Part shown: positions 1 through 64,000 of the stretch, piece after piece
How the letters are laid out: each line of letters begins with the position of its first letter
Numbering within the stretch: the stretch's first letter is position 1
Source of the DNA: Candidatus Magasanikiibacteriota bacterium
GTDB taxonomy: Bacteria > Patescibacteriota > Patescibacteriia > Magasanikbacterales > GWA2-37-8
Direction of reading: 5' to 3'
NCBI GenBank assembly: GCA_036744835.1
Contig: DAIOHD010000001.1
Location: 736,064 to 800,063, forward strand
DNA length: 64,000 nt
Program-made: the position numbers and the translations under genes
The notes under the pieces: generated by a model
Told to the model about the DNA's origin: nothing
Database searches by the model: none
Seen by the model: only the letters and a program-made list of their open reading frames with translations

Positions 1-392
1 CCACAGATCAATCCTTCGTGATATTGACGCAATAGTTCTTTGTCCATCCTGGGTTTATAATAAAACCCTTCCAAGTGAGCAAGCGATGAAAGTTTCATCA
101 AGTTTTTATAACCTGTATAATTTTCCGCTAACAATAGAATATGAAAATATTTATCCTGAGGATTTTTTTCAAAACGTGATCCACTGGCAATATACCCTTC
201 CATCCCAATGATTGGTTTGATTTCTTCTTTGAGACAAGCTTCATAAAATTCAATTGCGCCATACATATTGCCGTGATCAGTCAGAGCCAACGCCGAAAAA
301 CCGCGTTTCTTCGCGGTCTTTACCAATTCTTTGATTTTTGGCAGTCCGTCCAAAAGCGAGTAGTGGCTATGGACGTGGAGGTGGGTAAACAC
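1..392 (-). CDS. dnaE: DNA polymerase III alpha subunit, N-terminal PHP domain; 5' end only, gene continues upstream of window
   Basis: Reverse-strand translation begins (GTG at 390-392) VFTHLHVHSHYSLLDGLPKIKELVKTAKKRGFSALALTDHGNMYGAIEFYEACLKEEIKPIIGMEGY..., the classic DnaE PHP-domain start (HLHVHS..YSLLDG..ALTDHGN). Confidence 0.8.
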   Translation of the reverse strand, partial: MFTHLHVHSHYSLLDGLPKIKELVKTAKKRGFSALALTDHGNMYGAIEFYEACLKEEIKPIIGMEGYIASGSRFEKNPQDKYFHILLLAENYTGYKNLMKLSSLAHLEGFYYKPRMDKELLRQYHEGLIC

Positions 393-436
393 AAAAATTA
401 TTTAAAATTCAAAATTTAATATTTAAAATTATAAAC

Positions 437-546
437 GAATGTCATTGCGAGACCCGAAGGGACGCTAAGCGTTCCGAAGGGTCGTGGCAATCCCACTACT
501 TTCTGAACTTCATGAGATTGCTTCGTCATTACATTCCTCGCAATGA
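437..546. repeat. GTCATT-family element copy 1: 11-bp terminal inverted repeat GTCATTGCGAG ... CTCGCAATGAC enclosing ~88 nt with CCGAAGGG direct repeats
   Basis: Perfect IR gtcattgcgag (437-447) / ctcgcaatgac (536-546). Reverse complement aligns with the copy at 2163-2253 (gtcattgcGaggaatgTaatgacgaagcaat...ttcagaaagTagtgggatt). Confidence 0.5.
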
Positions 547-920
547 CAGTAGTGTTCGGTTTATTTTTTTTAAAAAAATAAACCAAAAAGACCCTCCCTT
601 TGGTTGCCTTTATAATAACTTAAAAAACTGTCTTTGGCAACTGGATAAATTTCGTTTAATTTATTTAAAATCCGCCTTTTCCACAAACACTTCAACCTAT
701 AGGTTGAAGTGTTTGTTTTGGCTAAAATAAAGGGATTATTCCCTCCTCTTCCTCAAGAGGAGGGCTAGGGTGGAATTTTTTAAAAAGACTCTCCCCTAAC
801 CTCCGCCTTCATCCAAGCTCCGTTAAAGCTACGCTGGACTACGGACGGACAAGCTCTCTCTTACATAAAAGAGGGGAATAAAAAACCCGCGCAGATATGC
901 ACGGGGTATGAAAGAACTTT

Positions 921-1451
921 TTAAGATATACGACGGAGAAGTAGACCAAGATGATTCCAAAAATCATTCTCCAGCGGCCTATAGTTTTTGGTCCATTCGT
1001 ATTCTTCCTTCCTCACATCATAATAACAATCGTCAATATAATAAAGCATTTCAGAATCATGGCCTTCGCTATTATTCCAGTTTGTAAAAATAAAATAATA
1101 ACGATAAAAACCACCAGGAATATCTCGTTGATGTTCCAAGATATAATCAGCATCATCAGCACCAAGACAAGCATTCAACGCCCTTGCTCTCTTGATAACT
1201 TCGTAACCAGTGATGGGCTTTTCTTTATCCTTTAGATATGGGATAACTTCATAGACCCTGTCGCCAATTTTCATTTCAACTGGCAAGGTTTCATACTTTT
1301 TTTCAGCAAAAGTAAGCTTTTTGCAAAACTGTAAAACCTTTTCTCTGTTTTCTCTCTCGATCAGTTTTTGGGAATTTTTTTCTCCCAAATCATTAAAAAA
1401 AACATCAACCTCTTGTTTAGATAATTTTACTTCATCCATCAGTCTCTCCAA
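921..1451 (-). CDS. hypothetical protein (no recognisable domain)
   Basis: 176-aa ORF from track; ordinary codon composition; no motif recognised. Confidence 0.4.
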   Translation of the reverse strand: MERLMDEVKLSKQEVDVFFNDLGEKNSQKLIERENREKVLQFCKKLTFAEKKYETLPVEMKIGDRVYEVIPYLKDKEKPITGYEVIKRARALNACLGADDADYILEHQRDIPGGFYRYYFIFTNWNNSEGHDSEMLYYIDDCYYDVRKEEYEWTKNYRPLENDFWNHLGLLLRRIS

Positions 1452-1551
1452 ATCTTTTCAGAATTTATAAATAAAAGGAACAAATTTGTTGATTGCTTAT
1501 ATTATTACAATATAAAGGTTTTGTCAATATAACTTTAACGCTTTATAAAAA

Positions 1552-1585
1552 CCAAAACTCGCCATTTTCAGGCGAGCTTTTTATA
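1552..1585 (-). terminator. rho-independent terminator (ctcgcc-attttca-ggcgag flanked by A-run/T-run), downstream of the 1643-2029 gene
   Basis: 6-bp GC stem plus flanking A/T tracts read directly. Confidence 0.45.
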
Positions 1586-1642
1586 ATTTGGATATTTTTT
1601 TATTCGGAGTATTCGGATATAATTTGTAGATTCGGATTATAT

Positions 1643-2029
1643 TTATTTTTTCATCTTCTTCGCCACTTTCTTCACTTTCTTTTGCGCTACAGCCATAGCT
1701 CTATCCACCGCATCTTTGGCAACATCGCCAAAATCCTCCACTTTATCATCCATAAAATCTCTAGCTTTTTTGGTGATGAAATTTTTCACCATTCCACCGG
1801 TAGTTTCTCTAGCCATCCCAAGCAAACTAACTATCCCCTCTACTTTATCTTGGATGGAATTTATAGTGTCCGTAATTCTCTGAAGACGTAAACGAAATTC
1901 TTCTACAATTGTATTTACATTTTTCAAAATCCTGGCGGCGTAATAAAACATGTAACAAATAAACGCCGTAACCCAGATGATACAAAACGAAATGACGATA
2001 TATAAAATATCTTTTGAATTTTCTAACAT
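1643..2029 (-). CDS. membrane-anchored coiled-coil protein, DUF948-like architecture (single N-terminal TM, helical body, Lys-rich tail)
   Basis: N-terminal hydrophobic segment ILYIVISFCIIWVTAFICYMFYY followed by helical region. Resembles DUF948 proteins only by architecture. Confidence 0.45.
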   Translation of the reverse strand: MLENSKDILYIVISFCIIWVTAFICYMFYYAARILKNVNTIVEEFRLRLQRITDTINSIQDKVEGIVSLLGMARETTGGMVKNFITKKARDFMDDKVEDFGDVAKDAVDRAMAVAQKKVKKVAKKMKK

Positions 2030-2107
2030 AGATCCTCCTTATTAAATTTTAATTATATTTAGATTATAACATTTTTTAAAATATTCGACAAGTAATTTGT
2101 TTAAAAT

Positions 2108-2300
2108 AACTCAAAACTCAAATGTCAAATCTCAAAACTACAATTTAAAACCTTAAAACCCTGTCATTGCAAGGAATGAAATGACGAAGCAATACCACAA
2201 AATTCAGAAAGCAGTGGGATTACTTCATCCGCTTTGCGGATTCGTAATGACACTTATCGTTAGTTTTGACATTTAAGGTTGTGGTTTTAACTTTTGAGAT
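2108..2300. repeat. MITE-like element copy A (composite): arms homologous to copies at 7847-7962 and 20487-20584, with a GTCATT-family element (2163-2253) nested in the core
   Basis: Left arm aactcaaaactcaaatgtcaaatctcaaaac matches copy B left arm. Right arm tagttttgacatttaagg..ttttgagatt is its inverted counterpart. Core replaced by gtcattgcaagg...cgtaatgacac. Confidence 0.55.
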
Positions 2301-2304
2301 TAAT

Positions 2305-4767
2305 CTAATTTCTAATCTCTGCCCCAAACTTATCTTTCAATATTTTCACTATCTCCCCCATCACATCATCCACCTCTTCGTTCTTCAAAGTACGAGTGGA
2401 ATCGGAAAAAACAAAATGATACGCCATACTTTTAAATCCCTCTTTGACATGTTCGCCTTCATAAACATCAAACAATTCCACGAATTTCAAAATCGGTGAA
2501 ATATTTTGCAAAGATTTTAAAATTTCTTGATGTGTAACTTTTTTTTCTGCCACAAAAGCCAAATCACGAGTAGGTTCTGGAAATTGAGATAATGTTTGAT
2601 AAATAAAATCTTTTTTGGTTTTCAAAATATCTCGCAGATCGCTGAGATTTATTTCTACCACTCCAACTCTATCATTCAAATCCCATTTTTTGGCAGTGAG
2701 TGGATTGAGCTCATATACAAAACCTATTTTTTGCTCTTGCACCATCATCTCCCCGGCTCTGCCTGGATGCATATAACCTTTGATTTCTTTAATTTCTCTT
2801 AAATCAAAATTGAGTTGCAAATTTTCCATCACTTTTTCCAAAACCAAACGCGCTTTGATAAAACCGTTGTCACTTTTTTTCTCATAATTTATCGCGGTCA
2901 AGAAAACATCCTGACGTGGTAAAAGCTCATCTTCATTAGAAATTTCTCTTGGCCCCGGTAATTCAGATAAATATGTTTTTCCAATTTCAAAAATATCCAC
3001 CCGATCAAAATTTTCCATATTCTTTTGGACATTTTCCAATAAGTTTGGTAACAATTCTCGACGTAAATAAGGTTTTTCACTAGACAAAGGATTATCTAGT
3101 TCCAAATATTTATTTTTATCTTCACCCAAACGATCTATTTGCAAACCACTAACAAAAGAATAATTATCAACTTCATCGTAAACCAATTCTTTGGTCAAAA
3201 TATTTCGCAAATTGTGTTCCAAATCGCGTAAAATATTTTTTTCTGGAGGAGTAATTTCAAACTCCGGCATAGTGCTTTCGATTTTATCATAACCATAAAT
3301 CCTACCAACTTCTTCAATCAAATCTTCAGAAAGAGATATGTCTTTGGTAGCGCGCCAAGTCGGTATTTTGACACTCAATCCGTCTTTGCCTTTTTCTTTA
3401 ACTTCAAAACCCAGTCTTTGCAAGATACTGATGATTTCTTTTTTCTCAATTTGCACTCCAAGTTTTTTACAAATATCGCTCATGCTAGTTTGTAGCGGTC
3501 CAGTAGCTAGGTGGAAGTTCTTTTTATCTTCTACATTACTTATCACTTTGGCCTCAGAACAAAGCTCCAGCACCATCTCCACCGCTTTTTTCAAAGCTAT
3601 TTCCGCCATATTGGGGTCCAGGCTTTTTTCAAAACGAGCAGAGGAATCCGTGCGACTATCATAATGTAACGCGGTTTTACGCACACAAACTGGATCAAAA
3701 TTCGCAGCTTCAAAAATAATCTCTGTGGTATTGTCATTTATCCCACTATAAAATCCGCCCATCACCCCAGCAAGCGCGATAGGTTTTTCATCATCTGCAA
3801 TAACCAAATCGTTTTCCGTCAAAGATAATTCTTTTTCATCCAACAATTTGAATTTTTCTTTGTCAGTTGCTGTGCGAACAATGATGTGTTTTTGATTTTT
3901 GTTTTTTGTTTGGAGAGTTTGAGCGTCAAATGCATGAAGTGGTTGTCCCAAATCAAACATTATATAGTTAGTAATATCAACAATATTATTGATACTGCGC
4001 AAACCGATAGATGACAGCGCTCTTTGTAACCAGAGAGGCGACGGGCCAACTTGCACTCCGCTTATCGCTACAGCCATATAGCGCGGACAAAGCGGTTCAT
4101 CCTCCACTGTAACTTTCAATTTTATTTCTTTGCCCGGAGTTATTTCTTTTGTTTCGTAAGCACCAAATTCACGAGGAAAAAGCACAGCCACTTCGCGAGC
4201 GATACCATAATGTCCCCAGAGATCAGGACGATTGGAAAGAGATTTGTTGTCAATTTCCAAAATCACATCGTCTAATCCAAGAGCTTTTTTCAAATCCACC
4301 CCAACTTTCAAATTTAGCATGGTCAAATCCAAAATTTCTTTTTCATCTTTGAGCGGAAACATTTCAGTCAATCCGATTTCGCTCCCCGCACAAATCATGC
4401 CATAGGAATCTATGTCTCTGATTTTGGTCGGTACGATTTCCACCAACTCCCCCTCGCCGTGCCAACGAACTTTAGCACCTACTTTGGCCACTGCTACGAG
4501 CATGTCAGTAGTAACGTTACTGCCACCACAAACAATCTGAACTTTCTCTTTTCCCAAATCTACTTGGCAAAGTTTCAATTTATCAGCGTTGGGATGTTTA
4601 TCGGCTTTAAGCACCTTACCCACTACAATATTTTCTAAATTATCACCTTGTTTTATAATATTTTCCACTTCTACTGTACTCAATTTCAATTTCTCCGCCA
4701 CTATTTCGGGGGTGATGGAGTCAGGGATGGTAACGTATTTTTTCAGCCAATTGTATGAAATTAACAT
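2305..4767 (-). CDS. pheT: phenylalanine--tRNA ligase beta subunit
   Basis: 820 aa; MLISYNWLKKYV start, B3/4 and tRNA-binding regions, C-terminal FDVYEG..SMAY motif typical of PheT. Confidence 0.95.
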   Translation of the reverse strand: MLISYNWLKKYVTIPDSITPEIVAEKLKLSTVEVENIIKQGDNLENIVVGKVLKADKHPNADKLKLCQVDLGKEKVQIVCGGSNVTTDMLVAVAKVGAKVRWHGEGELVEIVPTKIRDIDSYGMICAGSEIGLTEMFPLKDEKEILDLTMLNLKVGVDLKKALGLDDVILEIDNKSLSNRPDLWGHYGIAREVAVLFPREFGAYETKEITPGKEIKLKVTVEDEPLCPRYMAVAISGVQVGPSPLWLQRALSSIGLRSINNIVDITNYIMFDLGQPLHAFDAQTLQTKNKNQKHIIVRTATDKEKFKLLDEKELSLTENDLVIADDEKPIALAGVMGGFYSGINDNTTEIIFEAANFDPVCVRKTALHYDSRTDSSARFEKSLDPNMAEIALKKAVEMVLELCSEAKVISNVEDKKNFHLATGPLQTSMSDICKKLGVQIEKKEIISILQRLGFEVKEKGKDGLSVKIPTWRATKDISLSEDLIEEVGRIYGYDKIESTMPEFEITPPEKNILRDLEHNLRNILTKELVYDEVDNYSFVSGLQIDRLGEDKNKYLELDNPLSSEKPYLRRELLPNLLENVQKNMENFDRVDIFEIGKTYLSELPGPREISNEDELLPRQDVFLTAINYEKKSDNGFIKARLVLEKVMENLQLNFDLREIKEIKGYMHPGRAGEMMVQEQKIGFVYELNPLTAKKWDLNDRVGVVEINLSDLRDILKTKKDFIYQTLSQFPEPTRDLAFVAEKKVTHQEILKSLQNISPILKFVELFDVYEGEHVKEGFKSMAYHFVFSDSTRTLKNEEVDDVMGEIVKILKDKFGAEIRN

Positions 4768-4901
4768 ATTTTATTAAATTTTTAATTTTTAATTTTACAA
4801 TTTTTAATTAATTTTCAATTTCGTAATTTCGCCCGCCTGCCATTCGCCTTATGGCTCTAGGCCTTTGGCGGGCAGGTATTCTTTCATACGTTCGTAAGTA
4901 A

Positions 4902-5933
4902 CTAAAATTGTTTTATAAAACTAAGATTGCCACTTTGTAACAATCTCACATCATCTATCCCATATTTGAGCATCACCATACGAGTCAAGCCAAAACCAAA
5001 AGCAAAACCACTATAAACTTGTGGATCAAGACCGCCAGCTCGCATCACATTGGGGTGGATCATCCCGGCGCCAAAAATTTCCATCCAACCAGTATGTTTA
5101 CAAACACCACATCCTTTTCCACCACAAAGCAAACAAGTCACTTCTCCGTTTACTCCCGGTTCAACAAACGGATAAAATTTCGGACGCAAACGAACTTTAG
5201 TTTCCGGACCAAACAAATATTGTGCTACATTTTCCAAAACCGCTTTCATGTGACCAAAGTTAATATTTTTATCCACCACCACACCTTCCAATTGATAAAA
5301 AGTATGTTCGTGTCTAGCATCTGTAGCTTCATTGCGAAAACAACGACCCGGGGTAATCATTCTCAAAGGTGCACCGTATTTTTCCATCGCCCGAACTTGG
5401 TTGGAAGAAGTATGAGTGCGCACCAACCAATTTTCATGATTTTTAATATAAAAAGTATCCTGACTTTCTCTGGCCGGATGGGTGGGTGGAATATTTATCG
5501 CTTCAAAATTGTAGTAATCACTTTCTAATTCCGGGCCATCCAACACCATAAAACCCATGGATGTAAACAAATCTTCCAAATCTTTTTGTACAATAGAATT
5601 GGGGTGTATATGTCCGCTTTCTTTTTTAGGTAAATAAGGTTGACTCAAATCAGCTTTTTCCTGGGCGATTATTTGCGCAAATCCAGCACTACTGAGTTCT
5701 TCTCTTTTACTATTTATCGCCTCTTCCAGTTCTTTTTTGATTTCATTAAGCATTTGTCCGATATTTTTCCTTTCTTCTGCGTTTAAATCTTTCATGCCTT
5801 TCATGAGCTCGGTCAATTCCCCATTTTTACGACCTAAATATTTATTTTCTAAATCATTTAACTCTGCTTCATTTTTACTTTCCAAAATTATAGGCAAAGC
5901 TTTTGTTTTTAATTGTTGCAATTTTTCTTGCAT
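4902..5933 (-). CDS. pheS: phenylalanine--tRNA ligase alpha subunit
   Basis: 343 aa; class II aaRS motifs (FRNEATDARHEHTFYQLEGVVVD, GFAFGFGLTRMVM). Confidence 0.95.
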   Translation of the reverse strand: MQEKLQQLKTKALPIILESKNEAELNDLENKYLGRKNGELTELMKGMKDLNAEERKNIGQMLNEIKKELEEAINSKREELSSAGFAQIIAQEKADLSQPYLPKKESGHIHPNSIVQKDLEDLFTSMGFMVLDGPELESDYYNFEAINIPPTHPARESQDTFYIKNHENWLVRTHTSSNQVRAMEKYGAPLRMITPGRCFRNEATDARHEHTFYQLEGVVVDKNINFGHMKAVLENVAQYLFGPETKVRLRPKFYPFVEPGVNGEVTCLLCGGKGCGVCKHTGWMEIFGAGMIHPNVMRAGGLDPQVYSGFAFGFGLTRMVMLKYGIDDVRLLQSGNLSFIKQF

Positions 5934-5939
5934 AGATTT

Positions 5940-7100
5940 TTAAAATATTTTATTTACCAAATTTATAAATATACCTCTAAATACTGATAAATCTTTTATC
6001 GTCACTACTAAAATCAAAAGCATCAACAACATGAAACCGACCGAGTGTGCAATTTGTTCAAATTTTGCTGGAGCTAATTTTTTATTTATTTTATTTAAAA
6101 TCAAAAATAATAATCTACCGCCGTCCAGTGCTGGAATCGGCAAAATATTTATGAAAGCTAAATTGAGAGACAATATAGCGGTAAATTGTAATAGATATAT
6201 AAAACCAAGTTTAGCAATTTTCCCGGTCATCACCGCAATACCTATCGGTCCGGCCATATCGCCAGCCATACTGGTTCCAACAAAAAGACCCTTAATAAAA
6301 TCCCAAAATGCGATAGCAATAGCGCCAAACATCAGAAAAGCGTTTTTAAATCCATAATAAAAAGATAAATACCAAGGATAGCTTACTGTGCCCAATTCTG
6401 CGATAGCCACACCGATACCAGCTCGACCGGTTTCCTCATACACAAAAGGTTTAATTTCTTTGGTAATTATTTCCTCGCCTCTTTTTATTGCAATGACTAT
6501 GTCTTCATCCCGATGGTTGTTAATATAATCCTGCATTTCTTTGAGTCGTGGATAATCTATAGAACCGACTTGGATAACCGCATCTCCTTCTTGTAAACCA
6601 GCGGTAGCGGCCGGTTTATTGGCAATTACTTGTAAAATTTCCACGCGACGATTTTCTACTTTAGCGCTATCTGGTAATTGCTCGGTCACTTGTGGTAAGC
6701 CAAACATATAACCAACAGAAAATAAAGCTCCGGCCAAAACTATGTTCATCACCACACCAGCTACAATAGTTACGGCTTTGGGCCAAAAACTTTTGGTTTG
6801 AAAACTATCCGGAGCCAAATCCTGTTCGTTTTCTCCGCGAATACTGACAAACCCGCCCAAAGGCAACCAATTTACACTATATAATGTATCGGCCGGACAA
6901 TCTTTGGCTTCATATTTTTTCCCGACAAATTTTATTTTTTTGGTAATAGGGTCTTTGTACCAACCAAAAGCACGAGGTGGAAAACCAAAACCAAATTCAT
7001 AAACTTTTATTCCACTTTTACGCGCGGAAACAAAATGTCCAAATTCGTGAGAAAGGACGAGAACGGCGAGAACGGCGATGAAGATAACTAATGTGAGCAT
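5940..7100 (-). CDS. rseP: RIP metalloprotease RseP (site-2 protease, M50 family with PDZ domain)
   Basis: HEFGHFVSAR zinc motif, PDZ region, C-terminal LDGG motif; multiple TM segments. Confidence 0.9.
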   Translation of the reverse strand: MLTLVIFIAVLAVLVLSHEFGHFVSARKSGIKVYEFGFGFPPRAFGWYKDPITKKIKFVGKKYEAKDCPADTLYSVNWLPLGGFVSIRGENEQDLAPDSFQTKSFWPKAVTIVAGVVMNIVLAGALFSVGYMFGLPQVTEQLPDSAKVENRRVEILQVIANKPAATAGLQEGDAVIQVGSIDYPRLKEMQDYINNHRDEDIVIAIKRGEEIITKEIKPFVYEETGRAGIGVAIAELGTVSYPWYLSFYYGFKNAFLMFGAIAIAFWDFIKGLFVGTSMAGDMAGPIGIAVMTGKIAKLGFIYLLQFTAILSLNLAFINILPIPALDGGRLLFLILNKINKKLAPAKFEQIAHSVGFMLLMLLILVVTIKDLSVFRGIFINLVNKIF

Positions 7101-7265
7101 AATAATTTAAGAAATTTAAAAAATTCAAAAGATTTAAGAAATTAAAAAACAATCTTTTAAATCTATTAAATCTTTTTAATCTTTTGAATATTGTTTCTTG
7201 CCTATTTCAGACAATACGGTATAATAAAACAACTTAACAAAAGTTAATTTATTATTTTAACCTAT

Positions 7266-7832
7266 ATGAGTATACTTTACATCGTTTTGGGGGTTTTGGC
7301 AATAGTCATTTTTTGGCTGATTGCTACGTATAACGGCTTAATTACCACAAAAAATCGCGTGGATGAAGCCACTTCCGATATTGACGTTCAACTCAAACGT
7401 CGCTATGATTTAATCCCAAATTTGGTAGAAACAGTCAAAGGTTATATGACTCACGAACGTGAAACTTTGGTCAAATTGACCGAAGCTCGCACCGCAGCCA
7501 TGACTACTCATGACAAAAAAGACGCTACTTTAGCGGAAAAAGAACAAGCAGAAAATGAATTGTCCTCTACTCTCAAAACTATTTTTGCAGTATCTGAAAA
7601 TTATCCTGATCTCAAAGCTAGTCAAAATTTCTTACAACTTCAAGATGAAATTTCCGATACGGAAAATAAAATTCAAGCTTCTCGCCGATTTTATAATGGC
7701 AATGTTCGTGATTTCAACACCAAAATTCAAGTCTTCCCTACCAATCTTATCGCTGGAATGTTGAAATTTGTTAAATACGAATTTTTTCAAGCAGCAGAGG
7801 GTGAAAGACAGAATGTACAAGTTAAATTTTAA
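7266..7832 (+). CDS. lemA: LemA family protein
   Basis: N-terminal TM then conserved LemA core (ATYNGLITTKNRVDEA...QLKRRYDLIPNLVETVKGY). Confidence 0.9.
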   Translation: MSILYIVLGVLAIVIFWLIATYNGLITTKNRVDEATSDIDVQLKRRYDLIPNLVETVKGYMTHERETLVKLTEARTAAMTTHDKKDATLAEKEQAENELSSTLKTIFAVSENYPDLKASQNFLQLQDEISDTENKIQASRRFYNGNVRDFNTKIQVFPTNLIAGMLKFVKYEFFQAAEGERQNVQVKF

Positions 7833-7846
7833 AATATAACTTGACC

Positions 7847-7962
7847 AAACTCAAAACTCAAATGTCAAAAGTCAAAACTTTGGTGTCCCTGCGGGACAAT
7901 TTAATTAGACATCGCGAAGCGATACTTTAGTTTTGAGATTTGCATTTTGAGATTTGAGATTT
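7847..7962. repeat. MITE-like element copy B (~116 bp) with imperfect terminal inverted repeats and internal gtccc..gggac hairpin
   Basis: Aligns along its length with 20487-20584: ...aaaagtcaaaactt(t/c)ggtgtccc[hairpin]gcgaagcgatacNNtagttttgagatttgagattt. Confidence 0.6.
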
Positions 7963-7969
7963 AATTTTT

Positions 7970-8866
7970 ATGTATAACGAAATTTCTTCCAACAAACGTA
8001 AATCCGTCTTTTTGATGATGATATTTATCGCATTTATTATTTTAATTGGCTATGTTTTTGATCTTGCTTATGGCAATCAAAACGGAATTTCCGGAATATT
8101 TATTGCAATTGTTTTTTCTTTGGGGATGACGGCTGTTTCTTATTTTTCTGGTGATAAAATTGCGCTCAGTACTACCGGAGCAAAACTCGTGGCTCATGAT
8201 GACAATAAATATTATTATCATTTAGTAGAAAATCTTTGCATTGCCAGTGGTACCCCGATGCCAAAACTTTATATTATAGAAGATCAAGCGATAAACGCTT
8301 TTGCTACTGGTCGCAAACCCGAAACCGCTTCTATCGCTGTGACTCGCGGAGCATTAGAAAAACTCACCAACGAAGAATTGGAAGGCGTGTTGGCTCACGA
8401 ACTGTCTCATATCAAAAATTACGACATTCGTTTTATGATGTTAGTAGCAGTATTAGTCGGCACTATCGCGATTTTTTCAGATATGATGATACGCTCCACT
8501 TTTTTTCGTAGAGGTAATAATGATAGAAATGGCGGGAGCAATCAATTGGCCGCTGTATTTATGCTTGTCGGAATTATTTTGGCCATACTTTCTCCAATAA
8601 TCGCCGAGCTTATCAAACTAGCAATCTCTCGCCAACGCGAATATCTCGCTGACGCTTCCGGCTCACTTCTAACTCGTTATCCTGAAGGATTGGCTTCTGC
8701 TTTAGAAAAAATATCAAGAGAAAATCGCCCCATGCAAAAAGCATCTTCGGCTACTGCCCATCTTTTCATTGCATCACCGTTTAGCGGTAAAAAAATTTCC
8801 TCTATGTTTTCCACTCACCCGCCGGTAGAAGAGAGAGTAAAAAGATTAAGAATGATGGGAAGTTAA
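7970..8866 (+). CDS. htpX: zinc metalloprotease HtpX (M48)
   Basis: HELSHIKNYD zinc motif, four TM segments, C-terminal HPP..ERV motif. Confidence 0.9.
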   Translation: MYNEISSNKRKSVFLMMIFIAFIILIGYVFDLAYGNQNGISGIFIAIVFSLGMTAVSYFSGDKIALSTTGAKLVAHDDNKYYYHLVENLCIASGTPMPKLYIIEDQAINAFATGRKPETASIAVTRGALEKLTNEELEGVLAHELSHIKNYDIRFMMLVAVLVGTIAIFSDMMIRSTFFRRGNNDRNGGSNQLAAVFMLVGIILAILSPIIAELIKLAISRQREYLADASGSLLTRYPEGLASALEKISRENRPMQKASSATAHLFIASPFSGKKISSMFSTHPPVEERVKRLRMMGS

Positions 8867-8884
8867 AAATTAATTTTAAATAAA

Positions 8885-8920
8885 AAGAAGCAGGTCGATA
8901 AACGACCTGCTTTTATTTTT
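8885..8920. terminator. bidirectional rho-independent terminator (gcaggtcg-ataaa-cgacctgc with A-run and T-run) between htpX and the convergent ankyrin gene
   Basis: 8-bp perfect stem read directly. Confidence 0.6.
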
Positions 8921-9545
8921 TATGAGCTAACTCAACAAGGTAATTAGCGAGTTTCTTACGACCATTGATAAGGTCGAGCGAAAACTCGTAAACTTTTTTC
9001 TTGTCGATTTCGGGGAATTCTCCTTTGAGCCATTTGATGTTACGCTCCAGGAGCTTTTCCACGAAAACTTTATCTCCTCTTAAGGTTGTGTGTCTGGCGG
9101 CATAACACACCAAACCCACGTCCTCTGACGTAATAATTTTCGGATCCACCGCATCTTTGAGAAGCTGATTATACATCCGAACATCGCGATTGATAATTGC
9201 AGCTTCAAACAAAGTTTCACCACCACGATCTTTGAGATTGATATCCAGACCATAACGAAGTAGCAGGCAAAGACCGTAGAAAGTGCCTGTTTTTGAAAAA
9301 ATGTCACAAACCCCAAGGCGTTCATGATAAAAAATTGCATTGGCGCTGACACCCTTAAGCAATAAATCCTCTGCTTTGAAAAGTTCGCCTGCTTTGATGA
9401 GTTCTGCCAACACTGTTTCCTCCTTCGTGCATGGAGTTTTCTTTCTCTCTGAATTTTTCCCGGGGAAAAGACATTGCCAAAGTTTTTTCAACATAGTTGG
9501 CTCCCGTTTGTTGTTTTTCAAAGATCTAACATCTAATTTAAACAT
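8913..9545 (-). CDS. ankyrin-repeat protein
   Basis: Repeats of the form G.T.L..A......LL..G.D.N..D (e.g. GETLFEAAIINRDVRMYNQLLKDAVDP). Local GC visibly higher than flanking genes. Confidence 0.55.
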   Translation of the reverse strand: MFKLDVRSLKNNKREPTMLKKLWQCLFPGKNSERKKTPCTKEETVLAELIKAGELFKAEDLLLKGVSANAIFYHERLGVCDIFSKTGTFYGLCLLLRYGLDINLKDRGGETLFEAAIINRDVRMYNQLLKDAVDPKIITSEDVGLVCYAARHTTLRGDKVFVEKLLERNIKWLKGEFPEIDKKKVYEFSLDLINGRKKLANYLVELAHKK

Positions 9546-9636
9546 AAAATGAGAAGAAAGTCAAGATTTACCCCTGTGAAATAATTTTTACCTTGAGGTA
9601 AAAATTGGCGAGAAGCGCCATTTCACGGGGTTTACC

Positions 9637-9668
9637 CCATAAAAAAGAGCCCCACGTTGGGGGGCTCT
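9637..9668 (-). terminator. rho-independent terminator for the 9684-10208 gene (agagcccc-acgttgg-ggggctct, T-run on minus strand)
   Basis: 8-bp GC-rich stem followed on the minus strand by TTTTTTAT. Confidence 0.6.
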
Positions 9669-9683
9669 ATTAAAAGAAAAGTT

Positions 9684-10208
9684 CTATTTGAAAAAAACTG
9701 CTCTCTTGACGAGGAATGAAGCGAACTTGGAAAAGTTTTCTCTGTATTCCATTGCTTCGATCTCGTCTATGGCGAAACACTTATCCTGTCTCCAGTCAGC
9801 ACCGGCCTGCAAGAGATCAATGACAAAAGATTTGTCACATGTCCCCTGTTTGAAAAGCTTGATAGCCAGACAAAGAGGGCTCATTCCAAAAGAAGTTACG
9901 ATATTAACATCGGCTTTCTTCTCTTTGAGAAGGTAACCCAACAGGTTCTTATCACATTTATAAATAGCAACCTCTAGAATGGTGTGGTCGTATTTATCCT
10001 TGCGATTGATGTTGAGACCACCTTTTTCCGACAGAAGCTTCACCATTTTGTGGGCACTCCCATAAGAAAAGTAATCTTCCAAAGAGTGCTTTTTGTCTGA
10101 AAAAACTGTGTCCGCTCTGGTACCTCCCTGTAAAAGGTCTCTTACTTCGTTGAAATGACGGCTTTTCACCGCAAACCTGAGCTGTTCGCTCTTTTTTCTT
10201 TCTTTCAT
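9684..10208 (-). CDS. ankyrin-repeat protein
   Basis: HTILEVAIYKCDKNLLGYLLKEKKADVNIVTSFGMSPLCLAI and a second ANK-like unit; elevated GC. Confidence 0.55.
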   Translation of the reverse strand: MKERKKSEQLRFAVKSRHFNEVRDLLQGGTRADTVFSDKKHSLEDYFSYGSAHKMVKLLSEKGGLNINRKDKYDHTILEVAIYKCDKNLLGYLLKEKKADVNIVTSFGMSPLCLAIKLFKQGTCDKSFVIDLLQAGADWRQDKCFAIDEIEAMEYRENFSKFASFLVKRAVFFK

Positions 10209-10288
10209 CTCATCTCCTCCTGATTAAAGTTTTAGGGAACGAATAGATTATTTAAGCACAAAATAAGAAATATGTCAATATTTACCCC

Positions 10289-10318
10289 GTAAAAAACCAA
10301 GGCTTTGTGAGCCTTGGT
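10289..10318 (-). terminator. rho-independent terminator (ccaaggc-tttgtga-gccttgg, T-run on minus strand)
   Basis: 7-bp stem plus A6 tract on plus strand. Confidence 0.5.
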
Positions 10319-10324
10319 AAATAA

Positions 10325-10582
10325 CTATCTTACCGGTCTGAAAGATGGAATTTTTCTCTCCCATCTTTCCGTGATTTTACCGAATTTCAATACGCAAATG
10401 AAAATAACCTGAAACAGAAAACCCAGACAAAAACCTAAGAAAGCTTCAAACCGTTTTTTCATAAAAATCTCCCTGTTTTGGTTAAAAGGACCGGCAATAT
10501 TATAGCATAAAAAAGCCAATTTGTCAACCCGGCTTCGTCCGCCAGCTGGCGGACTACGCCGGACAAGGTCTTTATTTATCAA
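10325..10582 (-). CDS. possible small membrane protein (likely starting at internal MKKRFEAF...; ~45 aa)
   Basis: Short hydrophobic ORF with its own downstream terminator; weak. Confidence 0.2.
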   Translation of the reverse strand: MINKDLVRRSPPAGGRSRVDKLAFLCYNIAGPFNQNREIFMKKRFEAFLGFCLGFLFQVIFICVLKFGKITERWERKIPSFRPVR

Positions 10583-10612
10583 AAAAACACCTGTTATAAA
10601 CAGGTGTTTTTG
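10580..10612. terminator. bidirectional terminator (acacctgtt-ataa-aacaggtgt, A7 upstream and T5 downstream) after the phosphohexomutase gene
   Basis: 9-bp perfect stem read directly. Confidence 0.6.
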
Positions 10613-10624
10613 TCTAAAATTAGA

Positions 10625-11986
10625 TTATTTTTCTATTATTTCTGTAATCTCAGCGATTTTTTCTTTAACAATTTTTTCCCCTACCCCCTCCAAATTCAAC
10701 CGCAACAACGATTCTGTATTGCTCGCCCGGACATTAAACCAAAAATCAGGATATTCAAAAGTCAAACCGTCCAAATCAGAAATCTCAGCGTCCGCAAATT
10801 TTTCTTTGAGTTTTTGCATTACCACATTTTTGTCCTCAACTTTGAAATTTATTTCTCCAGAGTGAAAATATTTTTTCAGCGGTTTTACATAATCTGCCAA
10901 AGTGATATTTTTTTCTGAAAGTTCTTGCAATAATTTCAAAGTCACCACCATTGGGGCTTCAAAAACACCATAAGGAAATTTGACGAAAAAATGTCCGGAT
11001 GATTCACCGCCAAAAACCGCTCCGGTATCAAGCATCTGTTTTTTGATAAGTGAATGTCCTACCCTAGTCACACTTGGCACTCCCCCGTTTTGTAAAATCA
11101 TATCGCGAGTAATTTTTCCCGGACGGATATCATAACAAATTGTTGCGCCCGGATTATCACGCAAGAATAATTCTGCCATAATTCCGCGCAAAATAGCGGG
11201 TTCCACCAATTCACCGGCATTATCAATAAAAAATATTCTATCACCATCACCGTCAGTTGCTATACCCAAATCTGCTTTTTCTGCCAAAACACGTTTTTTC
11301 AAATCCGCAATGTTTTCTTCTTTATATGGGTCCGCTTCGTGAGCTGGAAATGTACCATCCAAATCAAAGTTCATTTTGATAAGTTCTATTTGTGGCAAAT
11401 CAGCAAATAACTCTGTCAAATATTGCGCCCCCATGGCATTGGCTGCGTCAGCCACGATTTTCATGGGTTTAATTTTTTTCAAATCTGCAAATTTTTCTTC
11501 TTCTTTAGCCTGGGTAAATAGAATTTCTTCTTTTGAAATTACATTTCCCTTGTTTTCTGAGACAAAAAACTCGTTCTGTTCAACTATTTTTTGTAACTCT
11601 TCCATACCATTGCCTTGACCAAAAGGTTTAGCACTTTCGCGCACTAGTTTTATCCCATTATACTGAGCCGGATTGTGAGAAGCAGAAACCATCAAACCGC
11701 CATCATAACCAAAATAAGAAACGGCAAAATAAAAAGTTGGGGTGGAAACCAAACCAACATCAATTATCCTAACTCCGCTTTCAACCAAACCTTCAATCAC
11801 TTGTTTTTTTAAGCTTGGCGAGGACATCCTCATGTCAGTGCCTACCACAATAGTAAGTTGCTCTTTATCTAGCTCTTTTTTACGCATCAAAGCAAAGGCT
11901 TGAACGATTTTTTTGGCTAATTCTTCGTTTAATTCATCCGGGTAAATACCACGAATATCGTAAGCTTTGTAAATTGACATAAACAT
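10625..11986 (-). CDS. phosphoglucomutase/phosphomannomutase family protein (alpha-D-phosphohexomutase)
   Basis: Active-site SASHNPAQYNGIK, metal-binding DGDGDR, 453 aa four-domain layout. Confidence 0.85.
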   Translation of the reverse strand: MFMSIYKAYDIRGIYPDELNEELAKKIVQAFALMRKKELDKEQLTIVVGTDMRMSSPSLKKQVIEGLVESGVRIIDVGLVSTPTFYFAVSYFGYDGGLMVSASHNPAQYNGIKLVRESAKPFGQGNGMEELQKIVEQNEFFVSENKGNVISKEEILFTQAKEEEKFADLKKIKPMKIVADAANAMGAQYLTELFADLPQIELIKMNFDLDGTFPAHEADPYKEENIADLKKRVLAEKADLGIATDGDGDRIFFIDNAGELVEPAILRGIMAELFLRDNPGATICYDIRPGKITRDMILQNGGVPSVTRVGHSLIKKQMLDTGAVFGGESSGHFFVKFPYGVFEAPMVVTLKLLQELSEKNITLADYVKPLKKYFHSGEINFKVEDKNVVMQKLKEKFADAEISDLDGLTFEYPDFWFNVRASNTESLLRLNLEGVGEKIVKEKIAEITEIIEK

Positions 11987-12066
11987 TAATAATTAAAACT
12001 TGTTTTTTATATAAAAAAATTATATAATAACCCCAAGAATTAAGCAAATTTCTTATTTTTGATATT

Positions 12067-12528
12067 ATGCAAAAAATTTTAACTCTTTGTGTTGTTCATG
12101 ACGAAGGAAGGGTACTTTTGGGTATGAAAAAAAGAGGGTTTGGTATGGACCGTTGGAACGGTTTTGGCGGTAAAGTTCAACTAGGTGAAACTATAGAACA
12201 AGCAGCTATTCGTGAAACACAAGAGGAAGCCGGCATAACTCCGACCAAAATGGAATTGGTCGGTAAACTAAATTTCAAATTTCAAGATGGCGTAAGCGAA
12301 GAGATGGAAGTTTCAGTTTTTTCCGTGACCGATTTTGATGGTATCCCGAGCGAAACCGAGGAAATGCGTCCTCATTGGTTTAATAAAAGTGAAATACCTT
12401 ATGACAAAATGTGGGCTGATGATAAATATTGGCTACCACTGCTTTTCGCCGGTAAAAAATTTAAAGGCTTTTGTGAATATACAGACTACAACATTATGCT
12501 CAGCCATGAAATTGAGGAAATTATTTAA
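12067..12528 (+). CDS. NUDIX hydrolase (MutT / 8-oxo-dGTP diphosphatase-like)
   Basis: Nudix box GGKVQLGETIEQAAIRETQEEAGI. Confidence 0.85.
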   Translation: MQKILTLCVVHDEGRVLLGMKKRGFGMDRWNGFGGKVQLGETIEQAAIRETQEEAGITPTKMELVGKLNFKFQDGVSEEMEVSVFSVTDFDGIPSETEEMRPHWFNKSEIPYDKMWADDKYWLPLLFAGKKFKGFCEYTDYNIMLSHEIEEII

Positions 12529-12545
12529 AATTTTTAGTTCCTATT

Positions 12546-12639
12546 GTCATGCTGAATTTATTTCAGCATCTCCCCGTACCGCATAAAGGGGGATCCCGAA
12601 ATCCTCCAGAGGCGGACAGACAAAAGTTCGGGATGACAC
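12546..12639. repeat. possible GTCATT-family-related structured element (gtcatgc...cgggatgacac) in the clpC leader
   Basis: Ends tgtcatgctgaa...ttcgggatgacac resemble the termini of the 30539-30618 element (..gcggggatgacac). Internal cccgaa..ttcggg stem. Confidence 0.3.
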
Positions 12640-12652
12640 TTTCAAACTTTAC

Positions 12653-12685
12653 ATACTTAATACTAAATACTTGATACTTAATACT
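12653..12685 (+). promoter_or_regulatory. direct repeat ATACTTAATACT x2 spaced 21 bp, immediately upstream of the clpC start; candidate operator
   Basis: atacttaatact at 12653-12664 and 12674-12685; not a CtsR box. Confidence 0.3.
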
Positions 12686-12690
12686 CATTT

Positions 12691-15219
12691 ATGCATTTGT
12701 CCGAACGTTTTAGCAACCATCTCAAAAATGTTTTGGTCAAAGCCATACAGTTGGCTACAGAATTAAAACAAAAAGAGGTATCCCCGCTTCATCTTTTGTT
12801 TGCCCTTTTGAAAGAAAAAGGTTCTTTGGCTCATGAAATTTTAACTCGTAATAAAATAAAAGAGTCAGTTTTAGAAAATGCCATTTTAAACATCCCAGGA
12901 ATTGATGGGCAGATTTCCGAACAAATACCAGTTACCAATATCACTTCCCAAGCTCAATTAGCTCCGCTTTCACCCATAGCCAAAGGTATTTTAGAAAAAG
13001 CTTTTCTAATCGCTTCCGAAAATAATCATAATTTTTTGGGCACCGAACATTTACTTTTGTCCATTTTACAAACAAACGATTCCACTGTTACAGAAATATT
13101 GCAACAAAGCAGTGTTCTAAAAAATGATTTGGAAGATCAATTAAAAAATATTTTGATGGGCACTTCTCAGTTTCCAAAAATAAATGAAATATCAGATACT
13201 CTCAATAAACTTTCAGAAAGTTTTGAAGGCGAAGCACCGCTGTCTGAATTTGCCGCAAAAAAAATAAAAAATGGTATAGGACAAAAAAAAGAATCCGCTT
13301 TAGAATTTTTTGCCACTGATTTAACTAATCTTGAAATTCAAAAAAATATTGACCCTGTTATTGGTCGAGAAAAAGAAATTGAACGTTTAGTTCAAATCAT
13401 TTGTCGACGTACCAAAAATAATCCGATTTTACTCGGTGATCCCGGGGTTGGAAAAACAGCCATCATAGAAGGTTTGGCCAAAAAAATAACCGAGGGTTCT
13501 GTGCCGGACTTATTAAAACATAAAAAAATATATGCACTGGATATGGGGCTACTTATCGCCGGCACTATGTATCGAGGTGAATTTGAAGCTAGACTACGTC
13601 AGGTTATAGAGGAAACTCTACAAGATTCCAACATTATTTTATTTATTGATGAATTACATAATATCGTCGGAGTCGGTAGTTCACAAGGCAGTATGGACGC
13701 AGCCAACATTTTGAAACCAGCTTTGGCGCGTGGACAAATTCGTTGTATCGGGTCAACCACTCCAGGAGAATTTAAAAAATTTATTGAAAGTGATGCGGCA
13801 TTAGAAAGACGTTTCCAGCCTATCATTGTCAAAGAACCAAGCGTAGAAGAAACCGTGCAAATACTTTCCGGACTTAAAAATAACTATGAGAAATACCATC
13901 AAGTAAAGATAAGCGAGAGTGCTATAACAGCAGCGGTAAAACTTTCTAATCGTTATATCAATGACAAGTTTCTACCGGATAAAGCTATCGATCTTATTGA
14001 TGAAACCGCTTCAGCCAAAAGACTAAGTTTTGGTATTGATCCAAAAAAAAATCGTTTATGGCAACTAAATCGTAAACTAAATAAAATAATTTTTGACAAA
14101 GAAAAGGCGGCATTGGATAACAATTTTGGTTTGGCCATGACTATGAAAGAAGATGAAATTAAATTGGCACACGAAATAAAATCATTGGAAAAAGAGATTT
14201 CTCAACAAAAAGATAAATATCTTGGAACAGTCACGGAAAAAGATATTTTAAATACTATCGCCAAAATAATCAACACTGAACCGAACGAATTGATTTTGGA
14301 CAATCGCGACCGTTTTGAAAAAATAAAAATCAATTTAAAAAAACAACTAATAGGGCAAGATGAAGTTGTGGATGAAGTGATCAAAACAATAGAAAAAGCA
14401 CAATTGGGTTTAACTGACCCGCAGAAACCGCTAGGATCATTTATGTTTATTGGAATTTCCGGCACCGGTAAAACCGAATTGAGCAAACTCTTGGCCAAAG
14501 AACTTTACCAAAATACCGATTCTCTCATCAAACTTGATATGAGTGAATTTAATGAAAGTTTTGGTGTATCCAAACTACTTGGCTCACCAGCCGGTTATAT
14601 CGGATATAAAGAAACTAACCCATTTACCGATAAGCTAAAAATGAATCCTTATAGCGTAATTTTGTTTGATGAAATAGATAAAGCCCATCGCGATGTTACT
14701 AAACTACTTTTACAATGTTTGGAAAGCGGCTCTATCGCCGACTCGACCGGCAAGAAAATTTCTCTAAAACATGCTATAATAATATTAACTACTTCGATAT
14801 TTACTGCAGAGCTATACAAAGGTGTGGTCGGTTTTGGTGAAAAAAATAAAAATAACGAAGAAGTTAAAACAAAAATAACGGAAAAACTCAAGGAATATTT
14901 TTCTCCAGAACTCATCAACCGCTTAGACAAAATCTGTCTTTTTGGAGAACTGAATCAAAAACAACTGGAAAAAATAGCTCGATTACAAATAGATATTTTT
15001 AATGAACGCTTAAAAAATTATAAAACTAAAGTCACTGCTTCGGAAAAAATAATTAATTTTATTGTAAACCAACTTAAACCAGAAAAATATAATGCTCGCG
15101 AATTACGCGCCTTACTGGAAAATAAGATAGAAAATTTAATGACTGAAATAATATTGAAGGGAAAAATAAAAAAACAATACACTTTAAGATTGCAAAAAGA
15201 AAAATTGGTTATAATCTAA
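12691..15219 (+). CDS. clpC: ATP-dependent Clp chaperone, ClpC/ClpB-family AAA+ ATPase (Clp_N repeats plus two nucleotide-binding domains)
   Basis: Clp_N repeats at N-terminus. D1 Walker A GDPGVGKTAIIEGLA, Walker B ILFIDELH. D2 GISGTGKTEL, ILFDEIDKAH; sensor NARELRA. Confidence 0.85.
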   Translation: MHLSERFSNHLKNVLVKAIQLATELKQKEVSPLHLLFALLKEKGSLAHEILTRNKIKESVLENAILNIPGIDGQISEQIPVTNITSQAQLAPLSPIAKGILEKAFLIASENNHNFLGTEHLLLSILQTNDSTVTEILQQSSVLKNDLEDQLKNILMGTSQFPKINEISDTLNKLSESFEGEAPLSEFAAKKIKNGIGQKKESALEFFATDLTNLEIQKNIDPVIGREKEIERLVQIICRRTKNNPILLGDPGVGKTAIIEGLAKKITEGSVPDLLKHKKIYALDMGLLIAGTMYRGEFEARLRQVIEETLQDSNIILFIDELHNIVGVGSSQGSMDAANILKPALARGQIRCIGSTTPGEFKKFIESDAALERRFQPIIVKEPSVEETVQILSGLKNNYEKYHQVKISESAITAAVKLSNRYINDKFLPDKAIDLIDETASAKRLSFGIDPKKNRLWQLNRKLNKIIFDKEKAALDNNFGLAMTMKEDEIKLAHEIKSLEKEISQQKDKYLGTVTEKDILNTIAKIINTEPNELILDNRDRFEKIKINLKKQLIGQDEVVDEVIKTIEKAQLGLTDPQKPLGSFMFIGISGTGKTELSKLLAKELYQNTDSLIKLDMSEFNESFGVSKLLGSPAGYIGYKETNPFTDKLKMNPYSVILFDEIDKAHRDVTKLLLQCLESGSIADSTGKKISLKHAIIILTTSIFTAELYKGVVGFGEKNKNNEEVKTKITEKLKEYFSPELINRLDKICLFGELNQKQLEKIARLQIDIFNERLKNYKTKVTASEKIINFIVNQLKPEKYNARELRALLENKIENLMTEIILKGKIKKQYTLRLQKEKLVII

Positions 15220-15254
15220 TTTTTTAATTTTAAAGTTCAATATTTTAAAAAGAT

Positions 15255-15851
15255 ATGGCCGGAGAAAATAAAATGCAACCACTAATCGGAGAAGAATTCC
15301 AGCCAGGTTCTCAAACCGGCACAATTTCTGATTTTGAAAAAAGTCCGGCAACAGCCTACGAGCAAATGTCTGGTACCAGATCAGCTAGCGCTAATAAAAG
15401 ATCTTTGAGAAAAGAATTGGGGTCTGAAAATGAACCTCCAAGAGAAACTCGAAGTATTGATGAAGAAAAACAAAAAGCTGTCGCGGCAAATCTCGCAACT
15501 CGTAAAGCTGAAGCAACCCAAAACAAAAAAGAATCTGGTTCTACAGACCAAATTATGAAACAAGCAGCAACAGCAGCGACTAAAATTCCCGGTGTTGGTT
15601 GGTATATAAAAGTAATAGCCATTATTATTCGTATCTTGAAAATTTTTACTGGGGAACAAATAGCCGGTTTTTTGGCAATCTGGTTCTTGGTGGGCACGGC
15701 TCTGGCTTTTTTAAATATTTTACCGATAGTCGGCACAATACTATTTTTAATAATTCCGCCTTGTGCAGCTCTGCCGCTTACCGCTTTGCTCTGGCCGAAA
15801 ATAAAACCATTTTTGGAAGAAGCCGGAAAAATAACACCTATAAAAAAATAA
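15255..15851 (+). CDS. hypothetical membrane protein (disordered Ser/Thr/Lys-rich N-terminus, C-terminal TM hairpins)
   Basis: C-terminal hydrophobic segments VIAIIIRILKIF..FLAIWFLVGTALAFLNILPIVGTILFLIIPP. Confidence 0.45.
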   Translation: MAGENKMQPLIGEEFQPGSQTGTISDFEKSPATAYEQMSGTRSASANKRSLRKELGSENEPPRETRSIDEEKQKAVAANLATRKAEATQNKKESGSTDQIMKQAATAATKIPGVGWYIKVIAIIIRILKIFTGEQIAGFLAIWFLVGTALAFLNILPIVGTILFLIIPPCAALPLTALLWPKIKPFLEEAGKITPIKK

Positions 15852-15876
15852 TCTTAAAAAAAATTAATAAATTTTT

Positions 15877-17115
15877 ATGTCTGATTCAACTAAAAAAATT
15901 CTCATGATTATCGGCTTGATTTTAATCGCCGCACTTTTGGGTTTTGGTCTTTATTATATGTTTAGCAAAACTCTACCAAAACCGACTATTCCCCCTCCCG
16001 GAGAAACATCTACCACAACCGGGGCAGGTTTTACTCCTTCCGGAGTAAGAATCGTCACTACCACCGGCCCGAATGGGCAAATTATAACAACAACTTTACC
16101 GGTAGCCGGAGTAATTCCTACCACCGGACCTGGTTATTATCAGAGTACAGCGGTCACAAAAATAGTCGACCAAGCAGTCTCTTTTCCAGCTATCAATAAC
16201 ACAAGTGGTGAACTACGTTTTTATAATGAAAATGACGGAAAATTTTATCAAGTTAAAAGTGATGGCACGATGGAACCGCTGTCTGAAAAAGTTTTTTATA
16301 ATGTTTCAGAAACCACCTGGGCCAACAACACAGATAAAGCTGTTTTGGAATTTCCAGACCAAAGTAAAATTATTTATAATTTTGAGAAAGATAAACAATA
16401 TACTATTCCATCTCATTGGGAAGAATTTTCTTTTTCACCAGAAGATGATAAAATTGCCGCTAAAAGTATAGGATATTCTCCTGATAATCGCTGGCTTATA
16501 ACAACCGGCGATGATGGCACCGGAACAACTTTGATTGAACCTATGGGAGAAAATGCTGACAAGGTGACTGTTTCTTGGTCACCTAACCGTCAAGTGGTGG
16601 CTTTTAGTAAAACTGGTGCTGATGATTTGGGCGCTTATAGAAAAGAGATTTTATTAGTTGGACAAAATCAAGAAAATTTTAAATCCATTACTGTTGAAGG
16701 TTTAGGTTTTGATTCACAATGGTCTCCAAACGGGAATAAACTCCTTTATAATATCTATAGTCCAAACAGTGATTTTAAACCGGAACTTTGGATAGTAAAT
16801 TCTTCGGGAGATTATATAGGATCAGGAAGAGAATTTTTAAAAATTAATACTTGGGCTGATAAGTGCACTTTTACCAACGAAAATATACTTTATTGTGCTG
16901 TACCTCAAACATTACCCCAGGGTGCCGGAATCTCTCCGAGTATTGCCAATGGCACTCCGGATGAACTTTACAGAATAGATTTGACTACTGGATTTAAAAC
17001 ACCTATAGACCTAGGCGGGTCTTATTCTATAAAAAATATTTATTATGATAACAATAGCAACAAAGTTATCTTTTCCGATTATAACCAAACCGGTATTTTT
17101 GAAGTTAATCAATAA
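15877..17115 (+). CDS. membrane-anchored TolB-like beta-propeller protein (PD40/WD40-like repeats) with Thr/Pro-rich linker
   Basis: N-terminal TM, TTTG/PTTGP linker, repeated ..WSPN(R/G)..(V/L).. blades (VSWSPNRQVVAFS, QWSPNGNKLLYN). Confidence 0.55.
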   Translation: MSDSTKKILMIIGLILIAALLGFGLYYMFSKTLPKPTIPPPGETSTTTGAGFTPSGVRIVTTTGPNGQIITTTLPVAGVIPTTGPGYYQSTAVTKIVDQAVSFPAINNTSGELRFYNENDGKFYQVKSDGTMEPLSEKVFYNVSETTWANNTDKAVLEFPDQSKIIYNFEKDKQYTIPSHWEEFSFSPEDDKIAAKSIGYSPDNRWLITTGDDGTGTTLIEPMGENADKVTVSWSPNRQVVAFSKTGADDLGAYRKEILLVGQNQENFKSITVEGLGFDSQWSPNGNKLLYNIYSPNSDFKPELWIVNSSGDYIGSGREFLKINTWADKCTFTNENILYCAVPQTLPQGAGISPSIANGTPDELYRIDLTTGFKTPIDLGGSYSIKNIYYDNNSNKVIFSDYNQTGIFEVNQ

Positions 17116-17141
17116 ATTTTAAATAAAAATCGTTTTTTTGT

Positions 17142-17786
17142 ATGAAAAAAATTTTTATAAGTTTAATTATTGTTTTAGTTGGTTTATTTTTGATAACTTT
17201 ATCCATAGTTAAACAAAGTTCTCAAATTACCATAAAACCGATTTCCAAACCTTTGGTTGAAAACAATGCTGTACGATTACCAGTAGATGATAGTGGCCCT
17301 ATTTTTGGCAATCCCGGGTCTCCCATAACGGTCACTGAATTTTTTTCTTTTAATTGTAATGATTGCATCAAAATTCATACAGAATTAGTCAATTTTATAA
17401 ATCAAAACCCCAGTCATGTTCGTCTGATTTCTCAAGGTGTTGCAATAGAAAACTGGTTGGGAAACAAAAATAACTATCCTCTTTTGGCTCTTTATTGCGC
17501 TGAACAACAAAATAAATATTGGGATTTTTTGAATAAATCTATTCAACTAAAAAAAATAGATGAAATAAATATAAAAAATCTGGTTTCTGAAATTAAATTG
17601 AACTCGGATGTTTTTGAAAATTGTCTTAAAGAAAATACCAATATTGCTAAAATTGAAAATCTACAAGATAAATTAAAATCTTTCGGAATTATAGAGACAC
17701 CACTTATTTTTGTTGATAATAAAAAAATTAATTTAACCGATGGTGTTACAATAAGTACTATTTTGAATAGTCTTATCGAAAAATAA
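17142..17786 (+). CDS. DsbA-like thiol:disulfide oxidoreductase (thioredoxin fold, CxxC)
   Basis: Signal/TM anchor then FFSFNCNDCIKIH (CNDC active site) in a thioredoxin-like context. Confidence 0.65.
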   Translation: MKKIFISLIIVLVGLFLITLSIVKQSSQITIKPISKPLVENNAVRLPVDDSGPIFGNPGSPITVTEFFSFNCNDCIKIHTELVNFINQNPSHVRLISQGVAIENWLGNKNNYPLLALYCAEQQNKYWDFLNKSIQLKKIDEINIKNLVSEIKLNSDVFENCLKENTNIAKIENLQDKLKSFGIIETPLIFVDNKKINLTDGVTISTILNSLIEK

Positions 17787-17787
17787 T

Positions 17788-19131
17788 ATGAAAAAAATAA
17801 TTTTATTTTTATTTTTTATAATTTTATTATCCAAACCAACTATAGTTTCTGGTGCTGGCGGAGCTATTTATCAATGTCGCTGTAACGCAAAAGAAGTTGT
17901 TGTAAATTCTGCTGGAATAAGTCAAATGATAAATCTACTAGGTATAACTTTCAAAATGGATGACATAGAAAACCAAAGTATTCTGGGTTGTACTAAAAAA
18001 TTTGTAGAAGAACACCCAAAGGCAATGGACATATCATGTGTTTATGAACCGCTTTTGGAAATGACCGAACTTTCAGATGAATTTAAATTACAAGCGCCTG
18101 ACCTAAAAGTAAGAATACCTGGATTTGACAAATTTAGCGATCCCCCTACCCAATGGGACAAAGAAGGAAACGTTTATCTGCCTTGGATTGGAGAATATAT
18201 TCAAGCTATTTATAATTTTGGTTTAGTTGCTATCAGTATTTTAGCAGTTTTGATGATTATTGTTTCCGGTATCAAAGTGATGATGTCCGGTCTCGGAGGA
18301 GAGAAAAAAGAAGCTTACAAACGTATTGCTCAAGCGGTTATCGGTTTGGCTTTAGCCTGGAGCTCTTATACGATTCTTTTTATTATCAATCCTAATTTAT
18401 TAAAATTAAAAAGTTTGCAAATTCAATTGGTGCAACCGATAGATATCCCCGACGATTATATGCCGGAAATTCCAGACTCTCCCGCCGATGTGCCACCACA
18501 TGATTTAGTTTCTCTTGATGGTTATAATAAATTTCTTGTAACTAATGCTACTAATGAAGCTTTTAAAAAAGTAAAAGAAGAACTCAAAAAAATAGGCGAA
18601 ATCGGCGTTAATAGTGCTTATCGCGGGCCGGGAGAACAATATTCTTTAATGGTTAAACTTTGTGGTTGTCCTAATCCCCCACCACAAAATGCAGTAAAAT
18701 CTGACTGGGAAAAACTTTGTACAAATTATAAAGGGTGCAATGTAGCAATGGTGGTAGAAATAAAAAACGGAATTATGCAAGCGCCGAAAGTATCTCATTT
18801 TTCCGGCCAAGCCCTAGATGCACAAATGTCAAATAAACCCACTACTATACCTTGTAGCGATAGTAGCGACCCCAATATTGTTCTAAGTGATGGGGTGGCT
18901 AAATTTACAAGAGATGGCAATACGTGGAATGTGGGGTATTGCATTTCAAAAGAACAACAACTACTGATAAAAGCCATGTTAAACAACGGTTTCTGTGTTT
19001 TACTTGGAAATTCTAAAAATCTTCGTGAATCTTGGCATTTTCAATATCAAATCTTTAATGATAATTGTGTAGGTAAAGATCATGCTAATATTAAAAAACT
19101 TTATTACGTTCAAAATGACGAAGAAAAATAA
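17788..19131 (+). CDS. secreted fusion protein: Cys-rich T4SS-pilin-like domain (VirB2/TrbC-like hydrophobic hairpin) plus C-terminal M15 (VanY-type) zinc D,D-carboxypeptidase / peptidoglycan hydrolase domain
   Basis: Signal peptide MKKIILFLFFIILLSKPTIVSG. Hairpin AIYNFGLVAISILAVLMIIVSGIKVMMSGLGG..AVIGLALAWSSYTILFIINP. LAS-peptidase motifs SAYRGPGEQ, VSHFSGQALD (SxHxxGxAxD) and ESWH (ExxH). Confidence 0.7.
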   Translation: MKKIILFLFFIILLSKPTIVSGAGGAIYQCRCNAKEVVVNSAGISQMINLLGITFKMDDIENQSILGCTKKFVEEHPKAMDISCVYEPLLEMTELSDEFKLQAPDLKVRIPGFDKFSDPPTQWDKEGNVYLPWIGEYIQAIYNFGLVAISILAVLMIIVSGIKVMMSGLGGEKKEAYKRIAQAVIGLALAWSSYTILFIINPNLLKLKSLQIQLVQPIDIPDDYMPEIPDSPADVPPHDLVSLDGYNKFLVTNATNEAFKKVKEELKKIGEIGVNSAYRGPGEQYSLMVKLCGCPNPPPQNAVKSDWEKLCTNYKGCNVAMVVEIKNGIMQAPKVSHFSGQALDAQMSNKPTTIPCSDSSDPNIVLSDGVAKFTRDGNTWNVGYCISKEQQLLIKAMLNNGFCVLLGNSKNLRESWHFQYQIFNDNCVGKDHANIKKLYYVQNDEEK

Positions 19132-20458
19132 TATTTTTATTTGCTCCAACTGTGGCGCGCAATTCCAAAAATGGGTTGGGCGTTGTTTGGAGTGTGGAAA
19201 GTGGGGTACATTAGTTGAAAGTGAAAAGTTGAAAGTTGAAAGTACGGAAAAAGAAATAAAATATCCAACGATTAAAACTTACTCCTTAAACGAAATAAAA
19301 GGACAAGAAACTCAGAGATTACAAACTGGGATTGGTGAGATGAATAGAGTACTTGGTGGCGGATTGGTACCAGGAAGTTTTATTTTACTTGGTGGAGAAC
19401 CTGGAATTGGTAAAAGTACTATCGCCTTGCAACTAGCTAATGCAATAAAAAATACTATTTATGTTTCTGGCGAAGAATCTATTCAACAAATCAAAATGCG
19501 CGCCGAAAGATTGGGAATAAAAAACAATGACTTGATGTTAGCCAATGAAACTCACGTGGAAAAAATCATTGCCACGCTCAAAGAAAAAAAACCAACCCTT
19601 GCAATCATTGATTCCGCCCAAACTGTTTACTCAGCCGAGTCCGATGGTGAAGCTGGTGGTTTATCCCAAATTCGTGTATGTGCCACCAAAATCATGGAAG
19701 TGGCCAAAACTACTAATACAGCTATTGTTTTGGTTGGTCATGTCACCAAAGATGGTGAAGTGGCTGGGCCAAAAACCCTAGAACACTTAGTTGATACAGT
19801 GCTCTATCTTGAAGGAGACCGCCACCATTTTTATCGTATTTTACGCACAGTAAAAAATCGTTTTGGCAGCACAGACGAAGTCGGAGTTTTCAATATGGCA
19901 CAAAACGGATTAGAAGAAGTCAAAAATCCATCCGCTTCTTTTCTTTCCGAAAGACAAGAAAATTTATCCGGCAATGTTATTACATGTCTCATGGAAGGCA
20001 CTCGTCCAATACTAGTAGAAATTCAAGCTCTTGTCAGTAAAACAGCTTTTGGTTTTCCCGTACGTAAAGCTAGTGGGTTTGAATTAAACAGATTACATGT
20101 GCTAGTAGCAGTATTACAAAAACGTGCAGGCTTAAATCTAGAACAATACGATATTCATCTCAATGTAGTTGGTGGATTAAAAGCTGATGAACCAGCTGCT
20201 GATCTCGCTGCCGCCCTAGCTATTGCCTCTGCATATAAGGATAAACCTCTGGATTTTCGTCTAGCTTCGTTTGGAGAAGTCGGTCTCAACGGCGAAATTC
20301 GACCGGTCCCATTCATAGAAAAAAGAATTAAAGAATGCGAACAGCTCGGGATGAAAATGGTAATAACAAATTTAGGTGCAAAAGATAAAATAAAAACTTC
20401 GGAAAAAATAAAATTGTTTGAAATAAAAAATATTAAAGAGATAATAAAACACACTTAA
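19115..20458 (+). CDS. radA: DNA repair protein RadA (Sms)
   Basis: N-terminal C4 zinc finger CSNCGAQFQKWVGRCLECGKW, RecA-like Walker A GEPGIGKST, KNRFG motif, Lon-like C-terminus. Start placed at MTKKNN (ORF track begins 19082). Confidence 0.9.
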   Translation: MTKKNNIFICSNCGAQFQKWVGRCLECGKWGTLVESEKLKVESTEKEIKYPTIKTYSLNEIKGQETQRLQTGIGEMNRVLGGGLVPGSFILLGGEPGIGKSTIALQLANAIKNTIYVSGEESIQQIKMRAERLGIKNNDLMLANETHVEKIIATLKEKKPTLAIIDSAQTVYSAESDGEAGGLSQIRVCATKIMEVAKTTNTAIVLVGHVTKDGEVAGPKTLEHLVDTVLYLEGDRHHFYRILRTVKNRFGSTDEVGVFNMAQNGLEEVKNPSASFLSERQENLSGNVITCLMEGTRPILVEIQALVSKTAFGFPVRKASGFELNRLHVLVAVLQKRAGLNLEQYDIHLNVVGGLKADEPAADLAAALAIASAYKDKPLDFRLASFGEVGLNGEIRPVPFIEKRIKECEQLGMKMVITNLGAKDKIKTSEKIKLFEIKNIKEIIKHT

Positions 20459-20488
20459 AAAAATCCGCCAAAAGCGGATTTTTTTTAA
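20458..20488. terminator. bidirectional terminator between convergent radA and recG (aaatccgc-caaaa-gcggattt + T8)
   Basis: 8-bp stem, T-run on plus strand, A-run on minus-strand side. Confidence 0.6.
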
Positions 20489-20584
20489 ACTCAAAAGTCA
20501 AAACTTCGGTGTCCCGATTAAATCGGGACGATTTTTATTATAAATATTGCGAAGCGATACAATAGTTTTGAGATTTGAGATTTA
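20487..20584. repeat. MITE-like element copy C
   Basis: aaactcaaaagtcaaaacttcggtgtcccgattaaatcgggacg...gcgaagcgatacaatagttttgagatttgagattta; homologous to 7847-7962. Confidence 0.6.
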
Positions 20585-22705
20585 TTCTAGATGTACACTC
20601 TTCTCCCAAGCCCCAAACTTCGCTTTTATCGTAGGATATTTCTCAAATTCAACAGCTATTTCTTTCGCCGCTTCACGAGCTTTTTTTATCAAAACTTGAT
20701 CAGTCAATTTTGCTAATCTCAAATTTTCTTCTCCACTTTGCACCGTGCCATAAACATCGCCTGGTCCCCTAATTTCTAAATCCTTTTCCGCCAATTTGAA
20801 GCCGTCATTTTCTTTTTCAAAATATTTCAAACGCTCAGATGATTTTTGTGCTTGTTTTTGTGGAAACAAAAAACAATATGACTGATATTCGCTTCTACCT
20901 ACCCGACCACGAAATTGATGCAATTGTGCCAACCCAAACCTTTCAGCGCCTTCAATCATCATCACACTGGCATTTGGGATGTCCACCCCGACTTCAACTA
21001 CGGACGTAGAAACCAAAATATCAATTTCTTTATCTTTAAATTTTTTCATTACTAAATCTTTTTCTTCACTTTTCATTTTTCCATGTAAATATCCGACTTT
21101 CAGATTAGGGAAAATATTTTTACTAAGTTTTTCATATTCACTCATCACACTTTTCTTTTCCAAAGACACATTCCAACTCGGCTGATAGCCGTTTATTTCA
21201 ATACCATTTTCTTCTTCTGCGCCTTTGGCAGACTTTTCTTCTATCAATGGACAAATCACAAAAACTTGTCTCCCCTGCTTTACTTGGGAACCAATAAACT
21301 CATACGCTTTTTGACGATTATGTTCTTCTACCAAACGAGTCATTATTTTTTTTCTCCCCAACGGCATTTGTGAAATAATAGAGATGTCCAAATCACCATA
21401 GATCATCAAAGCATATGACCGGGGAATTGGTGTAGCCGTCATACTCAAAAAATGTGTGTGCTCGCCTTTTTCTTTTATCAATTTTCTCTGATTTACACCG
21501 AAACGATGTTGTTCATCCACTACTACCATGCCAAGTTTGGAAAAATTTACTTTATCACCAAGCAGGGCGTGAGTACCGATGATTATATCTACTTCTCCAT
21601 TTTTAATTTTATCCAAAACTTCTTTTTTTTGTTTAGCTTTTACATCACTAGAATATTCAGTATTCAATATCCAATATTTATTATTAGTCAAAATAGCTAT
21701 TCTAACTTTATTTCCTAGTAAGCCACACAATGTATTATAGTGCTGTAGAGCAAGTATCTCCGTTGGTGCCATCAAAACACCCTGGAAGCCGTTTAAAACA
21801 ACATTTAACAGGCAAATACCGGCCACTATAGTCTTGCCCGAACCTACATCACCAGAAAGTAACCTGTTCATCGGTATTCCCTTTTGTAAATCCTGCAAAA
21901 TCTCCCAAGCTGATCTTTTTTGTGTGTCGGTTAATTTATATGGCAAACTTGCAACAAAATTTTTTATTTCTGACTCAAAAAATTTCATGGCTGGAGCAAT
22001 TTCTCTGATACGATTGGCACGAGTGATTTCTGATTTTAGTTGCAATAATAATAATTCGTTGAATTTCAAACGATCCGTACTTTGTTTGAGATCAATGTCG
22101 TCTTTGGGAAAATGGATTCCACGCAAAGAATCTTTCAGTGGCGCTAAATCAAAACTATCCAAAATTTTTTCTGGTAACCAATCTTTCATTTTTTCTGTGA
22201 CAGGTAATGCTTGCTCTATCAAAAATCGCATCTGTTTTTGCGTTATCCCGTGAGTTAACGGATACATCGGCACCATCCGCGCGGTGTGTGTTTGAATATT
22301 TTTATTTTTTTCATAATAGGGGCTGTTCATTTTCACCCCAAACATATCATCGCTAATTTTTCCGGAAAGATAAATCTGATCACCGGTTTGTAAATTTTTG
22401 GCAATGAAGGGCTGATTAAACCAAATGGACCGAAACGATCCACTGTCGTCACTCAGCATCGCTTCGGTAATATTTTTTCCACGCCGTCTACTTCTTTTGC
22501 TATTGATAAATTCCACTCGAGCCAAAACCGTAGCTGTCATTCCAGGCTTCAATTCGGATATTTTGTACACTTGGCGATAATCTTCATAGCGGAAAGGAAA
22601 GTATGACAACAACTCCCCGATATTTTTGATATTGAGACGTTTGAGATGGCTGGCGGTCTTTTTCCCGACTTTATTAAGTTGTGAAACAGGGGTGGATAAA
22701 AACAT
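20582..22705 (-). CDS. recG: ATP-dependent DNA helicase RecG
   Basis: Wedge/OB N-terminus, helicase motifs GDVGSGKT, DEQHRFG, TATPIPR, QLHQFRGRVGR. Start placed at internal MFLSTPV (ORF track extends to 22774). Confidence 0.9.
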   Translation of the reverse strand: MFLSTPVSQLNKVGKKTASHLKRLNIKNIGELLSYFPFRYEDYRQVYKISELKPGMTATVLARVEFINSKRSRRRGKNITEAMLSDDSGSFRSIWFNQPFIAKNLQTGDQIYLSGKISDDMFGVKMNSPYYEKNKNIQTHTARMVPMYPLTHGITQKQMRFLIEQALPVTEKMKDWLPEKILDSFDLAPLKDSLRGIHFPKDDIDLKQSTDRLKFNELLLLQLKSEITRANRIREIAPAMKFFESEIKNFVASLPYKLTDTQKRSAWEILQDLQKGIPMNRLLSGDVGSGKTIVAGICLLNVVLNGFQGVLMAPTEILALQHYNTLCGLLGNKVRIAILTNNKYWILNTEYSSDVKAKQKKEVLDKIKNGEVDIIIGTHALLGDKVNFSKLGMVVVDEQHRFGVNQRKLIKEKGEHTHFLSMTATPIPRSYALMIYGDLDISIISQMPLGRKKIMTRLVEEHNRQKAYEFIGSQVKQGRQVFVICPLIEEKSAKGAEEENGIEINGYQPSWNVSLEKKSVMSEYEKLSKNIFPNLKVGYLHGKMKSEEKDLVMKKFKDKEIDILVSTSVVEVGVDIPNASVMMIEGAERFGLAQLHQFRGRVGRSEYQSYCFLFPQKQAQKSSERLKYFEKENDGFKLAEKDLEIRGPGDVYGTVQSGEENLRLAKLTDQVLIKKAREAAKEIAVEFEKYPTIKAKFGAWEKSVHLE

Positions 22706-22813
22706 AATTAATGCTAATATTATAGCATAAAAAACTGAAATAAAAAGTTCGATTCCTACCGATACAATACACATAATTAAAATACTGCCCTTGTGGGCAG
22801 TATTTTAATTATG

Positions 22814-22885
22814 TGATCTCGCTAGGAATCGAACCTAGATTGCAAGCTCCGCAAGCTTGCGTCCTATCCGTTGAACGACGAGACC
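22814..22885 (-). tRNA. tRNA-Arg, anticodon GCG as read (72 nt, 4-nt variable loop, no encoded CCA)
   Basis: Manual cloverleaf on reverse complement: acceptor ggtctcg/cgagatc, D gttc-aacggata-ggac, anticodon arm caagc-ttGCGga-gcttg, T ctagg-ttcgatt-cctag. Anticodon call depends on this fold. Confidence 0.6.
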
Positions 22886-22894
22886 GATATTATT

Positions 22895-22935
22895 TTAAAA
22901 ATTGACGCTTTAAAGCATCAATTTTTTAAAGCTGG
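22895..22935. terminator. weak/imperfect hairpin (attgacgcttt/aaagcatcaat) with flanking A and T runs between tRNA-Arg and the 22953-23459 gene
   Basis: One mismatch in 11-bp stem. Confidence 0.3.
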
Positions 22936-22952
22936 TATACTGTAGCACATTT

Positions 22953-23459
22953 TTAATGTAATTTCAAGAGGCGACCCATTTTATCAGAAAACGGTTCGTC
23001 TTCTTCTTCTAAATTTTCTGTTACAAATTGACTAAGATATTCATGAACAGGTCGAGGATCAATATCTCCAAGCGGCACACTAACACGATGTTTGATAACA
23101 TTTTTTAATCCAAAGTACAAAACTTTTACTTCAGGCGGATTATAAATAATCCAAAAATCATTTAATTCACTAAAACGATAGTATTTATCGCCAATGATAA
23201 TACCTGTTTGCACGATAGCAAAAGGCATTTCAATCGGTTCATTTTTATCCTGCAAAAAAATAATAATTGAAAACAAAACTAAAATTATAGCAAATAAATA
23301 ATTTTGCGATAAAATCGCATAAACCAACATGGTCAAACCAACAATACTCATTATCCAATACCAGCGCAAAGTTCTCTCATGTTTTTCATATTCTTTAAAA
23401 GACCATGAAAAAATAATTTCTCCAAAATTAACTTGTTCTTTTGTTAAATCTTGTGGCAT
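22953..23459 (-). CDS. hypothetical membrane protein (two TM segments near N-terminus)
   Basis: WYWIMSIVGLTMLVYAILSQNYLFAIILVLFSIIIFL hydrophobic hairpin; no recognised domain. Confidence 0.45.
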   Translation of the reverse strand: MPQDLTKEQVNFGEIIFSWSFKEYEKHERTLRWYWIMSIVGLTMLVYAILSQNYLFAIILVLFSIIIFLQDKNEPIEMPFAIVQTGIIIGDKYYRFSELNDFWIIYNPPEVKVLYFGLKNVIKHRVSVPLGDIDPRPVHEYLSQFVTENLEEEDEPFSDKMGRLLKLH

Positions 23460-23471
23460 ATTAATATATTA

Positions 23472-23548
23472 TGGTGGACTCAAGAGGGCTCGAACCTCTG
23501 ACCTTACGGATGTGAACCGTACGCTCTAACCAACTGAGCTATGAATCC
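23472..23548 (-). tRNA. tRNA-Val, anticodon CAC as read (CCA encoded)
   Basis: Reverse complement ggattcatagctcagttggttagagcgtacggttCACatccgtaaggtcagaggttcgagccctcttgagtccacca folds as canonical cloverleaf. Confidence 0.7.
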
Positions 23549-23652
23549 TATTTTGCTCCTCTGGTTATATAAACAAAAACTTCCCTCTTGCTCTAATTTT
23601 AACACACCACTAAAAAGTTATCAATAGACTATTTGGTCTAATCTTATAGAGA

Positions 23653-23681
23653 TTGAATTTTAAAAATTACTATGTTATAAT
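23653..23681 (+). promoter_or_regulatory. sigma70-type promoter for the LCP gene: TTGAAT-17 bp-TATAAT
   Basis: -35 at 23653-23658, -10 at 23676-23681, 9 nt before the ATG at 23691. Confidence 0.5.
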
Positions 23682-23690
23682 CTTTTTCGT

Positions 23691-25289
23691 ATGGAAAGTA
23701 AAGAAAAAAAGCCAATTTTAGAGGATAAATACCCAGCTGAAAAAAGTTCTGATGATGAAAAAAGAATCAATGATTTTGATTTAAAAAAACCTCTAAAACA
23801 TAAGTGGTTTTGGTATGTTTTATCCGGACTATTGTTAATATTCCTGTCTTTTTTGACTTACCAAAATATTCAGGCTGCCAAAAATGGCAGTTTACAAATA
23901 CTGGAACCTAAAAAATTCGGTATTTTTAATACTGTTAAAAATTTTCTTTTTCATTCTGACAACATGCTAGAGGGGCAAAGAGATGACAGAATAAATATTT
24001 TATTACTTGGAATCGGTGGCCCTGGACACGATGGCCCCTATCTCTCCGACACCAACATTATTGCTAGTATAAAACCTAGTACCAAAGAAGTAGCAATGAT
24101 TTCTATCCCCCGTGATTTAGGAGTAAAGATAGGTGACAAAGGAGTAAATAAAATAAACTTTGCCAGTGCCTGGGGGGAAATAGAAAATCCCGGTCAAGGA
24201 GGTGAATATGCTCGTCAAATTTTTGAAAAAACTTTCAATTTAGACATTCCTTATTATGTAAGGTTGGATTTTAAAGCTTTTGAAGAAATCATAAATCTAG
24301 TTGGCGGAATAGAAGTTGAAATAAAAAATTCATTCATAGACCAAGCTTATCCCGGTCCAAATTACTCCTATCAAACAGTACAATTTGAAAAAGGTCTAGA
24401 ATTGATGGGTGGTTCACGTGCTTTAATTTACGCTCGTTCTCGTCATGGCACCAACGGAGAAAACTCTGATTTTGCTCGTTCTCGTAGACAGCAACAAATT
24501 ATGTCCTTGCTAAAAGATAAATTACTTTCTTTTGAAACTTATAGTAATCCTATAAAAATAAAAGAAATTTTAGAATCATTGTCTAAAAATATCAGCACCA
24601 ATCTCAATATCAGCCAAATTATTTATTTGGGCAATTTGGTACGCAACACTAAACAAGAAGAGATTAAAAATTTAGTTTTGGATAGTGGAGAAAATGGTTT
24701 TACCGTTCCTTATATTGGAAACGGGGGCGCTTTTATGCTTGCTCCTCGCGGAGGAAAACTAGATTATATCAACTATGCAATCACTAAAATTTTTGACAAT
24801 ATTACTACAACACCAAACTGGACTATGGTAATAAACGATGAATCTGTTTATCAATTTACTACGGAAAAAAACAGCGTTTCTTCAACAGATAAAAAACAAA
24901 CAATTCCTATCTGGCCAAATGTAAGAATAGAAATATTTAATGGAACCTGGCGTGGAGGTCTGGCTTCCCGCTATCAAAGCAAACTAAGCGATAATGGTTT
25001 TAATATTATATCTATCGGCAACGCAGAGGATAGACCTACAGAAAAAACTACAATTTATCTTATTAATAAAAACATTCAAGAAGAAATTATTCTTGCTTTA
25101 AACAAAGAAGTGCCGGGAAAAATTATTTCTTCTACTCCAGATTGGTATTTATCTAAATTTTCTCTTACTACCAATACCCTACCCAACAACTACGCCGGTC
25201 TAGAAGATGAAGAAATCGAACAAGAAATATTGACAAATCCGCTCATTTCTGATATAATTATCGTTCTTGGCACGGATGCAAAAGAATAA
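23691..25289 (+). CDS. LytR-CpsA-Psr (LCP) family cell-envelope phosphotransferase with C-terminal LytR_C-like domain
   Basis: N-terminal TM, LCP core LLLGIGGPGHDGPYLSDTNIIASIKP...MISIPRDL...INFASAWG. Confidence 0.85.
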   Translation: MESKEKKPILEDKYPAEKSSDDEKRINDFDLKKPLKHKWFWYVLSGLLLIFLSFLTYQNIQAAKNGSLQILEPKKFGIFNTVKNFLFHSDNMLEGQRDDRINILLLGIGGPGHDGPYLSDTNIIASIKPSTKEVAMISIPRDLGVKIGDKGVNKINFASAWGEIENPGQGGEYARQIFEKTFNLDIPYYVRLDFKAFEEIINLVGGIEVEIKNSFIDQAYPGPNYSYQTVQFEKGLELMGGSRALIYARSRHGTNGENSDFARSRRQQQIMSLLKDKLLSFETYSNPIKIKEILESLSKNISTNLNISQIIYLGNLVRNTKQEEIKNLVLDSGENGFTVPYIGNGGAFMLAPRGGKLDYINYAITKIFDNITTTPNWTMVINDESVYQFTTEKNSVSSTDKKQTIPIWPNVRIEIFNGTWRGGLASRYQSKLSDNGFNIISIGNAEDRPTEKTTIYLINKNIQEEIILALNKEVPGKIISSTPDWYLSKFSLTTNTLPNNYAGLEDEEIEQEILTNPLISDIIIVLGTDAKE

Positions 25290-25339
25290 ACTAGACTTCG
25301 GTCTTCAGACTACGGTCGCGCGAAATTAAAAATTAAAAA

Positions 25340-26725
25340 TTGAAAATTGGTCATATGTCTACTCCCGCAAAAATTGTTGAAACAAAATTACCTACCGTAG
25401 CTCTGGTTGGGAGAGTTAATGTTGGCAAATCGACTCTTTTTAACCGCCTTACCGAAAGTGCCCATGCTTTGGTTTCAGACATCCCCGGTACAACTCGCAC
25501 TCGTAATATCGGCCTGGTAACTTGGCGAGGAAAAAATTTTAGACTTATCGATACCGGAGGTTTAACATTTGATGAAAGCGTTCCTTTGGAAAAAGAAATT
25601 ATTGCCCAAACCGAAATAGCTTTAACAGAAGCTGATTTGGTAATTTTTGTTACCGATATTCAAGATGAACTCCTTCCACAAGAAAAAGAATTGGCCAAAT
25701 ATTTACGTCAACAACAAAAAAACAAAAAAGTTTTACTCCTTGCTAACAAAGCCGATACATCTTCTTTGAGAACACGTGTTTATGAAAAAGATTGGCTTAA
25801 ACTCGGACTTGGCGAACCAATTCCGGTATCCGCTAGTAACGGCAGTAATTTGGGTGATTTTTTAGATATTGTTTATAAAAATTTAAATACATCTAAACTT
25901 AGACCAAAAAAAGAAAAGGAGATTATACCTATCAAAGTAGCTCTCATTGGTAAACCCAATGTCGGTAAGTCTTCCCTTTTCAACAAACTAATAGGTGAAG
26001 ACAGAGTTATTGTTTCTCCAATGCCCCACACCACTCGCGAACCACACGACACATTGGTTGAATACGAAAAAACAAATTATTTATTTATTGATACCGCCGG
26101 TATTCGTCGTAAAACAAAGGTTACTGGTCAACTTGAAAAAATAGGTATTGGCAAAAGTTTAAGTACTGTCAACAAAGCTGATATTGTTTTATTTTTACTT
26201 GATGCCAGTCAGCCAATAACCGATCAGGATCAACAACTTGGTGGTTTCTTGAAAGAGCACACCAAAAGCGTGGTAATTGTAGTCAACAAATGGGATACAG
26301 CCGAAGCCAACGACGATGAATTTCGCAATCAAATAAAACAGGATATTTATCATAGTTTTCCACATTTAGACTACGCACCAATAATTTTTGTTTCCGCTTT
26401 AACTGGTTACCGAGCTCACCAAATATTCCCTCTTTTACAAGAAGTTTGGGCTGGAAGACAAATAATGGTGGACGAAAAAACTCTAAGTGTATTTTTGAAA
26501 AAAATAACTCGCAAACATCTACCTTCCAAAGGTAAGGGCGTTCGCCATCCAAAGATATTAAGCCTTAAACAAATCAACGCTAATCCACCAGTTTTTGAAC
26601 TAATGATAAAACAAAAAACTTCTCTACATATTTCTTACGTAAAATTTTTGAAAAACAGATTACGTGAAGAATATGGCTTTTTTGCCACTCCGATTATTAT
26701 CAAGTTGTCTAAATTCAAACAATAA
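25340..26725 (+). CDS. der: ribosome biogenesis GTPase Der (EngA), tandem GTPase domains plus KH-like domain
   Basis: Two G1 motifs GRVNVGKSTLFNRL and GKPNVGKSSLFNKL, DTGG/DTAG, NKAD/NKWD. Confidence 0.9.
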   Translation: MKIGHMSTPAKIVETKLPTVALVGRVNVGKSTLFNRLTESAHALVSDIPGTTRTRNIGLVTWRGKNFRLIDTGGLTFDESVPLEKEIIAQTEIALTEADLVIFVTDIQDELLPQEKELAKYLRQQQKNKKVLLLANKADTSSLRTRVYEKDWLKLGLGEPIPVSASNGSNLGDFLDIVYKNLNTSKLRPKKEKEIIPIKVALIGKPNVGKSSLFNKLIGEDRVIVSPMPHTTREPHDTLVEYEKTNYLFIDTAGIRRKTKVTGQLEKIGIGKSLSTVNKADIVLFLLDASQPITDQDQQLGGFLKEHTKSVVIVVNKWDTAEANDDEFRNQIKQDIYHSFPHLDYAPIIFVSALTGYRAHQIFPLLQEVWAGRQIMVDEKTLSVFLKKITRKHLPSKGKGVRHPKILSLKQINANPPVFELMIKQKTSLHISYVKFLKNRLREEYGFFATPIIIKLSKFKQ

Positions 26726-26762
26726 TTGCGTATATCGTATAAAGTATTTCGTATGTCGTATT

Positions 26763-26790
26763 TAAACCGCCAAAACTATGGTGGTTTTTA
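26763..26790 (+). terminator. terminator-like hairpin after der (aaccgcca-aaactat-ggtggtt with one G-U pair, then T5)
   Basis: Read directly; moderate stem. Confidence 0.35.
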
Positions 26791-26857
26791 TATATAAACT
26801 TGCTAATTTACATCCAGATACGATATACTATATACGCTATACTATATACAAATTTGT

Positions 26858-27385
26858 ATGAAATTAATTATCGGTCTAGGTAATCCAGGAAAAGAATACA
26901 CCAAAACCCGCCATAACGTTGGTTTTATGGTTATTGATGCACTCGCAAAAAATTTGGGGGCTGATTTTAAATTAAACAAAAAATTTCAAGCTGAGGTTGC
27001 GGTAATAAAAAATGGAAAAGAAGAAATTGTCTTGGCTAAACCACAAACTTTCATGAATCTGTCAGGAATTAGCACTCGCGCAATATTGGATTTTTATAAA
27101 ATTAAACCCAAAGATATTATTGTTATCCACGATGACAAAGATATATTATTTGGGCAAGTAAAATACCAAACCGACCGTAGTGCCGCTGGACACAATGGCA
27201 TCAAATCTATTATCGAACACCTAAAAACACAAGATTTTTCTCGTGTACGCATCGGCGTAGCTTGGAAAGATAGGGAGAAGATGGGAGACACTGCAAATTT
27301 TGTGCTGATGAACTTTACCAAAACTGAGCTGGAAGCGTTGGACGGAATAATCAAGGAAATAGTGAAAAAAATGGCACAAAATTAA
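26858..27385 (+). CDS. pth: peptidyl-tRNA hydrolase
   Basis: MKLIIGLGNPGKEYTKTRHNVGFMVID; HDD motif. Confidence 0.9.
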   Translation: MKLIIGLGNPGKEYTKTRHNVGFMVIDALAKNLGADFKLNKKFQAEVAVIKNGKEEIVLAKPQTFMNLSGISTRAILDFYKIKPKDIIVIHDDKDILFGQVKYQTDRSAAGHNGIKSIIEHLKTQDFSRVRIGVAWKDREKMGDTANFVLMNFTKTELEALDGIIKEIVKKMAQN

Positions 27386-27415
27386 ATTTTCAATTAAAAA
27401 TTAAAAATTGTCACT

Positions 27416-28495
27416 GTGTATTTACTATTATCATTTTTCCCCAAAATCACCTATTCCCGCTTTAAAAAGGCGGTGAATTATTTTATTACTCCGGAAAATA
27501 TTTGGGAATCTGAAGTGTCTGACTTTATGAGTGCAGGTTGGGAAGAAAATGTATCCGCAGAATTTATTGCTTGGAAAGATAATCAAACAAAAGAAAAACT
27601 TCAAGAAATTTTGGACAAAGAAAATGTCCGAATTATAAATATAAATGACGAAGAATATCCGGAGTTACTCAAAAAAATTCCGGACCCACCTTTTACTCTT
27701 TTTGTACGTGGAAAAATACCACCCCTGACACCCAGAAGTTTGAGCGTGGTTGGTACACGCAAACATAGTGTTTATGCTAAAATAGCCACGGAAAAAATTG
27801 TTAGCGATTTGGCAAGACGCGGTTTTGTAATAGTTTCCGGACTGGCTCTCGGGATAGATGCCCTGGCTCACGAATACGCTCTAAAAGCTGGTGGAAAAAC
27901 TGTAGCTTTTTTGGGTAGCAGTGTAGCATCGCGCGAAATTTATCCGGTAAATAATCAAAAATTGGCTAATGAAATAGTAGCTTCTGGCGGAGCGGTAATT
28001 TCCGAATATCCACCTGGGTTTTTACCTACACTCTACTCTTTTCCCATGAGAAATCGCTTGATTGCCGGTTCTACTCCTGGAACACTAGTTATTGAGGCCC
28101 CAATGGGCTCAGGATCGCTAATTACAGCAGAAAATGCTAAAGAATACAGCCGAGTAATAATGTGCATTCCACACCCCATAAATTCAATTTTTGGCACTGG
28201 TGGTAATTTATTATTACAAAATGATGCGAAATTAATACTGAAAGCAGAAGATATTTTGGAAATTCTCAATCTAAATTTGGCTATAAAACAAACCACAGAA
28301 CAAACAGTAATGAATTTCAGCCCTGATGAAGAAAAAATATTGAATATTATGTCAACTGAGCCAAAAAATATTGATTTTATCATCCGCGAGTCCGGTCTTC
28401 CCGGTCCTCAGATTAGTGCTATAATGGTATTTTTGGAAATGAGAGGAATTATCAAAAATGCTGGGAATATGAATTTTTACAAAAATATCGTTTAA
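27416..28495 (+). CDS. dprA: DNA-processing protein DprA (Smf)
   Basis: Rossmann core SLSVVGTRKHSVYA...VIVSGLALGIDALAHEYALKAGGKTVAFLGSSV and C-terminal winged-helix-like region. Confidence 0.85.
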   Translation: MYLLLSFFPKITYSRFKKAVNYFITPENIWESEVSDFMSAGWEENVSAEFIAWKDNQTKEKLQEILDKENVRIININDEEYPELLKKIPDPPFTLFVRGKIPPLTPRSLSVVGTRKHSVYAKIATEKIVSDLARRGFVIVSGLALGIDALAHEYALKAGGKTVAFLGSSVASREIYPVNNQKLANEIVASGGAVISEYPPGFLPTLYSFPMRNRLIAGSTPGTLVIEAPMGSGSLITAENAKEYSRVIMCIPHPINSIFGTGGNLLLQNDAKLILKAEDILEILNLNLAIKQTTEQTVMNFSPDEEKILNIMSTEPKNIDFIIRESGLPGPQISAIMVFLEMRGIIKNAGNMNFYKNIV

Positions 28496-28505
28496 AATTT
28501 GAGAC

Positions 28506-28541
28506 TAAAAAATGACAGAAATTATTCTGTCATTTTTTTAT
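28506..28541. terminator. bidirectional terminator (atgacagaa-atta-ttctgtcat, A5 upstream and T7 downstream) between convergent dprA and the 28592-30487 gene
   Basis: 9-bp perfect stem. Confidence 0.6.
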
Positions 28542-28591
28542 TTATTTTATAAATATCAAAGTGTCGAAAAAGTGATTAAGAAAATCAAAAA

Positions 28592-30487
28592 TCACTTGCG
28601 GAGACGAAACACAAACCCGCTGCAGTCATTCCACCTGACGTCGGACTCAGCATAGTCGCGGTTGAGCCACAGACCGCCATCAATACTGCTCAGGTAGAAC
28701 ACGTTCGGGTAGTCATCACGGTCGGAAATTTGTTTCATTCCAATAAAAATTGTTCTTTGAGTTGGGTTTTGCAACCTAAATTGAGGTCCGGTTTCGGGAG
28801 GACAGAGTTCCAAACCAAGTTCTTTGACTTTGGCAAATATTTCATTAGTGGTTCTATTTTCTGTTTTAAGATCTCTTACTTTTAAATGAATCAGGGTTTC
28901 ATTTTCTGCGGTTTTGGAAGTGATAAAATCCGGGGAATTTAGCATGTCTTGTGCATAATCACAAGGGGTAATATTTTGTTTTCTCATTTCTTTTATTAGT
29001 TCGTCTTTGGTTTTTCCGCCGACTTCAATGTTATATCTTCTGATTTTACCTTCGGGAAATTCGGTGTAAATATGTTCGGTTTGAAGAGTTTGAAAAATAT
29101 TGGGAAATAATTCACCAACATAGGCTTTAGTGTTTTCATTTGCTTCATCTTGATTGTGAGCGATTTGATTTGGATCGCAATCAAAAATTATTGACATGTC
29201 TTTTTCTTGGTTTCTACCATCTCTGATTTCTTTTACTCTTGGATCATCTTTATATCCAAAACCATGAATAGGTTGATCTATTTCGTAAAGGAAAGTTAAT
29301 TCGTCTTTATTTAGTTCTTCGTTATTTTGAGTTTTTTTATCTATTTGGGTTAAGAATTTCATGTCCGCAGATTTTTTTACATATTTTTCCGCTCCGGGAA
29401 ATTCACTCATTTTCTTTTGCGCAATGTCAACCATATTACCTTCAAGATTTTGATCATTATCAGCCACTCCTCTAACTTCACCAATATCCTTTCCTTGCAT
29501 CCTGATAGCTATGCGCGGAATGGTCGGTTTACCTTGTTTATCCAAAGTGTAATAAACATAAAAATCACCGCCTTTGAGCTGGGTTTGCGCAGTGCCAAAA
29601 CCTTTGGTACACCAAGCTGTGCCTTTGTTTTGTAGAGATGACCAAAGCGCAGTTGGGTCTGTGTCTTTTTGATATTTTTTCCATTCACCTCTTGTTTCTT
29701 GTCGCATTTCCGGAGTAATCTCTCCGGATTGTTTTATCCCTTCAGCATATTGTTTGGCAAAAGAAAGTTTGGCAAAATTGGCAACTTTTTCTTTAGTAAT
29801 CAGTTGGTCTTCAGGGATATTTTGGAGTGCATTTGCTTTTTGTATTTTTCTAAGCTTTTCAAACATTTCCGGATCTTTTTCCGCCTCAATCATCTGCTCT
29901 ACATAAGCCAAAGCCCCTCTGTCAATATCTGGAAAAAGACGCACTGTACCCGGAGATCGTTTGGTAAATTCTCCTTTATCTTTGTCATAATCTCCCAAAT
30001 CAAGAACATTGCGAAAAGCGTAATATCTAAACCAAGTAGGATATGGTTCATTGGCATCTGAAAGATATGAAATCCAGCCATCCAAACTTTTTTCTACATC
30101 TGTAACGGCAATCTCTCCGCGCTCTGCAAGTTCCTCTTGCCCGTATTGAGCATCAATACCCAAAGTTCTAGCTGCGCGCTCTTCAACTCTGGCCGCATTT
30201 TCAGCCATTTTTTCTTTATTGGGACGAACATATTTTTCCATCACCATTTCTCGAAGTAATGACATGGCTCTGGGGCGGGATTCTCCGTCAACTGTTTTTT
30301 TCTTCTGTTTTTTCTCAGGATCAAGAACTAGGCTTTCCAAACGGTCAAGATAATTTTGAATTGTAGATTCCGGGTCGCCTTTTACTTTTTCGCCAGTTTT
30401 GCTTTCGGTGCGTTTTTTGGCATTCAAAACTTCTTCACTAGTGTGAAGATTGTATTTGTTTTTGAGGAAGTTTGGATTTTCGGACAT
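28592..30487 (-). CDS. large hypothetical protein (~630 aa from MSENPNFLK), compositionally atypical (GC-rich), no recognisable domain
   Basis: Long clean ORF with distinctly higher GC and different codon flavour than neighbours. Start placed at internal M (ORF track 30571). Confidence 0.55.
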   Translation of the reverse strand: MSENPNFLKNKYNLHTSEEVLNAKKRTESKTGEKVKGDPESTIQNYLDRLESLVLDPEKKQKKKTVDGESRPRAMSLLREMVMEKYVRPNKEKMAENAARVEERAARTLGIDAQYGQEELAERGEIAVTDVEKSLDGWISYLSDANEPYPTWFRYYAFRNVLDLGDYDKDKGEFTKRSPGTVRLFPDIDRGALAYVEQMIEAEKDPEMFEKLRKIQKANALQNIPEDQLITKEKVANFAKLSFAKQYAEGIKQSGEITPEMRQETRGEWKKYQKDTDPTALWSSLQNKGTAWCTKGFGTAQTQLKGGDFYVYYTLDKQGKPTIPRIAIRMQGKDIGEVRGVADNDQNLEGNMVDIAQKKMSEFPGAEKYVKKSADMKFLTQIDKKTQNNEELNKDELTFLYEIDQPIHGFGYKDDPRVKEIRDGRNQEKDMSIIFDCDPNQIAHNQDEANENTKAYVGELFPNIFQTLQTEHIYTEFPEGKIRRYNIEVGGKTKDELIKEMRKQNITPCDYAQDMLNSPDFITSKTAENETLIHLKVRDLKTENRTTNEIFAKVKELGLELCPPETGPQFRLQNPTQRTIFIGMKQISDRDDYPNVFYLSSIDGGLWLNRDYAESDVRWNDCSGFVFRLRK

Positions 30488-30538
30488 AGAAAACACTAAT
30501 TTAAAAACACGAATTAACGCAAATAAAAAGTAGAGAAT

Positions 30539-30618
30539 GTCATTCCCGCATAAACAAAAATCCAGTGGCAATTACTAACTTTAACTTTCCTGGATCCCCG
30601 CCTTCGCGGGGATGACAC
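30539..30618. repeat. GTCATT-family element copy 3 (gtcattcccgc ... gcggggatgacac terminal inverted repeat)
   Basis: 11-bp IR; internal ccagtggcaatt resembles cagtgggatt of copies 1 and 2. Confidence 0.45.
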
Positions 30619-30708
30619 GCTGTAAAAAGCAAGTTCTTTTTTACTTATTCCATAATAGCTAATATTTTAACTTTTGTCCAATAAAATAATCAATAAATAC
30701 CTTATAAA

Positions 30709-30737
30709 TTGACTATTTTATACATATATAGTAGAAT
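30709..30737 (+). promoter_or_regulatory. sigma70-type promoter for topA: TTGACT-17 bp-TAGAAT
   Basis: -35 at 30709-30714, -10 at 30732-30737, ATG at 30755. Confidence 0.45.
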
Positions 30738-30754
30738 AGGGTCTAAAATACATT

Positions 30755-32959
30755 ATGAAAACACTTGTAATCGTAGAATCTCCTACAAAAGCCAAGACAA
30801 TTTCTCGTTTTTTGGGCTCTAATTACACAATTAAGTCCTCTTTTGGTCATATAAGAGATTTGCCAAAAAGCAAAATCGGGATTGATATTGAACATGATTT
30901 TAAACCTCAGTATGTAGTTTCCAAAGACAAAACCAAAATTGTCAAAGAATTGCAAGCCGCAGCTAAAAAAGCGGACGAAGTAATACTCGCAAGCGATGAG
31001 GACCGTGAAGGAGAGGCTATTTCTTGGCATTTGGCAGAAATTTTGGATTTGAAAAACAAAGAAATCAAACGTATTACTTTCCACGAAATTACCAAACATG
31101 CGATTGAAGAAGCCATAAAACACCCTCGTAAATTGGATATGAATTTGGTTGATGCCCAACAAGCTCGTCGTGTGCTTGATAGATTAGTAGGTTATGAATT
31201 ATCCCCATTTCTGTGGCGTAAAGTAGCCAAAGGATTGTCCGCCGGCCGTGTTCAATCTGTAGCTGTGCGTTTGGTTGTTGAACGTGAACGCGAAATCAAA
31301 GCTTTTAATATTGAAGAATATTGGAGTTTGAGCGGTTTATTTGCCAAAGACAAAAGTGAATCATTTGAAGCTAAGCTTCATTCTATTGCGGACAAAAAAT
31401 TGGATAAGATGGATCTCAAAGATACTTCCGCTGTAGAAAAAATAGTGAAAGATTTGGAAAAACAAAAATATACCATACAAAATTTAGAGAAAAAACAAAC
31501 AAAACGCAATCCTCTACCTCCCTTTACAACTTCTACTTTACAACAAGAAGCCAACAATACTCTAGGCTTTTCTGCCAAACAAACAATGATGTTGGCACAA
31601 AAATTATATGAAGGTGTAGAAATGGGCACACAAGGACACGTCGGTCTCATCACTTATATGAGAACCGATGCGGTAAATTTATCAGAAAAATTTTTAAAAG
31701 AAGCCAAAGAAGTGGTTGAAAAAGAGTTTGGTAAAAAATATTCTTTGTCTGAACCAAGATTTTATAAAAATAAAAATAAAAATGCTCAAGAAGCTCATGA
31801 GGCTATCCGTCCGACCGATGCTTTTCTTACTCCAAAATCAGTAGAACCTTATTTGGATAGAAATCAATATCGACTTTATGATTTGATTTGGCGTCGAGCC
31901 GTGGCCACTCAAATGGCTGAAGCAGAGATGAACTCTGTAAGTTTGGATATCGTATCTGATAATAATTATTTATTTCGTGCCACAGGACAAACTATTCTTT
32001 TTGAAGGTTTCTTGAAACTTTTTCCAGAAAAATCCAAAGAAAATGCTTTGCCTGAATTAAAAATAAAAGACATTGTAAACTGTTTGGAATTAAAACCAGA
32101 ACAACATTTCACTGAACCTCCAGCCAGATATTCTGACGCCACTCTCGTCAAAGCTATGGAAGAGTTTGGTATTGGTCGTCCTAGTACTTATGCTCCGACC
32201 ATCGCCACAATTGAAAGTCGTGGTTATGTGGATCGTGATGAAAAAAAACGTCTTGCTCCAACTGATATCGCCTTTTTGGTTAACGATGTTTTAGTAGAAC
32301 ATTTTGCTCAAATTGTAGATTATAAATTTACCGCGGAAATGGAAAGTACGCTTGACGATATCGCTGAAGGTACAAAAAAATGGGCTCCGGTAATTTCTGC
32401 TTTTTATACTCCTTTCAAAGAAAATCTGGTTATCAAAGATAAAGAATTGGTTAAAAAAGATATTGTAGAAGAAGAAACAAATGAAGTTTGTGAAAAATGC
32501 GGTAAACCAATGGTAATAAAAACTTCTCGTTATGGAAAATTTTTGGCTTGTACCGGATATCCAGAATGTAAAAACACCAAAAATATCGGTCGCGACGGTC
32601 AAGTCGAAGAAAAACCAACCAACGAACCAACGGGGGAAAAATGTGAAAAATGCGGAGGAGATATGGTCAAGAAAGTCGGACGTTTCGGACCATTTTTAGC
32701 TTGTGACAATTATCCTAAATGTAAGAATATAAAAAATATTGAGGTTAAAATAGATATGAAGTGTCCTAAATGTGAGAATGGTGATATCGTCCAAAAGCGC
32801 AGTAAACGAGGAAAAATATTTTTTGGCTGTAGTAAATATCCAGATTGTGATTTTGCACTTTGGGAAAAACCAACCGGAAAATTTTGCGAAAAATGTAAAG
32901 CCCCGATGATAATTGATAGAAAGGGGTTAGAAAAATGTAGTAATAAAGAATGCAACTAA
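30755..32959 (+). CDS. topA: DNA topoisomerase I with C-terminal tandem zinc ribbons
   Basis: Toprim MKTLVIVESPTKAK, active-site region, multiple C4 ribbons (CEKCGKPMV..CTGYPEC etc.). Confidence 0.95.
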   Translation: MKTLVIVESPTKAKTISRFLGSNYTIKSSFGHIRDLPKSKIGIDIEHDFKPQYVVSKDKTKIVKELQAAAKKADEVILASDEDREGEAISWHLAEILDLKNKEIKRITFHEITKHAIEEAIKHPRKLDMNLVDAQQARRVLDRLVGYELSPFLWRKVAKGLSAGRVQSVAVRLVVEREREIKAFNIEEYWSLSGLFAKDKSESFEAKLHSIADKKLDKMDLKDTSAVEKIVKDLEKQKYTIQNLEKKQTKRNPLPPFTTSTLQQEANNTLGFSAKQTMMLAQKLYEGVEMGTQGHVGLITYMRTDAVNLSEKFLKEAKEVVEKEFGKKYSLSEPRFYKNKNKNAQEAHEAIRPTDAFLTPKSVEPYLDRNQYRLYDLIWRRAVATQMAEAEMNSVSLDIVSDNNYLFRATGQTILFEGFLKLFPEKSKENALPELKIKDIVNCLELKPEQHFTEPPARYSDATLVKAMEEFGIGRPSTYAPTIATIESRGYVDRDEKKRLAPTDIAFLVNDVLVEHFAQIVDYKFTAEMESTLDDIAEGTKKWAPVISAFYTPFKENLVIKDKELVKKDIVEEETNEVCEKCGKPMVIKTSRYGKFLACTGYPECKNTKNIGRDGQVEEKPTNEPTGEKCEKCGGDMVKKVGRFGPFLACDNYPKCKNIKNIEVKIDMKCPKCENGDIVQKRSKRGKIFFGCSKYPDCDFALWEKPTGKFCEKCKAPMIIDRKGLEKCSNKECN

Positions 32960-32962
32960 ACT

Positions 32963-32987
32963 AAAACCTCCCCATGGGAGGTTTTTA
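32963..32987 (+). terminator. rho-independent terminator of topA (aaacctccc-cat-gggaggttt + T-run)
   Basis: 9-bp stem read directly; a second similar hairpin (gaaacacctcccc..ggggaagtgtttc) follows at ~32992-33022. Confidence 0.6.
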
Positions 32988-33275
32988 AATAGCGAAACAC
33001 CTCCCCATGGGGGAAGTGTTTCTAAAGTGCGAAACGCCTAGACGCCTTAATGCCTTTGGTAATGCCAAGGTTCTGGCGCAACGCAAAATTATAATAACAA
33101 AAATCAATAAAAAAAGCAATGTTTTAAAAATAATCTATATATTCGTGTTGATTCGTATAAAAAATTATTATTATTTAAAAGCAAAATCCCGTGTCCAACT
33201 AGTGTACACGGGATTTGCTGGCGCTAAAGGCGCTTTTTGACATTACCAATATTAATATAGCATAAATTTACCATC

Positions 33276-33304
33276 TTGTCAAGAGTTGAATTTGAGGATA
33301 TGAT
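33276..33304 (+). promoter_or_regulatory. sigma70-type promoter for rel: TTGTCA-17 bp-TATGAT
   Basis: -35 at 33276-33281, -10 at 33299-33304, ATG at 33322. Confidence 0.4.
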
Positions 33305-33321
33305 ATATAGTAGATAAAAAT

Positions 33322-34827
33322 ATGCATAGAGGCTGGTTTTTCGAAATTCCAAAAGATTTAGATTCTAATACTTTATTTAAAGTATTAAAAACTTATTGCT
33401 CTGCCAATGATGTGGAAAGGGCTATTTTTGCTTATACTTATGCAGCCGATGCTCATAAAGATAAAAAACGATATTCCGGAGAATCTTATATCACCCATCC
33501 GTTAACTGCCGCCTATTTTTTGGCCAAAATGCACATCGACGTTAATATTGTTATCGCCGCTTTGCTTCACGATGTACCAGAAGATGCCGGGGTACCGATA
33601 GAAGAAATAGAAAAAATCTTCGGCGAAGATATCGCTAACATGGTAAAAGGTATCACCAAGTTAGGAAAACTAAAATATCGCGGTCTTGAAAGATATATAG
33701 AAAACCTGCGTAAAATGTTCTTGGCAATGGCTGAAGATATGCGCGTGATGATCATCAAATTTGCCGACAGGATACACAATCTCAAAACCTTGGAATTTCA
33801 TACTCCAGCCAAACAATATCGTATCGCTAAAGAAAGCTTAGAAATTTATGCACCTATCGCCAATCGTCTCGGGATGGGCGAATTCAAAGGAGCGCTCGAA
33901 GACCTATCTTTTCCCTATGTTTATCCGGAAGATTATGAAAAAGTAAAAACTATTCGTAATAATTTTATTGAAGAATCTGAAGAATATTTGGAAAAAATGA
34001 TGGAAGTCACAAAAAAAGAATTACAAAAAAATGACATTGAGGTTACGGATATTCATGGTCGAAAAAAACAATTGTACAGTTTATATCAAAAATGTTTAGC
34101 TAAAAATTGGATGATTGATAAAATTTATGATATCGTTGCTCTGCGAGTTTTAGTAAAAGATCTAGGAGATTGTTACGCTGCTTTGGGTATTATACATAAA
34201 CTTTGGAGACCACTTAAAGGAAGAATAAAAGATTATATAGCACAACCAAAACCCAATGGCTATCAATCATTACACACAACTGTTTTTTGCGATGATGGTA
34301 AAATAGTAGAATTTCAAATTCGCACTCCAGAAATGCACGATGAAGCCGAGTATGGTATCGCTGCTCATTGGCACTATGATGAAAAAGGTAAATCAAAAAT
34401 ACCCAATCGCGACATACCTTGGGCCAAAGAATTAGCCAAAATTCAGAAAGAGCTTTTAAACAACATGTCTGATCTGGAAAATTTAAAATTGGATTTTTTT
34501 CAAAATAGAATTTTCATTTTTACCCCGGTCGGTGATGTTATTGATTTACCAGAAAATGCAACACCCGTAGATTTTGCCTATCAAATTCATACCGAAGTTG
34601 GTAATAAGTGTACTGGAGCCAAAGTAAACGACCAGATGGTTAGTTTAGATACAGCGCTTAAAAACGGAGACGTGGTGGAAATAATTATTGATAGAACTCG
34701 TAAAACCCCTAATGCCGATTGGTTGGAATTTGTAAAAACAAATAGCGCCAAAGCAAAAATCAAAGAAGCCATCAATAATAATAAAAGTGGGTGGTTGAAA
34801 ATGCTCATCCCGCCATTAAAAAAATAA
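33322..34827 (+). CDS. rel: (p)ppGpp synthetase/hydrolase Rel/SpoT family, short form (HD + synthetase + TGS; no long C-terminal ACT region)
   Basis: HD motif HPLTAAYFLAKMHIDVNIVIAALLHDVPED; synthetase RVLVKD..YIAQPKPNGYQSLHTTV; TGS FTPVGDVIDLPENATPVDFAY; only 501 aa. Confidence 0.85.
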   Translation: MHRGWFFEIPKDLDSNTLFKVLKTYCSANDVERAIFAYTYAADAHKDKKRYSGESYITHPLTAAYFLAKMHIDVNIVIAALLHDVPEDAGVPIEEIEKIFGEDIANMVKGITKLGKLKYRGLERYIENLRKMFLAMAEDMRVMIIKFADRIHNLKTLEFHTPAKQYRIAKESLEIYAPIANRLGMGEFKGALEDLSFPYVYPEDYEKVKTIRNNFIEESEEYLEKMMEVTKKELQKNDIEVTDIHGRKKQLYSLYQKCLAKNWMIDKIYDIVALRVLVKDLGDCYAALGIIHKLWRPLKGRIKDYIAQPKPNGYQSLHTTVFCDDGKIVEFQIRTPEMHDEAEYGIAAHWHYDEKGKSKIPNRDIPWAKELAKIQKELLNNMSDLENLKLDFFQNRIFIFTPVGDVIDLPENATPVDFAYQIHTEVGNKCTGAKVNDQMVSLDTALKNGDVVEIIIDRTRKTPNADWLEFVKTNSAKAKIKEAINNNKSGWLKMLIPPLKK

Positions 34828-34857
34828 TCCCGGTTAAATCGGGATTATTTTTTTATT
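34824..34857 (+). terminator. rho-independent terminator of rel (aatcccg-gttaaat-cgggatt + T-run)
   Basis: 7-bp stem followed by TTTTTTTATT. Confidence 0.6.
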
Positions 34858-34891
34858 AAAAAGATTGCAAAAATTACAAAGATTTAAAAGA

Positions 34892-35809
34892 TTATTCCAA
34901 TCCAGTGATTTTGCGAATAAGTTGAACAAGTTCTTCTTTGGAATAATATGAGATATTGATACTTCCGGACTCCCCGCGAGCGGAAATGGAAACTTTGGTG
35001 CCAAGTGCTTCTCTTAATTTTTCTTCTAAAAACAAAAGATTGGCATCTCGTTTGATAGGAATTTTCTTAATTCTTATTTTTTGAGCCTCACGTTCCAATT
35101 CACGAACGGTTATTTTTTGTCCAAGCATCGATGAAAGCATTTCTAAGCGCTCTTTATCAGATGGTAGTGCTAACAAAGCTCTCGCTTGTCCAGTGTTTAT
35201 TTTACTATCTATCAATGCTTCTTTTACTTTTTCCGGCAAATCCAATAAACGAACGATATTTGCCACAAAAGATCGGCTCTTGCCAACTCTAACGGCTACT
35301 TCTTCTTGGGTTAAATTAAATTCTTCCATTAGTCTTTTGTAAGCAAAGCCTTCTTCAATCGGATTTAAATCAGCACGCTGTACATTTTCTATTAAAGATA
35401 CTTCTAACTTTTCTTGATCTTTAAATTCTTTTACCAAAGCTGGTACAGTAGCCAAACCAGCCAATTTACTGGCTCGCCAACGACGCTCTCCGGCAATAAT
35501 CTCATAATTACCATCTGATTTTTCTGATAAAACAAGAGGTTGTAAAACACCGTGTTTTTTAATACTTTCAGAAAGCTCGTCTAAAAGTTCCGGTTTAAAA
35601 TTTTTACGCGGTTGTTTTGGATTGCTAAAAATTTTACTTACTGGTATAAACCATAGATTATTTTCTAAATTTTTTTCTTCTTTTTTAACAATCGATTTTT
35701 CTGAAACAACCAAATTGCCCGCTTTTGAGACAACAGGTGTCACAATCGGTTCTTTTTTAATATTATTGTTAGACGAAATTAATGCGCCTAAACCTCGGCC
35801 TAGAGACAT
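34892..35809 (-). CDS. parB: chromosome partitioning protein ParB (Spo0J)
   Basis: ParB box PKQPRKNFKPELLDELSESIKKHGVLQPLVL, GERRWRA, HTH region. Confidence 0.9.
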   Translation of the reverse strand: MSLGRGLGALISSNNNIKKEPIVTPVVSKAGNLVVSEKSIVKKEEKNLENNLWFIPVSKIFSNPKQPRKNFKPELLDELSESIKKHGVLQPLVLSEKSDGNYEIIAGERRWRASKLAGLATVPALVKEFKDQEKLEVSLIENVQRADLNPIEEGFAYKRLMEEFNLTQEEVAVRVGKSRSFVANIVRLLDLPEKVKEALIDSKINTGQARALLALPSDKERLEMLSSMLGQKITVRELEREAQKIRIKKIPIKRDANLLFLEEKLREALGTKVSISARGESGSINISYYSKEELVQLIRKITGLE

Positions 35810-35852
35810 AAGGTTAAGTTACAAGTTGCAAGTAAAAAGTTGCAAGTAAAAA

Positions 35853-36638
35853 TTAAATAGTATTAGAATTATTATTTTCAAACCTCTCCACAAACTCTTT
35901 TGCTAAACGTTCGTATGCTTTTGCACCCTTACCACTGGGTTCATAATGAAAAATACTTTTACCGTATGATGGAGCTTCGGCTAAACGAACAGTTCGTGGA
36001 ATAACTGAACGGAAAATATTGTTAGGAAAATATTTATACAATTCATGCAAAACTTCCTCAGACAAACGATTGCGACTATCAAACATAGTCAAAACCGCTC
36101 CTAAAACACTCAATTCAGCTTTGACATTTTCTTTTACCAAAGCTATAGTTTTGAGCAATTGACCCAAACCCTCCAAAGCATAGTACTCGGCTTGCACAGG
36201 GATAAGAATATGATCAGCGGCAACTAAGCCATTGAGAGTTAAAATACCAAGTGACGGCGGACAATCAATGATAATATAATCATAAGCGTGTTTGGCCTGT
36301 GCTAAAAGATCGTCAAGCTTAAATTCACGTCTATCCAAATTTACCAATTCTACATTAGCTCCAGCTAAATCTTGCGTGGCCGGTAAGATTCGCAAACCAA
36401 CATGTTTAGAATCAACTATCACATCGTGAACTGGATGGTCGTTTACCAAAGCATGATATAAACCTTTTTCAAGCTCATTATGATTGATACCTAAACCAGA
36501 AGTTGCATTAGCTTGCGGGTCTAAATCTACAAGCAAAACAAACTTGCCCAAATCAGCAAGCCCAGCAGCTAAATTCACTGCTGTGGTGGTTTTACCCACA
36601 CCACCTTTTTGATTAACTACGGAAATTACTTTTGACAT
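35853..36638 (-). CDS. parA: chromosome partitioning ATPase ParA (Soj)
   Basis: Deviant Walker A NQKGGVGKTTTAVNLAAGLA. Start at MSKVISV (track ORF from 36650). Confidence 0.9.
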   Translation of the reverse strand: MSKVISVVNQKGGVGKTTTAVNLAAGLADLGKFVLLVDLDPQANATSGLGINHNELEKGLYHALVNDHPVHDVIVDSKHVGLRILPATQDLAGANVELVNLDRREFKLDDLLAQAKHAYDYIIIDCPPSLGILTLNGLVAADHILIPVQAEYYALEGLGQLLKTIALVKENVKAELSVLGAVLTMFDSRNRLSEEVLHELYKYFPNNIFRSVIPRTVRLAEAPSYGKSIFHYEPSGKGAKAYERLAKEFVERFENNNSNTI

Positions 36639-36733
36639 AAAAATACCCAAAAATTGACCGAATTACGGTTAATGTTATTTTATCATAAGCTTGACAAAAA
36701 ATCAAAATTTGGTACAATTGTACACATAAAAAT

Positions 36734-36815
36734 GCCCTGGTGGCGGAATTGGTAGACGCGCACGACTCAAAATCGTGTACCGCAAGGTGTGAGAGTTCGA
36801 TTCTCTCCTAGGGCA
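36734..36815 (+). tRNA. tRNA-Leu, anticodon CAA as read (class II, long variable arm)
   Basis: gccctggtggcggaattggtagacgcgcacgactCAAaatcgtgtaccgcaaggtgtgagagttcgattctctcctagggca; cloverleaf with variable stem taccgcaaggtg. Confidence 0.75.
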
Positions 36816-36817
36816 CT

Positions 36818-36856
36818 AAAACAAAATACAGACTTTATGTCTGTATTTTGTTTTAT
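36818..36856 (+). terminator. strong terminator after tRNA-Leu (aaacaaaatacagac-tttatg-gtctgtattttgttt + T)
   Basis: 15-bp perfect stem. Confidence 0.65.
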
Positions 36857-36861
36857 AGGGT

Positions 36862-36985
36862 TCCCCGGGAGAGAATCGAACTAGGAAAGGGAGAAAACGT
36901 GAGTTTTCTCTTGCTGAGGAAAGGTATTGGAAAACCCGAAGGTTTTCCAAGGAGGAAGCCGAAGGCTGACGACGTGAGTCTTCTC
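36862..36985 (-). ncRNA. candidate structured RNA (~125 nt): closing helix ggagagaa/ttctctcc, three internal hairpins, minus-strand cUUCGg tetraloop. 3' end carries an inverted 15-nt copy of the tRNA-Leu T-arm/acceptor (agttcgattctctcc)
   Basis: Hairpins ttggaaaacc-ttcg-ggttttccaa, gagaaaac-tcac-gttttctc and agcc..ggct on the minus strand. GC-rich island in AT-rich spacer. Overlapped only by an implausible ORF (36848-37156). Confidence 0.4.
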
Positions 36986-36987
36986 TC

Positions 36988-37395
36988 CTATATCAAATCT
37001 TTATACTCTTTAACTTCATCCTCAAACTTCACTTCCTCTTTCGTAATCTCCCTAACCTCTTTTGGTAATTTTGAAATATCAAAAAATCTAATTGGCTTAC
37101 CTAAACTCTTAAACATTTGGATTTCAGCCAAAACACCATCACTAACCTCGCCATAAACCCACAATTCATCGCTTCTTTTCATTAAATTATTATTACCATT
37201 CCGCACCAAATCTCTTTCTACCAATTCATATAAATAATAACCAAACGTGTTAAATGGATTTACCGGTACAACTCCTTGTTCAAAAGCGTGTTTGCAAATC
37301 AACATTCTTTGATGAAAATTTTTACAAGACTGAGCAGTAAAAATCACCTTCTTTTCTTCTTGCAACCCTTCTGCAATATGTTCAAAATTATTCAT
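36988..37395 (-). CDS. hypothetical protein, possibly nucleoside 2-deoxyribosyltransferase-like / DUF4406-like fold
   Basis: VFTAQSC...ELWVYGEVSDGVLAEIQMFKSLGKPIRFF pattern reminiscent of that superfamily; weak. Confidence 0.4.
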   Translation of the reverse strand: MNNFEHIAEGLQEEKKVIFTAQSCKNFHQRMLICKHAFEQGVVPVNPFNTFGYYLYELVERDLVRNGNNNLMKRSDELWVYGEVSDGVLAEIQMFKSLGKPIRFFDISKLPKEVREITKEEVKFEDEVKEYKDLI

Positions 37396-37405
37396 AATAT
37401 TTGTT

Positions 37406-37783
37406 TTACTTCTTTTCTTTCATTAAATTACCAATTTTATCCAAAAATTCTTTTATCGCCTCAACATCTTTTTCTTCTTTTATTCTATCCAAATTACTGT
37501 TAAAATTGACAACTAGACTATTTAGGCTTTCTATCGCTTTAGCGTCACTTAATTTTAAAACATACGGAAGAATGTTTGGATTTTTTTCTTCCCCTGAAAA
37601 ATACTCTTCATAAGTTTGTATCGGCTTCATTTCTTCAAATCTTGATAATTGTCTACAAAAGTCTATCATCAAATAAGCATTTACATAATCCATGCTCAAC
37701 TTTACACCACCACCAAATTGCATATCTACTTGCCTTTTTTCTTCAAGAGGTAAGCTGATTTCTTCGGGTTTAAATTTTTCCAT
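37406..37783 (-). CDS. hypothetical protein
   Basis: 125-aa ORF co-oriented with the neighbouring gene, 10 bp upstream of it. Confidence 0.4.
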   Translation of the reverse strand: MEKFKPEEISLPLEEKRQVDMQFGGGVKLSMDYVNAYLMIDFCRQLSRFEEMKPIQTYEEYFSGEEKNPNILPYVLKLSDAKAIESLNSLVVNFNSNLDRIKEEKDVEAIKEFLDKIGNLMKEKK

Positions 37784-37895
37784 ACTTTTAATTATTTTTA
37801 ATTTTATTAACTAAATCGTACCAAAAATAACCAGCTGTGTCCAGTTTGTACATATTATTGCCACAACCCAAATTTTCCGCTAAAATATAGTCAAT

Positions 37896-38864
37896 ATGAA
37901 TCCTGTCTCTGTTATAATTTATAGTTATATTTTAACTGCTTTATTGCTGGTTTATTTTATAGTTCGCGATTTACGACAAAAAGACCTATTTTTCAACCTT
38001 CATAAAAAAATTGCCTATTTGTGCGTTATTGTACTGTGTTTTGGAATTATCTGCGCTTTTTACGCACATTTGATAGAACCATTTATTTTAATCACCAAAC
38101 AAGTAGAAATAGAAAACACATCTTTTAAAAATCCTATCAAAATTGCTTTTGTTGCCGATATTCAAGCTGGTAGACATAAAAAAATTGATTGGATAGAAAA
38201 AATCACGGATAAAATAATAGCGACTGAACCAGATTTAGTAATTTTTGGCGGAGATTTGATAGATAATGAGGGGGTTTTTGAAGACGAAAGTATTTATTTA
38301 GAACCGTTAAAAAAGGTTGCAAAAAAATATCCAAGTTTCTATGTGTTTGGAAATCACGAGTATGGTTTAGGGCAAATGGATTTATCCAAAAGACATCTAG
38401 GCACGGGTGACAAAACAAAAGAATTAACAAATCAAATGGAAAAACTCAACATAACTTTATTAAAAAATAATTTATATTGTTTAGAAGTAAAAAATCAAAA
38501 TCTTTGTCTTTTTGGCATTGATGATATTTATGCTGGAAAAAAAGATTATGCAGAATTAAAAAATTTACCTGAAAACTACCCCTTGATTTTTATTACTCAC
38601 AATCCAGATGGTATACTTGATTACCCGGAAATATTTAAAAAACCCAATTTAGTTTTAGCTGGACATACTCACGGCGGACAAGTTTATTTACCTGTTTTAG
38701 GGCCAGTTGGTAGCGTTGATTTGATATTACCTAAAAAATTCTATCGTGGATTAAATTATTGGGAAAATATCCCTATTTTTACTTCTGTAGGAGTTGGTGA
38801 ATCAGGAGGGCAAATACGTTTTATGTCTATTCCAGAAATTGTCTTGATTACTTTAACCCCTTGA
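37896..38864 (+). CDS. membrane-anchored metallophosphoesterase (calcineurin-like)
   Basis: N-terminal TMs then IAFVADIQAG...IFGGDLID...YVFGNHEY...GHTHGGQ metal-binding motifs. Confidence 0.8.
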   Translation: MNPVSVIIYSYILTALLLVYFIVRDLRQKDLFFNLHKKIAYLCVIVLCFGIICAFYAHLIEPFILITKQVEIENTSFKNPIKIAFVADIQAGRHKKIDWIEKITDKIIATEPDLVIFGGDLIDNEGVFEDESIYLEPLKKVAKKYPSFYVFGNHEYGLGQMDLSKRHLGTGDKTKELTNQMEKLNITLLKNNLYCLEVKNQNLCLFGIDDIYAGKKDYAELKNLPENYPLIFITHNPDGILDYPEIFKKPNLVLAGHTHGGQVYLPVLGPVGSVDLILPKKFYRGLNYWENIPIFTSVGVGESGGQIRFMSIPEIVLITLTP

Positions 38865-38907
38865 TTTTTTGGCTAATTTGTGCTAAAATAAACCAAATAC
38901 AAAGCAT

Positions 38908-39915
38908 ATGTTATACCCTAAAAAAATCACTAAATTTAGCCAAATTAATCTGGTCAATACCTCTTCTCCAGTCGGCAAAAACGACTGGTCTGTTTTCGAA
39001 AAATCTCTAAGTAAACTCCAAACACAATATCCGTTAACCAAATATTTTGAAGTGGAAAGAAATTATCTTGACCCACGCTATCTTTCTGCGTCCGGTTTAG
39101 AGCGTTTACGTAAACTTCGCAAAGCTCTCAAAAAAGTAAATTGGCTTTTACCGGTTTACGGTGGCACCGGATGTGCTGACATTGTTCGTCGTTTTTCCCC
39201 CGAAGATTTAGCAAGGCTAAAAAAACAAAAACCGATTGTGAACGGATTTTCTGATACGACTTTTTTAATAAACTTTTTATATTTTAAGATTAAACTTCTC
39301 ACTTTTCATTACAGTAATGCTTGCGGACTTTTTGTCCAAAATAATTATAAATTATTTTTTGATGTTATCTCCGGAGAAAAAACTAAATTTTCTTTTCAAG
39401 AAAAAAATTATAAATGGATAGGTAGCGCCGGAGCACCAAACAACCCACTTGAGGGTATTTGCATCGGCGGCAATTTCAGCACTTTTCGCGATTTGCTAGA
39501 CATCGGCGATATTAATCCACGTTCTTGGGAAGATTATATTTTATTTATTGAGGAACTGGATATGGATTTGGAAGATTTACATCGGATAGTTATCGCTTTG
39601 GATGCGCGAGGTGTTTTCAGGAAAATAAAGGCTTTGGTCATCGGCAAAATGAATGAAAAAAAACTCGGCAGTGAATATAGACGTTTCAATGATATCTTTA
39701 ATCGTGAAAATGAAATGAAATTTACTAATGTTTTTGAATATTTGATTTCCGATGTTTTACAAAAACGCATACAGGAAAATGACCCTCTTTATATTTTAAA
39801 AGTTGAAAACTTTGGACATGGTGTTTATAAAAATACCATGATTTTACCAATTGGAGGAAAAACAATTATTTATCCAGACAAAAAGATAGAATTTATCGGG
39901 CCGTTTGTAGAATAA
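38908..39915 (+). CDS. LD-carboxypeptidase-like protein (peptidase S66 family)
   Basis: Nucleophile motif PIVNGFSDTTFL (cf. GYSDITAL) and overall ~330 aa two-domain layout. Confidence 0.6.
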   Translation: MLYPKKITKFSQINLVNTSSPVGKNDWSVFEKSLSKLQTQYPLTKYFEVERNYLDPRYLSASGLERLRKLRKALKKVNWLLPVYGGTGCADIVRRFSPEDLARLKKQKPIVNGFSDTTFLINFLYFKIKLLTFHYSNACGLFVQNNYKLFFDVISGEKTKFSFQEKNYKWIGSAGAPNNPLEGICIGGNFSTFRDLLDIGDINPRSWEDYILFIEELDMDLEDLHRIVIALDARGVFRKIKALVIGKMNEKKLGSEYRRFNDIFNRENEMKFTNVFEYLISDVLQKRIQENDPLYILKVENFGHGVYKNTMILPIGGKTIIYPDKKIEFIGPFVE

Positions 39916-39969
39916 AATTACAAAGATTACAAAAATTAAAATTCGTCCAATCAATTGGACGAATTTTTT

Positions 39970-40002
39970 ATAAAAAAATAGCGTGGCTTGCAGGCCACGC
40001 TA
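39970..40002 (-). terminator. strong rho-independent terminator on minus strand (tagcgtggc-ctgcaa-gccacgcta + T7), ~210 bp downstream of recO
   Basis: 9-bp perfect GC-rich stem, A7 on plus strand. Confidence 0.6.
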
Positions 40003-40212
40003 TAAAGTACGAAAAACATGAAGTTTTAAAGGGACACAAGGAGGTTTTTAACCGCGCGAGATGAAATTTCTTGAGGCGTGGCTCTAGCGTTCTTCTCTGC
40101 AAAGAAGAACAAGCCGATAAAACTCTCCTCCATCAGGAGTTTCGTATGATCAAGGGATCAAACGGAACATTTAATATGTTACCAATAAACAGTATTTCTG
40201 TCAATAACTTTT

Positions 40213-40932
40213 TTAATTTATCAAAAAAATTAAAGTAGGTACTTTTTTTTCACTATAATACGTACAAAAATCATTTAATATTTGTTCTTGTTTTTGTGTT
40301 TCTTCTTTATTTGTTTTAATTTCCGCCCAATCATTTCTAATTAACATTTTCAAATTTTCTTTGTCTTTATCTTTGAGAAAAATAGCTTTTTGTAAATATG
40401 TATTTTTATCTCTACAATTATCACAGAGCAGTCCCCCGTTTAATGACGAAAAGAAATTTAAATTATTTTCTTGGTTACAAACTACGCAAGTATCCAAATT
40501 TGGCGAATAACCCTGCATTACAAAAACTTTCCAAACAAAAGTTAAAGCTAAAATTCTATCTACTTCTTTTGTTTGGGTTAAAAATTTTAAATAAGAAAAA
40601 AATAATTTAAAAATTTTATTTTCCGGTTGGTTATTTGGTAACAAGCGCGCCAAAACTTCACAGGCATATCTAGCCAATAGACTTTTTTGCCAATCGGTGC
40701 GTATTTCTTTAAAACTTTCAATCGAAGTTGCAGTAGTTAAACGAAAAAATTCTTTACCCTCAATAATTTCAACTTCAGACAAAAAAAACGGCTCTAAAAA
40801 AGCCGAGTTTTTCGATGTAATTTTTTTTATACCTTTACTCAAAATCTCTATTTTTCCTTTTTCCGCCGTAAACAAAGTTATGATTTGATCAGTTTCTCTA
40901 AAATCTCGACGGAATAGAACAAAAGCAAGCAT
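40213..40932 (-). CDS. recO: DNA repair protein RecO
   Basis: OB-fold N-terminus and C-terminal zinc finger CVVCNQ...CDNC typical of RecO. Confidence 0.8.
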   Translation of the reverse strand: MLAFVLFRRDFRETDQIITLFTAEKGKIEILSKGIKKITSKNSAFLEPFFLSEVEIIEGKEFFRLTTATSIESFKEIRTDWQKSLLARYACEVLARLLPNNQPENKIFKLFFSYLKFLTQTKEVDRILALTFVWKVFVMQGYSPNLDTCVVCNQENNLNFFSSLNGGLLCDNCRDKNTYLQKAIFLKDKDKENLKMLIRNDWAEIKTNKEETQKQEQILNDFCTYYSEKKVPTLIFLIN

Positions 40933-40934
40933 AA

Positions 40935-41321
40935 TTATATCTTATTAGCCTCCAAATAATCTTGTAGAATAATCATGGCTGCTTTTTCATCGCGACTAGC
41001 ATCCCCTTCCATCTGATCTGCAGCGAATGAACTAAAACGTTCATCGTAAAAATCAACTGGAATGTTTATATTTTTTTTTAATTCTTCTACAAAACTGCGT
41101 ACTCTTCTACTATTAGAACTTTCTTGCCCCTCAAGCGTCAAAGGTAAACCAAAAACAACTTTATCAGCTCTTTCTTCTTTGATTATTTTGGCTAATTTCA
41201 GCATCATTTCTTCTTTATTTTTCTCTTGAACCTTACCAAAAGGTAACACAACTCCAAGTTCTTTTTGAACCCAAGCAAGACCTATTCTTTTTGTTCCGTA
41301 ATCAACACCGAGTATGTTCAT
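40935..41321 (-). CDS. ruvX: Holliday junction resolvase-like protein RuvX (YqgF)
   Basis: MNILGVDYGTKRIGLA start, LPLTLEGQESSNSRRVRSF. ATG at 41319-41321 (track ORF extends to 41360). Confidence 0.85.
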   Translation of the reverse strand: MNILGVDYGTKRIGLAWVQKELGVVLPFGKVQEKNKEEMMLKLAKIIKEERADKVVFGLPLTLEGQESSNSRRVRSFVEELKKNINIPVDFYDERFSSFAADQMEGDASRDEKAAMIILQDYLEANKI

Positions 41322-41329
41322 AATATTTA

Positions 41330-41450
41330 AAAATCCCAATGTCCAAATCCCAATTTCCAATCAATGCCCAATGCCTAAATGTCCAAATGTAATTGGGGTT
41401 TAGAATTTGGGATTTGATTGGTCATTGGGGTTTGGTCATTAAAAAGTATT
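41330..41450. repeat. CCAAT/CCAAA-rich palindromic spacer between map and ruvX (arms ...aatcccaatgtccaaatcccaatttccaat... / ...attggtcattggggtttggtcatt...)
   Basis: Imperfect long inverted repeat of short degenerate units read directly. Confidence 0.4.
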
Positions 41451-41453
41451 TAA

Positions 41454-42248
41454 TCAAATTATTTCTTGATTTTCATTGGGTCTTCTCGTAATCACCTCAC
41501 ACCCATCTTCTGTAACAACAACAGTGTGTTCATAATGTGCACACAGCGAACCGTCGGCCGTATCAATTGAAAAACCATTCGAGCCATCTTTTACCCTCCA
41601 ATCACCCAACGTTATCATCGGTTCAATCGCCAAAACCATTCCTGGTTTTAAAATAAAATTTTCCATTTTTCTATCATAATAATTAGGAATCATCGGATCT
41701 TCATGAACCGCATGACCAACTCCATGACCTACCAATTCACGGACAATACTATATTTACCTTGGCTTTTCACATAAATTTCAATGGCTTTACCAATATCTG
41801 CTACACTATTTCCCGACTTAACAGCTTTTATCCCTTCTTCTAACGATTGTTTGGTCACCCTCATCAATTCTTTTATTTTTGGGCTTACCTCTCCTATTGC
41901 CACTGTAATAGCTGTATCTGTAAACATTCTATTCTTTTGCATCCCAATATCAATAGTAAAAATATCTCCTTTTTTTAAAATAACTTTTTTTGAAGCAGCC
42001 GCATGAACTATTTGTTCATTTACACAAGCACAGATAGTGCTAGGAAATGGTTTATCGTAAGGACTGCTTCTATAATTTTTAAAAGCTGGCTTTCCGCCTG
42101 CTTTTAAAATTAATTTTTCAGCCATTTCGTCTATTTCCCACGTACTTTTTCCGACAACACAAATTTGGCTTAATTTAGACAAAATTTCACCTATTATTTT
42201 CCCTCCCTTTTTTAATTCTTTTATTTCTTTTTGGTTCTTAATCAACAT
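41454..42248 (-). CDS. map: type I methionine aminopeptidase
   Basis: Metal ligands in FTIDIGMQKN..HGVGHAVHE..IEPMI..CAHYEHTVVVT context. Confidence 0.95.
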   Translation of the reverse strand: MLIKNQKEIKELKKGGKIIGEILSKLSQICVVGKSTWEIDEMAEKLILKAGGKPAFKNYRSSPYDKPFPSTICACVNEQIVHAAASKKVILKKGDIFTIDIGMQKNRMFTDTAITVAIGEVSPKIKELMRVTKQSLEEGIKAVKSGNSVADIGKAIEIYVKSQGKYSIVRELVGHGVGHAVHEDPMIPNYYDRKMENFILKPGMVLAIEPMITLGDWRVKDGSNGFSIDTADGSLCAHYEHTVVVTEDGCEVITRRPNENQEII

Positions 42249-42250
42249 AA

Positions 42251-42919
42251 TTACGTATTTATAATTTCATTTTCCACTAAAAGAGTAACCTCGTCAATAC
42301 TTTTCATTCCATCGATAATTTTTAACATTTTATGCTTTCTATAAAAATCCAAAATAGGTTTTTGTGCTACGGAACCCTGAACTTTAATCCTTTTTTTAAT
42401 AACTACCAAATTATCATCTTTACGTAATTTCAACTTCCCGCCACACTTAGGACAAATCTTCAATTTTGCAGTGAGAGATGTCCAGGGAATTATTTCTTCG
42501 CATTTACTGCAAATACGTCTTTTGGTTAACCTGTCAAAAGCTTCTTTGTTTGAAATTTTGATATCCAAAGCTAATATTTCTCCATCTAAATCAAGACTTT
42601 GAAAATGTTTTTGAAAAGCTTTTGCTTGTTTCAGGTTACGTATAGCTCCATCAAAAATAATACCTTGATTTTTTTTCAATAATAATTTGTCAGCTTCTGG
42701 AAAAACAACTTTATAAACTAACCAATCAGGGACTAGATGCCCTTTTTTCATAAATTCTAAAGCCTTTTTAATCCTTGTAGGTAATTTTTCCTGTCTACTT
42801 AGGCGACGCAACAAATCACCTGTACTGATATGTATATAACCGAATTTTTCAACCATTCTCTTTGCCTGAGTACCTTTCCCCGAACCCGGGCTACCTATAA
42901 AAATAATTATTTTTTTCAT
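42251..42919 (-). CDS. adk: adenylate kinase with zinc-binding lid
   Basis: P-loop GSPGSGKGTQA, lid CSKCEEI...CPKCGGKL. Confidence 0.95.
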   Translation of the reverse strand: MKKIIIFIGSPGSGKGTQAKRMVEKFGYIHISTGDLLRRLSRQEKLPTRIKKALEFMKKGHLVPDWLVYKVVFPEADKLLLKKNQGIIFDGAIRNLKQAKAFQKHFQSLDLDGEILALDIKISNKEAFDRLTKRRICSKCEEIIPWTSLTAKLKICPKCGGKLKLRKDDNLVVIKKRIKVQGSVAQKPILDFYRKHKMLKIIDGMKSIDEVTLLVENEIINT

Positions 42920-43019
42920 ATATATTTTTCTTCCTTATTATATCAAAATCAACCTCTTTATACAATTAACCCCGCATTTTTTTAGCGGGGCTAATTTAAA
43001 CTTTTGATTTGAGTGTAAC

Positions 43020-44300
43020 TTATAAATGATCGTACTGGTGCATGGTAACCTGAGAATCTATTTGTTTATAAGTTTCTATTGCCACCGCAACTACGATTAA
43101 CAAAGATGTACCACCAATAGTTAAACTGCGAGAGCCTATAATGGCCTGAAGTAAAAGAGGTAAAATGGCAATCATCCCAAGAAAAGAAGCGCCTACCAAA
43201 TTAATACGATTAACTGTTTTTTGAAGATAACCTTCTGTTTCTTTACCCGGCCTGATACCCGGTACAAATCCACCTTGTTTCTGTAAATTCTCGGCAATCT
43301 TTTGAGGATTGAAAACTACCGAAGTATAGAAAAAAGTAAAACCAAATACTAACAGAAAATAGAAAAGCCCGTAAAAAGTTTGATTTTGAAACAAACCAAT
43401 AATAAAATAAGCAAATTCTTTTAACCATATAGCTTTGGCATTCACAAAAAACTGTGCAATCATCGGAGGCATCATGACAAGTGAAATGGCAAAGATAATA
43501 GGTATAACTCCGGCCATATTTACACGTAATGGCAGATGGGTAGATGAACCACCATATGTTTTATTACCATGCATTTGTTTAGCATAATTAACCGGAATTT
43601 GACGTTGTCCTTCGTTTATAAAAACTACGCCAACAACGGTCAAAATTGTTAAAACAGCAAACATCAATAGAGTATAAAAACTTCCAGTATTATAATTAAC
43701 AACAACCTGTCCCAAAGATGTCGGCAAAGCGGAAACGATACCGGCAAATATAAGTAAAGAAATACCATTGCCAACTTTACGTTCAGAAATCAATTCTCCA
43801 AGCCATACTAAAAACATCGTCCCGGCAGTAATACTAACCATTATAATCAACATGTCAAAATTACTAAAATTTGTAGGCAAAATAGAACGAGCGGAAGTGC
43901 TGAGTAATTTAATCATGGCATAAGATTGAATAAAAGCCAGCGGTACAGTCAACCAACGAGTATACATGTTAATTTTTTGACGACCACCTTCTCCTTCTTT
44001 ACTCATTTCTTCAAGCTTTGGTACAATCATAGTCAAAAGTTGAAAAATGATAGACGAAGTAATATACGGAGCTACCCCAAGCATTATCAAAGAAAAGTTT
44101 TTTACAGTACCGCCTGAAAAAATATCAAGCAATTGAAACATTTGTTGTCCTCCGGATAAAAAATCACGCAATGCCACCACATCTACTCCCGGCACCGGGA
44201 TATGAGCGACAATACGGAAAATAACCAACAAACCAACGACAATTAGGATATTTTGTCTAACATCTTTTATTTTCCAAATTTTTTGAAATGTCTCCCACAT
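43020..44300 (-). CDS. secY: protein translocase subunit SecY
   Basis: 10-TM profile, 426 aa, position downstream of rplO. Confidence 0.95.
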   Translation of the reverse strand: MWETFQKIWKIKDVRQNILIVVGLLVIFRIVAHIPVPGVDVVALRDFLSGGQQMFQLLDIFSGGTVKNFSLIMLGVAPYITSSIIFQLLTMIVPKLEEMSKEGEGGRQKINMYTRWLTVPLAFIQSYAMIKLLSTSARSILPTNFSNFDMLIIMVSITAGTMFLVWLGELISERKVGNGISLLIFAGIVSALPTSLGQVVVNYNTGSFYTLLMFAVLTILTVVGVVFINEGQRQIPVNYAKQMHGNKTYGGSSTHLPLRVNMAGVIPIIFAISLVMMPPMIAQFFVNAKAIWLKEFAYFIIGLFQNQTFYGLFYFLLVFGFTFFYTSVVFNPQKIAENLQKQGGFVPGIRPGKETEGYLQKTVNRINLVGASFLGMIAILPLLLQAIIGSRSLTIGGTSLLIVVAVAIETYKQIDSQVTMHQYDHL

Positions 44301-44321
44301 AGGATTTTAAAGTTAGGTCCT

Positions 44322-44762
44322 TTATTTAATTTCGCCGCCCAATTCTTTAACAATTTCTGCGGCTTTAGTTGTAAATTTTATCCCTTCAAAAGATAATTTC
44401 TTTGTTAATTTTCCGGTATTAACTACTTTAACAGTTTTAATATTTGACCCGATAACTTTTTTTTCTACTAAAGATTTCAAATTAATTTTATCGCCAGAAG
44501 AAAATTTCTTATCCAAAATATCCAAATTCAAAGTTAGCGGTCTAACTTCTAAAGAATTAAACCCGCGTAATTTAGGAGTTGATTGCATCAAACGGCGAAA
44601 AGCTTTTTGTTTCAAACGATGAGCCCCGCCAGATCTAGCTGTTTGTCCTTTACCACCACGAGTAGAGGAAGTTCCGTGACCGGAAGCATTACCCCGACCA
44701 ACTAATTTCTTTTTTTTATGAGAACCATGAGCTGGTTTTAGGGTATGAATCTTTAATTTCAT
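44322..44762 (-). CDS. rplO: 50S ribosomal protein L15
   Basis: GRGNASGHGTSSTRGGKGQTARSGG. Confidence 0.9.
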   Translation of the reverse strand: MKLKIHTLKPAHGSHKKKKLVGRGNASGHGTSSTRGGKGQTARSGGAHRLKQKAFRRLMQSTPKLRGFNSLEVRPLTLNLDILDKKFSSGDKINLKSLVEKKVIGSNIKTVKVVNTGKLTKKLSFEGIKFTTKAAEIVKELGGEIK

Positions 44763-44801
44763 AAACTATTTATTATTAAGTAATTTTGCTAACAATTTCT
44801 T

Positions 44802-45431
44802 TTATTTCTTTTTAATAGTTTCTTTTTTGACCGGTTTCTTATCTTCTTCTTTTTTTATTTCCTTTGTTTTAGAAATTTCTACAAAATTATTTTCCGGTTT
44901 TTTGTTTTGTTCAATTTCTTTTCTTTTATTCATTACTTCATAACGACCATTCTTAGTTTTAAAAGATTGTAAAGCTTCCAAAGTAGCTTTGGCAATAGAA
45001 ATTTTATTTTTGGTTCTACCTAAAATTTTAGACGACACATTCGGAACGCCGGCCAGTTCTAGAACTACACGAACTGGACCTCCGGCGATAATACCAGAAC
45101 CTTTTGGAGCCGGTTTAAGCATCACTACGGCAGCATTAGCCTTACTGATAACAGGGTGTGGAATTGTTTCGTTAATAATCGGAACGTTGATAATGTGCTT
45201 TTTAGCTTGTCTTACGGCTTTTTCCACGCCAAACTGAACATCTTTGCCTTTGGACAAACCCAGACCAACTCTACCTTTGTGATCACCTAAAATAACACAG
45301 GCACGAAAACTCAACTGTTTACCGCCTTGAGTCACACGAGTAACACGGGCCAAATCCAAAATATGTTGGTCGAATTCTTTTTTTTCTTCACGAGGACGTC
45401 CGTCTTTTTTTCGAAATGATTTTTCTTTCAT
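44802..45431 (-). CDS. rpsE: 30S ribosomal protein S5 with Lys-rich C-terminal extension. Followed directly by L15; no L30 gene is present
   Basis: dsRBD and S5 core (GRVGLGLSKGKDV...GSGIIAGGPVRVVLELAGV); 209 aa. Confidence 0.9.
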   Translation of the reverse strand: MKEKSFRKKDGRPREEKKEFDQHILDLARVTRVTQGGKQLSFRACVILGDHKGRVGLGLSKGKDVQFGVEKAVRQAKKHIINVPIINETIPHPVISKANAAVVMLKPAPKGSGIIAGGPVRVVLELAGVPNVSSKILGRTKNKISIAKATLEALQSFKTKNGRYEVMNKRKEIEQNKKPENNFVEISKTKEIKKEEDKKPVKKETIKKK

Positions 45432-45448
45432 AAATAAAAAATTACTTA

Positions 45449-45823
45449 TTAAAATTGTAATCCCCCGTCACGGGCACCTTGTGCTACTGCTGCTATCCGA
45501 CCATGATAACGATAACCTCCGCGATCAAAAACTACCTGTTGTATACCTTTGGTTTTTGCCAATTCGGCCAATTTTTTACCAGCCACATAAGCAATTGCCA
45601 CTTTTGCTTCTTTACCTTCAATTTTTTCCGGCTTTATATCAATAGAATTAACGAAACACAATGTCGTACCTTTTACGTCATCGATGATTTGTAAGGTAAC
45701 ATTTTTTAAACTACGAAAAACGGATAAACGAGGAACTTGCGCTGTACCTTTTATCACAGCGCGGATACGTTTATGGCGAATTTCTCTAGCTTTATTTTTG
45801 GCTTTTGAAAATTTTCTTTTCAT
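45449..45823 (-). CDS. rplR: 50S ribosomal protein L18
   Basis: RLSVFRSLKN...DRGGYRYHGRIAAVAQGARDGGLQF. Confidence 0.9.
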   Translation of the reverse strand: MKRKFSKAKNKAREIRHKRIRAVIKGTAQVPRLSVFRSLKNVTLQIIDDVKGTTLCFVNSIDIKPEKIEGKEAKVAIAYVAGKKLAELAKTKGIQQVVFDRGGYRYHGRIAAVAQGARDGGLQF

Positions 45824-45847
45824 AACGGTAATTATTAACTAAAAAAT

Positions 45848-46396
45848 TTATTTAGCGGATTTCGCTGCAGTCTTTCCAGCCTTGCGTCGAATAACTTCAT
45901 CCATATATTTAATACCTTTTCCTTTATAAGGTTCTGGTTTGCGAATTTTACGAATCTGGGCGGATATTTCACCGACCAATTGTTTATCTATGCCTTCAAC
46001 GGCAATAACATTCTTTTCTACAGCGAAGCTAATACCTTCCGGAGCTTTAAAAATAACCGGATGAGAAAAACCGACTTCCAAAGATAAGTCTTTTCCTTTT
46101 AAAGCAACTTTAAAACCAACTCCGTTGATTTCAAGTTCTTTTTTAAATCCTTTGGTAACACCTTCAAATAAATTTTCAATCAAACTGCTAAAAGTACCCC
46201 AGAGAGCACAGTCTTTTTTATTATTTTCATCAACTACGTTTACAGTTAAAGTTCCGTCGTTTTGAACTACTGTTACACGAGGATGCAAAGAAAGAGATAA
46301 TTTACCTTTTGGCCCGGTAACCAACAACTCTCCGTTTTTTATTTCCACGGTTACTCCGGAAGGAATTTTTCTAATAATTTTACCTACACGAGACAT
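45848..46396 (-). CDS. rplF: 50S ribosomal protein L6
   Basis: MSRVGKIIRKIPSGVTVEIKNGELLVTGPKGKLS; two-domain L6. Confidence 0.9.
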   Translation of the reverse strand: MSRVGKIIRKIPSGVTVEIKNGELLVTGPKGKLSLSLHPRVTVVQNDGTLTVNVVDENNKKDCALWGTFSSLIENLFEGVTKGFKKELEINGVGFKVALKGKDLSLEVGFSHPVIFKAPEGISFAVEKNVIAVEGIDKQLVGEISAQIRKIRKPEPYKGKGIKYMDEVIRRKAGKTAAKSAK

Positions 46397-46422
46397 ATGA
46401 TTTTAAAATTAAATTCCGTAAT

Positions 46423-46812
46423 TTAGTAAACTTCACAAATGATTTCTCCTCCGATTTTATCACGAGAAGCTTCCCATCCTGTCATAACACCTCTTGGAGT
46501 AGAAATAATTGCAATTCCAAAACCATTCAAAACTTTATCAATTTCACTACTCTTTGCATAACGTCTTTGACCAGGTTTACTAATACGTTTTAATGAATGA
46601 ATTACTGGTTTTCTATCTTCGTATTTCAAAGTTATTACCAGTTGCGGAATTTTGTCTTTGCTTTTTTCCGCTTTATCTAAATAACCTTCTTTTACCAAGG
46701 TTAAGGCAATAGCCATTTTAATTTTTGAAAAAGGCACCGTTACTTCGGCTTTTTTTACCGCTGAAGCATTACGTATTCTTGTAAGCATGTCGGCGATAGG
46801 ATCAGTCATCAT
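46423..46812 (-). CDS. rpsH: 30S ribosomal protein S8
   Basis: MMTDPIADMLTRIRNA. Confidence 0.9.
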   Translation of the reverse strand: MMTDPIADMLTRIRNASAVKKAEVTVPFSKIKMAIALTLVKEGYLDKAEKSKDKIPQLVITLKYEDRKPVIHSLKRISKPGQRRYAKSSEIDKVLNGFGIAIISTPRGVMTGWEASRDKIGGEIICEVY

Positions 46813-46854
46813 AGCTTTTTTATTATAATATTTAAATAAATCGCAAATTAAAAT

Positions 46855-47040
46855 TTACCAGCTTGATTTGCGAACACCAGGAATTTTACCGTCATTGGCC
46901 AATTCGCGAAAACAAATACGGCACAAGCCGAATTTGCGAAAAAAGCCGTGCTGACGACCGCATTTCCAGCAACGACGCACTATTCTAGTGCTAAATTTTG
47001 GTTTACGATTTGATTTTGCTATTTGATTTTGTGTAGCCAT
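46855..47040 (-). CDS. rpsZ: 30S ribosomal protein S14 type Z (zinc-binding, 61 aa)
   Basis: [48 protein letters not shown]; C4 motif. Track ORF is 5'-extended. Confidence 0.85.
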
Positions 47041-47050
47041 AAAATTATAA

Positions 47051-47593
47051 TTATTTTGTAAATGGAAAGCCCAATAAAGATAATAGCGCTTTGCCTTCCT
47101 CTTTACTTTTGGCTGTAGTGGAAACAGTGATTTCCAAACCATGATTTTTTTCAATATCAGTTTGTTTAATTTCCGCAAAAGCTGTCATGTCCTTTAAACC
47201 AAAATTATAGTTACCTTGACGATCAAAAGATTTATCAGAAATACCTCTGAAGTCACGAACACGAGGAAAGGTAATGTTTAATAGTTTTTCCAAAAATTGA
47301 TACATTTTTGTACCGCGTAAAGTAACCATCGCTCCGATTTCCATACCTTCTCTTATTTTGAAGTTAGAAATTGATTGTTTGGCTTTGGTACGTACTGCTT
47401 TTTGACCGGAAATTTTAACCAGGTTTTTTTCCACCAATTCGGCAAAATTAGGTTCTTTTAAAAATCTGCCATAACCGACATTCAAAGTAACCTTGGTAAT
47501 TTTGGGAGATTGCATTATGCTTTTAAACCCAAATTCTTTTACCATGGCCGGAACTACTTCTTTTTTATATTTTTGATACAAAGTTGGAGTCAT
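47051..47593 (-). CDS. rplE: 50S ribosomal protein L5
   Basis: [23 protein letters not shown]... start placed at 47591-47593 (track ORF to 47632 overlaps rplX). Confidence 0.9.
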
Positions 47594-47597
47594 ATTT

Positions 47598-47906
47598 TTA
47601 ATCAATAAACTGTTGACATTTTTTACAAACACGTTTTTTTTGTTCAGCTTCCTCTTTACAAGCTGATCTAACGGCTAAGCCGCATTTTGGACATATAATC
47701 TTAACATTGCTGGCATTAAACGGGGCCGGTAATTCAATAACTTGACCTTTTTCACCTTGTTTTCTGGCTCTCATATGTTTTTTTAACAAATTTACGCCTT
47801 CTACAACAATTTTATTTTCTTTTTTAAAAATTTGAATTACTTTGCCTTCTTTGCCTTTATCTTTTCCGGCAATTATTTTTACTCTGTCGTTGTTTTTAAT
47901 TTTCAT
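47598..47906 (-). CDS. rplX: 50S ribosomal protein L24 (KOW) with C-terminal C4 zinc-ribbon-like tail
   Basis: MKIKNNDRVKIIAGKDKGKEGKV KOW motif; C-terminus ICPKCGLAVRSACKEEAEQKKRVCKKCQ. Confidence 0.85.
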   Translation of the reverse strand: MKIKNNDRVKIIAGKDKGKEGKVIQIFKKENKIVVEGVNLLKKHMRARKQGEKGQVIELPAPFNASNVKIICPKCGLAVRSACKEEAEQKKRVCKKCQQFID

Positions 47907-47933
47907 AAGATATTTTTTAATTGCATTATTTGT

Positions 47934-48305
47934 TTACAAAACTTCCGGTGCCAAAGAAATAATCTTTTGAAAACCTTTGGTACGTAATTCACGAGCAACA
48001 GGACCAAAAATACGTGTTCCTTTCGGTTCTTTATTTTTTCTATCTACTACCACAGCCGCATTTTCATCAAAACGAATATAAGTACCGTCAGGACGACGAG
48101 TTTCTTTACGTATACGAACCAAAACAGCGTGTACCACTTCTCCTTTTTTAACCATACCGCGAGGAGCAGCTTGTTTTACAGAACAGGTAATAATCTCTCC
48201 TAAATGAGCATATCTTTTTTTATAACCTCCCAAAACACGAATACATTGTAATTTTTTGGCTCCGGAATTATCGGCCACCTCTAACATGGAACGATGTTGA
48301 ATCAT
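47934..48305 (-). CDS. rplN: 50S ribosomal protein L14
   Basis: [18 protein letters not shown]. Confidence 0.9.
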
Positions 48306-48317
48306 ATATTTCAAAAA

Positions 48318-48584
48318 TTATTTGTTTTCTTTAATCACAGCCACCAAACGCCACTTTTTGGTTTTGGATAACGGACGACATTCTACAAACTTTACCGTAT
48401 CACCTATTTTAGCGACTTTTTTCTCATCATGAACATGAAATTTTTTAGAAACACGATAAGACTTTTTATATTTTGGATGCATTTTCATCGTATCAATATT
48501 TACTACCAAAGTTTGCTTCATCGTATTAGAAACAACTTGACCGATAAAACTGCGCTTAATTTTATTTATAATTTTCTTTTCCAT
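48318..48584 (-). CDS. rpsQ: 30S ribosomal protein S17
   Basis: OB fold, GQVVSNTMKQTLVV...KFHVHDEKK. Confidence 0.9.
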   Translation of the reverse strand: MEKKIINKIKRSFIGQVVSNTMKQTLVVNIDTMKMHPKYKKSYRVSKKFHVHDEKKVAKIGDTVKFVECRPLSKTKKWRLVAVIKENK

Positions 48585-48594
48585 ACATCTTTAA

Positions 48595-48789
48595 TTATTT
48601 ATTTAAAAAGCGTAACTTTAGCTCGGTCTTAATCTGAGCGATAGTTTTTCTATTTTTAGAAATTTTATTATTTTGTTTCAAACTTTGAGCTCCGGCTTTA
48701 AAGCGCAAAACTCGCAATTCTTCTTTTAATTCCTCGACCAAAGCCAAAAGTTCTTCGGTGGCTTTAGTTTTAATTTCTTTAAAATCCAT
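48595..48789 (-). CDS. rpmC: 50S ribosomal protein L29
   Basis: 64 aa helical; TEELLALVEELKEELRVLRFK. Confidence 0.85.
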   Translation of the reverse strand: MDFKEIKTKATEELLALVEELKEELRVLRFKAGAQSLKQNNKISKNRKTIAQIKTELKLRFLNK

Positions 48790-48809
48790 ACGCTTCTTAA
48801 TAAATTATA

Positions 48810-49220
48810 TTATTTTGAAATTAATCTTGTTTTGACTCCCAATTTATGACCGGCTAATTTCATTGCTTCAGCAACTAAATCTTTTTCTACTCCACCCATT
48901 TCAAAAATTACAGTCCCGGGCTTAATCACAGCTACATAATGATCCGGAGAACCCTTCCCTCCGCCCATAGGAGTTTCGTTACCTTTTTGAGTCACCGGTT
49001 TATCCGGAAAAATACGAATCCAAATTTTTCCACCACGACGAACATAGCGAGTCAAAACACGTCTGGCGGCTTCAATTTGACGAGAAGTAATCCAGCCAAA
49101 ATCTTCCGATTTTAAACCAAATTCACCAAAAGCCAAATTATTGGCACGAGTAGCAATGCCTTTTTGGCGACTGCGTCCTTTTTGCCATTTACGATGTAAA
49201 ACTTTTTTAGGTAACAACAT
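48810..49220 (-). CDS. rplP: 50S ribosomal protein L16
   Basis: [16 protein letters not shown]... Confidence 0.9.
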
Positions 49221-49232
49221 ATATTTAAAAAA

Positions 49233-49907
49233 TTATTTCTTTTCTTCTCTTTTTTCAAATTTATCGCGACGACCAAAAGATTCTCCGTAATAAATCCAAA
49301 CTTTAACTCCTATTTTTCCGTAAATCGTGTGTGCTTCTTCAAAAGCATAGTCGACATCTGAACGTAAAGTAATAAGTGACATTTTTCCGGCAGAAAGATT
49401 TTCGCGACGGGCAATTTCCACTCCGTTCAAACGACCGGCCATATTTATTTTTACTCCTTTGGCACCGGCTGCCATCACTTTTTCCAAAACTTGTTTCATA
49501 ACACGACGAAAAGGCATACGCTTTTCAATTTCCGCTACAGCATTCAAAGCTACCACTTTAGCCGACAAAGCCGGTTGTTTAACAGGCAAAACATTAATTT
49601 TAACTTTTAATTTTAAACCCAAATATTTCTTTTCAATTTCTTTACGAAGATCTTCCAATCCCTGACCGCTACGACCAATAATCACACCTGGTTTGGCTGC
49701 TAAAATAGTTATAACCATTTCTTTTTCAGTACGTTCAAAACAAATAGAATCCATGCCAGCTTCTTTTAATTTCTTTTCCAAAAAAGATCTAATACCTACT
49801 TCTTGTTTCAAAAAAAGTGATAATTGTTCTTTTTTACCAAACCATCTAGAATCCCAAGTATAAATATTGGGAATGCGATAAATTTTCGGGTGTACTTTGT
49901 GTCCCAT
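49233..49907 (-). CDS. rpsC: 30S ribosomal protein S3
   Basis: MGHKVHPKIYRIP..., KH domain. Start at 49905-49907 (track ORF to 49949 overlaps rplV). Confidence 0.9.
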   Translation of the reverse strand: MGHKVHPKIYRIPNIYTWDSRWFGKKEQLSLFLKQEVGIRSFLEKKLKEAGMDSICFERTEKEMVITILAAKPGVIIGRSGQGLEDLRKEIEKKYLGLKLKVKINVLPVKQPALSAKVVALNAVAEIEKRMPFRRVMKQVLEKVMAAGAKGVKINMAGRLNGVEIARRENLSAGKMSLITLRSDVDYAFEEAHTIYGKIGVKVWIYYGESFGRRDKFEKREEKK

Positions 49908-49917
49908 AGTTTTAAAA

Positions 49918-50292
49918 TTATTTTTTAACTTTTTTCTCTTTTTTAACAATCTTTTCTACAGATATTAAAAATATCGTAACATGAGAAGTTCTCTCTCGAA
50001 TTGGAGTGGCACGACCATGGGCTTTCGGCATCCAGCGTTTTAACATTGGTCCACCATCTACAGTAATATTTTTTATTTTTAAACTATCTTCTTCCAATTT
50101 AAAATTATTTTTAGCATTGGCTATGGCTGAATTAAGCAATTTTAAAATTGGTCTAGCCGCTCTTTTGTTTGTAAGAGAAAGGATGTCTTGGGCTTTTTTG
50201 ACAGAACGTCCTTTTACTAAGTCCGTAACTAAACGCACTTTTCTAGGTCCCATTCTCAAAAATCTCAATTTTGCTATAATTTCCTGATTCAT
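49918..50292 (-). CDS. rplV: 50S ribosomal protein L22
   Basis: AKLRFLRMGPRKVRLVTDLVKGRSV. Confidence 0.9.
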   Translation of the reverse strand: MNQEIIAKLRFLRMGPRKVRLVTDLVKGRSVKKAQDILSLTNKRAARPILKLLNSAIANAKNNFKLEEDSLKIKNITVDGGPMLKRWMPKAHGRATPIRERTSHVTIFLISVEKIVKKEKKVKK

Positions 50293-50300
50293 ATATTTTT

Positions 50301-50621
50301 TTATTTTTTAGCCGCTGGTGCAGCAGCAGTGGCAGTAGCACCGGTTGCCTGATCTTTGGCCATTTTACCACCATGACGAATAAATTTCTTGGTTGGCGCA
50401 AATTCTCCCAAACGATGTCCGACCATATTTTCCTCAACAAAAACAGTCAAAAAATCTTTTCCATTATGTACTGAAAAAGTTGTACCTACCATTTCCGGAG
50501 AAATAACACAAGCACGAGACCAGGTTTTAATCGGCTGATGTTTACCACTTTCTTTCATGGTCATTACTTTTTTTAGGACACGCGGATCAATGTAAGGTCC
50601 TTTTTTTAAACTTCTAGACAT
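50301..50621 (-). CDS. rpsS: 30S ribosomal protein S19 (Ala-rich C-terminal tail)
   Basis: [18 protein letters not shown]...[13 protein letters not shown]. Confidence 0.9.
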
Positions 50622-50632
50622 ATTTTAAATTA

Positions 50633-51478
50633 TTAAGCTGTTTTTTTAACACGTTTTTTAACAATAAATTTATCGCTCCATTTTCCAGGCTGACGAGTAC
50701 GCACACCCAAAGCGGCTTTACCATACACAGTACGTGGACCTCTTTTTTGACCAATAGGAGAATGTCCTTCACCACCACCATGTGGGTGATCAACCGGATT
50801 CATGTTTTTGCCTTTTACCCTAGGTTTAATTCCACGATGATACATACGCCCAGCCTTTCCCCAACGGATAAGACGACGATCAGCGTTACTCAAAGCACCA
50901 ATTGAAGCAAAACATTCTTTACGAATTTTTCTAATTTCCCCGGAAGGTAATTTAACAAGTGCATAATTTCCTTCAATTCCCATGAATTGAGAAGAAAGTC
51001 CGGCGCCACGAGCTAATTGCCCTCCTTTGCCAGGAGTAATTTCGATATTATAAATGAAAAGACCTACCGGAATTTGAGAAAAAGGCATACGATTGCCTAC
51101 TTTAGATTCTATCAATTTTGTTGAAGCCATAACTTTATCCCCTACTTTGAGTCCTTCCGGAGCCAAAATATAAGATTTGGTTTTATCGGCATATTCTATC
51201 AAAGCGATTCTCGGGCCACGATTAGGATCATATTCAATAGCCAAAACTTCAGCTGGAATATCAAATTTTTGTTGTTTAAAATCAACCAAACGATAAAGTT
51301 TTTTAGCTCCCCCTCTTTTGTGTCGCACCGTAATTATACCTTGATTATTACGACCAGATTTTGGACGCAAAATAGTAACCAAAGATTTTTCTGGATTTTT
51401 TTTCGTAATATCAGAAAAAGAATCAACGCTACTAATACGACGACCGGCGGTAGTTGGTTTGTAAACTTTAATAGGCAT
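50633..51478 (-). CDS. rplB: 50S ribosomal protein L2
   Basis: 281 aa; GRNNQGIITVRHKRGG...HPHGGGEG. Confidence 0.95.
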   Translation of the reverse strand: MPIKVYKPTTAGRRISSVDSFSDITKKNPEKSLVTILRPKSGRNNQGIITVRHKRGGAKKLYRLVDFKQQKFDIPAEVLAIEYDPNRGPRIALIEYADKTKSYILAPEGLKVGDKVMASTKLIESKVGNRMPFSQIPVGLFIYNIEITPGKGGQLARGAGLSSQFMGIEGNYALVKLPSGEIRKIRKECFASIGALSNADRRLIRWGKAGRMYHRGIKPRVKGKNMNPVDHPHGGGEGHSPIGQKRGPRTVYGKAALGVRTRQPGKWSDKFIVKKRVKKTA

Positions 51479-51523
51479 ACTTTTTATTATTTATTTCGTA
51501 TATTTTCGTACTTTTGTGAGTAA

Positions 51524-51838
51524 TTAAACACCTTCGTGAGTTATGGTCTGTCCGGAAGCCAAAGTTACAATGGCTTTTTTTGTATCAACCCTTTTTCCAA
51601 CAGTTCGTCCACGATAAACCTTTTTGCCTTCCAAATTAAGAATATTTACATTTACCGGCTTAACTTTATAAATTTCTTCTATCGCTTTTTTAATTTGTCC
51701 TTTGGTGGCATTGCGACTAACAAAAAAACCATATTTATTTTTTGATGCCTCAATCGCCATCTTTTCAGTTATTACCGGACGTAAGATAACTTTTGGTGCA
51801 ATTTTGGTTTTTATCTCTTTTTTATTTTCATTTGTCAT
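51524..51838 (-). CDS. rplW: 50S ribosomal protein L23
   Basis: VILRPVITEKMAIEASKNKYGFFVSRNATKGQIKKAIEEIYKVKP. Confidence 0.9.
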   Translation of the reverse strand: MTNENKKEIKTKIAPKVILRPVITEKMAIEASKNKYGFFVSRNATKGQIKKAIEEIYKVKPVNVNILNLEGKKVYRGRTVGKRVDTKKAIVTLASGQTITHEGV

Positions 51839-51860
51839 ATGCTTTACAAAATCTTAAAAA

Positions 51861-52490
51861 TTATTTAACCAAAATTTCCGTCAACTGTTCTAATCCTTTT
51901 TTACTAACAATCACAGCTTCTCTATTTAAAAGAGATAAAACATTTACGTCTTTGGCACGAATAGTATTTACTTTTTTAATGTTTTGACTCATTTTTACCA
52001 AATTTTTATTACTTTCATCATTTAATAATAGAAAGTTTTTGTTTTTGGCAGGGAGATTTTTCAAAAATTCTGCAACTGTTTTTGTTTTAGGCTTTTCAAA
52101 AGAGAAATCTTCCACCACATACAAAGCACCGTTTTGAGCCTTATCGGTCAAACACATTTTTAAAGCCAAACGTCTGGTATCTTTGTTAATTTTGGTTTTC
52201 CAATTTCTTTCACTGGTTGGACCAAAAATAACAGCTCCACCTCGCCAAATAGGTGAACGTATAGAACCGTGACGAGCTCGGCCAGTACCTTTTTGAGCCC
52301 ATGGTTTTTTACCACCACCACGCACTTCGCTACGATTTTTGGTGTGAGCTATTGATTCTCGTTGATTTCCGGACTGAGAAACAAAAACTTGATGAACAAC
52401 TTCCGGTTTAATTTTAACGGCAAAAATAGCGTCGTTTAATTCGACTTCGCCGATTTCTTTACCTAGAATATTATAAACTACTGTTTTCAT
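51861..52490 (-). CDS. rplD: 50S ribosomal protein L4
   Basis: VRGGGKKPWAQKGTGRARHGSIRSPIWRGGAVIFGP. Confidence 0.9.
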   Translation of the reverse strand: MKTVVYNILGKEIGEVELNDAIFAVKIKPEVVHQVFVSQSGNQRESIAHTKNRSEVRGGGKKPWAQKGTGRARHGSIRSPIWRGGAVIFGPTSERNWKTKINKDTRRLALKMCLTDKAQNGALYVVEDFSFEKPKTKTVAEFLKNLPAKNKNFLLLNDESNKNLVKMSQNIKKVNTIRAKDVNVLSLLNREAVIVSKKGLEQLTEILVK

Positions 52491-52503
52491 ATAATTTCAA
52501 ATA

Positions 52504-53229
52504 TTAAGCGTTATTTTCTGCCGACACTTCCGAAACATTGTTTTCCGTAACTTGAACTTCGACCTCTTTATTTTCCACTTTTTCTTCAATTGCCGATTTT
52601 TTATTAATTTTCAAATCGCCTTGGCCTTTGATAATTATCAAACCATTGCGACCGCCCGGCACCGCTCCTTTTATATATAAAATATTGTCCTGTGGATTAA
52701 CTTCCACAATTTCTAAATTTTTTATGGTTACTTGCTCTCCTCCCATACGCCCACCCATACGCATACCTTTAAAAACTCTCTGTACGCCACCAGCACCGAT
52801 AGAACCAGGCATTCTCAAATTATCTTTATGACCATGAGAAGCCGGACCACCGCGAAAATGATGTCTCTTAACCACACCAGCAAAACCACGTCCTTTGGAA
52901 AAACCAACAACATCCACAACATCGCCGGAAACAAAAGTATCAACAGCGATAAAATCTCCTTTTTCTATATTTTCTACTTTATCCAAAGCAAAATCCTTCA
53001 AAAAACGAACCGGCGATAAACCTTTTAAATGTCCGGCTTGCGGTTTTTTTAAACGAAACTCTTTCTTTTCTCCAAAGCCAATTTGGATCGCTTTTTGATT
53101 GTCTTTTTCTCCATCTTTTACTTGTACAACAACACAAGGACCAGCTTTAATTTTAGTTACCGGCACTACTTCACCATTTGGTAAAAATACCTGTGTCATT
53201 TCTAATTTTTGTCCTAAAATAAATTTCAT
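52504..53229 (-). CDS. rplC: 50S ribosomal protein L3 (with extended C-terminus)
   Basis: MKFILGQKLEMTQVF...FKGMRMGGRMGGEQVTIKNLEIV. Confidence 0.9.
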   Translation of the reverse strand: MKFILGQKLEMTQVFLPNGEVVPVTKIKAGPCVVVQVKDGEKDNQKAIQIGFGEKKEFRLKKPQAGHLKGLSPVRFLKDFALDKVENIEKGDFIAVDTFVSGDVVDVVGFSKGRGFAGVVKRHHFRGGPASHGHKDNLRMPGSIGAGGVQRVFKGMRMGGRMGGEQVTIKNLEIVEVNPQDNILYIKGAVPGGRNGLIIIKGQGDLKINKKSAIEEKVENKEVEVQVTENNVSEVSAENNA

Positions 53230-53533
53230 AAATATTTAACGTCATTGGCCTCTTATTTTTTTGGGAAAAACAAGGTGCTTAACAAAAAAACTAGAAGCGC
53301 TAACATCGATTAATATCAATGATACTGCTTCTAGCCCTTTTCTGCCAAAAATTTAATCTAAAACAAAATGGCAGAAACTCTAAACTTTAGAGTTTTGGCT
53401 TGTAACAATACATTTATATCTGTTAGCGATTTCCTTTCTTTTGATATTATCTTTGATCTTTCGTCTAAAGGTTTTTATCCGCCAAAACGGACAATCTTAT
53501 TTAGCTAAAGATTTGATAACAAAATTTTGCCCT

Positions 53534-53562
53534 ATCTTAAACATATTTTTCGTTTTTGTCAA
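53534..53562 (-). promoter_or_regulatory. candidate internal sigma70-type promoter on minus strand (TTGACA-17 bp-TAAGAT) heading a ~300-nt structured leader before rplC
   Basis: Reverse complement of 53557-53562 is TTGACA; of 53534-53539 is TAAGAT; 17-nt spacer. Confidence 0.35.
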
Positions 53563-53603
53563 GGGCCCTTCTTTACTTCTTTGTAAATAACTTTTTATTT
53601 AAA

Positions 53604-53945
53604 CTACATTTTTATTTCCACATCCACACCTGACGGCAAATTGAGACTCATCAGAGCATCAATGCATTTGGCCGAAGCATCCATGATATCAATCAATCTT
53701 TTATGCACACGCATTTCATATTGTTCGCGAGCGTCTTTATGCACAAAAGTCGAACGATTTACGGTAAATTTATTTACTTCGGTTGGTAGCGGTACTGGGC
53801 CAATAACTTTGGCATCGTTACGCTGAGCCGTTTCAATGATGGTTTTGGTTGCTTGATCGATAATTTTATTATCGTAAGCGCGGATCTTGATTCTGATTCG
53901 ACTAACCTCAACACTTTTCTTGATTGTCGGTTTTTTTTCTGTCAT
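53604..53945 (-). CDS. rpsJ: 30S ribosomal protein S10
   Basis: Start at MTEKKPTIKK... (IRIKIRAYDNKIIDQ...) (track ORF 5'-extended to 53996). Confidence 0.9.
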   Translation of the reverse strand: MTEKKPTIKKSVEVSRIRIKIRAYDNKIIDQATKTIIETAQRNDAKVIGPVPLPTEVNKFTVNRSTFVHKDAREQYEMRVHKRLIDIMDASAKCIDALMSLNLPSGVDVEIKM

Positions 53946-54009
53946 GTGATTAACATTAAAGAACTTTATAGTCCAAGGGGGCGCAATTTCTTGCACCCCC
54001 TCGTCTATA

Positions 54010-55200
54010 TTATTTAATAATTTTTGTTACTACTCCAGCACCTACAGTACGACCACCTTCACGAATAGCGAAGTTCATCTTATCTTCCATAGCTACCGGT
54101 TTAATAAGCTTCACAACTAGATTAACGGTATCACCAGGCATAACCATTTCAGTGCCGGCAGGTAAAGTAACTTCACCTGTTACATCAGTAGTACGAATAT
54201 AAAATTGAGGTTTATATCCGTTAAAGAATGGTTTATGACGACCGCCTTCTTCTTGTTTCAAAACGTAAATTTGAGCTTCGTATTCGGTATGAGGAGTAAT
54301 AGAACCAGGTTTGGCTAAAACCATACCTCTTTCTACATCTTCTTTTTTAGTACCGCGAAGAAGTAATCCGGCGTTATCTCCAGCTTGACCTTCTTTAAGT
54401 TGTTTATTAAACATTTCAATACCGGTTATTACGGTTTTGGAAGTTTCTTCTTTCAAACCAACAATCTCAATTTCATCATTAACATGGATAATACCACGTT
54501 CAATACGACCAGTAACTACAGTACCACGGCCTTCAATAGAAAATACATCTTCAACTGGCATCAAGAAAGGTTTTTCAACATCACGTTGAGGAGTTGGAAT
54601 GTATTCATCAACCGCTTTCATCAAATCCATAATAGGTTTGATGGCAGTTTCATCAGTTGGATTTTCCAAAGCTTTCAAAGCGGAACCACGAATAATAGGA
54701 GTGGTGTCACCAGGAAATTTATATTTTTTGAGCAAATCACGAACTTCTGCTTCTACCAAATCAATCAATTCCGGATCAGAAACTTGATCAACTTTGTTTA
54801 AGAAAACAATAATATAAGGCACACCTACTTGACGAGCAAGCACAATGTGTTCGCGAGTTTGAGGCATCGGACCGTCAGTAGCGGAAACTACAAGAATAGC
54901 ACCGTCCATTTGAGCAGCACCTGTAATCATGTTTTTCACATAATCAGCATGTCCAGGACAATCAACATGAGCGTAGTGACGAGCTTCTGATTCATATTCT
55001 ACATGGGCAGTAGAAATAGTAATACCACGAGCTTTTGATTCTGGAGCTTTGTCCAAATCATCAACGCCCTTATTTTGAGCGGCCAAACCTTTTGCAGCTA
55101 AAGTCTGCAAAATAGCGGCGGTAAGAGTTGTTTTGCCATGGTCAACGTGGCCGATAGTGCCGATGTTGACGTGTGGCTTACTTCTAACAAACTCAGCCAT
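54010..55200 (-). CDS. tuf: elongation factor Tu
   Basis: [30 protein letters not shown]...; start at 55198-55200. Confidence 0.95.
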
Positions 55201-55475
55201 ATTGGTTAACATAAATATTGCGGTACTCTGCCCGAGTGGTCGAGCTTAAGTTTTGTAATCCAACCGCGAAAAAATATTTTTAAATTAAAAAATGTTATCA
55301 AACAACAGCTCCTAATCTATAATTTAGATTAATAGCTTTTTTTTAATAGCTTTTGCATTATAACAGATTATTTATTTTTTGGCAAGAGGGCAGATGTGGA
55401 CATTTTGTGCACCGTTTAGCCACCCTCTATTTTGCTTATTGCTTATGACTTATCGTTTTATATATGCTATATGCT

Positions 55476-56057
55476 TTATTCAACTGGTTCTAAATAAAAT
55501 CTTTCTTCTTCCTCCGGAATGCCAGCTAGGTCTTCTTCTTGAAAAAAAGCATTGTTAAAAAACTCTTGATCGGGATCATTCTTTTTACGTAATTTTTGTT
55601 CAATTTCCTCTTTTTTTATATCACGACGGCGAAATAAATCTTGAGTGTCAAGAACATCTTTTAAAGAAGATAGACCGGGGCCAAGTGGTTTTTTTCTCTC
55701 AATACGGGCAAAATTTTCAAAATCAACATTTTTTCTATCTTCTTTGATAAATTGTTCTACGGCTTTTTCAATGCTATTTTTTTCTCTATTTTTACGTAAA
55801 ATTTCCTCGAATTCTTCATATTTTTGCTTTTCTTCCTGTAAGGAGTGCCAAAAAGCAATTTCTTTATTAACCTTTTCTAACATCTCTGTTTCATTAAGAT
55901 TAGCCACAATTTGACGATGCGTGCCTGCAGTTAAACGTTCGTATTCAAAAGCCGGTAAAATAACGTATAAATCACCATTTTCGCTATCAGCCAAAACCCC
56001 CCTACCTTCTGTTTGGCGTAATAATTTAAACAATTCTTTTAAAATTTTATTAAGCAT
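55476..56057 (-). CDS. hypothetical protein (charged, helical; no recognisable domain), co-oriented with and upstream of tuf
   Basis: 193-aa ORF; part of the island separating fusA from tuf. Confidence 0.45.
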   Translation of the reverse strand: MLNKILKELFKLLRQTEGRGVLADSENGDLYVILPAFEYERLTAGTHRQIVANLNETEMLEKVNKEIAFWHSLQEEKQKYEEFEEILRKNREKNSIEKAVEQFIKEDRKNVDFENFARIERKKPLGPGLSSLKDVLDTQDLFRRRDIKKEEIEQKLRKKNDPDQEFFNNAFFQEEDLAGIPEEEERFYLEPVE

Positions 56058-56246
56058 ACAAATAATTATTTAAAAAGTTTTTTAATTGTAGCATTGATTA
56101 GCAAAAAGTCAAGCCGGACTTCGGAATATAGACTACGATGATACGAAATATTGGCTATTTTGCTTTTTTTTGATTTTGTGATAAAATATTTATAGAATTA
56201 AAAAATCTATTTTGGCTAATTTTAGCTAAAATACAACAAAAAGGCC

Positions 56247-56275
56247 TTGACAAAAATGCTAAAATGTGCTATAAT
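56247..56275 (+). promoter_or_regulatory. perfect-consensus sigma70 promoter TTGACA-17 bp-TATAAT driving the plus-strand island genes
   Basis: -35 at 56247-56252, -10 at 56270-56275. The track ORF ATG at 56247 lies inside this promoter, so the CDS start is more likely the downstream MEFLKK. Confidence 0.5.
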
Positions 56276-56309
56276 TAAACGTTATATAGCTAAGATTAAA
56301 CAAAAAAAT

Positions 56310-57167
56310 ATGGAATTTTTAAAAAAATCATTTGAAACAATAAAAAATAAAATCAATTCTCAAGAAAAAAAATCCAAAACTTGGGAATCCAAAATCGGCA
56401 ACTTAAGTAAAGAATATTTAAGCAATCTTGAAAACGACTTTACTCAACTAAACGCCGAGGTTTTAAAAACAAAAATAAAATTTCTCGGCAAAACAGAAAG
56501 TGGCGAATCAATATTAACTTCAGGATTTTCCAGAAAAGAATTGGTCTCACCAAAAGAAATCGGGGAAACCGAAGGTGGTGGTGTAATTTATGAACATTCA
56601 CCTCTTTATAATTTTATAAAAGAAGCGGTTGAACTAACAAAAAACTGGCAAGAAAAAATAACTTCTGAAAAATTAACCGACGAAGAAAAAAAGATTTTAA
56701 ACAATACCTTAAAAATAAAAATTCAAAGTTTAAAAAACAGCTTATTTGACATTCGCCATCAAGCAGATCCCGATAAAGCCAAAAAAGATGTTTTAAAGAA
56801 AGCAAAACTATATTTTCACGAAGAAGGTTTAAAAACAAACGAACTAAGTAATATTGATGAATGTATTGCTAAAATTCAAAACTTAGCCGAAACTTATAGT
56901 CCAGAAGAAAGCAGTGATGATTCTATTCGCCAAGCCGTAATTTTGATAGGCAGAATTTCCACTGAAGAAAAAACCGAACCCAAAAAACTGATCTTTGATT
57001 TAAAAAGTATTTTTTCCAATCCAGACAAAAAAGATATTGAAACTTTTTATGAAAAATTGCTTGGTTTTTTTGATACTGTGGAAAATATTCAAAAAAATCA
57101 AACTAGCTCGATTTTAAAAGATGATGAAACTCAAATCATGGGACCACCGCCAGCTTTTAATGCTTAA
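56310..57167 (+). CDS. hypothetical protein (285 aa from MEFLKKSF...), helical, no recognisable domain
   Basis: Long ORF downstream of consensus promoter. Confidence 0.5.
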   Translation: MEFLKKSFETIKNKINSQEKKSKTWESKIGNLSKEYLSNLENDFTQLNAEVLKTKIKFLGKTESGESILTSGFSRKELVSPKEIGETEGGGVIYEHSPLYNFIKEAVELTKNWQEKITSEKLTDEEKKILNNTLKIKIQSLKNSLFDIRHQADPDKAKKDVLKKAKLYFHEEGLKTNELSNIDECIAKIQNLAETYSPEESSDDSIRQAVILIGRISTEEKTEPKKLIFDLKSIFSNPDKKDIETFYEKLLGFFDTVENIQKNQTSSILKDDETQIMGPPPAFNA

Positions 57168-57197
57168 AATTATAAATAATTTAACCTAACAAATTAT

Positions 57198-57740
57198 ATG
57201 GGACTAGAAACCACGGGTTATATCCCGCCGGACTATAAACATTTTAAGACACCGGAAACATCTAAAAAATCTTTAACAAAAAATTCTATGGAAAAAAAAG
57301 TAACTCGCGAAGAAATGAGTGATATTTTGATGGAACGCCCAAAAATTGGAACTGATGAACTCTACAAAATATTAACGGAAGATTTAGACAGAGAAAAAGA
57401 GGAGGAATTAAGAAAAAAAGCAAAAAAAGAAGAGATGGTTGATCAAATTATATTAAACATGAAAGAATATTTAAATTCTCCCGAGCATGCCAAAAAAACC
57501 CAAGAAAATCTGTTTAAAGCCATAAGAGAAGCTATTAAAACCATAGAAGAACAGGGTGAAGAAATAATTAAACTAAAAATTGCCGGCCATAATACAGGAG
57601 CAAAAAAAGCACAGCCTATTCCACGAGAATTTAAAGGTAAAATTTTAGAAGGTACGGATGATGAAGAAGAAACAAAAATAGGAATTAATCCTTTACTTGA
57701 AGAAAATTATAATGAAACTGGAAAAGAAGCTAATTCTTAA
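57198..57740 (+). CDS. hypothetical Lys/Glu-rich coiled-coil protein
   Basis: 180-aa ORF, 30 bp after preceding gene. Confidence 0.45.
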   Translation: MGLETTGYIPPDYKHFKTPETSKKSLTKNSMEKKVTREEMSDILMERPKIGTDELYKILTEDLDREKEEELRKKAKKEEMVDQIILNMKEYLNSPEHAKKTQENLFKAIREAIKTIEEQGEEIIKLKIAGHNTGAKKAQPIPREFKGKILEGTDDEEETKIGINPLLEENYNETGKEANS

Positions 57741-57775
57741 AAAAATTGTAAATTAAAATAAATAATTTTAACTTT

Positions 57776-58180
57776 ATGTTTGAAGGAATGAAAAATTTTT
57801 TTAGTTCACCTCCCGATAAAAAAATCTCTGGTAAAAAAGTAGAGACTATCAGTTCAACTACACGAAAAAGTCAAGAAAAACCGTCTTACAAAAATACCGT
57901 CGGTTATGATGAAAACCTGGATAAAGGAGGAGTAATAATAGATTGGGGAAAAAATACTGATAATAGCAATAGTGGAACCAAAGAAGCCTACAAAGTAATT
58001 CTTGATGAACAAATGAAAGGAACTAACTTCCAAAACCGTCCTGATGCTATTCCTTTCAAAAAAGCTGACCCTAATTTTGTCGGAATGTCCGGAGATACAA
58101 AAACTTATGAAATTAATCCCGATGAAATTGATCTTAAAAAAACAAGAGATAAAATAGACAAGATGCGTCCTGCGGCTTAA
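57776..58180 (+). CDS. hypothetical protein
   Basis: 134-aa ORF, followed by bidirectional terminator. Confidence 0.45.
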   Translation: MFEGMKNFFSSPPDKKISGKKVETISSTTRKSQEKPSYKNTVGYDENLDKGGVIIDWGKNTDNSNSGTKEAYKVILDEQMKGTNFQNRPDAIPFKKADPNFVGMSGDTKTYEINPDEIDLKKTRDKIDKMRPAA

Positions 58181-58189
58181 AAAATAAAA

Positions 58190-58226
58190 ATAAAAACGAC
58201 CCAAAATCAAAGGGTCGTTTTTATTT
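58190..58226. terminator. bidirectional rho-independent terminator shared by fusA (minus) and the plus-strand island (aaaacgaccc-aaaatcaaa-gggtcgtttt)
   Basis: 10-bp stem with A-run and T-run on both sides. Confidence 0.65.
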
Positions 58227-58236
58227 TATTTTATTT

Positions 58237-60312
58237 TTATTTCTTTTTTCCGGTAATAATATTTTGTGCAACATTACCAGGCACCTCAGCATAATGAGAA
58301 AATTCCATAGTAGAACTGGCACGACCCTGAGTAATATTACGTAAGTTGGTGGTATAACCAAACATAGATGCCAACGGTACGATGGCACGTACGGCTTTGA
58401 GCTGACCACGATCAGTCATTTCTTGAATTTGACCGCGTTTGGAATTAAGATCACCAATCACATCTCCCATGAATTGTTCTGGAGTCAAAACTTCCACTTT
58501 CATAATAGGTTCTAAAATTATCGGGTTAGCTTTACGACAAGCATCTTGAAAAGCCATGGAGCCGGCCATTTTGAAAGCAGCTTCAGAAGAATCAACTTCG
58601 TGATAAGAGCCATCATAACAAGTAACTTTAACGTCCACTACCGGATACCCAGCTTGGATACCACGAGTAATAGCTTCTTTAACACCTTTTTCAATCGCCG
58701 GTAAATATTCACGAGGAACAACGCCACCTTTAACAGCATCAATAAATTCAAAACCTTTATTTTCTTCTTGTGGTTCCACGCGCAACCAACAGTGACCGTA
58801 TTGACCTCGACCACCGGATTGTTTGACATATTTACCCTCGGCTTCAGCGGAATTTTTAATAGTTTCTTTATAAGCAACCTGTGGCGCCCCGACATTGGCT
58901 TCAACTTTAAATTCACGCTTCATACGATCCACGATAATTTCCAAGTGAAGCTCACCCATACCTTCAATAATAGTTTGCAAAGTTTCTTCATCGGTGTGAA
59001 CCTTGAAAGTCGGATCTTCTTCAGTAAGTTTTTGTAAAGCCATGCCGATTTTTTCTTGATCAACTTTGGTCTTTGGCTCAATAGCAACGGAAATAACCGG
59101 TTCCGGAAAAGTAATCTTTTCCAAAACAATCGGTTTATTTTCATCACAAAGAGTGTCTCCGGTAACAGTATCTTTGAGCCCAATAGCAGCCGCAATTTCT
59201 CCGGCAAAAACCTCGTTAACATCCTCACGGTGATTAGAATGCATACGCACAATACGAGAAATTCTTTCTTTTTCACCTTTGGTGGAATTAAGCATATAGG
59301 AACCGGCTGAAATTTTTCCTGAATAAACACGGAAAAAAATAAGACGACCAACAAATGGATCAGTAGCCACTTTAAAAGCAAGCGCAGAAAAAGGCTCGTC
59401 GTCATTGGCTTTGCGAGTCATCGGTTCGTCGGTATCCGGATTAAGACCTTTGATCTCTGGTAAATCGGTTGGAGCAGGTAAATAATAATTTACAGCATCA
59501 AGTCCTAATTGAACACCGATATTTCCTAAAGCACTACCACACATCACTGGAAAAACTCTACTGGCAATTACCATTTCACGAATAGCTTTTTTAATTTCTT
59601 CGACAGTTAGTGTTTCACCATTTAAAAATTTGCCCATAGTTTCATCGTTGGCTTCAGAAATTTTTTCAATCATTTCCGCACGATATTTAACAACGTTTTC
59701 TTTCATGTCTTCCGGAATAGGAATTTCCACAATATTTTCACCATTTTTCCCTTCAAATTTATAAGCTTTTTCTTCTATCAAATCAACGATACCTGAAAAA
59801 GTGCTTTCAGCACCAATTGGTAATTGAATAGCTACTGCATCTTTACTCAAACGTTCTTTAATAGAAGCCAAGGTCATATAAAAATCCGCACCCATCTTAT
59901 CCATTTTATTGGCGAAAGCGATACGAGGTACATTATATTTAGTAGCTTGATGCCAAACGGTTTCTGATTGAGGTTCTACACCTTGAGATCCGTCAAACAA
60001 AGCAACAGCTCCATCAAGTACACGCAAAGAACGCTCTACCTCTACGGTAAAGTCTACGTGTCCGGGAGTATCAATCAAATTGATACGATGGTTTTTCCAA
60101 AAACAAGTGGTGGCAGCAGAAGTGATAGTAATACCACGCTCTTTTTCTTGTTCCATCCAATCCATTTCTGCGGCCCCTTCGTGCACTTCACCAATTTTAT
60201 GTTTGCGTCCGGTATAAAACAAAACGCGTTCGGAAAAAGTGGTTTTACCGGCATCAATGTGAGCCATGATCCCGATATTTCTAGTTTTATCCAAAGGATA
60301 TTCACGAGGCAT
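58237..60312 (-). CDS. fusA: elongation factor G
   Basis: [25 protein letters not shown]..., 691 aa five-domain EF-G. Confidence 0.95.
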
Positions 60313-60319
60313 AAATAAA

Positions 60320-60420
60320 TTTATTTAAGAAATTTAAGAGATTTAAGAAATTTAAGAGATTGAAAGATTTTTATAAAAACAAATAATTTTTTAAATCTTT
60401 TTAATCTTTAAATCTTTTAA
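60320..60420. repeat. AT-only palindromic spacer: tandem aagaaatttaagagattt x2 mirrored by tttaaatctttttaatctttaaatctttt
   Basis: Read directly; related word set (aaagatttaa / ttaaatcttt) also at 7101-7180 and 34860-34892. Confidence 0.4.
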
Positions 60421-60423
60421 ATA

Positions 60424-60900
60424 TTATTTGGCGAATCTGGCAAAATGAGCAAAAGCTTTATTAGCTTCGGCCATTCTGTGGACATCATCGCGTTTTTTGA
60501 TAGCATCACCCAATCCTTGAGAGGCTTCAAATAAAACAGTAGCTAATTTTTGAGCCATTGGCTGTCCTTTTTTTGCTTGAGCCGCTCCGATAATCCATCT
60601 GAAAGCTAAAGAATTTTGGCGTTCGCCACGAACTGGAAGTGGAACTTGATAATTGGCACCACCGACTCTTTTGGAACGTACTTCAACTTGAGGAGATACA
60701 GTACGAACAGCTTCTTCAAAAACACCCATGGCGTCTTTTTTGGCCAATAAAGCTATTTTTTCCAAAGCTTCATAAACTACTCTTTGAGCGGTATTTTTTT
60801 TGCCGTCTTGCATCACATAATTGATAAATTTAGCCAATAATACACTACCGTATTTTGGATCGGCAACAATACTTCTTTTTATTGCTTTTTTTCCACGCAT
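60424..60900 (-). CDS. rpsG: 30S ribosomal protein S7
   Basis: MRGKKAIKRSIVADPKYGS... Confidence 0.95.
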   Translation of the reverse strand: MRGKKAIKRSIVADPKYGSVLLAKFINYVMQDGKKNTAQRVVYEALEKIALLAKKDAMGVFEEAVRTVSPQVEVRSKRVGGANYQVPLPVRGERQNSLAFRWIIGAAQAKKGQPMAQKLATVLFEASQGLGDAIKKRDDVHRMAEANKAFAHFARFAK

Positions 60901-60920
60901 ATTAAAATATTTTATTTGAG

Positions 60921-61349
60921 TTATGCTTTCTTGGCTTTCGGTCTCTTTGTACCGTAAACACTTCGACCACGACGACGACTTTCAATACCTTGAGTATCAA
61001 AAACACCACGTACAATATGATAACGAACACCTGGTAAATCTTTTACTCTACCACCGCGAATCAAAACTATAGAGTGTTCTTGAAGATTATGTCCTTCTCC
61101 AGGAATATAAGCGATAACCTCTACACCATTACTTAAACGAACTTTGGCGACTTTACGCAAAGCGGAGTTTGGTTTTTTTGGAGTAGTGGTATAAACTTTG
61201 GTGCAAACACCTCGTTTAAAAGCGCATCCTTTGGCAAATACGGTTTTACGACGATGTAAATTATCAATCGTAAATTGTAAAGCTGGATTTTTGCTTTTAA
61301 CCACCTTACTTTTGCGCCCTTTTCTGATAACTTGGTTAATTGTCGGCAT
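60921..61349 (-). CDS. rpsL: 30S ribosomal protein S12
   Basis: [24 protein letters not shown]...[11 protein letters not shown]. Confidence 0.95.
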
Positions 61350-61509
61350 AAAAATGCTTTAATTTTAAACTCAAAAATGAGCTTTTTGTAAATTAAGTAA
61401 TAAAAAAACAACGTTTCAAAATCAGCCACGATTTCTTAACGTTTTTTAGACGTTTACGTTCGAATAAAATAATATCAAAATCAGATGACCTTGTCAAGGT
61501 GTTTGGATC

Positions 61510-61600
61510 TATAGTTTTTATCCCCGTGAACTTTCATGGGGTTTACCCTGTGAACTCCTGCCTTCGGCAGGGTCACCCGCTAAGGCGGGTGAAAGTTCAC
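61510..61600. ncRNA. structured element upstream of rpsL: 15-bp helix tttaccctgtgaact/agttcacagggtaaa enclosing two short hairpins (cctgcc-ttc-ggcagg and cacccgc-taag-gcgggtg), preceded by ccccgtgaactttcatgggg
   Basis: Perfect 15-bp inverted repeat at 61532-61546 / 61584-61598. Shares the GGGGTTTACCC(t/c)GTGAA motif with 9568-9640 and 10275-10290. Confidence 0.4.
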
Positions 61601-61624
61601 AGGGTAAATAAAAAAAGCGCCACC

Positions 61625-61960
61625 TTATTTACGGTCGCGCTGTGAGATTAAGACTGTAAGCCAGTCTCTTAGATATCTATTAAAACTCTCATCTTCGGTC
61701 AAAATGATATTTTGAGGAAAACAGTAGATTGTATTTCTCTCAAAATTTTTTATCTTCTGGCCGTCTTTCACCTCTACCATTTTTTTGTTGTTTTGATGAT
61801 TTTCCGAGCTTACTATTATATTTTGAGGAAAATAATAAACAGTGCCCATCTCAAGTTTTTCTAACTTATCACCTTTTTCCACTTTTACAAACCTAGTCAG
61901 ACTCTTTTTATCACCTTCACAGCCCTTTGAATCTTGGGTAACCATGATAACCTCCGACAA
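61625..61960 (-). CDS. hypothetical protein with internal tandem repeat (TVYYFPQNIIVSSENHQ / TIYCFPQNIILTEDESF)
   Basis: 111-aa ORF; duplicated ~35-aa unit visible in translation. Confidence 0.4.
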   Translation of the reverse strand: MSEVIMVTQDSKGCEGDKKSLTRFVKVEKGDKLEKLEMGTVYYFPQNIIVSSENHQNNKKMVEVKDGQKIKNFERNTIYCFPQNIILTEDESFNRYLRDWLTVLISQRDRK

Positions 61961-62362
61961 AAAAATAATAAAAAATAAAACAAAGAACGAGTTACATTAC
62001 CTTATTTTGACGTTTTTGTCAATACCCTCATCCCCACCCCGCCCGGACCTTCTTTTTTTATAAAAAACAACTGGTAAGGCGAGCATTTGTAATCGCGAAG
62101 ATAAAATTTATAGACGAGCTGAGCGTTAAAAAATTCCACTTGTTTGAGCCCGAAGGGTGAGTTTGGAATTTTAGTGAAGCGACGTCATAAATTTACGTAG
62201 CGATTATAACAGCGAGCGATTTTCTTTCAGTCCACTTTCTTTTCTAAAAAGAAAGTGGACAAAACTGCGAAGCAAAATAAAAATATTTAGAAAGAAGGAT
62301 GTTGGAATAACAAGGGAGACAAAAACTCTCCCTTAATCCCTCTCTTGAGGAAGAGAGGGAAA

Positions 62363-63661
62363 CTACAGCAAAGGTACCTGTCTGAATTTATTTATCTCTT
62401 TCTCCCCCACCAACCCTATCTTCCCATACACCCCATCATATCCCGGAGACAGATCTACCCTGCCAGTACGCATATTATTGATAGCTAACCACAGCTCCGG
62501 ATATTTTGTATGTTGCAAAATTTCCTTTTCACCAGCTTTTGTCAAAATATAAAATTCCGAACCGATATTTTTGATCAGATGTTCGTATTCGGCTACAACT
62601 TTTTTGGATTTGGGGCCAACTTCCAAAATTTGCGATAAAATTTCCAGGAGCGGGACAATATATTTGTGCGGAATAAATTTTTCCCACGGAATTTCGCTCA
62701 CTTCCCTACTGGCCAAATCATCCACCCTGTGTTCCACCCCTATGACCAGAGGTTTTTTGCATTTCGGGCAAATATTTTTTTCTTTCTTGCTTTGTTTGGG
62801 AGATAAACAAACACCGCAAACCGCATGACCGTCGTATTGGTACATTCCTTCTTCTGGATAAAATTCAATTGTATATAAAAACTTTTTTCTATCTCCAGTA
62901 AAAATTATTTTTTTGATTTCATCATAAGTAATTTTGTTTTCGTCGGCAAAAGAAAAAACATTTGCTTCACGTCCTAGTTTATCCAAACTATGGGCATCAG
63001 AATTTGATACCAAAGTTATTTTATCTAGTTTTTCCAAGCGATGGTTCATGTTTGGGTCACTACTTAACCCTGTTTCTATCGCACAAATTTGGGGAGTGAG
63101 CTCTTCAAAACATTCTTCCAAACTGTCATAACCGGATTTGGAACCGAAAATAGCATACCAAGGAGTCCAGGCGTGCGCCGGAATCATAAAACATCTTTTG
63201 TCGGCTTTCAAAATCAGCTGTAAAAGTTTTTTTGCCGACATGCCGATAATCGGCCGGCCATCGGATCGGCGATTCAAACCCAGTTTATCAAAATCATCAT
63301 TGATTTTTTCCACCGCCTGCAAACTCGGCGCGAAAATGAGCAAGTGTACCCGACGGGTTTTATCTTTGTCTTTATAAATACAAGAAATTTCCGTACCAAG
63401 TATGAAGCGTGTCGGATTTTTCCCCTCCTTTTGTGAAGAGGAGGGCGAGGGTGGAGTCTTTAATTCAAAAAGTCCGCTATTACCAATTTCTTTCAATTCT
63501 TTTTGAATATGTTCAAACCATTTCGGGTGGGTAAAATCACCGGTGGCCACAATATCAATCCCTTTTTTGAGACACATGGCGGCAATTTTTGGCAATTCCA
63601 AATCCGGGCTACAAGCCCGTGAATATTTGGAGTGGATATGTAAATCAAGAATTTTTTCCAT
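62363..63661 (-). CDS. PHP-domain phosphoesterase with internal C4 zinc finger (endonuclease Q-like family)
   Basis: LDLHIHSKYSRACSP PHP N-terminus, ...GDFTHPKW..., later AHAWTPW, NSDAHS, and CGVC...CPKC finger. Contains low-complexity insert TPPSPSSSQKEG (see findings). Confidence 0.6.
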   Translation of the reverse strand: MEKILDLHIHSKYSRACSPDLELPKIAAMCLKKGIDIVATGDFTHPKWFEHIQKELKEIGNSGLFELKTPPSPSSSQKEGKNPTRFILGTEISCIYKDKDKTRRVHLLIFAPSLQAVEKINDDFDKLGLNRRSDGRPIIGMSAKKLLQLILKADKRCFMIPAHAWTPWYAIFGSKSGYDSLEECFEELTPQICAIETGLSSDPNMNHRLEKLDKITLVSNSDAHSLDKLGREANVFSFADENKITYDEIKKIIFTGDRKKFLYTIEFYPEEGMYQYDGHAVCGVCLSPKQSKKEKNICPKCKKPLVIGVEHRVDDLASREVSEIPWEKFIPHKYIVPLLEILSQILEVGPKSKKVVAEYEHLIKNIGSEFYILTKAGEKEILQHTKYPELWLAINNMRTGRVDLSPGYDGVYGKIGLVGEKEINKFRQVPLL

Positions 63662-64000
63662 AATCAAAATCATTGTATTCCAACACCATTTCCTTATCCC
63701 CAGTCGCTGTTTTGAAAGTCAGTTTATCTGCAAATAATGCAATGCTTTTATCAGAAAGTGGTTTTTCAGCTCCATATTTAATATCACCAATCAATGGATG
63801 GCCAAGATGTGCAAATTGCACACGGATTTGATGATGGCGTCCGGTTTTGAGATTTATTTTTACCAAAGTATTTCCTTTTATTTCTTTTACCACTTCATAA
63901 TCCAATTCCGCGCGTTGACTGCCAGCAACTTCTCTATCAAAAATTTCCGCTTTATTATTTTTTTCATTATGTTTGAGAAAATTTATCAGCGTGCCTTTTT
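63645..64000 (-). CDS. RluA-family pseudouridine synthase, C-terminal part (gene continues beyond window end)
   Basis: TGRHHQIRVQFAHLGHPLIGDIKYG motif; ORF open to window edge. Confidence 0.75.
   Translation of the reverse strand, partial: KGTLINFLKHNEKNNKAEIFDREVAGSQRAELDYEVVKEIKGNTLVKINLKTGRHHQIRVQFAHLGHPLIGDIKYGAEKPLSDKSIALFADKLTFKTATGDKEMVLEYNDFDYGKNS

What the first reader, a model, noticed from the sequence alone, without database searches (positions are those of the whole stretch)
63415..63460. Repeat-like low-complexity insert inside the EndoQ-like PHP gene, matching intergenic stem-loops
The sequence cctccttttgtgaagaggagggcgagggtgg lies in the coding region of the PHP/Zn-finger gene, where it encodes ...TPPSPSSSQKEG.... 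It closely resembles the intergenic stem-loop cctcctcttcctcaagaggagggctagggtgg at 748-779, and partly ccctctcttgaggaagagaggg at 62345-62366, which sits next to an aaaactctcccttaa word also found at ~785-800. The coding copy may therefore be an in-frame mini-insertion of a small palindromic repeat into a gene, which the protein tolerates as a linker.
Basis: seen in the sequence. Interest (0 to 1): 0.5.

Follow-up and report, generated by a model that had tools for sequence, protein, structure and literature searches.

The report
Triplex-type DNA repeat inside EndoQ gene
A 36-base copy of a small dispersed DNA repeat of the already described BoxC / "intrastrand triplex motif" kind sits in frame inside a DNA-repair gene of a Patescibacteria genome, where it adds a 10-residue surface loop; the kind of element is known, but I found no description of it inside genes or in this phylum.

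Summary
Window 63423-63458 is one of three copies (with 741-777 and 62324-62360) of a 36-37 nt unit. None occurs in 100 shuffles.

Close EndoQ orthologues (80-93% identical) lack exactly 30 nt here. The solved archaeal EndoQ has a gap at this point, and the modelled segment is a low-confidence loop between two beta strands.

The unit is more than a palindrome. It has a pyrimidine arm, a loop, a purine arm, a 3-nt linker and a tail. The tail is the mirror image of the purine arm: G faces G, and A or T faces A. This is the design of a class II purine-motif intrastrand triplex, described as BoxC / PIT / TMECO (Holder 2015). The "aaaactctcccttaa" word is that tail on the opposite strand.

Related units occur across many phyla, and the mirror rule holds for about 25 different arm sequences.

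New here:
- an AT-richer subfamily in Patescibacteria;
- in-frame copies in genes (EndoQ, and one ComEC-like gene);
- an EndoQ loop carrying insertions in 55 of 120 homologues;
- stems of the coding copy conserved far above synonymous sites.

The copying mechanism and any function remain unknown. Known kind, new member; moderate interest.

The parts
63423..63458 (+). Copy A, the finding. Parts: Y-arm CCCTCCTTTT 63423-63432, loop GTG 63433-63435, R-arm AAGAGGAGGG 63436-63445, linker CGA 63446-63448, mirror tail GGGTGGAGT(C) 63449-63458. The G-rich strand is antisense to EndoQ; on the gene strand the unit encodes (K)TPPSPSSSQKEG.
   Evidence: class II scan: 1 Watson-Crick mismatch, 0-1 tail mismatch; 30-nt indel; 36 nt replace TTCATT; hairpin folds and the tail stays free.
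741..777 (+). Copy B, intergenic. Parts: Y-arm CCCTCCTCTT 741-750, loop CCTC 751-754, R-arm AAGAGGAGGG 755-764, linker CTA 765-767, tail GGGTGGAATT 768-777 (9 of 10 positions obey the mirror rule).
   Evidence: Orthologous copies in metagenome contigs L150, L154, L183 and L243.
62324..62360 (-). Copy C, starting 2 nt after the EndoQ stop codon on the gene's strand. Parts, read on the minus strand: TCCCTCTCTT / CCTC / AAGAGAGGGA / TTA / AGGGAGAGTT. Watson-Crick pairing is 10 of 10 and the mirror rule is met at 10 of 10.
   Evidence: No terminator-like T-run is predicted.
788..876 (-). Copy D, a degenerate or composite relative. Read on the minus strand: hairpin CCCCTCTTTT-atgt-AAGAGAGAG, then a roughly 50-nt GC-rich nested segment (about 803-853), then AGG-TTA-GGGGAGAGTC. 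It lies tail-to-tail with copy B and does not pass the triplet-rule scan.
   Evidence: homologous to L007:1838-1915; not detected.
62363..63673 (-). Host gene: endonuclease Q family protein (436-aa ORF; public annotations start at MEKIL, giving 432 aa). The insert is residues 73-84 of the 436-aa reading.
   Evidence: PF27218; sources name it 'endonuclease Q family protein'; PfuEndoQ 5ZB8, E=3e-41; model, mean pLDDT 86.

Best explanation
Window 63423-63458 is an in-frame copy of a small dispersed DNA repeat of the BoxC / PIT / 'TM' kind.

Anatomy. One strand carries a 10-nt pyrimidine arm, a 3-nt loop and the complementary 10-nt purine arm, which form a Watson-Crick hairpin. A 3-nt linker follows, then a 9-10 nt tail that is the mirror image of the purine arm, with G opposite G and A or T opposite A.

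Predicted structure. As single-stranded DNA the tail can fold back into the major groove, antiparallel to the purine arm, forming G*G-C, A*A-T and T*A-T reverse-Hoogsteen triplets. This is a class II purine-motif intrastrand triplex.

How it sits in the gene. The G-rich strand is antisense to EndoQ. The 36-nt unit replaced 6 nt (the Asn-Glu codons) of a beta-turn. The net gain is 10 residues, which the protein carries as a disordered surface loop.

Shown here: the indel, the family, the mirror rule, the position in a loop, and DNA-level conservation of the stems.

Inferred:
- The peptide has no role of its own.
- The element is selfish or structural DNA that is copied or converted between T-rich flanks by host replication or repair (template switching), or by an unidentified trans-acting enzyme.
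- Transient triplex formation on single-stranded DNA stalls polymerases and makes the site hypervariable.
For: - Indel: close orthologues lack exactly 30 nt. Archaeal EndoQ has a gap there. The model shows a loop with low pLDDT.
- Family in the window: three units against 0 in 100 shuffles.
- Family elsewhere: 36 complete units in at least 27 flank contexts among the first 122 metagenome matches.
- Mirror rule, hairpins not selected by my pattern: 77 of 380 meet it at 8 of 8 positions, against 13.5 after permuting tails.
- Mirror rule, fixed 3-nt linker: 69 of 299 have at most 1 violation over the whole arm, against 1-7 at other linker lengths. Arm-A faces A/T at 175 of 200 positions, against 63 expected and a maximum of 89 in 1000 permutations.
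- The rule fits different alleles at the same EndoQ site. The L007 allele has arm AAGGAGAGGA and tail AGGTGAGGTA (10 of 10). P0015 scores 10 of 10 and P0019 7 of 7.
- DNA-level constraint: in four lineages with the window-type allele the stems are 93-100% identical. The rest of the gene is 76-83% identical, third codon positions 57-66%, and the loops 0-67%.
- Literature: Holder et al. 2015 (PMC4666352) define this class and its TTA linker. They showed by CD and NMR that the E. coli version forms a stable triplex as a single strand.
Against: - No triplex was detected in double-stranded DNA or by in vivo DMS footprinting in E. coli (PMC4666352).
- The AT-richer window units have 4 A-T triplets in 10 and have never been tested.
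- Copy A has one T.G mismatch in the hairpin, and its tenth tail base belongs to the flank.
- There is no target-site duplication and no associated transposase. The event is a 36-for-6 nt replacement, so 'insertion' is a description and not a mechanism.
- The mixed phylogenetic pattern of alleles could come from recombination among strains and need not mean repeated insertion.
- High stem conservation could reflect conversion from other copies and need not mean selection.
- Copy D and the L008 allele are degenerate, so the structure is not always kept.
- My loci were collected with patterns derived from the window, so the family census is biased.
Confidence: 0.85

Rival explanations
1. The functional form is an RNA hairpin, REP-like: a 3'-end mRNA stabiliser or terminator. 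The tail would be incidental, and the coding copy a stray member.
For: - Copies C and D lie just 3' of genes, in the orientation of those genes.
- The hairpins are stable.
Against: - No T-run follows the stems, and no terminator is predicted at B, C or A. The gene upstream of D has its own terminator at 905-886.
- PIT elements showed no promoter or terminator activity in E. coli (cited in PMC4666352).
- A plain hairpin model does not explain a tail that co-varies with the purine arm as a mirror repeat at a fixed 3-nt distance.
- Purine-motif triplexes do not form in RNA (cited in PMC4666352).
- In the gene, the G-rich strand is antisense.
Confidence: 0.12
2. The units are miniature transposons, REP- or MITE-like, moved by a trans-acting single-strand DNA transposase (RAYT or IS200/IS605-like). 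The enzyme would recognise the folded hairpin plus tail and insert next to TT. This concerns the mode of spread and is compatible with the triplex anatomy.
For: - Copies are dispersed in many flank contexts, and the 5' flank nearly always ends in TT just before the pyrimidine arm.
- Inverted doublets and tandem arrays resemble REPINs and BIMEs.
- The motif is present in 91 viral-contig stretches, some with 3-6 copies.
- Different family members occupy the same EndoQ loop in distant lineages.
Against: - No GTAG or CGTC tag is present; that tag defines the RAYT-associated REP superfamilies (PMC3733652).
- There is no target-site duplication. The event replaced 6 nt.
- No transposase was looked for or seen.
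- Holder et al. found no link to transposons, phages or plasmids in E. coli.
- Genomes of about 0.9 Mb are unlikely to keep such an enzyme, though this was not tested.
Confidence: 0.2
3. The relevant structure is a G-quadruplex formed by the G-runs of the purine arm plus the tail, and not a triplex.
For: The cross-phylum consensus GGGGAGGG-TTA-GGGTGGGG has four G-runs. Holder et al. note that a quadruplex is possible in principle.
Against: - A quadruplex does not need the pyrimidine arm, or A/T opposite each arm-A. Both are strongly kept.
- Variants with only two long G-runs (AAGGGGGGA-tta-AGGGGGGTA) or only GG runs (AAAGGAGGA-ttg-AGGAGGTTT) still obey the mirror rule.
- NMR of the E. coli motif gave 18 imino signals, which fits a triplex and not a quadruplex.
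Confidence: 0.04
4. The resemblance is chance similarity of GA/CT-rich low-complexity sequence, or the segment is an ordinary lineage-specific Pro/Ser linker shaped by protein-level selection.
For: The peptide is Pro/Ser/Gly-rich, as many linkers are, and the DNA is purine/pyrimidine-biased.
Against: - Shuffles give 0 expected matches.
- The indel is a clean 30 nt.
- Alleles at the site encode unrelated peptides (TPPSPSSSQKEG, TSPQSSPYKGEE, LPPPLTPPPAGGG, NPTPCPSPNRGG), yet all keep the three-part DNA design.
- Third codon positions inside the stems are conserved far above those of the rest of the gene.
Confidence: 0.02

Closest known systems
BoxC / PIT elements / TMECO: class II purine-motif intrastrand triplex motifs (Bachellier 1990s and Hoyne & Maher 2000, as cited in Holder et al. 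2015, NAR 43:10126, PMC4666352)
   Same: - Same order of parts on one strand: pyrimidine arm, loop of 3-6 nt, purine arm, 3-nt second loop (TTA is the commonest), then a G/T/A third stem.
- Same triplet rule.
- Stems of 9-10 nt.
- Frequent inverted pairs.
- Patchy distribution among close relatives, and association with locally variable DNA.
- Present in Cyanobacteria and Proteobacteria, as in my genome scan.
   Different: - The window units do not match the TMECO pattern CCCTCNCCC..GGGNGAGGG..GGGNGAGGG. They are AT-richer (CCCTCCTCTT / AAGAGGAGGG / GGGTGGAGT) and sit in a 35% GC Patescibacteria genome.
- TMECO is 'always intergenic' in E. coli MG1655, whereas here one copy is in frame inside a gene.
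- TMECO arms are mirror-symmetric, so they cannot tell a mirror tail from a direct repeat. The asymmetric arms found here can, and they support the mirror reading.
Rickettsia palindromic elements (RPE) and intragenic REPs (Ogata et al. 2000, from my own knowledge; Di Nocera et al. 2013, PMC3733652)
   Same: - Small palindromic repeats inserted in frame in genes that stay functional, tolerated in loops or linkers.
- Di Nocera et al. report that many intragenic REPs lie in replication and repair genes, and that some sit at the same site in orthologous genes. EndoQ is a repair nuclease.
   Different: - RPEs are about 100-150 bp.
- REPs carry a GTAG or CGTC tag and, for GTAG, are linked to RAYT transposases.
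- The unit here is 36 nt, has no such tag, and has a mirror tail.
Small dispersed repeats (SDR) of cyanobacteria (Elhai et al. 2008, Genome Res; from my own knowledge, not read here)
   Same: Very small (about 20-30 nt) nested palindromic repeats that appear mobile and can sit inside genes and inside one another.
   Different: I did not compare sequences. As I recall them, SDRs are not described as triplex motifs.
REP / BIME / REPIN
   Same: Units of 20-40 nt with a hairpin, organised as inverted doublets and clusters, mostly intergenic.
   Different: The defining GTAG/CGTC head is absent, and no RAYT was identified.

Membership tests
Class II intrastrand purine-motif triplex motif (ITxF definition, Holder 2015) | Three stems on one strand in the order 5' pyrimidine-rich, purine-rich, reverse-Hoogsteen 3' | tested here: met
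   Copies A, B and C all have the order Y-arm, R-arm, G/T/A tail. The definition was read.
Class II intrastrand purine-motif triplex motif (ITxF definition, Holder 2015) | Stem of 6-15 nt with at most one mismatched triplet (allowed when the stem is 7 nt or longer), and triplets limited to G*G-C, A*A-T and T*A-T | tested here: met
   C: 10 of 10 with no mismatch. B: 9-10 nt with one tail mismatch. A: a 9-nt stem (63423-63457) with one T.G mismatch and a perfect tail.
Class II intrastrand purine-motif triplex motif (ITxF definition, Holder 2015) | Both loops 1-6 nt long | tested here: met
   Loop 1 is 3-6 nt and loop 2 is 3-5 nt.
Class II intrastrand purine-motif triplex motif (ITxF definition, Holder 2015) | The single strand actually folds into a triplex (CD, NMR) | not testable with these tools
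   Shown only for the GC-rich E. coli TMECO. ViennaRNA models the hairpin only.
TMECO / BoxC in the strict sense | Sequence pattern CCCTCNCCC N3-6 GGGNGAGGG N3 GGGNGAGGG | tested here: not met
   The window units read CCCTCCTCTT..AAGAGGAGGG..GGGTGGAAT and CCCTCTCTT..AAGAGAGGG..GGGAGAGTT. They are a sister subfamily and not TMECO itself.
REP (GTAG/CGTC superfamilies, RAYT-associated) | GTAG or CGTC tetranucleotide at one end of the palindrome | tested here: not met
   The flanks are ..ATT|CCCTCC and GGGTGGAGT|CTT. No GTAG or CGTC is adjacent on either strand. The definition is from PMC3733652.
REP (GTAG/CGTC superfamilies, RAYT-associated) | A RAYT (HUH tyrosine transposase) gene in the genome | not tested
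   Only 64 kb of the genome was available, and its ORFs were not screened against transposase profiles.
MITE | Terminal inverted repeats of 15-30 bp plus a target-site duplication | tested here: not met
   The unit is one hairpin plus a tail. Comparing filled and empty alleles shows 6 nt replaced and no duplication.
Intrinsic terminator | GC-rich stem followed within 0-2 nt by a T-run | tested here: not met
   The scans report no terminator at A, B or C. The tail separates the stem from any T-run.
Rfam RNA families | A match at the gathering threshold | tested here: not met
   Only three tRNAs match in the whole window.

The most novel reading that the evidence does not exclude
The whole three-stranded design, and not just the hairpin, is what is recognised or selected in these elements, even inside a coding region.

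Grounds:
- Alleles at the same EndoQ codons swap between family members whose base triples co-vary completely. At three positions the window allele has C-G*G where the L007 allele has T-A*A, or the reverse.
- The stems evolve several-fold more slowly than synonymous sites of the host gene.
- The same loop has been hit again and again in Patescibacteria.

This would mean that an unidentified, currently active copy, conversion or insertion process reads an intrastrand DNA triplex, or that selection maintains such a structure in reduced genomes. It would give a natural system for testing whether DNA triplexes form and matter in vivo.
Probability: 0.25. Interest if true: 0.7.

Novelty: new member of a known kind. 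Interest (0 to 1): 0.45.

Why it matters
Intrastrand triplex motifs (BoxC/PIT/TM) have been known for decades, but no function or way of spreading has been established for them. The best-studied case, E. coli, has only intergenic copies with mirror-symmetric arms.

The copies found here help in four ways:
- **Asymmetric arms.** They separate a mirror tail from a direct repeat, and so support the triplex design by covariation.
- **New host.** They extend the class to Patescibacteria, which have very small genomes.
- **Coding copies.** The element can live in frame inside genes (EndoQ, and a ComEC-like gene), where the host gene's synonymous rate gives an internal yardstick for DNA-level constraint.
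- **A recurrent landing site.** One protein loop acts as a repeated landing site for several families of small repeats. Such a site is a practical place to look for insertion polymorphism in metagenomic reads and to work out the mechanism.

For genome annotation, the finding also explains short Pro-rich/Gly-rich inserts in Patescibacteria proteins, and spurious small ORFs.

Tried and rejected
- **Rfam.** A search of the whole window at gathering threshold found only three tRNAs.
- **Literature search by literal sequence.** Searching for GGAGGGTTAGGGTGG and its complement found nothing relevant. The class was found only after I derived the mirror rule and searched for triplex terms.
- **Terminator idea.** Rejected, because no T-run follows the stems and none is predicted.
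- **Alternative Watson-Crick pairing of the tail with the pyrimidine arm.** Rejected, because the two are related in parallel and not antiparallel orientation.
- **Direct-repeat model of the tail.** Only 40 elements reach 8 of 8 positions, against 181 for the mirror model.
- **G-quadruplex.** Rejected as the main reading (see rivals).
- **Single ancestral insertion with vertical descent.** Not supported, because the empty allele and three filled allele types are intermixed on the EndoQ tree.
- **Deletion of the window allele by slippage between its AAAG repeats.** This would give ELKEGKN and not the observed ELKNEKN, so the empty alleles are not recent deletions of it (reasoning).
- **Fitting copy D and L007:1838-1915 to the triplet rule.** They do not fit. 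I left them as degenerate or composite units.
- **Getting the rest of the 906-kb genome.** The exact-protein look-up returned only a 2.1-kb contig, so no genome-wide census of this organism was possible.
- **More in-frame copies among the metagenome hits.** A first, over-strict regular expression found only an element upstream of a start codon. The architecture-based scan then found three, one of them in a ComEC-like gene.
Full report
**1. The observation**

The quoted sequence lies at 63424-63455 on the + strand. It sits inside a minus-strand ORF, 62363..63673 (436 aa). The relatives of this ORF are annotated as endonuclease Q family proteins of Patescibacteria / Candidatus Magasanikbacteria. 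The closest solved structure is Pyrococcus furiosus EndoQ, 5ZB8 (E = 3e-41).

On the gene strand the segment encodes TPPSPSSSQKEG. The window has about 35% G+C.

The intergenic relative at 741-777 and the third copy at 62324-62360 (minus strand, starting 2 nt after the EndoQ stop codon) are real.

The similarity is far above chance:
- The 19-mer AAGAGGAGGGCKAGGGTGG occurs twice, with 0.00 expected.
- The repeat finder links all three sites (D11 and I5).
- A scan for the complete three-part architecture finds exactly these three sites, and none in 100 dinucleotide-preserving shuffles.
- Rfam has nothing here.

**2. It is an insertion relative to close orthologues**

In an alignment of 29 homologues, four close ones read ELKN-EKNP and lack 10 residues: P0004, P0007, P0012 and P0014, which are 80-93% identical. 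The DNA of eight orthologous loci shows a clean 30-nt difference.

Read on the element's strand:
- The empty allele is GTCGGATTTTT-TTCATT-CTTCAATTC.
- The window allele is GTCGGATTTTT-[36 nt]-CTTTAATTC.

So a 36-nt unit replaces 6 nt, the Asn-Glu codons. There is no target-site duplication.

PfuEndoQ has a gap exactly at this place. An AlphaFold model (mean pLDDT 86) puts residues 72-88 in a coil between strands 69-71 and 89-102. pLDDT there is 66-69, falling below 50 at 82-84. The protein therefore carries the insert as an extended beta-turn.

**3. Anatomy: a hairpin plus a mirror tail**

| Copy | Pyrimidine arm | Loop | Purine arm | Linker | Tail |
|---|---|---|---|---|---|
| A | CCCTCCTTTT | GTG | AAGAGGAGGG | CGA | GGGTGGAGT |
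| B | CCCTCCTCTT | CCTC | AAGAGGAGGG | CTA | GGGTGGAATT |
| C | TCCCTCTCTT | CCTC | AAGAGAGGGA | TTA | AGGGAGAGTT |

Read away from the linker, the tail repeats the purine arm in mirror order. G stands opposite G, and A or T opposite A. The scores are C 10 of 10, B 9 of 10, and A 9 of 9. The tenth tail base of A belongs to the flank.

The tail cannot pair with the pyrimidine arm in the Watson-Crick sense, because the two are related in parallel orientation. Folding programs leave the tail single-stranded.

The similar word at about 785-800 is the tail of a fourth copy, D (788-876, minus strand). D is degenerate and is interrupted by a GC-rich segment. D does not pass the triplet rule.

**4. 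The family is very widespread, and the mirror rule is general**

Hits came from Cyanobacteria, all classes of Proteobacteria, Chloroflexi, Nitrospirae, Bacteroidetes, Planctomycetes, Armatimonadota, Gastranaerophilales and Patescibacteria, in hosts of 31-72% G+C.

Every hit is a true hairpin. The consensus is ..TT CCCTCCCC(C)-loop-(G)GGGGAGGG-TTA/CTA/TCA-GGGTGGGG(T). Units often occur as inverted doublets in both arrangements.

My pattern fixed part of the arm and tail, so I tested the rule on hairpins it had not selected:
- Among 380 such pyrimidine/purine hairpin strands, 77 obey the rule at 8 of 8 positions, against 13.5 after permuting tails.
- With the linker fixed at 3 nt and no optimisation, 69 of 299 have at most one violation over the whole arm. 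At linker lengths 1, 2, 4, 5 or 6 the count is 1-7.
- Arm-A faces A or T at 175 of 200 positions, against 63 expected and a maximum of 89 in 1000 permutations.
- A direct-repeat model does much worse.

The rule holds for about 25 different arm sequences. Examples are GGGGGAAGG-tca-GGATGGGGG, AAGGGGGGA-tta-AGGGGGGTA, AAAGAGGGG-tcg-GGGGAGATT and GAGGAGGGG-ttg-GGGGTGGTG.

**5. What it is**

This is the design of a purine-motif triple helix folded from one strand, with G*G-C, A*A-T and T*A-T reverse-Hoogsteen triplets.

The literature search then showed that the class is already described. It was BoxC in E. coli in the 1990s, then 'potential intrastrand triplex' (PIT) elements (Hoyne and Maher 2000), and then TM/TMECO in Holder et al. 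2015 (PMC4666352).

Holder et al. report the following:
- They define class II as pyrimidine stem, purine stem, reverse-Hoogsteen stem.
- They give the E. coli pattern CCCTCNCCC N3-6 GGGNGAGGG N3 GGGNGAGGG, with TTA or CCG as the second loop.
- They show by CD and NMR that the single strand forms a very stable triplex.
- They find no triplex in duplex DNA or by in vivo DMS footprinting.
- They cite earlier work that found no promoter or terminator activity for these elements.
- They find no link to mobile elements.
- They find the motif 'always intergenic' in MG1655.
- They associate it with locally variable DNA.

The window units meet the class II definition but not the TMECO sequence pattern. 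They are an AT-richer sister subfamily.

Of the first 122 matches, 36 are complete units. They come almost only from low-GC contigs (median 0.37), in at least 27 different flank contexts. The linkers are TTA, CTA, ATA or CGA, and the tail continues GTC or GTT. Some units lie in tandem arrays.

**6. The EndoQ site is a hot spot**

Four allele types occur at the same codons among close relatives:
- empty;
- the window type;
- a second triplex unit, TCCTCTCCTT-TAT-AAGGAGAGGA-CTG-AGGTGAGGTA in L007 (perfect 10 of 10 in both the hairpin and the mirror tail);
- an unrelated GC-rich palindrome (P0005).

Every filled allele is 30 nt longer than the empty one. On a neighbour-joining tree of the gene with the insert masked, the four types are intermixed. 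Vertical descent from one event does not explain this.

The window allele and the L007 allele differ by complete base-triple exchanges at three positions (C-G*G versus T-A*A, or the reverse).

More distant homologues carry independent members in the same loop and the same orientation:
- P0015: AGGGGAGGGG-caa-GGGGTGGGGT, 10 of 10.
- P0019: GGAGGGG-tta-GGGGAGG, 7 of 7.

Among the 120 best homologues, 62 have the basal loop length, 3 are within one residue of it, and 55 carry insertions of 3 to 47 residues. Many of these read like translated small repeats of several families.

**7. DNA-level conservation inside the gene**

Four lineages carry the window-type allele: the window, L252, L253 and L254.

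| Region | Pairwise identity |
|---|---|
| 29 stem positions | 93-100% |
| Rest of the gene | 76-83% |
| Third codon positions of the rest of the gene | 57-66% |
| 6 loop positions | 0-67% |

One of the two stem changes is T to A in the tail, opposite an arm-A. The triplet rule allows this change. The other restores a Watson-Crick pair.

Either the stems are constrained as DNA, or they are kept uniform by conversion from other copies. Protein-level selection does not explain it, because other alleles encode unrelated peptides. In L008 the purine arm has decayed, so the structure is not always maintained.

**8. Other genes**

In 327 kb of low-GC metagenome contigs the architecture scan finds 81 units. 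This sample is biased, because each contig was fetched for containing one. Three units lie well inside ORFs. One of these is a ComEC-like gene (Pfam Competence, E = 1.6e-54), with PPPPNPSLGRRG between predicted membrane segments.

In-frame copies are therefore rare but not unique to EndoQ.

Intragenic REPs and Rickettsia RPEs are the known parallel. Di Nocera et al. 2013 note that many intragenic REPs lie in replication and repair genes.

**9. How it most likely works**

Shown:
- the unit is a dispersed repeat with the class II triplex design;
- copy A is a derived, in-frame, tolerated copy in a surface loop;
- the site is hypervariable.

Established for the E. coli relative only: the single strand folds into a triplex in vitro.

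Inferred:
- The structure forms transiently on single-stranded DNA during replication or repair, stalls polymerases, and promotes template switching or conversion between T-rich flanks. Copy B and copy A share GGATT(A/T)TT on the left and T-rich/TTTAA sequence on the right.
- Alternatively, an unidentified enzyme moves the units next to TT.

I cannot decide between these. The motif also occurs in 91 viral-contig stretches, some with several copies. That offers a possible route between hosts, but those contigs may include host DNA.

**10. Verdict**

The element belongs to a known kind, and in-frame small repeats are a known phenomenon. What is new:
- this subfamily and its host phylum;
- the intragenic context for this class;
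- the mirror-versus-direct covariation test;
- the recurrent landing site.

Interest is moderate.

Noticed in passing
EndoQ loop, window 63400-63470 (protein residues about 70-90); proteins P0001-P0120: In 55 of the 120 best EndoQ homologues this one loop carries insertions of 3-47 residues. Many read like translated small repeats of at least four families. These are the triplex type (P..P..P followed by a G-rich stretch), a 'DSS..FGMT / LRGND' type, a 'PGFAKVTPGE' GC-rich palindrome, and an AT-rich 'SQFxISNFKFQ' type. The loop acts as a general landing pad or tolerated site.
   Followed up: partly
L145:530-563 (activated-sludge metagenome contig, GC 0.35): A class II triplex unit lies in frame inside a ComEC-like gene (Pfam Competence, E=1.6e-54) and encodes PPPPNPSLGRRG. 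This is a second gene with such an insert.
   Followed up: partly
window about 803-853 (nested in copy D); L007:1862-1892; L130 (EndoQ of P0005), codons for KQPGFAKVTPGE: A second small GC-rich repeat family (..CGTCCGTAGC..TTTGGCGAAGGCGG.. / CCCGGCTTCGCCAAGGTTACGCCGGG) is nested inside a triplex-type unit. In another lineage it sits in frame at the same EndoQ site.
   Followed up: partly
window 62204-62336 versus L007:1905-2041: The roughly 130 nt downstream of copy C, including the perfect hairpin GTCCACTTTCTTTTTAGAAAAGAAAGTGGAC, are 87% identical to a segment that in a relative lies 5 kb upstream of EndoQ, after a methyltransferase gene. The stretch immediately 3' of EndoQ differs in every relative examined.
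   Followed up: partly
window 489-562 and 2148-2221; L007:5078-5152: A 74-nt inverted repeat (81% complementary) brackets a 1.6-kb segment with two minus-strand ORFs (921..1451 and 1643..2029). The same 75-nt sequence occurs once in a relative (93% identical). It may be a mobile or invertible segment.
   Followed up: no
window 61542-61608: A 67-nt sequence upstream of the ribosomal protein S12 gene matches a relative in both orientations (98.5% identical), so it is a long palindrome.
   Followed up: no
window 2108-2160, 7848-7879, 7926-7969: An AT-rich repeat, AACTCAAAACTCAAATGTCAAATCTCAAAACT, occurs in direct and inverted copies. Its translation resembles the 'SQ..KFQ' inserts seen in some EndoQ homologues.
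   Followed up: no
window 30538-30617; L004:13103-13176; L007:8167-8234: A further roughly 75-nt sequence is shared at about 80% identity with relatives, where it lies at other positions, next to the S7/EF-G genes and downstream of EndoQ.
   Followed up: no
L256, L310, L260, L296 (IMG/VR contigs): Some viral contigs carry 3-6 copies of the GC-rich triplex motif. Holder et al. saw no link to phages in E. coli. These contigs may include host DNA.
   Followed up: no
L145:1-120, L155, L229: Triplex units of the window subfamily occur as head-to-tail tandem arrays with a period of about 43 nt (..GGGTGGAGTCTGTATCCCCTCCTCTTTCTTAAGAGGAGGG..).
   Followed up: no
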